Below are positions 1-64,000 of a stretch of DNA of 64,000 nt, one piece after another (the stretch's first letter is position 1; each line of letters starts with the position of its first letter). The translations under genes were made by a program, and so were the position numbers. The DNA is from Eledone cirrhosa (Eukaryota). Under the pieces are notes generated by a model. That model worked only from the letters and a program-made list of their open reading frames with translations, had not been told where the DNA came from and made no database searches. The DNA lies in assembly GCA_964016885.1 (NCBI GenBank), contig OZ024750.1, positions 10,230,001-10,294,000 on the forward strand. The letters run 5' to 3'.

Positions 1-67
1 TTTGGCTTCTATCCAGAATCTGCTTAAAAAACATCAACTTCTCGAGGCTGATGTTGGTGCTCATGAG
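1..67 (+). CDS. SPTAN1: alpha-spectrin exon (partial): [22 protein letters not shown]
   Basis: open frame from base 2; donor GTAAGG at 68. Confidence 0.9.
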
Positions 68-3000
68 GTAAGGAGTGATTTATTTTACCTAAAACTATTG
101 GAAGCTTGTCAGGTGTGTGTGTACCAGTGTATATATCAATGTGTCGAGTTGTGTCCCTTTATGGCTAGTTATTAGAGGTCATTAAAATTAGTACCAGATT
201 GAAATTAAGACTGGAGGCAATATGATTAAAAGGCTTGAAAGTGATGTCCCAGCATCGCTGCAGACCAATGACTGAAATTAGTAAAAGAATATAGTATGGG
301 GTGCGAGAAGAAATGGATTTAGATGGGATTAATATAGTCAATTAAGTTTGTCATTGAGACCTCTGGTGTCTTTGGTCCCTGGATGGCTGTTTTCCTTCTC
401 AAACTCAGGAGGAGTGAATCCTGCCTGAAGAAGGATCCCTGTAAGATCAAATGTTTGATTCTAATAAATCCGTTTTCATTTTAGGACCGTATCAAAGACT
501 TAAACACTCAAGCTGACCAATTTTTGGAGGCTGGAGTTTGGGATGTTGAGAGTATTGCTGAACGCAAGAAGACAATTAATGAAAGATATGAAAGGTAAGC
601 TTGCTTTCTTTTTAATACACTGAAGAACCTTAAACTGTTTTTTGATACACTGAACCTTAAACTGTTTCTTGATATTAGAACTTCAAAATAACCTTTTTAT
701 TATTATTTTGTTTAATCTAGAATAAAAGAGCTTGCTGAACAACGCCGTCTTAGGCTCAGTGAGTCTAACACTAGGCACCAGTTCATGAGAGATATTGACG
801 ATGAAGAGGCTTGGATTAAGTAAGTTGACTATTTATTTATATATATATATATAACAGAAATATTATTTATAAATATATAGCAGAAATTATTATTATAGTT
901 GGTATTATGAAGAAAATACAACCAAAAAACTACTTTCTTTTATAGAGAAAAGAAAATTCTTGTTAATTCTACTGATTATGGCCGCGATTTAACTGGGGTT
1001 CAGAACTTGAGGAAAAAACACAAACGACTTGAGGCTGAACTGAACAGCCATGAACCAGCTATCCAGGTAACATTTTAATATACTACCTTGCCACTTCCTT
1101 AGCGCCTTGTAACCTTGCTTCTCCATATATTTTCTATATATTTTTATTTTGGGAATATCATGAGTGTAGATCAATAACTCTCAAGTTTATTTTGTTGTAA
1201 AACTCTTATACAAGTTTTAAAAAATCACAACCTATGCCATATTATTTACAATCGCTCATATTTTTATTTTAATGGCATTAAATAAAATGACAATTGTTTT
1301 AGTGAAATAAAAAGAAATATATGGAACTTTTATTAAAATATATTTTAAGGCATCTTATCTTTTGGATTTCACCAGATTTGTTTTCTTCAATTTGATATTT
1401 TTGTTGTTTTCAGTTTGTCCAAGAAACTGGCCGCCGTCTGATTGCTGAGTCCGATATTAATGTTGCTGACATAGAAGCCCGTCTTAATGGCTTGGCACAA
1501 AGTTGGGAAGAACTAAACCAGCTATGTGTCCACAGGTTTGTTATTTTACATGTTATTTCTACCAGCTATGTAATGTACTCTATATTATATACTTAGAACA
1601 TTGTCTGTAGTTACAATGTATGCTAGTGACATATCTATATTCCTCTTTACCTCTTGTAGGAATTTTATAATAGGCTTTGTGTTTATATATTTGTTACATG
1701 TGTATATATTGTAATATATTAAATGATCACTGTTTGTTTTGTAGAGGTCAGAAACTGGAACAATCATATGCATTCCAACAATTTACAGCCAACGTTGAGG
1801 AGGAAGAAGCCTGGATAACTGAAAAACTACATTTATTATCTGGTGGAGATTATGGTGACACTATGGCTGCTGTACAGGTAATCAATATAGTTTTTAATGG
1901 ATCAATAGTAAAACTTTGATTGGCTCTTTGTTTTGTTTGTTAGAGATAAATGTATATATACTGGTAATTAGTTGACAGATTAGAGATACTTTCTTATAGT
2001 GGGGGTAATGTTTATGGGAGTTGTATACACTTTTATATGGTAAATATGTGGTTTTTGATGGACAGAAACTATTCTTTTAAAGTTTCAGGTTAATCTTCAC
2101 CATCATTCAACCCTTTTGATAACTATCCAACAAAAACAGGCTCTGGTTCTATGGGGTGGATGGGAAAAGAGTTGCTATTTGAATTAAAACCTTACAACAA
2201 TTTTATATAAAACTTGTTACAAATATCTTAATAAGGAAATGATAGTGTATTTTATTAGAAATATGGTGACAAAATGATTAAAAATAACCAACAATTTTCA
2301 AACATGTTTTAATGAATAGTCTAAAAGAAAGAATTTAATATTAAGTTACATTCATCATTTGTAAAATACTTGTTAAAACTTATCTTTGCTTCTACCTTAA
2401 TACTAATTTGTCTCTTATTATTTGTAGGGTCTGCTCAAGAAACACGAGGCTTTTATTACAGACTTCCAAGTTCACAAAGACAGATGCATGGAGATTCAAA
2501 GAGAAGGGCAGAATTTAATTGATGAGGTAAGAATTCATTTTATCTTGTTCTTCTTTATCTTCATTTATTTACTCTAAAGGGAATCACTTTTTATACACAT
2601 TATGATCCTGATTTGTACTGCATATAATAATGTCTATGAGGAATTGGATTTATGGATAAAGTTGTTTTACTACAGTATTTTATTCAGTTGATATCATTTT
2701 AAGTAATAAGCCAACTGTAATGTTTTAAATATCATTTCAAAACTGTATTATATATATTCAATATTGTTAATGGTGTTTAAATGTCTATTTAGAACAATCA
2801 CAATGCTCCAGCCATCCAACAACGTATCAATAGTCTCCAAGAAAAGTTGGCCTCCCTTGAGAACGCTGCAGCCCAGAGACACACAGGGTTGGTTGACAAT
2901 TCTGCCTTCTTACAGTTTATTTGGAAGACTGATGTTGTGGAAAGCTGGATTGGTAAGTTGACACTTTTGTTTTATCTCACCTAATATTGGTTGGGTGGAA

Positions 3001-6000
3001 TCATCTGATTACACTGTTATTGATGTGTTGTTGATAAAAGTGGGATATGGATGATTGAATTTAGACCCATGAATGTTAATGGTACTTACTGACATCTGAG
3101 TAATGACAAGTCAGTCTAAACATGAACTGAGACCAGAATTGGAGACATAACTAAATACTGCAAGCTTTTGTGACCATATTTTTTCTGTAGGTCCTCTGAT
3201 ACTGGTGAAATTGATGTAGTTCAGTTTAAATAATAAAGTCTAAACCAGTCAATGTGGGTGTTGGACCTTGCCAAGGGTGCACACTGTCACCTCTCCTGTT
3301 CATAATCTTCATAGACAGGATTGACACGCACAGCTGGGTTAGAAGTGGTATCAAGACTGGCAGGTGTAGGACCAGTTGGCTGGAATTTGCAGATGACATG
3401 ATACTACTTAACTTGTTTGAAGGTGATCTTTGACATACACTTGATAGTTTTAATGCCAAGTGTTGCTTAACAGGAATGAATATATATGATAGGAAATTAT
3501 TTGTGGTTGCATTCCTTTACATTAGGCCGACTTCCCTTCCCTTATGAGGTTGATTTGTAAGAAGGAAACAGTTCCAAAAAAAATATTTGAGTAGACATAC
3601 AACTAAAGTACTTAAAGGTGGTGCCCCAGCATGGCCTTAGTCTAATGAGTGAAATAAGTAAAGACTATGAAAATGTATAAAAAGTAGCGAACATAGTTAA
3701 TAAGAAATGATGTATAAATTGTAGAACAAATGTCTCATAAATGTTAAATATTTCCTTTAATTTATATAGCGGACAAAGAAACCCAAGTTCGCTCAGATGA
3801 CTATGGCCGTGATTTATCCTCCGTACAGACTCTGTTGACCAAACAGGTGGGTTATTCTGTTTTAAATATCTTTAATTTATTTATCATAAAGTGTATTTTA
3901 TGAGGAGAGAACCTCCTTTTAATTATCATCATAATCATAAATATTATTAATATTTTTTGTAGGAAACTTTCGATGCTGGATTACAGGCTTTTGAGAAAGA
4001 AGGTATTCATACCATCACTGCCTTAAAAGACCAGCTTATTGCATCCAATCATGCTCAGACTCCGGCCATTGAGAAACGCTACAATGATGTAATTGCCCGG
4101 TAAGTTGTGGCACTCCTTCACCTCAGTGTCGTACCTCATCAACTGAGCTGCCTTTCATATTACTCCCCCATTAATTCAGCCATACCACCTCCCCATTCTT
4201 TACATTAAAATCATTTTCTTTTCTTTTCTCAAACATTGATTAAATCATGTTGGTTGTTTCTATATATTTCAATTTATTGAATTGTTGTCTTTTCCAGATG
4301 GAAGAAACTTTTGGACGATTCAGAATCCCGTAAACAGAGATTGTTAAAACTCCAGGAGCAGTATCGCAAGATTGAAGACCTCTACCTTAATTTCGCTAAG
4401 AAAGCTTCAGCTTTTAACAGTTGGTTTGAGAATGCTGAAGAAGATCTCACTGACCCTGTCAGGTGTAATTCAGTAGAAGAAATTAAGGTAAATAGAACAC
4501 AGCTATGTTAAAATGACTGGCAACATAGATATTTCTTTTGGTTATTTGGCAATAAACATATATTAAAGTATATATTTTAAACTCTATGAGTGCCCTAAAT
4601 CTACTGTTATGGCGTTTATTTCCCACCTCTTGCATGTCAAAAACATATATTTTTTAGTTTACGATCTTTAATGATTTTTTGTAAAATGTAACAAAACAAA
4701 ACAAAAAATGGTAATCTTGGAACTGTGAAATATCAAAACTATATTGATGGCACTCAGTTAAACTGTGAATGATTTGGATTTCTTAATGCTATATAAATTA
4801 TTTGTAAAGAAATTGTGTGTGTGTATGTATATATGTATGTTTCTGTATGTATGTATGTATGTATGCATATGTGTGTGTTATATATATATGTATCTATATA
4901 TTTAACATTGGTATTTTTACAGGCGCTGAGGGAAGCCCATGACCAATTCAAGGCATCATTAAGTGCTGCTCAGGCTGATTTTAACCAACTTGCCAGTCTG
5001 GACAAACAAATAAAGAGTTTTAATGTTGGACCTAACCCATATACTTGGTTCAACATGGATGCTTTGGAAGACACTTGGAGAAACCTACAAAAAATCATCA
5101 AGGTACATTATTCCTAGTCACCTGTTATTCTTATCCCCTGGTGTAACATAACAATATATCAAACAATAGATACCTGACTGTCTTTAAATATTGTCTGATG
5201 TCACTATTGATATGATGGTTTATTAATCTCATTGTTCTATAAATTGACAGGAACGTGATGATGAGCTGAACCGAGAACAAAAAAGACAAGAAGAAAACGA
5301 TCAACTTCGTAAACAATTTGCTCAAGCTGCTAATGCTTTCCATTCTTGGCTGACTGAGACAAGGTCTGTATTTAACTGTCATCTATATTTGTACACCTCT
5401 CTCCTCTCTTTGTTGCTGCACAAACATGTCTCTGGTTGACTTTACATTGGAGATGTATTTATCTTTGTAGAAATACAATATCTTGTGTGTTCATTAGTGA
5501 CAGGGTCACTAGCAGATTCTCTAGAAGGTTAAAGGCCCAGAGAATATGATGAACCAATGTATATTTTTTGCTTGCTTTAAGAAATATACATGAATGAAAA
5601 TTATGGCTGTGGTGTTAAACCAAACAAAAATGGCCTTAATCGGAAAAAAAAAAAATCTTAAATTTTTATTAACATTTGAATATATTTTTGTTTCCATAAA
5701 AATATTTAAGATTATTATTTCTTTAGCTATCACGAACATTATGTAAGACATTTTTTTTTTTATTTGAAGTTAAAATATGATTTCAGACACGAAAAAATAT
5801 TTTTTACATAATTATTGTTTAAATGATTTACCATTTATTGATGTCTGTTGTTTAAATGATATAACTTTTGTTTTGTCTTTTCTCTTTTTACACAACTCTT
5901 GTATTCTATTGTACCTGGTACTTCTACTACTTGCCGTGACTTCAGACTCTGGCTTTTGGATGGGTTATTACAGTTTTTACCTTCTTAGCATGATGCCAAC

Positions 6001-7897
6001 TGATATGGCAGATCAGTGTATTTAATTGCTCTACATGGCCCCCACCCCAGAAGATGCTTACCCTAACATGTTGCAGTGCCTCTTTAATCAATTATTTTAC
6101 ATTAGGTCCTGTTGTTGAGGCATGTTAGCAACTAATCCATCATAATCCAGTTAATCCAGTTTGGTTCCCTCCTCAAATTAATCCAGTACAAAGCATGAAA
6201 TATATTAACATTTCAGTTAAAATCATCAGAAGTGGGAGCTTGCAGCTGAAACTAAGCATTCATAACTAAAGATCATTAACTTTGCCTTTCATCCTTACGG
6301 GGGTCGATAAAATAAAGTACCAGTAATGCACTGGGATAATTGCTGGCCTTGTGCCAAAAGTAGAAACAATTATTATTATTATCATCAAGGCAGTGATTTG
6401 GCAGAATCGGTAGAGCGTCGGACACTCTGCCTTGTGACATAGAATTACGGCCCTTTACGTTCTGAGTTCAAATCCCGCTGAGGTTAGCTTTGCCTTTCAT
6501 CCTTTTGAGGTCGATAAAATAAAGTACCAGTAATGCACTGGGGTCGATTTAATCGATTTTCCCCTCACCCAAAATTGCTGGCCATGTGCCTAAATCAAAA
6601 ACCATTATTATCATCATCATGGTGTGCTCTTAGATTTAGTTTTAACAATTGTAAAGTAATCAACTTAACGGATTTGAATCATCACTAATTATCATTTAAT
6701 TGCTATTAATTATACTAAATAACTGACATCATCATCATCATTATATCAATGTTGGATGTTGGACATTACATTCCAAGTCTTTGTTTAGAGTTATTACCTT
6801 AGATTGGTCAGAAGGTTGTGTATTGCTCAGACAATACATAAACCCTTCCATTACCATACTTCTAATGAAATATACTACCTGTGATTTTCAATTAATTTTT
6901 TAAAATAATATAAAATCTGGAAGGATTTAGTAATATAACCTCATTAAGTTGCTGTTTAAAACCTAACTTATGAAAAGGTTACATAAAATTATAGAGGAAG
7001 GTTTAAATTTAAACATGAACACAAATGACTTTTCATTATAAAACCAGGGCAGTTTCAGGTGAGTTGATATCAAAAGGATTAAATGTCTTCCGTTTAAAAG
7101 AGAATTTAACAAATGTTACTTTTCAGTCAGACTCTCTTGGAAATATTTGGCAGAAAGCCTGTATATTTAGAAATGTTTGGCAGAGAGCCTGTATATTTAG
7201 AAATGTTTGGCAGAGAGCCTGGATATTTGGAAATGTTTGGCAGAGAACCTGTATATATTTGGAAATGTCAAAGAGAAGTTCTGAGTGTTTAATTAGGAAA
7301 AATTGCATTGATGTTTTAAATTATTTGAGGTATTGTTAGAATATAAGACACATAAGCAATGTGTATTGTGTGTGAGAGAGAGAAAGAAAGAATACATACC
7401 TCCATTGCTGGTTTCTAACATTGAATTGTCTCCCCAGTCAAGATTGGTTTGATATTACAATTTAAAAAAAAAATATTTACAAATGATCGTTAGTGTCTTA
7501 TCTTGGATTGTAATAACTAATATTTCATGTCTCCCTTCCTTTTCCTCTCCCAATTCAGCCTATTATCTTAACTATTGATCCCAATAAAAGTAGATTTCTT
7601 TTAATGAATCTCTTACCCTATAATGTTTTTTTTTTATAGGCATTTAATATATTGGCTATTTTATTTGTTAGTCAATGATAGCATCCATGTTCCATTTGAG
7701 CTGACTTAACTGCTAGATTTTCTCTCTTCCCCTCATACAACCTGAACCGTACTAACCCAGCCTATTACCAGATAATAATTACCAAGTGCCTTTTAACATT
7801 AATGGTTTAGGTGTGTTAGCCAAAAGCATGTCAAATAGCAAGAAAATAAAACTGCCTGGAATTCTAATGAACTTGCTGATCTCAAGCATGTTTAAAA

Positions 7898-7932
<35 letters not shown>

Positions 7933-10609
7933 CATTGTAAAATATTTTATATTGTATTTGATAAAAATGGAAGTTAGGTTTAAGTATTGTATTAATATTG
8001 ATGATAATAATATTTAGAGTAAAGATTTAACTTATTTGTATGGTAACAAGAACTCTTCTTCATAAGTTTGTTACTTTGCTAGATGTTTTTATTTCTTTAT
8101 TTTCTGTTTAGTCTAAGATTGAAGCACCATTTTCTATTGGACCTCTCTAAAAAATATTACTGAATATTGATTATTCACAACACAGTCTTATATTCGAAAA
8201 TATAAGACAAATTTAATTGAGCCTTCCTGTGAAAACATTATTTTCTTGGTACTGAGAAAACCACAAGAAATTGCCATTATTTGTTTCACAGCTTGGTGGT
8301 TGTTCATCAGAAGAGTACCATTATCCTTCAGTCTACAAAGAGAACTTGTAATCAAATGTTATTTATACCAAAGACAAACCAGAACTTACCTTAACATGTA
8401 ATCTCTTATGTGTATCATATTTAAGTTTTCACGTCAAGGTTTTTTAAATGGTAGTTATATCTACATTGAAGTTGTAACCCTTGCTAGCTGGGAAAGCAGG
8501 TCGTAATGATGATGTCATGGTATATCATCATCATCATTTCACGTCCGCCTTTCCCTGCTTGCAGTGTGTGCATATATATATATATATTGTAGCTGTTATC
8601 AAAATGGTTACTATTTGTTGTTTTTAATCTGCCTTTTAATGTTCCCTTAAATAGCGTTTCTAAGATAGGCCCAAGGCCATGTCTTATCAATATTAGAAAT
8701 TGACTTAACTGTTTGTTTTGATTTTAACAGAGCTGCTATGATGGAGGGCTCCGGAAGTCTTGAAGATCAGTTGGAAGCTGTTAAGGTAAGAACCAACTGT
8801 GAAGACTTTCGAGATTTTGGAATAGGTACACTATCTCTGTATGTTGTAAGGGCTGACTAAAAGAGTTAGTGCCAGGAATGGTATCTGGCTGTAAAACACT
8901 GCTTCAGAAAGTCTCATCCAATCTATGCCAGTTTGGAAAAGATGATGGCATATAGAATCAATTTTTAAATTTCTTGTAACAATTCATCTTTAACTTGTTA
9001 ATTTTATTGAACTGTTTAACCAAATATCATCGTAAAAATAGCAGCTAATATACTTGATGTTGTAAACCAAGAAGTTTGAATTAAGATGACACCTTCGTTA
9101 AAATAAATAATTCTAGTTTTAAAAAAATGACAGGGGTAGTCAACCCTGAAATTTTAATTAAATATATGATGCACTGAGGAATAAGTTTCTTCTTCAACAG
9201 TACAGTCACAACTAAGATCTGGACATGTTTAAGTCTGATTAGGCTTCATCAGCGAATTTCCCTGGCCAAAATGGTGTTCCTCCCGAAGGGTCTTTGGAGT
9301 AACGTTACTCGACAGAGTGTGTAGTTCAGAGATCAGTCGCTCCAGGTAGAACTGCTACTTCTCCGAATTGAGAGATCACAGCTCCGGTACTATGGACATG
9401 TGATTATAATGTCTCACGAAAGAATTGTTGAACTCTGAGATCAAAGCAGTAGAACAAATACTGCAAGGTATCCAACAGTTCTGTTGATTTACCACCCTAA
9501 CATTACATTTAGAAGTTAGTGTCTGAATGTCTAACTGATATAATAAAACTATATTAAACAGTCTGTATGTATAGTAGTAGCAATTGTCTAATTAGTTTAA
9601 TACTACTATGTTAAATAGTCTCTATGTATAGTAGAAGTAATGGAAAGTGTATTTTTAATATGTTATCTTCTAAATGGCAGTTGTAAAATATCTCTGTATT
9701 TTAATTAAAATTTTAGCGTAAAGCATCTGAAGTTAGAGCACAGAAGGGTCAACTAAAACGAATTGAAGATCTCGGAGCAGCCATGGAAGAGAGACTCATT
9801 TTAGATAACAGGTAAGATTTAACCTCTACTTTGCTTTTATTTTCTGAAATTGTGATAGTATAGGTGTTGAACCATTTATTTGGCAAGTTTGGAGCCATAG
9901 TTGGTCTGAATTTCGGTATTACAGGTTAAATATAGACTAAGCAGAAAAATAAAGAACAAAACTGTATTTAATAAATACAAATCAATATACTTCTTCTTAA
10001 GTAAGGTCTGTTTAATCTTTATTAATCCATTTAAAATTCTCAAAATATCTGTATGGAATGTCTACCATGTAAAATATATAGAATGAAATTTCAACAAATC
10101 AATAAATATGACTGTTATTCACTTTCTGAACTCCTGCTCCTCTTATATTGATCTTTTTTGTAGCTATGATTACTTACATATTGTAGAGCAGTCATTTCTG
10201 AATATAAATGACTAAATATAAAATCATAAACATTTGCCAGCAGGTCAGAGATATCTATTGAAGATGGAGCCAAAAATCAAAACAAAATCAGTTTAAAAAA
10301 TAGCTGATTTTCTGGGTTTCCCAGATTTCTGGAAGTCAGATAAATGATTCAGTACCTGCGTTACCATTTGTAATAAGATGTCTTTGTTATATTTTTCAAT
10401 TATGTTGTTTGATTAACCATTGCCAGTAAATTTGGTTTCTAATTCTTTCTTTTAATTAGGTACACAGAACATAGTACCGTTGGTTTGGCCCAGCAGTGGG
10501 ATCAACTGGACCAATTAGGTATGAGAATGCAACACAATTTAGAACAACAAATCCAGGCCAGGTAAAAAATTCTTTCTCTCTCGATACATATATACATACA
10601 TATATATAT

Positions 10610-10668
<59 letters not shown>

Positions 10669-12899
10669 TGTAGTTCCTGTTTGTTTGTTTGTTTGTTCAC
10701 GAACTTCTCCTATGGTTTTGAAGATAGACCCCCATAACCATATATATTCTGAAACTACATTGCCAAGGGTACTTGGATAAGTATATTTCATTTTAATCAA
10801 AGGGTTCCCCGGGGGCACAAACCCCCGCTGAAAATTTTTTTCCCTTCAATTTATATGAAATTTAAACCATAGATAAGTGACAAGATATAATGCCTATTCA
10901 CAAAATTTCAGCAAATTTCAATAGTATTAAGACATCCTAATGGCGGGTTAAACCCCCTATAGTGAACATTTTGAAAGCCCATAACTTGAGTATTGGAACC
11001 TCTATTATCACGGGGTTTTTCTATTAATTAAACGTAAATCAACAAAAAAAGTACCTGTCTTTTATAGTAAAATTTGGCTAATTTAGACATTTTATCTATG
11101 GCAAAACATCACTAGAATTATGACAACAAACATTATTAGTTAAACTTTAACATTTTCCCTTTATTTTTTCTCCATAAATTATATCGCCTTACAAAAAAAA
11201 TGTGTGAAACGCAGCAAGGTGCGGGTAATTCAGCTAGTATATAATATATATTAACTGATGTATGGTGTTGGTAGTAGTAATCATAGTTTGTGTGTCATTA
11301 AAACAGCTGTAGACCTTGCAAATATTACTAAATTCTACATGATCTTCAAAATGATTCTCAATAGTAGATTTTTGTCAGTTTTGAATGTTATTGCAACTAT
11401 TTCATTCTTTGAAGTTTTTAACTCATTACTATTGTACCTCCTCTCTTTATTACAGAAACCGCAGTGGTGTGTCAGAAGACGCTTTGCGAGAATTCAGCAT
11501 GATGTTCAGGTAAAAAGCTAAATTATTTGTGGTTAAGAAGTTTGCTTCACAATCGTGTGGTTCTGGGCTCAATCCAACTGTGTAGTACCTTGGGAAAGTG
11601 TCTTCTGAAAGAATTTGATTGGCAGAAACTATGAAGAAGTCTGGTGTGTGTATGTATGTCTGTGCCTGTTGCTGTATGTCTGTCTCTCTATTGACACCAT
11701 TTAGAAAGCAAGTGGTAACGTTTGTTTATGTCCATCATAAACAGTATGTCTTTGAGACATTAAAATGATAATGTTGGCTCGAACAAGGTGGTGTAGTGTC
11801 CTCCTTTTCCTCTTCACTTTAACAGTTTCCCCTAAAACTAAAATTAAGGCATCTTCTCTGAAGATAAGCTTTATTCCAACTGTTACAATTCTATAGTCTT
11901 ATCACTGTAAATTGCCATTTATCTATAAATTTATAGCTGTAAAATGTCTCTCTCTCATATTCTTATCTAACATAAACCATTGTATTCATTTCAGACACTT
12001 TGACAAAGACAAAAGCGGCAAACTTGACCACCAAGAATTCAAATCCTGCTTACGAGCTTTGGGTTATGATTTACCAATGGTTGAAGAAGGTCAGGTCGAT
12101 ACAGAATTCAAAGCAATTTTGGATATTGTAGATCCCAATAGGTCAGTTAAAGTTTGTTTAATTCCATTTGAACACCAGTTTGTGATGACTAATTAATAAT
12201 TTACTTAATCTTGTTTTCTTAATTATTGGAATTAGTTTAATGTAATTTAACCCCAAATAAACCAATTTAACAATTATTTTCTAAATCTAAATTTCTTACA
12301 GGGATGGACAAGTCAGTCTGCAAGAATATATGGCTTTCATGATTAGCCGAGAGACAGAAAATGTCCAGTCCAGTTCTGAAGTGGAACAAGCTTTCAGAGC
12401 TCTCACTTCAGGAGAGAAACCTTATATCACAGCCCAAGAATTATATGCAGTAAGTTTCTAATAACATAACTTCTATACTATTATTTTCAATAATTTGTTA
12501 TAATGTTAATTTATTAAAAAATGATTAAAAAGGAAAATTGTTTGTATCTAATCCACTTACATACACATTGGAAATAATAATCCTTGAATAATAGAGAAAT
12601 GGTTATTTTATATGATTTTAAAAATATTTTAGAATTTGTTTTTGATAATTGTTTAGTATTACGGATAAATTTCTTTTCCTGTTAATTTAAAATATAGTTT
12701 TATCAAATATTGACAATTTGTTTCCTCACCTTTAACTGTTTAAAAAAATAACCACCTGTCCTTTTCTTTCTAGAACCTGACTAAAGAGCAAGCAGATTAT
12801 TGCATCAGTCGTATGAAACCCTACACAGATAAGACTGGTCGATCGATACCGGATACATACGACTTCACTGAATTCACCAAATCTTTGTTCATCAATTAG
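1..12899 (+). CDS. SPTAN1: alpha-spectrin (non-erythroid), 3' part of gene; 20 exons, 5' end outside window
   Basis: GT-AG exons splice into one open frame containing spectrin-repeat motifs ([48 protein letters not shown]), EF-hands ([28 protein letters not shown]) and a TAG stop at 12897-12899. Confidence 0.97.
485..594 (+). CDS. SPTAN1: alpha-spectrin exon: [17 protein letters not shown]...INERYER
   Basis: TTAG acceptor, GTAAGC donor, frame continuous. Confidence 0.92.
721..819 (+). CDS. SPTAN1: alpha-spectrin exon: [12 protein letters not shown]...[10 protein letters not shown]
   Basis: CTAG acceptor, GTAAGT donor. Confidence 0.92.
946..1066 (+). CDS. SPTAN1: alpha-spectrin exon: [32 protein letters not shown]
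   Basis: ATAG acceptor, GTAACA donor. Confidence 0.92.
1414..1535 (+). CDS. SPTAN1: alpha-spectrin exon: [12 protein letters not shown]...[12 protein letters not shown]
   Basis: TCAG acceptor, GTTTGT donor. Confidence 0.9.
1745..1877 (+). CDS. SPTAN1: alpha-spectrin exon: [13 protein letters not shown]...[11 protein letters not shown]
   Basis: GTAG acceptor, GTAATC donor. Confidence 0.92.
2428..2526 (+). CDS. SPTAN1: alpha-spectrin exon: [20 protein letters not shown]
   Basis: GTAG acceptor, GTAAGA donor. Confidence 0.92.
2793..2952 (+). CDS. SPTAN1: alpha-spectrin exon: [12 protein letters not shown]...[19 protein letters not shown]
   Basis: TTAG acceptor, GTAAGT donor. Confidence 0.92.
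3195..3485 (+). mobile_element. decayed LINE reverse-transcriptase fragment (RTE/Expander-like) in spectrin intron
   Basis: + frame reads [23 protein letters not shown]...[10 protein letters not shown] with an in-frame stop. Confidence 0.7.
3770..3846 (+). CDS. SPTAN1: alpha-spectrin exon: [25 protein letters not shown]
   Basis: ATAG acceptor, GTGGGT donor. Confidence 0.92.
3963..4099 (+). CDS. SPTAN1: alpha-spectrin exon: [15 protein letters not shown]...VIAR
   Basis: GTAG acceptor, GTAAGT donor. Confidence 0.92.
4298..4487 (+). CDS. SPTAN1: alpha-spectrin exon: [12 protein letters not shown]...[12 protein letters not shown]
   Basis: CCAG acceptor, GTAAAT donor. Confidence 0.93.
4923..5102 (+). 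CDS. SPTAN1: alpha-spectrin exon: ALREAHDQF...[23 protein letters not shown]
   Basis: ACAG acceptor, GTACAT donor. Confidence 0.93.
5251..5363 (+). CDS. SPTAN1: alpha-spectrin exon: [38 protein letters not shown]
   Basis: ACAG acceptor, GTCTGT donor. Confidence 0.92.
5946..5963 (+). CDS. SPTAN1: candidate alternatively spliced 18-nt alpha-spectrin microexon (LWLLDG)
   Basis: TTCAG|ACTCTGGCTTTTGGATGG|GTTATT; phase 2-2, frame-preserving; gives [17 protein letters not shown], resembling vertebrate ETR-TYLLDG-SCMVEESG. Confidence 0.7.
6389..6609 (+). mobile_element. tRNA-derived SINE with Deu/Nin-like central domain (partial copy at 6275-6370)
   Basis: A box TGGCAGAATCGG, B box GAGTTCAAATCC, GCCTTTCATCCTT..GGTCGATAAAATAAAGTACCAG; many copies in window. 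Confidence 0.8.
7137..7268. repeat. 30-bp tandem repeat, ~4 copies
   Basis: unit GAAATGTTTGGCAGAGAGCCTGTATATTTA. Confidence 0.9.
8731..8785 (+). CDS. SPTAN1: alpha-spectrin exon: [18 protein letters not shown]
   Basis: ACAG acceptor, GTAAGA donor. Confidence 0.92.
9717..9811 (+). CDS. SPTAN1: alpha-spectrin exon: [32 protein letters not shown]
   Basis: TTAG acceptor, GTAAGA donor. Confidence 0.93.
10460..10561 (+). CDS. SPTAN1: alpha-spectrin exon: [34 protein letters not shown]
   Basis: TTAG acceptor, GTAAAA donor; highly conserved alpha-spectrin motif. Confidence 0.95.
10575..11237 (+). mobile_element. non-autonomous Helitron in spectrin intron (5' boundary approximate)
   Basis: (TA)n/(GTTT)n near 5' end; CGCA..TGCG hairpin then CTAG|T at 3' end. 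Confidence 0.6.
11456..11509 (+). CDS. SPTAN1: alpha-spectrin exon: [18 protein letters not shown]
   Basis: ACAG acceptor, GTAAAA donor. Confidence 0.93.
11995..12141 (+). CDS. SPTAN1: alpha-spectrin EF-hand exon: [15 protein letters not shown]...ILDIVDPNR
   Basis: TCAG acceptor, GTCAGT donor. Confidence 0.95.
12302..12449 (+). CDS. SPTAN1: alpha-spectrin exon: [21 protein letters not shown]...ELYA
   Basis: ACAG acceptor, GTAAGT donor. Confidence 0.94.
12774..12899 (+). CDS. SPTAN1: alpha-spectrin last coding exon: [17 protein letters not shown]...EFTKSLFIN*
   Basis: CTAG acceptor; TAG stop 12897-12899. Confidence 0.94.
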   Translation, partial: NLTKEQADYCISRMKPYTDKTGRSIPDTYDFTEFTKSLFIN

Positions 12900-13273
12900 C
12901 ATTTTCTTATTGTTTTGTAACCTTCTTGTAGCTGGCTTTCACACTAATTATTGCCTTTCTTCTCCATTTTCTTCTTTCTTTCATTATCTCTTCTTCAAAA
13001 GCTTCCAGGCACTTTTGATATGTTGCTTCTTAGTATGGCACCATGCAATTGTCTGTGGTGCCAGTCTGTGTCCTTTCTACCATGTCATATTTACTAGGCA
13101 TGTCTTATATTAAAAAGAAAAACAGTCTATTCAGAGCTTGCTCCTTCCTGGTCTTATGTCTACTACCTTCCTTTCTCAGGTGTATATTCTTCAGTGGCAA
13201 TCTCAGTAACTGTATTGCTATAAACTAAATGTAGCAGAAAGCTAAAATTATTTTATTATAAAATATATTTGAA

Positions 13274-13279
13274 AATAAA
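13274..13279 (+). terminator. candidate polyadenylation signal of alpha-spectrin
   Basis: first AATAAA ~375 nt after the stop, followed by GT/T-rich sequence. Confidence 0.55.
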
Positions 13280-16019
13280 ATCTGGTCACCAAATGTCTAC
13301 GTTTATCTGTCCAGTTGCTGTGAGACCCGTGTAAGTTTTCTTCTTAGCTTCTTCAAGCTTCATTAAACTCTTAATGTTTTCTCTATTCTGTAATATCTGT
13401 GTCTGTTGGCACTTATAACTGCCTGGTAAAGATATCTGATAGTTATTGAGAACTGTAGGGACAGGCCTGTCTGATTAGGTTGTGAGATGTATAGTAAGAT
13501 ATATAAGACAGATGATGGGTCATATTTTATACCATTCACTGCTTCTCTTCTTTAACACTTCAGCAAGTTTCTAAGAAAAGTCTAAACTAATTCACTAATA
13601 TTAGGATAATATGGAAGGATTTTGTTAATTGGAAAGAGGTATTTTGACATGTTGCTAGCTATTTTTATCTACAATAAAATGCCTTCACCTTCTCAAAATG
13701 TCTTGTGTTGTTTTTGTTTGATTTAACTACAGATAATAAATTGCTCCAGCTTGTCTATAGAAACTTTAAACTTGTGAAGATTAGGTGTGGGCATTGTCTA
13801 GAAAGTCTGACAGGTATGTGGGTTGTGAGAACAACCTTCAGTTTGATGAGGCTGGTTCTTCTGCAGTCCCACACAATTCTTACAGTCTGCTGAAAGCCAT
13901 AATGGTGTTGGAAATCCTGCTGTTGACCCCTTAAGTAATGTTTATTATTCTTGAAAGTAAATGAATTCAACTGCTTGTAGGTTTTTGGTGTCCAGAAGAA
14001 TGCTGCTTTCATACTTGTTGATGGACCACCCTAACAAGTTCAGAGAAACACATTCTCATTGGCACATAGAGCCTGGATATTCCGAATGGTTGCTAGTGGC
14101 ATTTTGGTATTTTTAAAAGATGCCTATAGGTTTTCTCAGTTTTAGCTAGTCTCAGGCTGCAGCCCCTCCCCCCTTAATATGTACATCCATCACAGAATCA
14201 AAGAGATCAGAGACAATAACAAAATCAATTATTGATCTCTGTTTCTGATTCCCCTTATACCATATGTTTATGGATGTCTCTGTATTGGAAGAAGGTGTTC
14301 ATAATAGAGTGTCCATTGCTAAAACAGAAGTCTAATAAGGCCTCTCCATTCGGATTTAGATCGAGATCATCATTCCTTCCAATATCTCCTTTCCATGTCA
14401 GTGCCAACATGTGCATTGAAGTCTCCCATTATGATATATGACTTAGTCGTAACTACATCTAACACTGTAGTGACTTCATCAAGGAAAGACCTGTATATGG
14501 GCTCTGTTTGGCACCACCCATAGAGACCTTTCTTTCAGCCTAAGCTTCACGAGCCCGAATGGGATGCAGTTCATACCACCATCTAAACATCACCTACGTA
14601 CAGTCATATTCCCATCTGAAGCACACAAACACACACACACACACACACATATATGTATATACATCATCTAAACACATCTACATACTGTGATGTTTACACT
14701 TTATACTGTATTTTACTGTTTGACTACTTGTGTTGGAGGGTGTTTATACATAATGTGTGTGTGTGTGTATTCAAGCGTATACACAGTTGTACTGTATGGA
14801 TATTCATGAAATGTCTGATGTATACATGTAGCGAAATCTCTTCACATATACTGACCCCCAAATGACATCTGGCTGCTATTTCTCTTTATCTCGGTTGGCG
14901 TCAGCAGTCTGGAGCGGCTGGCCAACTTGAGATGAAGTGAGAAGTTTTTCTTTAGGTCATTCGACTCTGGTTTCTCAAAAGAGAAACATCACTTCGACCT
15001 GCTCAGGTAAGTAGTAAGATGTATTGCTTAGCAAAATACTATGGCCCTCTCGACAAGGGCCCAACAGCAATTCTTCCATCAGCACTCCAATCACAGAGAA
15101 TCATCTGCCTTTTCATATAGACAACACAGCTTCCTTACTACTACCTCTACTGGTACGTACTGTCTGACTACAACTTGTCACTTTCTAATTGAGCATAACA
15201 TATTAAACAAAGATTCTCCAGCAAAACGGGGGGGCTTTTCGAATAGTGTATTCATTTGTGAGTATTACCATCAAACTTTATATTTTTATGATTCGAAGTA
15301 ATGGTATTCTTTTTCCTATTTAACTGAAGTAAAGTTATATAACTAACCTAAATTATTGTATTTGTCGTGTTTATCATCCTCTTCAATAACAACCAAAGAA
15401 CTTTGCATCATACACACTCAAACACATTATATTACCCTAATAACTTAGTGTGTGTGCAATGAGAATAGTGTGTAATGTACGTACTGTATGTATGTATGTA
15501 TGAATGCATATATATGTGTGTGTGAGCCTGTGATTGTGTCACATGTATATAGTATGTATATATGCAGTGTGTTAGGTGTGTAAACACTAAACCTTTAAAT
15601 GAAGTTTTTCTCTTCTCATGACTCATAATCTCTCCTCCCTCTCACTTTCTCTCACAAACAATTCTCTCCCTCTCTCTTCCTCATCTCCCAGACACTCTCT
15701 CTCTTTCATGTCCTTACATATTAGCCTACTCCACCCACCCTCATTACCCACAATCTGTCTCCAACTCTTTTCTACTCAATACCCCAGAAATATGGTCCCG
15801 CCTCCTCTATTGTCCCAGGCAATCTGTCCCCTTTTTTAAATCTCATGTTGCAACAGCCTTCCCATCAGAGAGACCCTGAATCTGTTTACAAGGACCATAG
15901 TTTATTAACCTCAGCTGTGTGTGGGCCCCACACAACTATATCAGACTGATTGTATTTTAATTTGGTGGCGGGGGTTCTATTTTTAGGTTCCATTAATATC
16001 ACTGAGTCAACGGTCTCTT

Positions 16020-16559
16020 GTATGTGCGTGTGTGATGTATGTATATGTATGTATATATGTATGTATATGTATGTATATATGTATGTATATATGTATGTAT
16101 ATATGTATGTATATATGTATGTATATATGTATGTATATGTATGTATATATGTATGTATATGTATGTATATATGTATGTATATGTATGTATATACGTATGT
16201 ATATGTATGTATATACGTATGTATATGTATGTATATACGTATGTATATGTATGTATGTATATGTATGTATGTATATGTATGTATGTATATGTATGTATGT
16301 ATATGTATGTATGTATATGTATGTATGTATGTATATGTATGTATGTATATGTATGTATGTATATGTATGTATGTATATATATGTATGTATATGTATGTAT
16401 GTATATGTATGTATATATATGTATGTATATGTATGTATGTATATGTATGTATGTATATGTATGTATGTATATGTATGTATGTATATGTATGTATGTATAT
16501 ATATGTATGTATGTATATGTATGTATGTATGTATGTGTATGTATGTATATGTATGTATG

Positions 16560-16630
<71 letters not shown>

Positions 16631-17130
16631 GTATGTATGTATATGTATGTATGTATGTATATGTATGTATGTATGTATATGTGTGTATGTGTGTATGTGT
16701 GTATGTGTGTATGTGTATGTATGTATATGTATATGTATGTATGTATATGTATATGTGTGTGTGTGTGTGTATGTGTGTATGTATGTATGTATGTATGTAT
16801 ATGTATGTATGTATGTGTGTATGTATGTGTATGTATATATATATATGTGTATGTATATATATATATGTGTATGTATATATATGTATGTATATATATATGT
16901 ATGTATGTATATATATATATATATATGTATGTATATATATATATATATATGTATGTATATATATATATATATATATGTATGTATATGTATATATATATAT
17001 GTATGTATATGTATATGTATATGTATGTATATGTATATGTATGTATATGTATATGTATATATATATATGTATGTATATATATATATATATGTATGTATAT
17101 GTATGTATGTATGTGTGTGTGTGTGCGCGC
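16020..17130. repeat. (TATG/TA/TG)n microsatellite
   Basis: direct reading. Confidence 0.97.
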
Positions 17131-17280
17131 ACAGTGTCTTTTTTTCTTTGAATTCTTCCTATTTAAAAAAGGCGACTTGTTTTCTATGAAACAGAACCCT
17201 ACCTTTAGAATTCAAACATCAATAACTTGAATTAATTAAATTTTATGCTTTAGCAAAGCCTTGTAAATTTTCCCTGATCT

Positions 17281-17582
17281 AGGAGGGTGGACTGAAAGGT
17301 TCATATGCTGAGTATGAAGAAGTGATGCTAGAACTGTGAAATCTTGCATGCATTAATTTCAACTCTTATTAGTAATAACTGCATTGTTTCTTTCCAGGTA
17401 AACTGACATCTGACTGTTTAAAGAAGACTTCAAAAGTAACTAGTAGTGAGCTATTTCTCTTGAAAATGGACAAAATTTTGTATTGTAGTGTTATCAAGTA
17501 CCTATTGAAAAAGGGTTTAGCCCCCAAGGACATTCATACCGATATGGTTGCTACAACATTAGGAGATGATGCTCAGCTTTAT
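17281..17582 (+). mobile_element. mariner 5' end with transposase N-terminus
   Basis: MDKILYCSVIKYLLKKGLAPKDIHTDMVATTLGDDA resembles the mariner HTH domain; TIR-like start also seen at 63248-63288. Confidence 0.75.
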
Positions 17583-18081
17583 ATCATCATCATCATCATT
17601 TTATATCCACTTTTCCCTGCTTGCAAGCGTGGGACAGGTCCTATTCAGCACAGCATCTCTCCACTTGTCACGGTCCTTCGTCATCTCCTCCGTGAGCTTC
17701 AGCGATCTGAGGTCCACTTTCACCACCTCCGCCCATGTTTTTCTTGGTCTTCCTCTACTGCATCTTCCTTCTACTGGCATTTCTTGGCACTTCTTTACCC
17801 AGCGGTCATCCTCCATGCGCATCACATGTCCATACCATCGCAGTCTTCTCTCCTGCACACCACAACTTATCCCTCTTATACACAGTCTCTCTCTCAACTC
17901 CTCCATGCTTGGTTGTTCACGCACATTGACATGACACATCCAGCGAAGCATGCTTGCCTCATTTCTCTCCAGCCGTCCCACATTCTCCGCAGTTGCTGTC
18001 CATGTCTCACTACCATGCAGCATCGCGCATCTCACGCAGGCATCATATAACCGACTTTTCGTTCTCAAGGAGAAACCCTTC
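17583..18081 (-). mobile_element. RTE LINE 3' fragment inserted in a mariner remnant
   Basis: MLHGSETW...[10 protein letters not shown]...GRPRKTW; (GAT)n tail. Confidence 0.9.
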
Positions 18082-20455
18082 TATATATATATATATAATT
18101 TGATGAGTACATGGTAGCTAGTCCTTGGTTTTCCCTAAAACCACAGCTTCCATTTAAACCGTGATAGAATCAAATGTATGTATGTATGCTTTTCTTTTTG
18201 TTTCTTCGTAAGTGCAAGGGGAAACAGCTCCTCTATTCTGTCCACCAGGGCCAAGGGGCCGCCAGCGCGTGGGGCCCCATTTGCTCATAATAGTGGGAGA
18301 TGGGGAAAGAGGGAGAGATGGAGGCAGTGACAGTGGGAGTTTGGTTCCTTTGTGTTTGGACCTTGTGCATTTGTATGTTTCCTGGCCTCTCTCTTCACAC
18401 ACACAACACATTGTATGTGTTAATATAGATCTTTAGTATAAGTATTCAATACCGAAGTAGAGTTTAAATATTCGTTATCATGGCTATAAGTCTTGTTACT
18501 CTGGAGTTTCACCTGTGTACTCATAGGATTTTCAGACAAGACACATCACCTGGTCATGTGTGTGTGTGTGTATCTGTGTTTGTAATATTGTTTATTCATA
18601 TTGTTGTAGCAATAATCATTCATATTAACTCCCATACCATACATAACTTGTGTAATATAAGTGTATGTTGGATTACATTAACAGATGTCCTTTCTGTGAT
18701 GATAGCGTTGATGCCATTGTTGGTGATGGTGATGATGATGATGATACTGTTGTTGCTATTGATGTCGTCCCTATTCCCCACCATACCATACCACACCACA
18801 CAGACAAAGAAGACCACACACGGACCAGACAAAACATTGTCAACAAGTCCTCTCTACACGATATATCACACCACCATCCACCCACGACACCAGGTCCTGA
18901 AGTCTAGGAAGGAGAGAGGGGGAGGGGGTAAAGACATGGTGATTGTGCTTTTCATATTGATATTCATGTCTGCAGTAGGTGGTGGTGGTGGTGGTGGTGC
19001 CTGTAATAGTGGTGGTGGTGCCTGTAATAGTGGAGGTGGTGGTGGTGGTGCCTGTAATAGAGGTGGTGGTGGTGGTTCATATAGCGGTAATAAATACAAT
19101 ACTAGATGGTTAGTGATGGCAGCTGTAGTGATGTAGAGTTTGTGGTGGATAGAGGAGGTAGTGTTGTTGATGTTGTAATGTGCTAGTGTGTGTGGCGTTG
19201 TTAATGTGATGGAGGTGGTAATGGTGGCAGTGTTTACGGTGAAATGTTGAGATTCCCCTCTCCCAAACCCGTAAAAAACTTATAAATATCGTGAAGCCAC
19301 CCGCCAAGTATCGCCTTTGCCCACATAACACCACACACACACCTCTCTCTCACACACACCACACATTACACACACTCACATCACACACTACACATTACAC
19401 ACCACACACCTCTCTCACATATCTCTCACACAGATTACAACACACTCACACACCTCACATACACCTCACACACACACATCATACACACACACACACCTCA
19501 CTCACATACACCTCTCACACACATTACACACACACCACACATACACATGCCCCTTTCACATACATTACACACACTCACACACATACCACACATACACACA
19601 CACCTCACACACATACACACACCTCTCTCATACACACACCTATATATATGACTATTTCACCATAACATTAACCACCCGCGCCGGGTACCATCATTGTTTT
19701 GGTATCAAGTAACAACACACTTGACATTAGATGTCGTTTCTGGTATGTATATTTGTGTGTGTGTTTATATGTGTGCATGAGTGTGTCTGTGGGTGTGTAT
19801 ATGAGTATGTGTGTATGTGTTTGCGTGTGATAATTAGAAAACATTTACTTCGGCTCATCGAAATTCCATTGTAGCTGTTGTTTAACCCAAGTTCAACCCT
19901 CGCCCAGTACAGCTACGATGAAAAGACACTCTAGCCATGTGCAGGAAACTCAAAACTACATTATCCGACGTAACCATTACTAAGACGGAGGATTGTGGTG
20001 ATTTGAGGAAGATTTGGTAACTATTTCTAGCAGATTTAGCGACGACTACGTGGAGCTCCCATTGATGCTCGGAGAAGGGAAGTGGGTGGTATGAGGAGAG
20101 GAAGACGAAGAAATAATTCCAATAAATACATGCATACATATCTCCGAGAGTGTGTAATAATAATAATGAAATTGTGTACAGTGCTCAGGTGCACTACAAC
20201 TCATCAAAGGTGCATGTATAGTACATAGAATAATGTACAAATGTCAGGAAAATGAACAGTGTATGAGTCATGATATAATAATAATAACAATAATGAAATA
20301 TTGTGTACAGTGCCCAGGTGCACTACAACTCATCAAAAAGTGCATGTACAGTACATAGGGCAATGCTCAAACATCAGTAAAATGAACAGTGCACGAGTCA
20401 TGATACACACGTGTGCATGTGTATGGAAGGGGTACATCAGGTGTGTATATATATA

Positions 20456-20602
20456 TCATCCGCTTTTTCCCTGCTTGCAAGGGTGGGACGGGAACTGATT
20501 CTGGCTTGATTTCTACAGCTGGATGCCCTTCCTAACACCAACCTCATTTACAGTGAGTGCTGGATGCTTTTTTGACGTGGCACCTCCACGACCACTTTGC
20601 AG
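20456..20602 (-). mobile_element. RTE 3' UTR/tail fragment
   Basis: reverse complement of GGTTGGTGTTAGGAAGGGCATCCAGCTGTAGAAATCAAGCCAGA found in the 37.2 kb copy. Confidence 0.7.
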
Positions 20603-21874
20603 TGGAATGATAGAGACCCCCAGTCCCTATCATCTCATTTCTACAGCTGAGTAAACTGGAGCAATATAAAACCATATTTATTTTATTATATATATTTCAA
20701 GGGCGACCAAGCCAATCTTGGTGCGCTTTCATCAGATAAAATACAAAATTTGTTTTATAAATAATGACATACCCATGGAAATCACACCTTAACGGTCAGA
20801 AATTCGCTGGATAGTGTATATATATATATATATATATATATGATGAAAAATAAAAGAAAGGAGTATCATTGTCAGTTGTCTACTAGGAATCAGTGGTATT
20901 TCTTCGCATTAGAGACAATATACCTCAACCTAGGGCGAACAATAACTAAAATAAGTTATTGGGATAAAAGAGGGGAGGGGGGAGAAAAACATGTAAACAG
21001 ACACGAAGGGTGAAGCAACATAGAGAGGAAAAACGAAAAATATCAAGCCAACACCTCATTTCGAACGTAAGAACTGGCGAATTTTGATGAGAGAGAAAAA
21101 AGACACGTCTTAGCTGTAGCAGTGTTAACGAGAGAAGAGGCTGCGTACAGTGGCGGATGAAGGAGTTATTGTTTGTCCTAGCGAAGAAATATAGACAGCT
21201 GACGAGGATACTCCTTTCTTTTGCCCGTAACTTTTATTTTTCATTATACTTAAATGCAACCACACAGCTCGCCATTTTTATTCATATACATATATATATA
21301 TATATATATATAAATGAAAAGTATAGAAATTATTATGAGCAAGAAGCACACAATATTTCATAATATATAAGTGACTATAGCGTCAAAATGGGAAAATAGT
21401 TAACGTAAGATGTGGGAAAAATAATTCAAACTCAATTCAAAAAGAATCAGGATATAGATTCATCCAACAGAATTTAGTGAAATCCAGGGAAAAATCAATA
21501 AAGCCTTAACTCATGATAAAATAAAGTTTAAAATACTCATCCTTCAATTTGGAAAAACTATATAAGAAGAAATTAAAAGATGGTTAAAGAAGTTCCATAT
21601 ATTTTATATTCTTTAACCATCTTTTAATTTTTTCTTTAATATATACTCCAGTTCTACCTACTGTTGAGTGCTACTTATCTGATATATGCATAATTTTATT
21701 ATTGTATATATATATATATATATATGTGTGTGTATATGCTTTTTTTTAAAATCCAAATTCAATAAACAAACCAGGATTTTTTTTCATTCTGAGGATTGAA
21801 AGCAAAACCCTTTGCTTTTAAGAAACGACTGGTAAATGGAATAATTGCCTTATGTTGTTTATTACATAATAATA

Positions 21875-21919
<45 letters not shown>

Positions 21920-22501
21920 AATTAAGAGAGATAGAGAGGGGGGGGGGGGAACAGTTGAGGTATTTTGACAAAACAATGTTGAGTTTCCGGTTGAATCAAA
22001 ATAAACACTGTCCTTGAAGTAAGGATGTTGTTGTTGTATTGGTACTTGTGGTGGGGGTGGGGGTGGGGGTATTATTGTTGATGTTGTTGTTACTGTTGTT
22101 GTGGTGGTATTGGTAGTTGTAGTCATGGTGTTGTTGTTGGTGGTGGTATTGTTGGTGTTGTAGTGTTAATGTTGTTGTTACTGTTGTGCTGTTATTGTTG
22201 TTGGTGGTATTGTTGTTGATGGTGGTCTAGTGTTAATGTTGCTACTGTTGATGTGGTAGTGGTAGTTGTGGTTGTAGTCGTGGTGTTGTTAATGCTATTG
22301 TGGTATGGTGTTATGTTGCGGTGTCGTGTATATTGATGTAGAGGGGTGTTGTTGTTGATGTTATTGTGGTGTGTAATGGTGTGGTGGTGTTGTGGTGTGG
22401 TGTGGTGTGTAGGAAGATGTGAAACATTTCACATAATCAAGTGACTTTTTCAGAAAATGATTCATGTCGACCTCTCTTTTGAACTGGAACGGTAAACATC
22501 T

Positions 22502-23185
22502 AGATTGACAGACAGACAGCAGACAAATAGAGAGACAGTCTGACAGACAGAGAGACTGACAGACAGCAGACAAATAGAGACAGACTGACAGACAGCAGAC
22601 AAATAGAGAGACAGTCTGACAGACAGAGAGACTGACAGACAGCAGACAAATAGAGAGACAGTCTGACAGACAGAGAGACTGACAGACAGCAGACAAATAG
22701 AGACAGACTGACAGACAGCAGACAAATAGAGAGACAGTCTGACAGACAGAGAGACTGACAGACAGCAGACAAATAGAGAGACAGTCTGACAGACAGAGAG
22801 ACTGACAGACAGCAGACAAATAGAGACAGACTGACAGACAGCAGACAAATAGAGAGACAGTCTGACAGACAGAGAGACTGACAGACAGCAGACAAATAGA
22901 GACAGACTGACAGACAGCAGACAAATAGAGAGACAGTCTGACAGACAGAGAGACTGACAGACAGCAGACAAATAGAGACAGACTGACAGACAGCAGACAA
23001 ATAGAGAGACAGTCTGACAGACAGAGAGACTGACAGACAGCAGACAAATAGAGACAGACTGACAGAGACAGACTGACTGACTGACAGAGAGACAGACTGA
23101 CAGAGAGATAGATAGATTGACTGACAAAGAGAGAGACTGACTGGCAGAGAGATAGAGAAACAGAGAGAGATAGGCAGAGAGAGAC
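22502..23185. repeat. GACA-based compound minisatellite
   Basis: alternating long and short units built on AGACAGCAGACAAATAGAGA. Confidence 0.9.
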
Positions 23186-23347
23186 TGTGAAGTAGAGTGG
23201 CAGACGGTAGCAACAACACCATCAACAACAGCAATATTAACAATAATATCAACGACGATGTCAATAACAATATTGTCAACAACACCAAAAATAATATCAA
23301 CAACATCAATATTAACAACACAACAACCAGCATAATCAATAACAATG

Positions 23348-23535
23348 TGGATTGGCAGTATCGGTAGAGGGTCGGACGCCATGCTTTGTAGCATAGAGTT
23401 ATGCCCCTTTACGGTTTGAGTTCAAATCCCGCCGAAGTTAACTTTGTCTTTCATCCTTACGAGGGTCGATAATATAAAGTACCAGTAATACACTGGAGTA
23501 GATAATTGCTGGCCTTCTGCCTAAAGTAGAAACAA
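23348..23535 (+). mobile_element. same tRNA-derived SINE family
   Basis: A/B boxes and central domain. Confidence 0.8.
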
Positions 23536-23669
23536 ATATTTATAGCGCCGCCACCACCAACAACAACAACAACAATACGACCTCATCGATGACGGACGAA
23601 GGCCATCATTATCAACAACAATAACAATAACAAAACTACGGAGAAAAGGTTTTCTTGTTTTGTTCGTTG

Positions 23670-23700
<31 letters not shown>

Positions 23701-23748
23701 CAATTTCATAAATAGTCAGACATCTGTCTGTCTCTCTTTTCTCTCCCC

Positions 23749-23909
23749 CAGGGCCGTCTTAACACCATTATAGGCCCCCCCGGGCAAAGCAGAGCACTGG
23801 GGCTCCTACCTACACAACCACTCACAAGAATAAAAATACAAATGCCCCCCCCCCCCCCCCCCCCCCCCCCGGCAACTGCCCAGCGTGCCTATGCGTTTAG
23901 ACGGCCCTG
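23749..23909. mobile_element. hAT-type MITE
   Basis: TIR CAGGGCCGTCT/AGACGGCCCTG; perfect 8-bp target duplication CTCTCCCC. Confidence 0.85.
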
Positions 23910-24328
23910 CTCTCCCCTCCTCCCTCTACATTCTTAGAAAGCGCATCTGTCTCTCTCTATCTGTCTCTCTCCTCCTCCACCTTCCCTCTTAGAAAGCATG
24001 TGAAACTATCTCCCCCCCACCACCACCACCAGTCTTGTAATGTCAACACTCTACAATGTTATCTCACTCTCAACTGTTGAACATTTTTGGAAATATTTCA
24101 CATAACTGTTCTCTATAAACAGTTGTTGTTGATGTTGTTATTGTTGTTGTTACTGTTGTTGTTGTTGTTATTACTGTTGTTGATGGTGTTGTTGTTGTTG
24201 ATGTCATTACTGTTGTCGTTATTACTGTTGTTGTTGCTGTTGTTATTATTGTCATCCTTGTTGATAATGTCGAGTATATATGTATGTGTGTATATGTGTA
24301 TATATGTATGTATATATGAGTGTGTATG

Positions 24329-24427
<99 letters not shown>

Positions 24428-25078
24428 AATATTCAGTTTGAAGAAGAAAATATACCCATGAATATTAGGGAGGGATATATAGAAGTTAGAGATTGTTGGA
24501 ATCTGTAGTTGTAGACAATATTTGGTAAGAGAGGGAGAGAGGGGACAGGTGCAAAGTAAAGGTTTAAGGGGAGTGGGGGTGATATATTGCTGAGATGCCA
24601 ATGTTCCTTACATAATATTCTTCAGGTCACTGCTATTTTGTGTGTAATGGGTGTGTGTTCCTAGTGGGATGGCTTTAAGTTGCGTGTGGGCGAGTCCTAT
24701 AAGCAGAAGTTAAGGAAGGCGTAAAGTGTAGCTGTGTCATTTGTATTTGTAACATGTTTGTTTGTTTGAAGGTGACAGCTAGTAAATCGTTAATATACAT
24801 GAACAAAAAAATACGAGGATACAAATTTGTCTGGTTATAGGACTCGATTTAATAGAATTGAAAACCAGTAGCACCTTTGACAACACATGTTGATCGGAAG
24901 TTTGTGATTAGAAGGAAGTTAACCCTGTATCGGATCAGAATTGGCTGGTGTTTCTCAACGGTCTTGTAGATATGACCGTTATCTCCATCCAACCAATCCT
25001 AGAAGCTCATCAAGCTGGTACTTATACTAGATTCTTCAGTGTTAAGTCACTAGGAGGCCAGGCCAGGCCATAGCAAGA

Positions 25079-25296
25079 TTAGCCCTTTAGCATTTAAACT
25101 GGCCGTATCCGGCTATAACTCTCTCACTTCTTTCAGTTCATCTGGCTGTAACTCAGACCTACAATAAGGTATTGCTCTCAAAATAAATCACATCAATCTC
25201 ATAGATTTGATATTATGTGTGATAATTACGTAGGATAAATCCTTTATTGGGAAAATATAATAGTAATTATAGAATAATGTAAATGCTAAAGGGTTA
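25079..25296. mobile_element. TTAA-type MITE copy
   Basis: same CCCTTTAGCATTTA TIRs and internal sequence as 60418-60645. Confidence 0.7.
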
Positions 25297-25544
25297 ACTC
25301 CCAGTTACTGTTAGTACTTATTTTCAATTAAGTGTAATGGAGCAATGTGAGGTGAACACAACACCCTCCTCGGCCTCGCTATATATATATATATATTTAT
25401 TTTAGTTATTGCTCGCACCAACCTGAGGTATCTGATTTTTAATGCGATGAAATACCAATGATGGTTGGCAAAATCACTGATGAGGGACTAATTTTATAAT
25501 ATGTAATCCATGTGCAACCATGCAGTATTCTTCTTCCCCTTGTT

Positions 25545-25594
<50 letters not shown>

Positions 25595-26464
25595 CAAGGA
25601 GAAAGAGACGATTATGAGGAAGAAAAATATATTTTTTTTCCTTTTTTTTTGTCTCTCTCTCTTTTTTCTGGGTTAGAAAATGATTAAAACGAAGTGTTTT
25701 ACTTTGTGTGATGTGTTAAGGTATTAGTTGATTTATTATATATATATGCAGGTAGATGACCAGTTAGGGTATTCTAACTGGTAGATCTTGATGTATCCTC
25801 AGGTAAACACTCAAAATACTGAAACATCCCAGATTACATCTGGCGGTCTCCTGACAGGGGGAGCTGATATTGAGAGAGGAGAGATTGAATTTTATTAGTT
25901 CCCCTATCTGAGTGTGTGTGTGTGTGTGTGTATGAAAAGTCTACAAAAACCCCCCAAAAAAACCAACACGGGAGAACAATACAATGATGATAAATGTATT
26001 AGTTTAACGCTTGATATAATGGGGAAAGAGTCTTAACGTTTCGAGCATTAGTCTTTCAACAGAAGATAGAATGAAAGATAGACGAGATTAAGAAGGGTGA
26101 GAAACAGAAACAGGAGGAAAACTAATGTGTGTTTAATCAACCATAAACATATGGCAGTTTTGGTCAGCTAAATTCTACTCATCCATGGCTGTGTAATTGA
26201 ACTTGGAAACAATTAATTATGAGGCAAACATCTTAACCCCACAGCCATGTCTGTGCCCAATCACCATTTGTACAAGTTGTACGTGTTACTTGTGCAACTT
26301 AGACAAATCATACAATTCATTATTTAAATCAACTTATGTAACAGATATGCAAGTCGTACAGTGCACACACACACACACACACACACACTACATAACATAT
26401 ATACAGATAAGCATACACTAATACATACATCTATTCATACAGACATACATATTACGAACATATG

Positions 26465-27190
26465 TACTACACCACTGGCTCAATCTGTAAGAAATAGTGG
26501 CTGGTATGAAAGTAATTTGTAGATAAACCAAGCTACTTCTAATTATTAAAACTGTTATATCATGGCTGTGGAGACATAGAAGGGAGTTGCTTACAATCCA
26601 TTTTCCAGATATACAGTCCCAAACCATGTCATTGCCACAACTGTCAGATTCATGTACTCAAGTAGATGATGGTGAATTGTATACCTAATGTCGTACAAGA
26701 GAATTCCACCATCACAGTCAAACAAATTAGATTTCTCTTCATCAATCTACCAAATTATCTACAAGTTTAACGATGTTAAATTCTTATTTTTCTGCCTCAA
26801 ACAACCATAGTTTATGTTAAGTGGTAGTAACACCATTCTTCTGTTGAGTACCATTCAAAATATCAACAGCAGTCATTTTCCTCCTCTTCATAAACAAACA
26901 GAAGTATTGGTCCATCCTTTTGTTGTTGTTCTCTAGAAAGGGAAATCAGATTAGACTCCAGTTATATTGATGATGGCCATGGTATGATGTACAGCTTTCA
27001 ATTGCAAAAGGTATGACTTACAACAGCCATTTCAGCTGATATAATGGAGTTATCGATTAGTTGTGTCACTTGAGGTGTGGAGTTAAGTCAGCACTGGGTG
27101 GTACTATTACATAAATATATATATATGTATATTACACACACACACACACACACACATATAATGGATGATTCATTTTGATACACCCTGTAT
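26465..27190 (-). mobile_element. decayed Tc1/mariner-type transposon
   Basis: TACAGGGTGTATCAAAATGA TIR-like end; MVWDCISG resembles the Tc1 MVWGC motif. Confidence 0.45.
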
Positions 27191-27767
27191 ATATGCTTTT
27201 GTATATATGTGTGTGTGTACATTTCTTTCACAGTCAACAATATTTACAACAACAACATTATGTAACCTTTAACAACAGAAATCTATTCTTAGACGGGATA
27301 ATATCAGGGATGGCGGGGTCTTTGTAGGGAGTGACTGGGGGGGCTGGGCTTCACTTGGTGGGTGGTATTGTATGATGATACTACTACTACTATTACTATT
27401 GTTACCACCATGACCACTACCCACTACTACTATTTTTATTGTTGTTACTACCACCACTACCCCCACCACCACTTCATCTACTACTACTGCTCCTCCTACT
27501 ACTACTAATTTCTTTATTAGCCACATAAGGCTCACATTAAGAAAACATTAAAAACAACACATGATGGCACTGTGTGTGTGTGGGGGGGGGTTAATAAATT
27601 TATAACAGGGACTAAGAAAATAAACATTAAAAAAAAACATCAAACAACAATTTCCTCAAAAATGGGGAGACTCGAAGGGTCACTCATGGAGAAAACCCAC
27701 AAAAATCCACGACCACCAGGGGCAAGGGTCTCTCCCAGTTGTCCTCCACCAATCTACAGATGTACAC

Positions 27768-45088: not shown

Positions 45089-45316
45089 AGTTTTAATATA
45101 GATGAGATTCTACAGGACTAGAACTGTTTCATTCTTTAGAAATCATCAGGAATCTGGATATCCAAAAATAAAAGTGGATACCCAGATTCCTGATGATTTC
45201 TAAAGAATGAAACAGTTCTAGTCCTGTAGAATCTCATCTATATTAAAACTTTTACACTCTGCTATATATTGAGTACCTTACTTACTGTGGTTACCTCCAA
45301 TTGAACCTGGAATAAC

Positions 45317-45320
<4 letters not shown>
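45089..45320. mobile_element. palindromic Penelope-like pLTR remnant between (TA)n tracts
   Basis: 76-bp inverted arms (45089-45164/45175-45250), hammerhead core, one-sided tail. Confidence 0.65.
45184..45234 (+). ncRNA. type I hammerhead ribozyme (mirror copy on minus strand at 45105-45155)
   Basis: stem I AGATTC/GAATCT; core CTGATGA; stem II TTCT/AGAA; GAAA; stem III ACAG/CTGT; GTA cleavage triplet ending 45228. Confidence 0.8.
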
Positions 45321-45357
<37 letters not shown>

Positions 45358-45689
45358 GACAGGGAGGAAGAAAAAATGGCTTCACTTGTGCTTTCAACAA
45401 ATTTATTTTCTTCACAAAATCCAAAAAGAATTTTTCTTAAAAAAAATTATTTTATAAATTAAGTTGTTGGTTGTTGGTTAGGTCTTAGGAGTTCTTGGTT
45501 AACGTAGGAGGTATTGTTTCGTTTTTAGAAAGACCTTTCACGCTGAGGTGCGCTTGTCAAACTGATGTGTATGTGGTGTGTTGTTCTATATATAGGGATT
45601 TAACATGTCTGTGGTGTGGTAGGGGTTTCTTTTCTCCCCCTTTAATAATGGCCTCAGCCGGATGAATGGCTGGAACAGGTAAAAGAGTA

Positions 45690-46270
45690 TATATATAGTA
45701 TGTTAATAAGCAACGCTATATAAATATGTTTATATACAACACTATATATATATATATATACTATGTTTATAAGCAACAATATATATATATGCTATGTTTA
45801 TAAGCAACAATATATATATATATATATACACAATATATATATATATACACAACACTATATATATATATACTATGTTTATAAGAAACAATATATATATATA
45901 TATACACAACACTATATATATATATACTATGTTTATAAGAAACAATATATATATATACACAACACTATATATATATATACTATGTTTATAAACAACAATA
46001 TATATATATATACACAACGCTATATATATATACTATATTTATAAGCAACAATATATATATATGAGTTTATACAGAACACTATATATATAGATATACTATA
46101 TTTATAAGCAACACTATATATATGTTTATATGCAACTCTCTCTCTATATATATACTATGTTTATATATCTTTATAAGCAACACTATATATATATATATAT
46201 ACACAGTACTATATATATATATATATACTATGTTTATATATGTTTATATGCAACACTATAAATATGTTCA
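45690..46270. repeat. compound AT-rich tandem repeat
   Basis: recurring CTATGTTTATAAGCAACAA(TA)n and CACAACAC(TA)n units. Confidence 0.85.
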
Positions 46271-46678
46271 TATGCATGTTTATTATACATCAATATATTG
46301 TGCATGAATCCATATACACCTTTATATTAAAAATAAAATATAAAAATAATGCCTTTTTCTTTCTTTATATGTGTTTTATAAATGTGTTATGAACATTTCC
46401 TTGCAAGCAGGGAAAAGGGGACGTAAAATTATGATGATGATGATGATGATGATGAATAGTATGGGCCAATATCACACACATGCACACATACGTGCGAGTA
46501 TTATTTCTGTGTATGTGTGTTATATCGAGTTTGTGTCTAACGTCACGCGTTAAGAATTGCAGCAAAAGAACTCGCTCTGACTTATTCAATTGTTATATAA
46601 AGTGTATAATATATAGAATATCTAATGTATAATCTATAGTATATCTAATGTATAATATGTAGAATATCTAGTGTATAA

Positions 46679-47279
46679 TCTATATATGTAAAACCGAGGA
46701 TGTCTGTGTGTGTCTGGGAGTTTGAATCCCTAAAACTCGAGAAGTACCCAACCGATTTTTTTCAAATTTTACATGTGTATTACTTATGTTTCAGGGAGTG
46801 ATATGCCGGCATTAGGTGAAAAACTGCGTTTTTTCAGCTTTTTAGGGTTTTTTTGAGACGTTACGTCAGACCGATTTCCTTGAAATTGTAACTATGTATT
46901 AGTCAGTCTCTTCTTCATACCGTGAGCAAAGAAAATCCAACTTTTTTTATGGCTTAGGGCCCGCATTAGGTGAAAAACTTTTTTCAGCTTTTTAGGGCTT
47001 TTTTAAGGCATTACGTCTAGCCGATTTTCCCGAAATTTCAAGGCATATTATGCACATTAAAAAAATTCATTTTCTTGATCCCCCTAGGGCCTGCATTAGG
47101 TGAAAACCTGCATTTTTCCTGCTTCATCGAGGAAAATCTTAAAGATTATCCAGCCATCAGAGTATTCGGTTTATTTTCTTTATATATTGTCCAGGCATGC
47201 AGTTTTTCCACGATTAGGTCTGTTGGCGGCCCGTGTTCCAAAATACCTTATCCCGTGCAATGCCGGGTACCACTGCTAG
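46679..47279 (+). mobile_element. non-autonomous Helitron
   Basis: 5' TC, 3' CTAG preceded by CCCG..CGGG hairpin, inserted between A and T, internal subrepeats. Confidence 0.75.
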
Positions 47280-48006
47280 TATATAATATATCTGGTGTAT
47301 AATATATCCAGTGTATGATATATATTATATTTAATGTATACTATATATTATACATTAATTTTAATAAACATTATACATACTATATATTATATGCTAGATA
47401 TACTATATATTATACAGTGTATAATATATACGTATTATACATTAGATATAATATATATATCATACATAATATATAGTATATTTCGTGTATACTATATATT
47501 ATACACTAGAAACACATATAATATACACTAAATATACTATATATTATACACTGTATAATATACAGTATATATAATATATAATATATCTAGTGTATAATAT
47601 ATAATATTATATCTAATGTATAATATATAGTATATTTAGTGTATAATGTATATTAAGTTTAATATATAATATATAGTATATCTAGTATATGTAATATATC
47701 TAGTGTATAATATATAGTATATAATAAATAGTATATATAATGTATAAGATATATCTGGAGTATAATAAATAGCATATCTGGTATAATATATAGTATATGT
47801 AGTATATATAGTGTATTTGGTGTATAATAAGTATATCTAATATATAATATATATCTAATGTATAATATATATTATATCTGGTGTATAATATATAATATTT
47901 CTAATGTACAATATATTTAGTATATAATACATATATTATATCTAATGTATATATAGTATATTTAATGTATAATATATATTATACACTAGAAACACTATAT
48001 ATTAAA

Positions 48007-48131
48007 TAATTGTTTCTACTTTAGGCACAAGGCCAGCAATTATCCAGTGCATTACTGGTACTTTATTTTATCGACCCCGTAAGGATGAAAGGCAAAGTCA
48101 ACCTCGGCGGGATTTGAACTCAGATCGTAAC
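48007..48131 (-). mobile_element. SINE partial copy (another at 49088-49197)
   Basis: reverse complement of the family 3' half. Confidence 0.75.
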
Positions 48132-50094
48132 ACTAAATATACTATATATTATCCCCCAGGTATATTATATTTTATACATTAGATATACTATATATCATAC
48201 ACTGGATATATTATAGCTAATGTATAAATATACATTATATCTAGTCTATAATATATATTATATATAATATATAGTATATTTATAGTGTATAATATATAAT
48301 ATATCTACTGTATGATATATATATCTGGTGTATAATATATATATTATATTTAACCCTTTAATGTTCAAACCGGCCAAATTTCTCTTTCTGTTGAAACTGG
48401 CTGTAACTGGTCACTCATACTGATGTTAAGGTATTGTTCTAAAAATAAATACTTTCAAAATCTCATAGATTCGATATTATGTGAGATAATTATGTGATGT
48501 AAAGCCTTTATCAGGAAAATATAATAATATATAGAGAGTAATGTGAATGCTAAAGGGTAATGTATAATATATAGTATATATAGTGAACACTATATATTAT
48601 ATAATATACACTAAATATACTATATATTATGCTCCAGATATACTATATTTTATACATTAGATATATATTATACACTAGGTATACTCCATACTATACATTA
48701 ATTTTGATATACATATTATATATTATATATACTATATATTATACATTAAATTTAATATACATACTTATTATACACTAGATATACTATATATTGTGTATAA
48801 TTTATAGTATATCTAATGTATAATAAATAGTATATATAACGTAGAACATGTAGTATATCTGGAGTATAATAAATAGTATATCTGGTATAATATATAGTAT
48901 ACCTGAATTATAATATATAGTATATGTGGTGTATTGTATATAGTATATTTAATGTAAAATATATAATATACTATATATTGAATGTTTAATATATAGTATA
49001 TCTGGTGTATTGTATATATAGTGTCTAATATATATTATATCTAATGTATAATATATAGTATACAGTAGAAACACTATATATTATATAATTGTTTCTACGT
49101 TAGGAACAAGGCCAGCAATTACCCAGTACATTACTGGTACTTTATTTTATCGACCCCATAAGGATGAAAGGCAAGTTAACCTCGGCGGGATTTGAATTAT
49201 ACACTAAATATACTATATATGATACATTACATATACTATATATTATACATTAGCTATACTATATATTATATACTGGATATATTAGATATACTATATAATA
49301 TATAGTATATCTGGTATATAATATATATTATAGCTAATGTATAATATCTAATGTATAATATATAGTATATCTAGTATATATAATATGTAATATATCTAGT
49401 GTATAACATATAGTATATATAATATATCTAGTGTATAATATATATTATATCTAATATTTAATATATATTATATCTGGTGTATAATATATAGTATATTTAG
49501 TTCATGATATATAGTGTCTAATATATATTATATCTTATGTATAATATATATTATACACTAGAAACACTATATATTATATAATATACACTAAATATACTAT
49601 ATATTATACATTACATATACTATATATTGTACACTAAATATATTAGATATACTATATATTATACAGTGTATAATATAAGCTAATGTATAATATATATAGT
49701 GTATTTAATGTTAAATATACAGTATATCTGGTGTATAATATATATTATGTCTTATATATAATATATAGTATATTTAATGTATAATAAATAGTATATATAA
49801 TGTATAATATATAGTAATCTGAAATGTAATATATAGTATACGTAGTGTACAACATATAGTGTATCTGGTGTATAATATATAGTATATCTAGTGTATAATA
49901 TATACTATATTTAATATATAGTATATCTGGTGCATAGTATATAGTATATACAGTATATCTAATATATAGTATATCTAATGTATAATATATAGTATATCTG
50001 GTATATAATGTACTATATATCATACATTAGATACACTATACATTTAATATATAGTATATATATAGTGTATAATATATAATATGTCTACTGCATA

Positions 50095-50272
50095 TTGGCA
50101 GTATCGGTAGAGGGTCGGACACCATGCTTTGACGCAGAGAGTTACGGCCCTTGCCATTCTGAGTTCGAATCCCGCCAAGGTTAACTTTGCCTTTCATCCT
50201 TATGGGGTCGATAAAATAAAGTACCAGTAATATACTGGGTAATTGCTGGCATTGTGCCAAAAGTAGAAACAA
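50095..50272 (+). mobile_element. same SINE family
   Basis: A/B boxes and central domain. Confidence 0.8.
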
Positions 50273-50555
50273 ATATGTAATATATCTAGTCTATAATATA
50301 TAGTATCCTCTTTTTATATTTTTCTTTTATCTCTATTATTCATTTATATTTGTATATATTATATGTGTTTGTGTTTTCGTTCTGTAAGCATTATATTATT
50401 ATATTTTAATATAATTGGAAATAAAAGTCATTTATATACAAAAAAAATTCATTCTATATGTAGTATATAAATACTTCTTAGAGAATGAAAATACAACGTA
50501 TATAATATGTACAATTAATTATTGCTAGGAACCTTATAAATACATAAAAATATAT

Positions 50556-50859
50556 AATTGTTTCTATTTTTGGCACAAGGCCAGCAATTACCCAGTGCAT
50601 CACTGGTACTTTATTTTATCGACCCCATAAGGATGAAAGGCAAAGTTAACCTAAAAGTTAACCTAAAAATATATAATTGTTTCTACTTTAGGCACAAGGC
50701 CAGCAAATTACCCAGTGCATTACTGGTACTTTATTTTATCGACCCCGTAAGGATGAAAGGCAAAGTCAACCTCGGCGGGATTTGAACTCAGATCATAAAG
50801 GGACGTAACTATGCTGGAAAGCATGGCGTCCGACCCTCTACCGATACTGCCAATCCACC
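50556..50859 (-). mobile_element. SINE copy (50676-50859) plus tandem partial duplicate (50556-50651)
   Basis: reverse complement of the family consensus. Confidence 0.8.
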
Positions 50860-51487
50860 AACCTAAAAATATATAATGAAAGTGATTGAAGAAAAAAGTG
50901 CCAATTAGTCTCACACCACACAACTTTAATTTTGTCATCATCAATTTTAATTTTGTCATAGTCAACTTTAATTTCATCATCGCCAACTTCAACTACCAGA
51001 CGAATAAGCAACTTTGGGGGAATATGGAGCAATGGGTGACACCTGTAGCTCCCAAGAAAACTCTCATAGTCCAGTGATGTAGCAAGGATGAAGCAAATAA
51101 AGGCTGTCTCTCAAAATAGCTTAGTTTCACGGGTTTGAGAAAGTACCAGATTGGTGACTGGCGTGAATAGGACCACCAAAACTACAATATGGTAAGAGGT
51201 ATGAAAAAGAACCATATCGCATCACCCTTTATGCGGGTTAACAAGGGCCACATTCAGGCCTTAGGTAGAGGGGCTTGTTCGAAAAATATATTGCAGTCTG
51301 CATTTCTTGCCACACAAACTAGCGATGGACCTGTGACTTGTCTGGGGAGATGTAGGATTGACGCACAAATATTGCGTATCCTGAGACCCTAAAGAGGCCT
51401 CAGAATGGAGCAAACCATGACAATAATACTTATACATCTGAAATAGATATTAAAAATAATTAAATAAATGAGAAAGTAGAAAAAATA

Positions 51488-51493
51488 TTTATT
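51488..51493 (-). terminator. candidate polyadenylation signal of amine oxidase
   Basis: AATAAA on minus strand ~110 nt after stop. Confidence 0.5.
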
Positions 51494-51602
51494 AGTGAAG
51501 AAATAGAATTTACATTTTTGAATAAATATTTTAGTAAATAATAAGGAATATAAAAATGAACTACTTTGTGCAGAGTTTAAATAACGACCTCGGTGGAATT
51601 AA

Positions 51603-51794
51603 CTAATGTCTAAATTTTGTAGCTAACTTCCAGGCAGCTAAACCAGCAGTTAGACCTATTCCAACACCAACAACTTTGTTGGTCCATGAAAACTTCTTCT
51701 TTCGTTGTTTAGTCTTAAAGATACTATCATCTCTGAAAACTGTGTCTTCCAGTAATTTAGGATCCACAAGAGATGGATCTTCTAAAAACAGAGT
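51603..51794 (-). CDS. amine oxidase last coding exon: TLFLEDP...[23 protein letters not shown]
   Basis: CCAG acceptor, TAG stop at 51605-51603; hydrophobic helix flanked by basic residues. Confidence 0.85.
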   Translation of the reverse strand, partial: TLFLEDPSLVDPKLLEDTVFRDDSIFKTKQRKKKFSWTNKVVGVGIGLTAGLAAWKLATKFRH

Positions 51795-54700
51795 CTGGAA
51801 ATAAAAAAAAAGAAGAAAAAATTAGTGAGAAACAAAAACATGATAAAAGAATATTTCATATTTCTCTGAATTTCTAAGATGAGGAATTATTATTATTATT
51901 ATTATTAATATAAGGGCGGTGGATTGGCAGTATCGGTAGAGGGTCGGAAGCCATGCTTTGCAGCAAAGAGTTACGGCCCTTTATGGTCTGAGTTCAAATC
52001 CCGCCGAGGTTAACTTTGCCTTTCATCCTTACGGGGTCGATAAAATAAAGTACCGGTCACGCACTGGGGTCAATTTAATCGACTTTCCTTTCCCTCAAAA
52101 TTGCTGGCCTTGTGCCTATATAAGAAACCATTATTATTATTATACACTGAATTGAAAGTGGTGGATTGGGAGTAAGATCGGTAGAGCATCAAAGAACATG
52201 CTTTGCATCATATAGTTACGTCCCTTTATGTTCCGAGTACAAAAGCTGAGGTTAGCTTTACCATTCATCTTTGTGGTGTTTATAACATGCAGTAACATGC
52301 AGTAATGCACTGGGGGTGAATATTAATTAAATAGAAAGCTATTAACTATAAGTTAATAATATGAAATGTTTGAAAGTTTACCTCTGTTGCAGCTCTTTGT
52401 CCAGCTTGTATGGCACCACTCATATAACCACAGCATTGAGTCGCTGTTTCAGTTCCAGCAAATAACAGTCTTTAGCAAAAAACAACATAACTTATTAGAA
52501 TATATAGTAGACAAATGTATATTAGTTAGTATATATAGTAGACAAATGTATATTAGTTAGTATATATAGTAAACAAATGTATATTAGTTAGTATATATAG
52601 TAGACAAATGTATATTAGTTAGTATATATAGTAGACAAATGTATATTAGTTAGTATATATAGTAGACAAATGTATATTAGTTAGTATATATAGTAGACAA
52701 ATGTATATTAGTTGGTATATATAGTAGACAAATGTATATTAGTTAGTATATATAGTAGACAAATGTATATTAGTTAGTATATATAGTAGACAAATGTATA
52801 TTAGTTAGTATATATAGTAGACAAATGTATATTAGTTAGTATATATAGTAGACAAATGTATATTAGTTAGTATATATAGTAGACAAATGTATATTAGTTA
52901 GTATATATAGTAAACAAATGTATATTATGGTATATTAGTATATATGATAGACAAATGTATATTATGGTGTATTAATTAGTATATATGATAGACAAATGTA
53001 TATTAGTTAGTATATATAGTAGACAAATGTATATTATGGTATATTAGTTAGTATATATGGTAGACAAATGAATATTATGGTGTAGGAATAGTAAATTGGT
53101 AGCAATAATGGTACAATATTTAGCTTTCAATACCCCACCACACACACATACATATATACATACACACATGACAGGCTTTTTACAGTTTTCTTGTACAAAA
53201 TTCACTTACAAGACATTAGTCTGGCTTGGAGCTATAGTAGAAGACATATGTTTTTATGTGGTACTGTATATGCCAGAACTTCACCCAGCTTACGGTATAA
53301 AGATTTTAGTAATTTTGACTATAAATGAAACAATTTTTAGTTATTTTATACCAAATTCATATCATGTTAGTTATTTACCGAAGGTATGGTTTCCTCATAT
53401 TTGGAAAATATTTTGTTCCACCTGGAACAATCATGCTTGTAGGGCTTCCTAAAACATAAGGCTCCTGCGCCCAGTCCATGCTTGCAACACTAATAAAATC
53501 ATTCACTTCAGAACCGAGGAATTTCTCAAGACACTCAAGAACAGCTTTTACAAAAATTGGTTCCTGGAAATAAAAGAAATAAAAAAAATAATAAATTATG
53601 GTTAGGATCATCAGAGAAAACCAACACAATGCAAGTTAGAAATACAGGAGCAAGACAAACGAAACAACAGTTTATAGTTATGTTTCATGATACCCCAGAG
53701 TTAGGACCAGTAGTGTGCAGAAAGGGTGGTGGAATATATGACAGCCCCAGACATTCACATCAGGGCAGGTGTGGTTGGGACATTCAACCAAAGTGTCATG
53801 CAGGGTTCTCCATTCAATATAGTTACTGAGCACAATACCCATGTAGATTTCTCAAGCACCTATCCAAAATCTCTACCTAGTTTTCCACCCATATCAAAAA
53901 GCTGAGAAATCTTATGTTTCTGCTCAGACAAACTTAGGAGGCAATGATGTGCATCCTTGTTCACGGGACCTATTTTAAACCAGATACACACAGTCAAGTG
54001 TAACGTACTATAGAAAAATATTTGCTAATCTTCATCTAGAAAACTGATAACAAAGAATTGTGCTTTGTCCTTACTTCGACTTGGCGCCACTGAACCATCT
54101 GGTCACCACCAACAAAGGCCAGAAGTGCAGGAATTGGAGGTGACAACGAGGAACAGTCGTATACAATACACACAGGACCCAAACTTGTGACTATTTCTCC
54201 AGAGAATTTCTTTTTTCTCCAAAATGCCTGCAAAGAGAATAAAGAAACAGAAAAATATATTGTAGCAACTTTTTCTTTATACAGAAGATTGTGTGTGTGT
54301 ATGTATAAATATACATAGTAATAGTGTGTGTGTGTATAAATATACATAGTAATAGTGTGTGTGTGTATAAATATACATAGTAATAGTGTGTGTATGTATA
54401 AATATACATAGTAATAGTGTGTGTGTGTATAAATATACATAGTAATAGTGTGTGTGTGTATAAATATACATAGTAATAGTGTGTGTATGTATAAATATAC
54501 ATAGTAATAGTGTGTGTGTGTGTATAAATATACATAGTAATAGTGTGTGTGTATAAATATAGATAGTAATAGTGTGTGTGTGTATAAATATAGATAGCAA
54601 TAGTGTGTGTGTGTATAAATATAGATAGCAATAGTGTGTGTGAGAGAGAGAGAGAGAGAGAGAGGACAGACAGAAGAATCTGGACACCAGATCAGAATAC

Positions 54701-54929
54701 TTAAACAAAGCTGATTATGTTTAAAGTCACATGGAGGCTAGATAGTAAGAATAAATCCGGCAGTGGATTAAATCTATCAGCCAAGAAGAGGCAGAGTCCA
54801 TCTGAGAAAGTTCTGTCATTTCTATCTGCCCAATGTCACCACTGTAGCCACATGGAGCCACATGATTGTGAAGTGAACTTCTTAAACACATGGCCATAAC
54901 AATTATCCAATTGTGTTGCTTCATGATAA

Positions 54930-54982
<53 letters not shown>

Positions 54983-55147
54983 TATATATATATAAGTATG
55001 TATGTATACGTACACACATATATGTATACAGACGTACAGTAGCATGCACAGGCTGTTCAGTTTGTTTACAAACGAACAAAGCGGCGTTATAATAAGCGTC
55101 CGCTAAACTGATGCGTGCATATATGTATGTGTACCTGTATGTATATA

Positions 55148-55182
<35 letters not shown>

Positions 55183-55310
55183 GTGTGTATATATGTGCAT
55201 GCTACTGTACGTCTGTATACATATATGTGTGTACGTATACATACATACTTACATTTAAGTAAGTGCCATACTAAGAGTGAGAAATGAAATTTCGTTTTCA
55301 TTTTTTTCAA

Positions 55311-55370
<60 letters not shown>

Positions 55371-55602
55371 CATATCATCATTATCATATCATCATTGTTC
55401 AACGTCTATCTTCCATGCGAGCATGGGTTAGACGGGTTTGTCCCATATGAGGCAAATTGGGTCGGGTGACCGTGTCTCTCTCATATAGGACTGTTTCTGG
55501 CTGGATGCCCTTCCTAATGCCAACCACATTTACAGTGTGTCCACATTTACATATAATAATGAATATAACTGAATTTGTAGCTACACTATAGCAAGTATTC
55601 AT

Positions 55603-55639
<37 letters not shown>

Positions 55640-58600
55640 GGACATGTGGTGCGCATGGAGGATGACCGCTGGGTAAAGAAGTACCAAGAAATCCCAGTGG
55701 AAGGAAGATGCAATAGGGGAAGACCATGAAAATCATGGGCAGAGGTGGTGAGAGCTGACCTCAGATCGCTGAAGCTCACAGAGGAGATGACGAAGGACCA
55801 TGATGAATGGAGAGATGCTGTGCTGAATAGGACCTGTCCCACCCTTGCAAGCAGGGAAAAGCGGACGTAAAATGATGATGATGAATATACATTATATTGA
55901 TATATAAATGTATTGGTTACAGACAAATGTGATATCATTTGACTATTTCACAGAAATACTAACCTCCTTATATGTGAATATCACTTTAGTTAAATTACCA
56001 GGCTGCATATATTTAATAAGTTCTCGTTTTTCTGAAGGCAAGTTAGGTATAAAGTTGATATAACCTGCAACAATAAAAAAAGGCAAACAGTTAATTACAA
56101 ATATAGGACAAAATAGAAAAGTTTGTTATGAGGCATACAACCCTACTTTAGCAATAAAGGAGACCCTAAAACATTTGTTATTGCTGTAGAAATATAAAAA
56201 TCATAATAGTAACTGTATTATACTAGCAATAGTAGTAATATAGTGGCCGGTGGATTGGAAGTATAAGTAGTAATTGGTAGAGCGTTGGACAACATGTTTT
56301 GCAACCTATAGCTATGGCCCTTTACATTCTGAGTCTAAATCCTGCCGAAGTGAGCTTTGACTTTCATCCTTATGGGATCGATAAAATAAAGTACCAGTAA
56401 TGCACTGGGGTTGATTTAATCGATGTTCTCCTCCCTCAAAAGTGTTGGCCTTGTGCCTAAATCAAACCAATATTACTAATATAGTAATACTATGGATGCA
56501 ATGATGGTATATTAGCAATGTTATTAGTGTGGTAATAATATGAGTAGTAAAACTTTTAATCTTGTTCCACATGAAACCATATGACCTAATGTAAGGGAGA
56601 AAACTTTAACCACTTATAAGCTGGTACCACGATGAAAAGCACCTAGTCCACCTTCTAAGGTGGTAGTGCTGGTGCCACGATGAAAAACACCCAGTCCACC
56701 CTGTAAGTTGGTAATGCTGGTGCCATGATGTAAAACATGCAGCCCACCATGTAAGGAGATAATGCTGGTGCCACGATGAAAAACACTCAGCCCACCCTGT
56801 AAGGAGGTAATGCTGGTGCCACGATGAAAAACACCCAGTCCACCCTGTAAGGAGGTAATGCTGGTGCCACGATGAAAAACACCCAGTCCTCCATGTAAGG
56901 TGGTAATGCTGGTGCCACGATGAAAAACACTCAGCCCACCCTGTAAGGAGGTAATGCTGGTGCCACGATGAAAAACACCCAGTCCTCCATGTAAGGTGGT
57001 AATGCTGGTGCCACGATGAAAAACACCCAGTCCCCCATGTAAGGAGGTAATGCTGGTGCCACGATGAAAAACACCCAGTCCCCCATGTAAGGAGGTAATG
57101 CTGGTGCCACGATGAAAAACACCCAGTCCACCATGTAAGGTGGTAATGCTGGTGCCACGATGAAAAACACCCAGTCCACCATGTGGTAAGGTGGTAATGC
57201 TGGTGCTATAATAAAAAACACTCAATATGAATTTAAAAAAAAATTAATAATATTAAAGAACTCACCCAGCATATTAGGAGGAATTGCTAATATACAGTAT
57301 TTGCATTTATAAACCACTTCTTTATTGCTAGAGTCCTTCTTTTCAGCATATACAACAACATGGTTACTATTCTGGAAAATATAGATGTTAGGGAGATCTA
57401 TAGGAAATACAGATGTTAGCAAGATCTATAGGAAATACAGATGTTAGGGAGATCTATAGGAAATACAGATGTTAGGGAGATCTATAGGAAATACAGATGT
57501 TAGCAAGATCTATAGGAAATACAGATGTTAGCAAGATCTATAGGAAATATAGATGTTAGGGAGATCTATAGGAAATACAGATGTTAGCAAGATCTATAGG
57601 AAATACAGATGTTAGCAAGATCTATAGGAAATACAGATGTTAGCAAGATCTATAGGAAATACAGATGTTAGAGAGATTTATAGGAAATATTTCTTATTAG
57701 GGTATACAACAAATACAGGTTCAAATATAGGATTTCTGCTGAATATAGTCTATTTTCTTTACTGTTTAGTGAAAAAGGGAAGAGCAATGCTTATGGTCAT
57801 TTTCAGAGACTCTCAGAGGGAAGAAGAAAGAAGAACAACATCAAGCCTTTTAAGACAATCTTCTTATCTAAAGCAGGAGGTTAGCCTTATAAGGTCCATG
57901 TGGCACAGGAGTAATTGATAGTAAGAACACCAATGAAATAGATTGTTTCCAATCTGGGAAGGTACCATAGAGGTTGTTGATAACTTCTACTACTTAATTA
58001 ACTTAATTAGCCATGATTAGAACTGATCTCAAAACACTGAACCTTACAGTGGAGATGATGAAGGAATGCAATGAGTGAAAACTGGTTGTGCTGGAGACAA
58101 CCTATCAAACCCATGCAAAGATAGAAAAGTAGATGTATGATGATGTTGATGTTGATGTTGATGATGATGATGTTGATATAGTAATGATGACAATAGCAGT
58201 TAGTAGAGATGAAGAGGTTGACAAACCTGCTCAACTTTAGTGACAGCACATTTCATTTCAATGACATTGTTGTTATTATTTTTAATGTTTTCCACAAGTT
58301 TATCAACCAATGCTCCAGTTCCACCCTAAAATAAAACAAACAATTGTCAACATTGTAACAAGGGTTGTCAAGGGTTGTCAAGGGTTGACAAGGATTGACA
58401 AGAATTGACAAGGGAGCTGTCTACTGTAAATACTGTTTACTATTACGGAAGAAAAACAAAATGAATATATAACAACAGTGATTTCATGTGACTATGGAGT
58501 AGGTTAATGGCTGGGTGGGTGGGTAGATGGATGAATAGGTAGATGGACATGTATGGGGTAGGTGGGCATATGGATGGATAGGTGGGTAGGTGTTTAGATG

Positions 58601-59323
58601 GACAGGTAGGTGGGTATGCAGGCTGGTGGATGTGTCGTTGAATAGTTAGATAGATAATATATCATTATGTATAGCTTATATTATGAAGGCGTTGGCTTGG
58701 CAGTATCGGTAGAGGGTCGACGTCATGCTTTGCAGCATAGAGTTACGGTCCTATATGATCTGAGTTCAAATCCCGTCAAGGTTAACTTTGCCTTTCATCC
58801 TTACGCTGTTGATAAAATAAAGTACCAGTCATGCACTGGGGTAATTGCTGGCCTCGTGCCAAAAGTAGAAACAATTATGTATAGCTTATATTGCCAACAA
58901 TAAAACCTTACATCTGTTTTTAATCAAATTAACAAAGTAAAGAGTTTTAACGAACCTTTATAGTAAATTCTTGAGCAGAACCAGTTGTGGCTTCCAGTAA
59001 AGCATCAATACCACCACCAGCTTTAACATAATATAAATAATGTAACAAAGATATTTGACTGGTTTCTTTGCCAAACATACAGCGAGTTGCAGCTTCTGAA
59101 CAATGGATTGCAGCTAAAACAAACAATGTTATTTTATTATTTTACTGGAACACCATCTTCAACGGTATATGTATATTTATTGTAAATAAACCTTCTTAAA
59201 AACCCCAATTGCATTTTGAACTTCTAGAGCTCAGCTGTTGGATCTTGGCTCATTCTAAAATAGTCACACTCTACTGCCCAAAGTATTGAGAACTCTGTTG
59301 AATAATAGTCTAACTGGTTTAAT

Positions 59324-59362
<39 letters not shown>

Positions 59363-59848
59363 GAAGGTGTGTGGCTGAGTGGTTAGAGAATTGGATTTGC
59401 ACGTAATCGTGAGGTTGTGAGTTTGATTCCCGGACTGGGCGATGTGTTATGTCCTTGAGCAAGACACTTTATTTCATGTTGCTCCTTCAACCTGGAGTTA
59501 CGACCAATAGATAGTATTAGTAATTGGAAAGACCAATGGAAACATTGTTTCCTTGGTCTGATTTGACGAAAGTCGATCGACTGTCGATATATATATATAT
59601 ATTGTTATAGTTGGGGAGAGTCAGTTTGTTATAATATTGCCAGAAATAATAACAGGACACACTCACTGTTTGGTTTGGGTTGGTTTTCGCTTCTGTATCT
59701 TTTATATCTCCACAGTTAATTTATTTGGCAATCAATGCTTATCATTGATTGACCAACGGTTAAAAATACAGATATAAATATATATATATTTATATCTGTA
59801 TTTATCTATATTTATAAATATATATATATTTACTTCTGTATTTTTAAC

Positions 59849-59888
<40 letters not shown>

Positions 59889-60251
59889 CAGTTTCTGTTT
59901 ACCAAATTTCACTCACAAGGTGAAATACAATTTACTATATAGACAAGACATAATTGATAATTCAAGTTATAGACAAAGACCAGTGTACTATATAGACAAA
60001 CCATAATTGATAGTTATAGACATAATTGATAGTTGTAGAGAAAGACGAGTGAAACATTTCAAATAATTAACACAGAAACAATAATTATGTACCTTTTGTC
60101 CAGGCATTAGATCTGGTGAATTCTTGTAAGGTCATACTATCCCAGACAACAGCATTTGGATGTGAATAAGGGTTGTAAACATCTATTTCAGCAGACATTT
60201 TATTAATCTGTTGGAAATCATAACAGAATGATTTAGACTAAAACAATTAGA

Positions 60252-60305
<54 letters not shown>

Positions 60306-61085
60306 GTGACGATGATGATGATGATGATGATGATGATGACAACGATGATGGCAGTATGATTTGCACCTAACCACAAGAAATAGCAGTCAAATCTCCCTCA
60401 AATCCCACCTTACTGCATTAACCCTTTAGCATTTACATTATTCTATATTTACTATTGTATTTTCATTGTAAAGACTTAATCTCACATAATATCTCACATA
60501 ATATGGAATCTATGAGATTTTGATGTTATTTATTTAGAGAAAAATACCTTAACATCAGTATGAGTGGTCGATTATAGCTGGTTTGAACAGAAAGAGGTGA
60601 GAGAATTCTGGCCGGATATGGCCAATTTAAATGCTAAAGGGTTAAATAAGGAATGGACACATTATATAATGTAGTAAAAAGACACAATCTTATAAATTAA
60701 TGTCTCAGGAAAGAAACGCTGGACAGATTTTATGGGCAAAACCAACCGGCAGGAGACCCAGGGGTAGACTCTGAGCAAGATGGTTGGTGTTGCTTGGGGG
60801 ATCCAGCCGGATTGGTTGCAGACGGTTGCTTCTGACAGGACCCACTAGAAGGAGTTTTTGAGGACTCTGCTCCCACGGCCCTCTCAGGAATAAGTGGGTG
60901 AAGAAGAAGTAGAAAGACAGAACGAACACAGCTGGAATGCTATTAATCATAGGTTTATTCAATAAAGGTTGACCTAGGGTTAAACAATGACTTCTGAAGC
61001 TAAGAAGAGCAAATATTTTATGAATGTTTAATTTTAAAGTGAAATATATATAAATATATATATATATATATAAATATATATATAA

Positions 61086-61122
<37 letters not shown>

Positions 61123-63067
61123 AATATATAAATATATACATTTTTTCTTTGTATGTCAAGTTTATGACTCAGTTGACCTCAAAATATTAAACACTGAGGG
61201 AAATTCAGGTTGTCAAAATAAATATAACAATTACACACAATACAAAATACAATCACTACCACCACTACCACCACCACCACCATCACCACCATCATCACCA
61301 CCATCACCATCGTTTAATGTCTGCTTTCACCAATCATCGCTACCACCATCACTACCACACTACACAACCACCACCACCATCGTTTAATGTCTGCTGTCAC
61401 CAATCATCATCATCATCATCATCATCGTTTAATGTCTGCTTTCACCAATCATCATCATCATCGTTTAATGTCTGCTTTCACCAATCATCACCATCATCAT
61501 CATCATCATCATCGTTTAATGTCTGCTTTTACCAATCATCATCATCACACCACACCACCACCACACCACCACCATAACCACCACACCACCACCACTACCA
61601 CACCATTATTTGATGTCTACTGTCACCAATCATCATCATCTTTTAATGTCTACTTTGACCAATCATTATCATCACCACCATCACACCACACCCCACCACC
61701 TCACCACCACCACCATCGCCGCCGCCACCACCACCCTGCCGCCACCACCACCACCACTGCCACACCACCAGCACCACCACCACCATCGCCACCACCGCTG
61801 CCACACCACCACCTCACCACCACCACCACCACACCACCACCACCACCACACCGTTATTTAATGTCTACTTTCCCTGTTATTCAGGGTTGGACAATATATA
61901 TTCTCACACACAGCTACACACAATAATAACATTTCTTTCAGATATTTACAACTATAATAGTTTGTGTTAAATATAATAAAATACTTCAATGTCTTCATAG
62001 CAACACAGTTTATAAATGATATTGTTGGTTATAATAGTAGTTAGTCGTGGGAATAATAAACAACATTACCACCACCACCACAACCACCACCATCATCATT
62101 ACCATCACCACTACCATCATTATTATTAAACCCCCCCCCCCCCCCCACTCTGACAAAGGGAATTTTAAGTCCAAAATATTAGGATGAAGGAAACAACTAA
62201 AAAACAAAGATTACCAGGTAACTAATGTTTTCTTTGCCTCCATCTTACTCCATTTTGCATTGTTTAGTCTTCTTATATATATCACTTTCCACATTATATA
62301 TTTTATACAATGCTTCAAGCAAACAACATTTTATTATACATATATATAGTAAACCATCTCAACTTGAATACATTCCTTTTTTTGACAGTTTATTTGACTG
62401 GAGAGAATATATGTTGTTAACATATGAATGACATATTACAAACATGTTTTATTGCAGTTATTGTTGCTGACTAGGCTAACCTAGTCAGCAACAATAACTG
62501 TGACCATCCTGCCTTTTTACTGATATCTAGAACTACATAGTCCAGCTGTGACCATTCTGTCTTTTTACTGATATCTAGAACTACATAATCTAATGTCTCC
62601 TTTAATTATTCCAGATGATGGGGCTGTTAATTGAGGGAGATTTAACTTCTATTTCTAGACAAGTCCCTTTTACCCTGTACAAGTTCTTTGGCTTATGAAA
62701 GTTACGTTGCTGTTATTTGTTCATCTCACTCTATCTATTATTGGTCAGATATTAAAAATAAGTTAGTGGTTACTATATCTGTTAAAAGCCTGTTATTGGT
62801 CAGTCAGATATTAAAAGTAAGTTATTGGTGAGTCAATTATTAAAAGTTAATTATTGGTCAACTAATCATACTGAAGTTTCAGAAATACTTACCTTACGTA
62901 AGAAAATAAAAAAGTCCAACATTGCGAAAATGGATAAATTAGGAATGGAGGAAGCATAGGATTTAATAGATCCATCTGTGATTTGAACAAATTTGATTCC
63001 TTCAACATAGACTTTGTCAAGACCAATATCAAACTTCTGCAACAGTTTGATGATATGAGGTTGGCAA
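51603..63067 (-). CDS. flavin-containing amine oxidase (monoamine oxidase-like), 3' part; 10 exons, 5' end outside window
   Basis: GT-AG exons splice in frame and are collinear with MAO-A/B motifs: [76 protein letters not shown]; hydrophobic C-terminal anchor. Confidence 0.92.
51914..52135 (+). mobile_element. same SINE family (degenerate copy follows at ~52158-52320)
   Basis: full head, central domain, (TTA)n tail. Confidence 0.8.
52382..52469 (-). CDS. amine oxidase exon: [29 protein letters not shown]
   Basis: AAG acceptor, GTAAAC donor; C-terminal FAD-binding motif. Confidence 0.9.
52495..53082. repeat. 31-bp minisatellite, ~18 copies
   Basis: unit TTAGTATATATAGTAGACAAATGTATATTAG. Confidence 0.95.
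53379..53563 (-). CDS. amine oxidase exon: [12 protein letters not shown]...[19 protein letters not shown]...RKPYLR
   Basis: CCAG acceptor, GTAAAT donor. Confidence 0.9.
54075..54227 (-). CDS. amine oxidase exon: [13 protein letters not shown]...[18 protein letters not shown]
   Basis: GCAG acceptor, GTAAGG donor. Confidence 0.9.
54290..54642. repeat. ~30-bp compound tandem repeat
   Basis: (GT)nATAAATATACATAGTAATA units. Confidence 0.9.
55375..55540 (-). mobile_element. RTE 3' UTR/tail fragment
   Basis: shares GGTTGGCATTAGGAAGGGCATCCAG and tail motif with the RTE 3' UTRs at 37.2 and 41.8 kb. Confidence 0.7.
55637..55883 (+). mobile_element. RTE LINE 3' fragment (same subfamily as 17583-18081)
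   Basis: close match by eye to the reverse complement of the 17.6-17.8 kb copy; (GAT)n tail. Confidence 0.85.
55964..56064 (-). CDS. amine oxidase exon: [33 protein letters not shown]
   Basis: GCAG acceptor, GTTAGT donor. Confidence 0.88.
56245..56470 (+). mobile_element. same SINE family
   Basis: diverged head and central domain. Confidence 0.7.
56619..57224. repeat. 48-bp minisatellite, ~12.5 copies
   Basis: unit GCTGGTGCCACGATGAAAAACACCCAGTCCACCMTGTAAGGWGGTAAT. Confidence 0.95.
57266..57371 (-). CDS. amine oxidase exon: [10 protein letters not shown]...[15 protein letters not shown]
   Basis: CCAG acceptor, GTGAGT donor. Confidence 0.88.
57380..57690. repeat. 28-bp minisatellite, ~11 copies
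   Basis: unit AGATGTTAGSRAGATCTATAGGAAATAC. Confidence 0.95.
58227..58325 (-). CDS. amine oxidase exon: [15 protein letters not shown]...AVTKVEQ
   Basis: TTAG acceptor, GTTTGT donor. Confidence 0.87.
58688..58875 (+). mobile_element. same SINE family
   Basis: A/B boxes, central domain; flanked by direct repeat ATTATGTATAGCTTATATT. Confidence 0.8.
58956..59113 (-). CDS. amine oxidase exon: [14 protein letters not shown]...[11 protein letters not shown]
   Basis: TTAG acceptor, GTTCGT donor. Confidence 0.88.
59367..59485 (+). mobile_element. second tRNA-derived SINE type (related heads at 11529-11610 + and 54720-54897 -)
   Basis: TGGCTGAGTGG A box, GAGTTTGATTCC B box, GTCCTTGAGCAAGACACTT core. 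Confidence 0.6.
60093..60207 (-). CDS. amine oxidase exon: [38 protein letters not shown]
   Basis: ACAG acceptor, GTACAT donor. Confidence 0.88.
60418..60645. mobile_element. TTAA-flanked (piggyBac-like) MITE; other copies at 25079-25296 and 48350-48559; related elements at 30155-30369 and 6841-7083
   Basis: TTAA-CCCTTTAGCATTTA...TAAATGCTAAAGGG-TTAA. Confidence 0.75.
60705..60910 (+). mobile_element. RTE/Expander-like LINE 3' fragment with (GAA)n tail
   Basis: + frame reads [19 protein letters not shown]; ends GAAGAAGAAG. Confidence 0.65.
61250..61880. repeat. (CAT/CAC)n tract with repeated CGTTTAATGTCTGCTTTCACCAAT units
   Basis: direct reading. Confidence 0.85.
62893..63067 (-). CDS. amine oxidase exon: [14 protein letters not shown]...[10 protein letters not shown]
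   Basis: CCAG acceptor, GTAAGT donor on minus strand. Confidence 0.88.
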
Positions 63068-63310
63068 CTGGAAATAAACAGAATTTCATTAATCTGATTA
63101 TTAATTGATAGATTGATAAAGAAAAACAAAAACATAGGATTAAATAACATGATATAAGCTTAAGTGATTAAGGAGTTTAGGGTGATAGAAAGTTCATTCT
63201 TTCATGTATCCCCAAGATCCATTGGGATGATACTTAGCTATATTTAATACAAGGGTCGACTAAAAAGTACATAGGCTGACTATGAAGTTCCATTATTTTT
63301 CTCTTAAAAG

Positions 63311-63482
63311 GGCGGTGGATTGGCAGTATCGGTAGAGGGTCGGACGCCATGCTTTCCAGCATAGAGTTACGCCTCTTTAAGGTCTGAGTTCAAATCCCTC
63401 CAAGGTTAACTTTGCCTCGATAAAATAAAGTACCAGTAATGCACTGGGATAAGTGCTGGCCTTGTGCCAAAAGTAGAAATAA
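63311..63482 (+). mobile_element. same SINE family with internal deletion
   Basis: A/B boxes and 3' end. Confidence 0.75.
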
Positions 63483-64000
63483 TTATTTATCTCTTAATCA
63501 AAATTAACCTCCAATTCTTTTCATTTCTCAATGTTATCCTCTCTAAACACACTTTGATATCATACAAAAATTTCTCTCTCTAACATTCTCTCTATTTACA
63601 CACACTGTCTAAACATTTATTATTTTATTACGTTACATTTCTAATTTTTCCTGGTGTGAATTTCTATCTTCCTTATTCCCTCAATTTATAAATTACTTGC
63701 TTTATTTCCACTTCTTATTCGTTCTTCCTCTATTTTACTTTTTCCTTGCCTGACTGACTGTCTTGGTAGCATTCTTGTTGGCTGAAGGCCGACTATTTCT
63801 TTGTTTTCTCTTCCCACCCATCAATGTATTCATCTAATCAAACTTCTCTTTATAATATTCTCTCTTTTCCACATCTTTCAGAACAGCTACAGTCTTCTCC
63901 TTCCATATTTTTTATTATGTGTCAGAAATATAGAAACCAACACACACACACACCTCATTATCATCATCATAAGTCTATTTCTGATGCTGGCTTGAGTTGG

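Follow-up and report, generated by a model that had tools for sequence, protein, structure and literature searches.

According to the available text of PMC6521328, the last two repeats of alpha-spectrin mediate its pairing with beta-spectrin, and loss of exon 46 of the erythroid gene SPTA1 impairs the formation of stable dimers (available part of PMC5866036). The alpha-LELY variant (c.6531-12C>T), which is located in intron 45 and has an allele frequency of 25.5%, causes partial skipping of this exon (PMC6617536), and c.6549-4C>G falls in intron 46 (PMC9176113); these positions, taken from the accessible portions of both papers, therefore define SPTA1 exon 46 as c.6531-6548, i.e. 18 nt. The exon begins with the third base of codon 2177 and ends with the second base of codon 2183, and on macaque numbering, which here stands in for the human protein, it covers R2177-A-Y-F-L-D-G2183; the R and G codons are both split, as they are at the octopus exon described below. 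Human SPTA1, which we take to be 2419 residues long, gives the same residue number, and a 1997 paper by Wilmotte reportedly announces in its title that loss of exon 46 impairs stable dimers.

In SPTAN1 (alphaII-spectrin), all 21 proteins compared, from fishes to mammals, read ETR-TYLLDG-SCMVEE at the same site. A six-residue insert in alphaII is said to have been described in papers of 1999 and 2010. Three alternative splicing processes in alphaII are mentioned, without detail, in the accessible portion of PMC3249148. We found no paper combining TYLLDG, spectrin and alternative splicing in the literature searched, which lay mostly outside subscription journals.

Neural microexons dependent on the eMIC domain have a UGC motif near the acceptor, a long AG-free zone and a weak donor, and the microexon programmes of flies and mammals are reported to be rewired nearly throughout, the four exons found at equal positions in fly and mouse including none in spectrin (available text of 10.1101/2021.02.24.432780). 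Two neural microexons, those of APBB1/2/3 and MADD, have been confidently traced to the bilaterian ancestor; the available main text of the same paper (10.64898/2026.09.05.749416) makes no mention of spectrin or SPTAN1, and its datasets may list the exon. The zebrafish knock-out of an sptan1 microexon removed the 15-nt LSKLL exon (accessible parts of the PMC12626420 supplement and of PMC7935315); the phenotypes of that knock-out have no bearing on the 18-nt exon and were set aside. A 15-nt microexon is also reported in C. elegans spc-1 (PMC7706725, in its available part), and a search for its position gave no match in 10 supplement files. The available portions of PMC9750877, PMC3751641, PMC12626424 and 10.64898/2026.09.14.751627 contained nothing further on the microexon considered here.

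The DNA analysed in this study (the window) is a 64,000-nucleotide stretch of contig OZ024750.1 of the octopus Eledone cirrhosa, which contains the 3′ part of an alpha-spectrin gene (Table 1). The five exons around the site match O. bimaculoides alpha-spectrin (P0421) at 208 of 210 residues. Within the 3367-nt intron 5364-8730, whose flanking exons end at 5363 and begin at 8731, an earlier note had drawn attention to an AG/GT-bounded, frame-preserving 18-mer encoding LWLLDG, and the sequence is as it described. The segment reads CAG/ACTCTGGCTTTTGGATGG/GTTATT, with canonical bounds, and its phase (2-2) keeps the frame, so that TETR-AAMMEG becomes TETR-LWLLDG-AAMMEG upon inclusion.

Comparison with other segments of the intron revealed that the 18-mer has the longest AG-free zone (158 nt) among 92 stop-free AG-3n-GT candidates. 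LWLLDG scores 21 (BLOSUM62) against the six SPTAN1 residues (protein P0477) and 17 against those of SPTA1, whereas the other five of the six 18-nt candidates reach at most 1 against SPTAN1, and none of 3000 dinucleotide shuffles of the intron scored 21 or more (maximum 19). The resemblance to vertebrate TYLLDG at this last-repeat site, which had also been claimed, is thus borne out, and it extends to all 21 SPTAN1 proteins. The 18-mer is almost certainly a real, alternatively spliced microexon (see below).

Table 1. Position of the microexon and of associated features in the window
Feature	Position	Strand	Remarks
Upstream constitutive exon	5251..5363	+	ends ...WLTET-R, phase 2; donor AAG/GTCTGT; X4 spliced contig ends at 5363
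AG-free zone ahead of microexon	5787..5943	+	158 nt by script count
Possible distant branch point TATAAC, then 25-nt pyrimidine run with one TCTC	5860..5889	+	read from sequence
TGC (position of SRRM4/eMIC UGC motif)	5932..5934	+	14 nt ahead of microexon
Cassette microexon, phase 2-2, adds LWLLDG	5946..5963	+	18 nt; donor TGG/GTTATT
Downstream constitutive exon	8731..8785	+	spliced to 9717 in X4
Alpha-spectrin gene, 3′ part	2..12899	+	residues ~1675-2451 of O. bimaculoides protein; tblastn map, nine GT..AG joints in X4

Repeated sequences were observed in the same intron and elsewhere in the window. Downstream of the microexon, positions 6277-6570 are occupied by a very high-copy interspersed repeat, likely a SINE (with depths in the millions in the DNA runs and a high depth in the spliced one), approximately four copies of a 24-nt tandem unit lie at 7150-7260, and a long array of 55-nt units yielding repeated open frames is located at 27750-29950.

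A long pyrimidine-rich tract had been noted ahead of the 18-mer, and this was only partly correct: the 37 nt beside the acceptor are ordinary (68% pyrimidine; 54-76% at ten neighbouring exons), whereas a strong, purer run sits further up, at 5865-5889. The TATAAC that precedes this run does not fit YTRAY, and no YTRAY was found within 100 nt of the microexon. Among 11 exons the microexon alone has a TGC within 30 nt of its acceptor (0 of 10 neighbours). Its AG-free zone exceeds those of neighbouring exons (33-117 nt) by a modest margin in AT-rich introns, and two constitutive exons also have long zones, of 117 and 112 nt. The donor, GTTATT, is weak. As judged from the nucleotide sequence, the UGC, the long AG-free zone and the weak donor fit the eMIC pattern.

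The use of the microexon was analyzed in four runs of one study (X1-X4), none of which is recorded as RNA. Nine GT..AG joints at other introns identify X4 as spliced RNA; X1-X3 contain none of these joints. No joint across 5364-8730 was present among the X4 joints listed, to which 1675 further joints are to be added. The contigs of X4 were more informative: the upstream spliced contig ends at 5363 and the downstream one aligns from 8730, 54 letters before a joint at 8783; of two intronic contigs, one starts at 5334 and the other ends at 8758.

Six sets of forms were modelled as 31-mer graphs on the assumption of plain 31-mer unitigs. Skipping alone placed the break at 8729 and inclusion alone at 8759; a break at 8758 needs the skipped form and a break at 8730 the included form, and the combination of intron, skipped and 18-nt included forms was the only one of the six sets that gave both. 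Together with isoform pairs of other molluscs (see below), this contig geometry, which is specific but indirect, comes from one run and has one break (8730) that a variant at 8760 could also produce, strongly suggests that both included and skipped forms are made in the octopus. The microexon thus appears to be in use, as the earlier note had proposed: the geometry needs the inclusion form, and a cuttlefish isoform carries the identical peptide. A 27-nt variant of the exon (5946-5972) was rejected, since it predicts a contig start at 8731 and not at the observed 8730. The depth of 68.6 in the microexon bin of X4 against 22.2 for the intron contig was likewise left unused, because contig depth is unsuited to ranking the parts of one gene; the DNA runs exceed contig depth there too.

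Unspliced X4 contigs of intron 5364-8730 have a depth of 22-30, compared with approximately 1-13 in most other intron bins. Splicing around the microexon may be slow, although contig depth is a poor measure of this.

Comparison with vertebrate erythroid spectrin revealed a close counterpart. Among 102 parsed SPTA1 rows, 80 carry xxFLDG, six are without exactly these six residues and 16 have other sequence (nine more fell outside the pattern and were read separately), and in the same survey all nine SPTAN1 rows carry TYLLDG; pig erythroid spectrin (PDB 8IAH) reads ETR-AYFLDG-SLLK. No skipped alphaII form was seen (0 of 21 SPTAN1 proteins, found with queries that held the insert). Since the octopus microexon and SPTA1 exon 46 agree in position, length and intron phases, they are very likely orthologues. 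In the case of porpoise and beluga SPTA1 (P0276 and P0277) we observed nine extra residues just ahead of the exon-46 segment. The site of this extension is presumably the location of the heart-specific insert in alphaII.

Related inserts were found in proteins of bivalves, gastropods, a brachiopod, myriapods, chelicerates and insects, and the conservation between molluscs and vertebrates that had been suggested therefore not only holds but reaches arthropods, a brachiopod and the erythroid exon. Among the matches listed, LWLLDG occurs in cuttlefish, Sinanodonta, two scallops, Haliotis and two centipedes, MWLLDG in spiders, a scorpion, mites and a tick, MWLLEG in oyster and mussel, MWLITG in Lottia, MWLLDP in Lingula and MWLLDGG(G) in Ruditapes and Mya; among the same matches insects have a different, 8-residue form (YRLLGWDG and variants) and some bivalves have 7-8 residues. 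The insert-bearing query, which is biased towards the insert, gave 83 proteins with an xxLLDG-like insert, 36 without and one unrelated among the 120 listed of 961 matches. With the insert-free query (upstream exon), the 120 listed of 472 matches comprised 13 with the insert, 47 without, 19 ending at R, four continuing into other sequence and 37 with no anchor.

The insert is absent from the listed proteins of O. bimaculoides, Helobdella, Owenia, Lineus and several gastropods and bivalves, but since the exon is optional, these proteins do not show that it is missing from the genomes. Two cuttlefish proteins (P0395 and P0426; 2433 and 2427 aa) are identical except for the insert, as are two of Mya (P0402 and P0437; 2419 and 2411 aa), and the exon is therefore alternatively spliced in molluscs. 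It had further been supposed that gene predictors would miss such an exon. This is only partly so: the six SPTA1 models mentioned above lack the residues, but the models of cuttlefish, scallops, abalone, oyster, mussel, Mya, Lingula, centipedes, spiders and insects carry the insert, and the exon is not hidden but already inside many public gene models. Although annotated in many genomes, it has apparently not been recognised as the orthologue of exon 46; no link between exon 46 and invertebrates was found in the literature searched, whose scope took in few subscription papers.

A different insertion was observed in P0421 of O. bimaculoides, in a part of the protein upstream of the window. Twelve residues follow RDPSNIQ at the site of the SRRM4-regulated LSKLL microexon of SPTAN1; they show no likeness to LSKLL and are absent from cuttlefish and the other invertebrate proteins checked. 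This site is possibly a second shared hotspot.

In order to place the insert in the protein fold, we used AlphaFold models of two invertebrate fragments from different species, both single chains, one with the insert (P0018) and one without (P0057); the fold search returned spectrin and actinin only. The models place the insert where helix A of the last spectrin repeat ends. In P0018, helix A ends at D108 of LWLLDG and is followed by a short low-confidence turn, with pLDDT below 50 at residues 112-116, the displaced loop. In P0057, it ends at the second M of SSMM (M116), before a five-residue loop. On the basis of these helix ends, inclusion is predicted to put bulkier residues in place of the last turns of helix A and to give a longer A-B loop, leaving the fold unbroken.

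The microexon is probably the counterpart of SPTA1 exon 46 and of the TYLLDG segment, likely ancestral to bilaterians and likely both included and skipped, with a predicted exchange of the end of helix A that would tune alpha/beta dimer nucleation. The steps of this interpretation are (i) the splice sites, the frame, the peptide and the match across phyla, all of which can be read directly from the sequences, (ii) production of both included and skipped forms, strongly suggested by the evidence given above, (iii) a predicted alternative closure of helix A, by AAMM/SSMM in the skipped form and by the bulkier LWLLD in the included form, with AAMMEG shifted into a longer, looser A-B loop, (iv) a resulting change, suggested by human genetics, in folding stability and in lateral pairing with beta-spectrin, and (v) as a candidate, neuron-biased inclusion driven by the eMIC domain of Srrm234 acting through the UGC. 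For this last step we consider the arguments to be about evenly balanced, as the flanking signals fit the eMIC pattern but red cells include the vertebrate exon. At the dimer-nucleation site, the octopus exon may thus tune stability and pairing; it cannot be required for dimers in invertebrates as it is in human alphaI, because skipped forms are common in invertebrate records.

The strongest competing explanation, which we nevertheless regard as unlikely, is that the exon is ancient and alternatively spliced but acts on something other than dimer nucleation (ligand binding, EF-hand domain packing, or which of beta- and beta-heavy spectrin is chosen), or that its regulation is non-neural. Skipped forms dominate the unbiased invertebrate sample (47 versus 13 among the 120 matches listed), red cells, which are not neural, use the exon (available text of PMC6617536), the neural sptan1 microexon of zebrafish and mouse is the other, 15-nt one, and alpha-spectrin is not among the four eMIC exons shared by fly and mouse in the available part of 10.1101/2021.02.24.432780. 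Against this, the sole functional data at the site concern stability and heterodimer formation, and the UGC, the long AG-free zone and the weak donor are those expected of an eMIC target.

Modulation of dimer nucleation by an old exon remains our preferred interpretation. That molluscs, arthropods and vertebrates inherited the exon from their common ancestor is likely, judging from the sequences compared, because its position, length, reading frame and sequence match the human red-cell exon. This ancestry rests on vertebrates and protostomes, in a sample with no named echinoderm, amphioxus, nematode, flatworm or non-bilaterian protein. A quick tree with long branches placed three insert-free proteins (P0124, P0125 and P0130) outside the named bilaterian groups, alpha-actinin aligns across the insert site with little gap, and the tree and this alignment differ as to which state is ancestral.

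The vertebrate and protostome exons may instead have arisen separately at the same old intron, for example if the initial 18 nt of the next exon were duplicated (xxMMEG to xxLLDG). The microexon and these nucleotides (8731-8748) match at 8 of 18 positions, mostly at the 3′ end, and both follow the pattern x-x-hydrophobic-hydrophobic-acid-Gly, a likeness that could ease repeated gain; recurrent exon gain at equivalent sites is reported to be common (available texts of 10.64898/2026.09.05.749416 and 10.1101/2021.02.24.432780), and the 7-8-residue forms of insects and some bivalves, together with a sample of this composition, lacking a named invertebrate deuterostome, point in the same direction. 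However, an aromatic residue at position 2 followed by L-D-G is common to SPTA1, SPTAN1, molluscs, the brachiopod, chelicerates and myriapods, this pattern is unlike the downstream AAMMEG, SCMVEE and SLLKET, and length and phase are equal. The shared aromatic-hydrophobic-L-D-G pattern therefore argues for a single origin, and we judge separate origins to be improbable. It is more improbable still that the 18-mer survives in octopus as a conserved relic with little or no use, despite its weak donor, the insert-free single listed protein of O. bimaculoides and the lack of a joint through the exon among the X4 joints listed, given that its peptide is identical to that of the cuttlefish inclusion isoform, that the X4 contig geometry needs the inclusion form and that its splice sites and frame are intact.

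Between cephalopods and mammals, the single ancestral exon that we favour has retained its sequence and length as well as its position and phase, and a clinically known exon is its probable counterpart. This makes a puzzle addressable, namely that six residues needed by human alphaI for stable dimers are optional in invertebrates. A bolder proposal, which we put forward only tentatively and consider somewhat doubtful, is that the alpha-LELY exon is a bilaterian-ancestral, neuron-biased, eMIC-driven switch of dimer assembly that still works in cephalopods and other protostomes, whereas red-cell spectrin became locked in the included form and dependent on it; on this proposal, that dependence would be the reason why a splice variant of 25% frequency modifies human anaemias. 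If this is true, the exon would join those of APBB and MADD among the very few microexons traced to the bilaterian ancestor, and would be the sole one of them with a known human disease allele and biochemistry.

The octopus microexon can be compared with several known systems. It resembles eMIC-dependent neural microexons (SRRM3/4, Srrm234) in being short and frame-keeping, with a long AG-free zone, a UGC near the acceptor and a weak donor, but its conservation from protostomes to vertebrates is rare for that class. In depth of conservation it is similar to the APBB1/2/3 and MADD microexons, for which octopus and centipede were among the species studied; these, in contrast, were called on tissue-specific inclusion in at least nine species (available text of 10.64898/2026.09.05.749416). 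The 15-nt LSKLL exon of SPTAN1/sptan1 is a microexon of the same gene family, but a different exon in an earlier repeat.

The SPTAN1 segment TYLLDG is located at the same site and shares four of its six residues with the octopus insert; in contrast to the octopus, with which it was compared at the protein level, no skipped protein was present among the 21 examined. Another such system is SPTA1 exon 46, which likewise follows ETR in the last repeat, comprises 18 nt in phase 2-2 and encodes AYFLDG (LWLLDG in octopus). Its skipping in human red-cell spectrin is caused by a variant, gives chains that form no stable dimers and worsens inherited anaemias, whereas protostome records are rich in skipped forms. 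Skipped alphaI has six residues before GTLE and the skipped protostome form has seven, and we would guess that this difference in loop length may explain why only the skipped alphaI fails.
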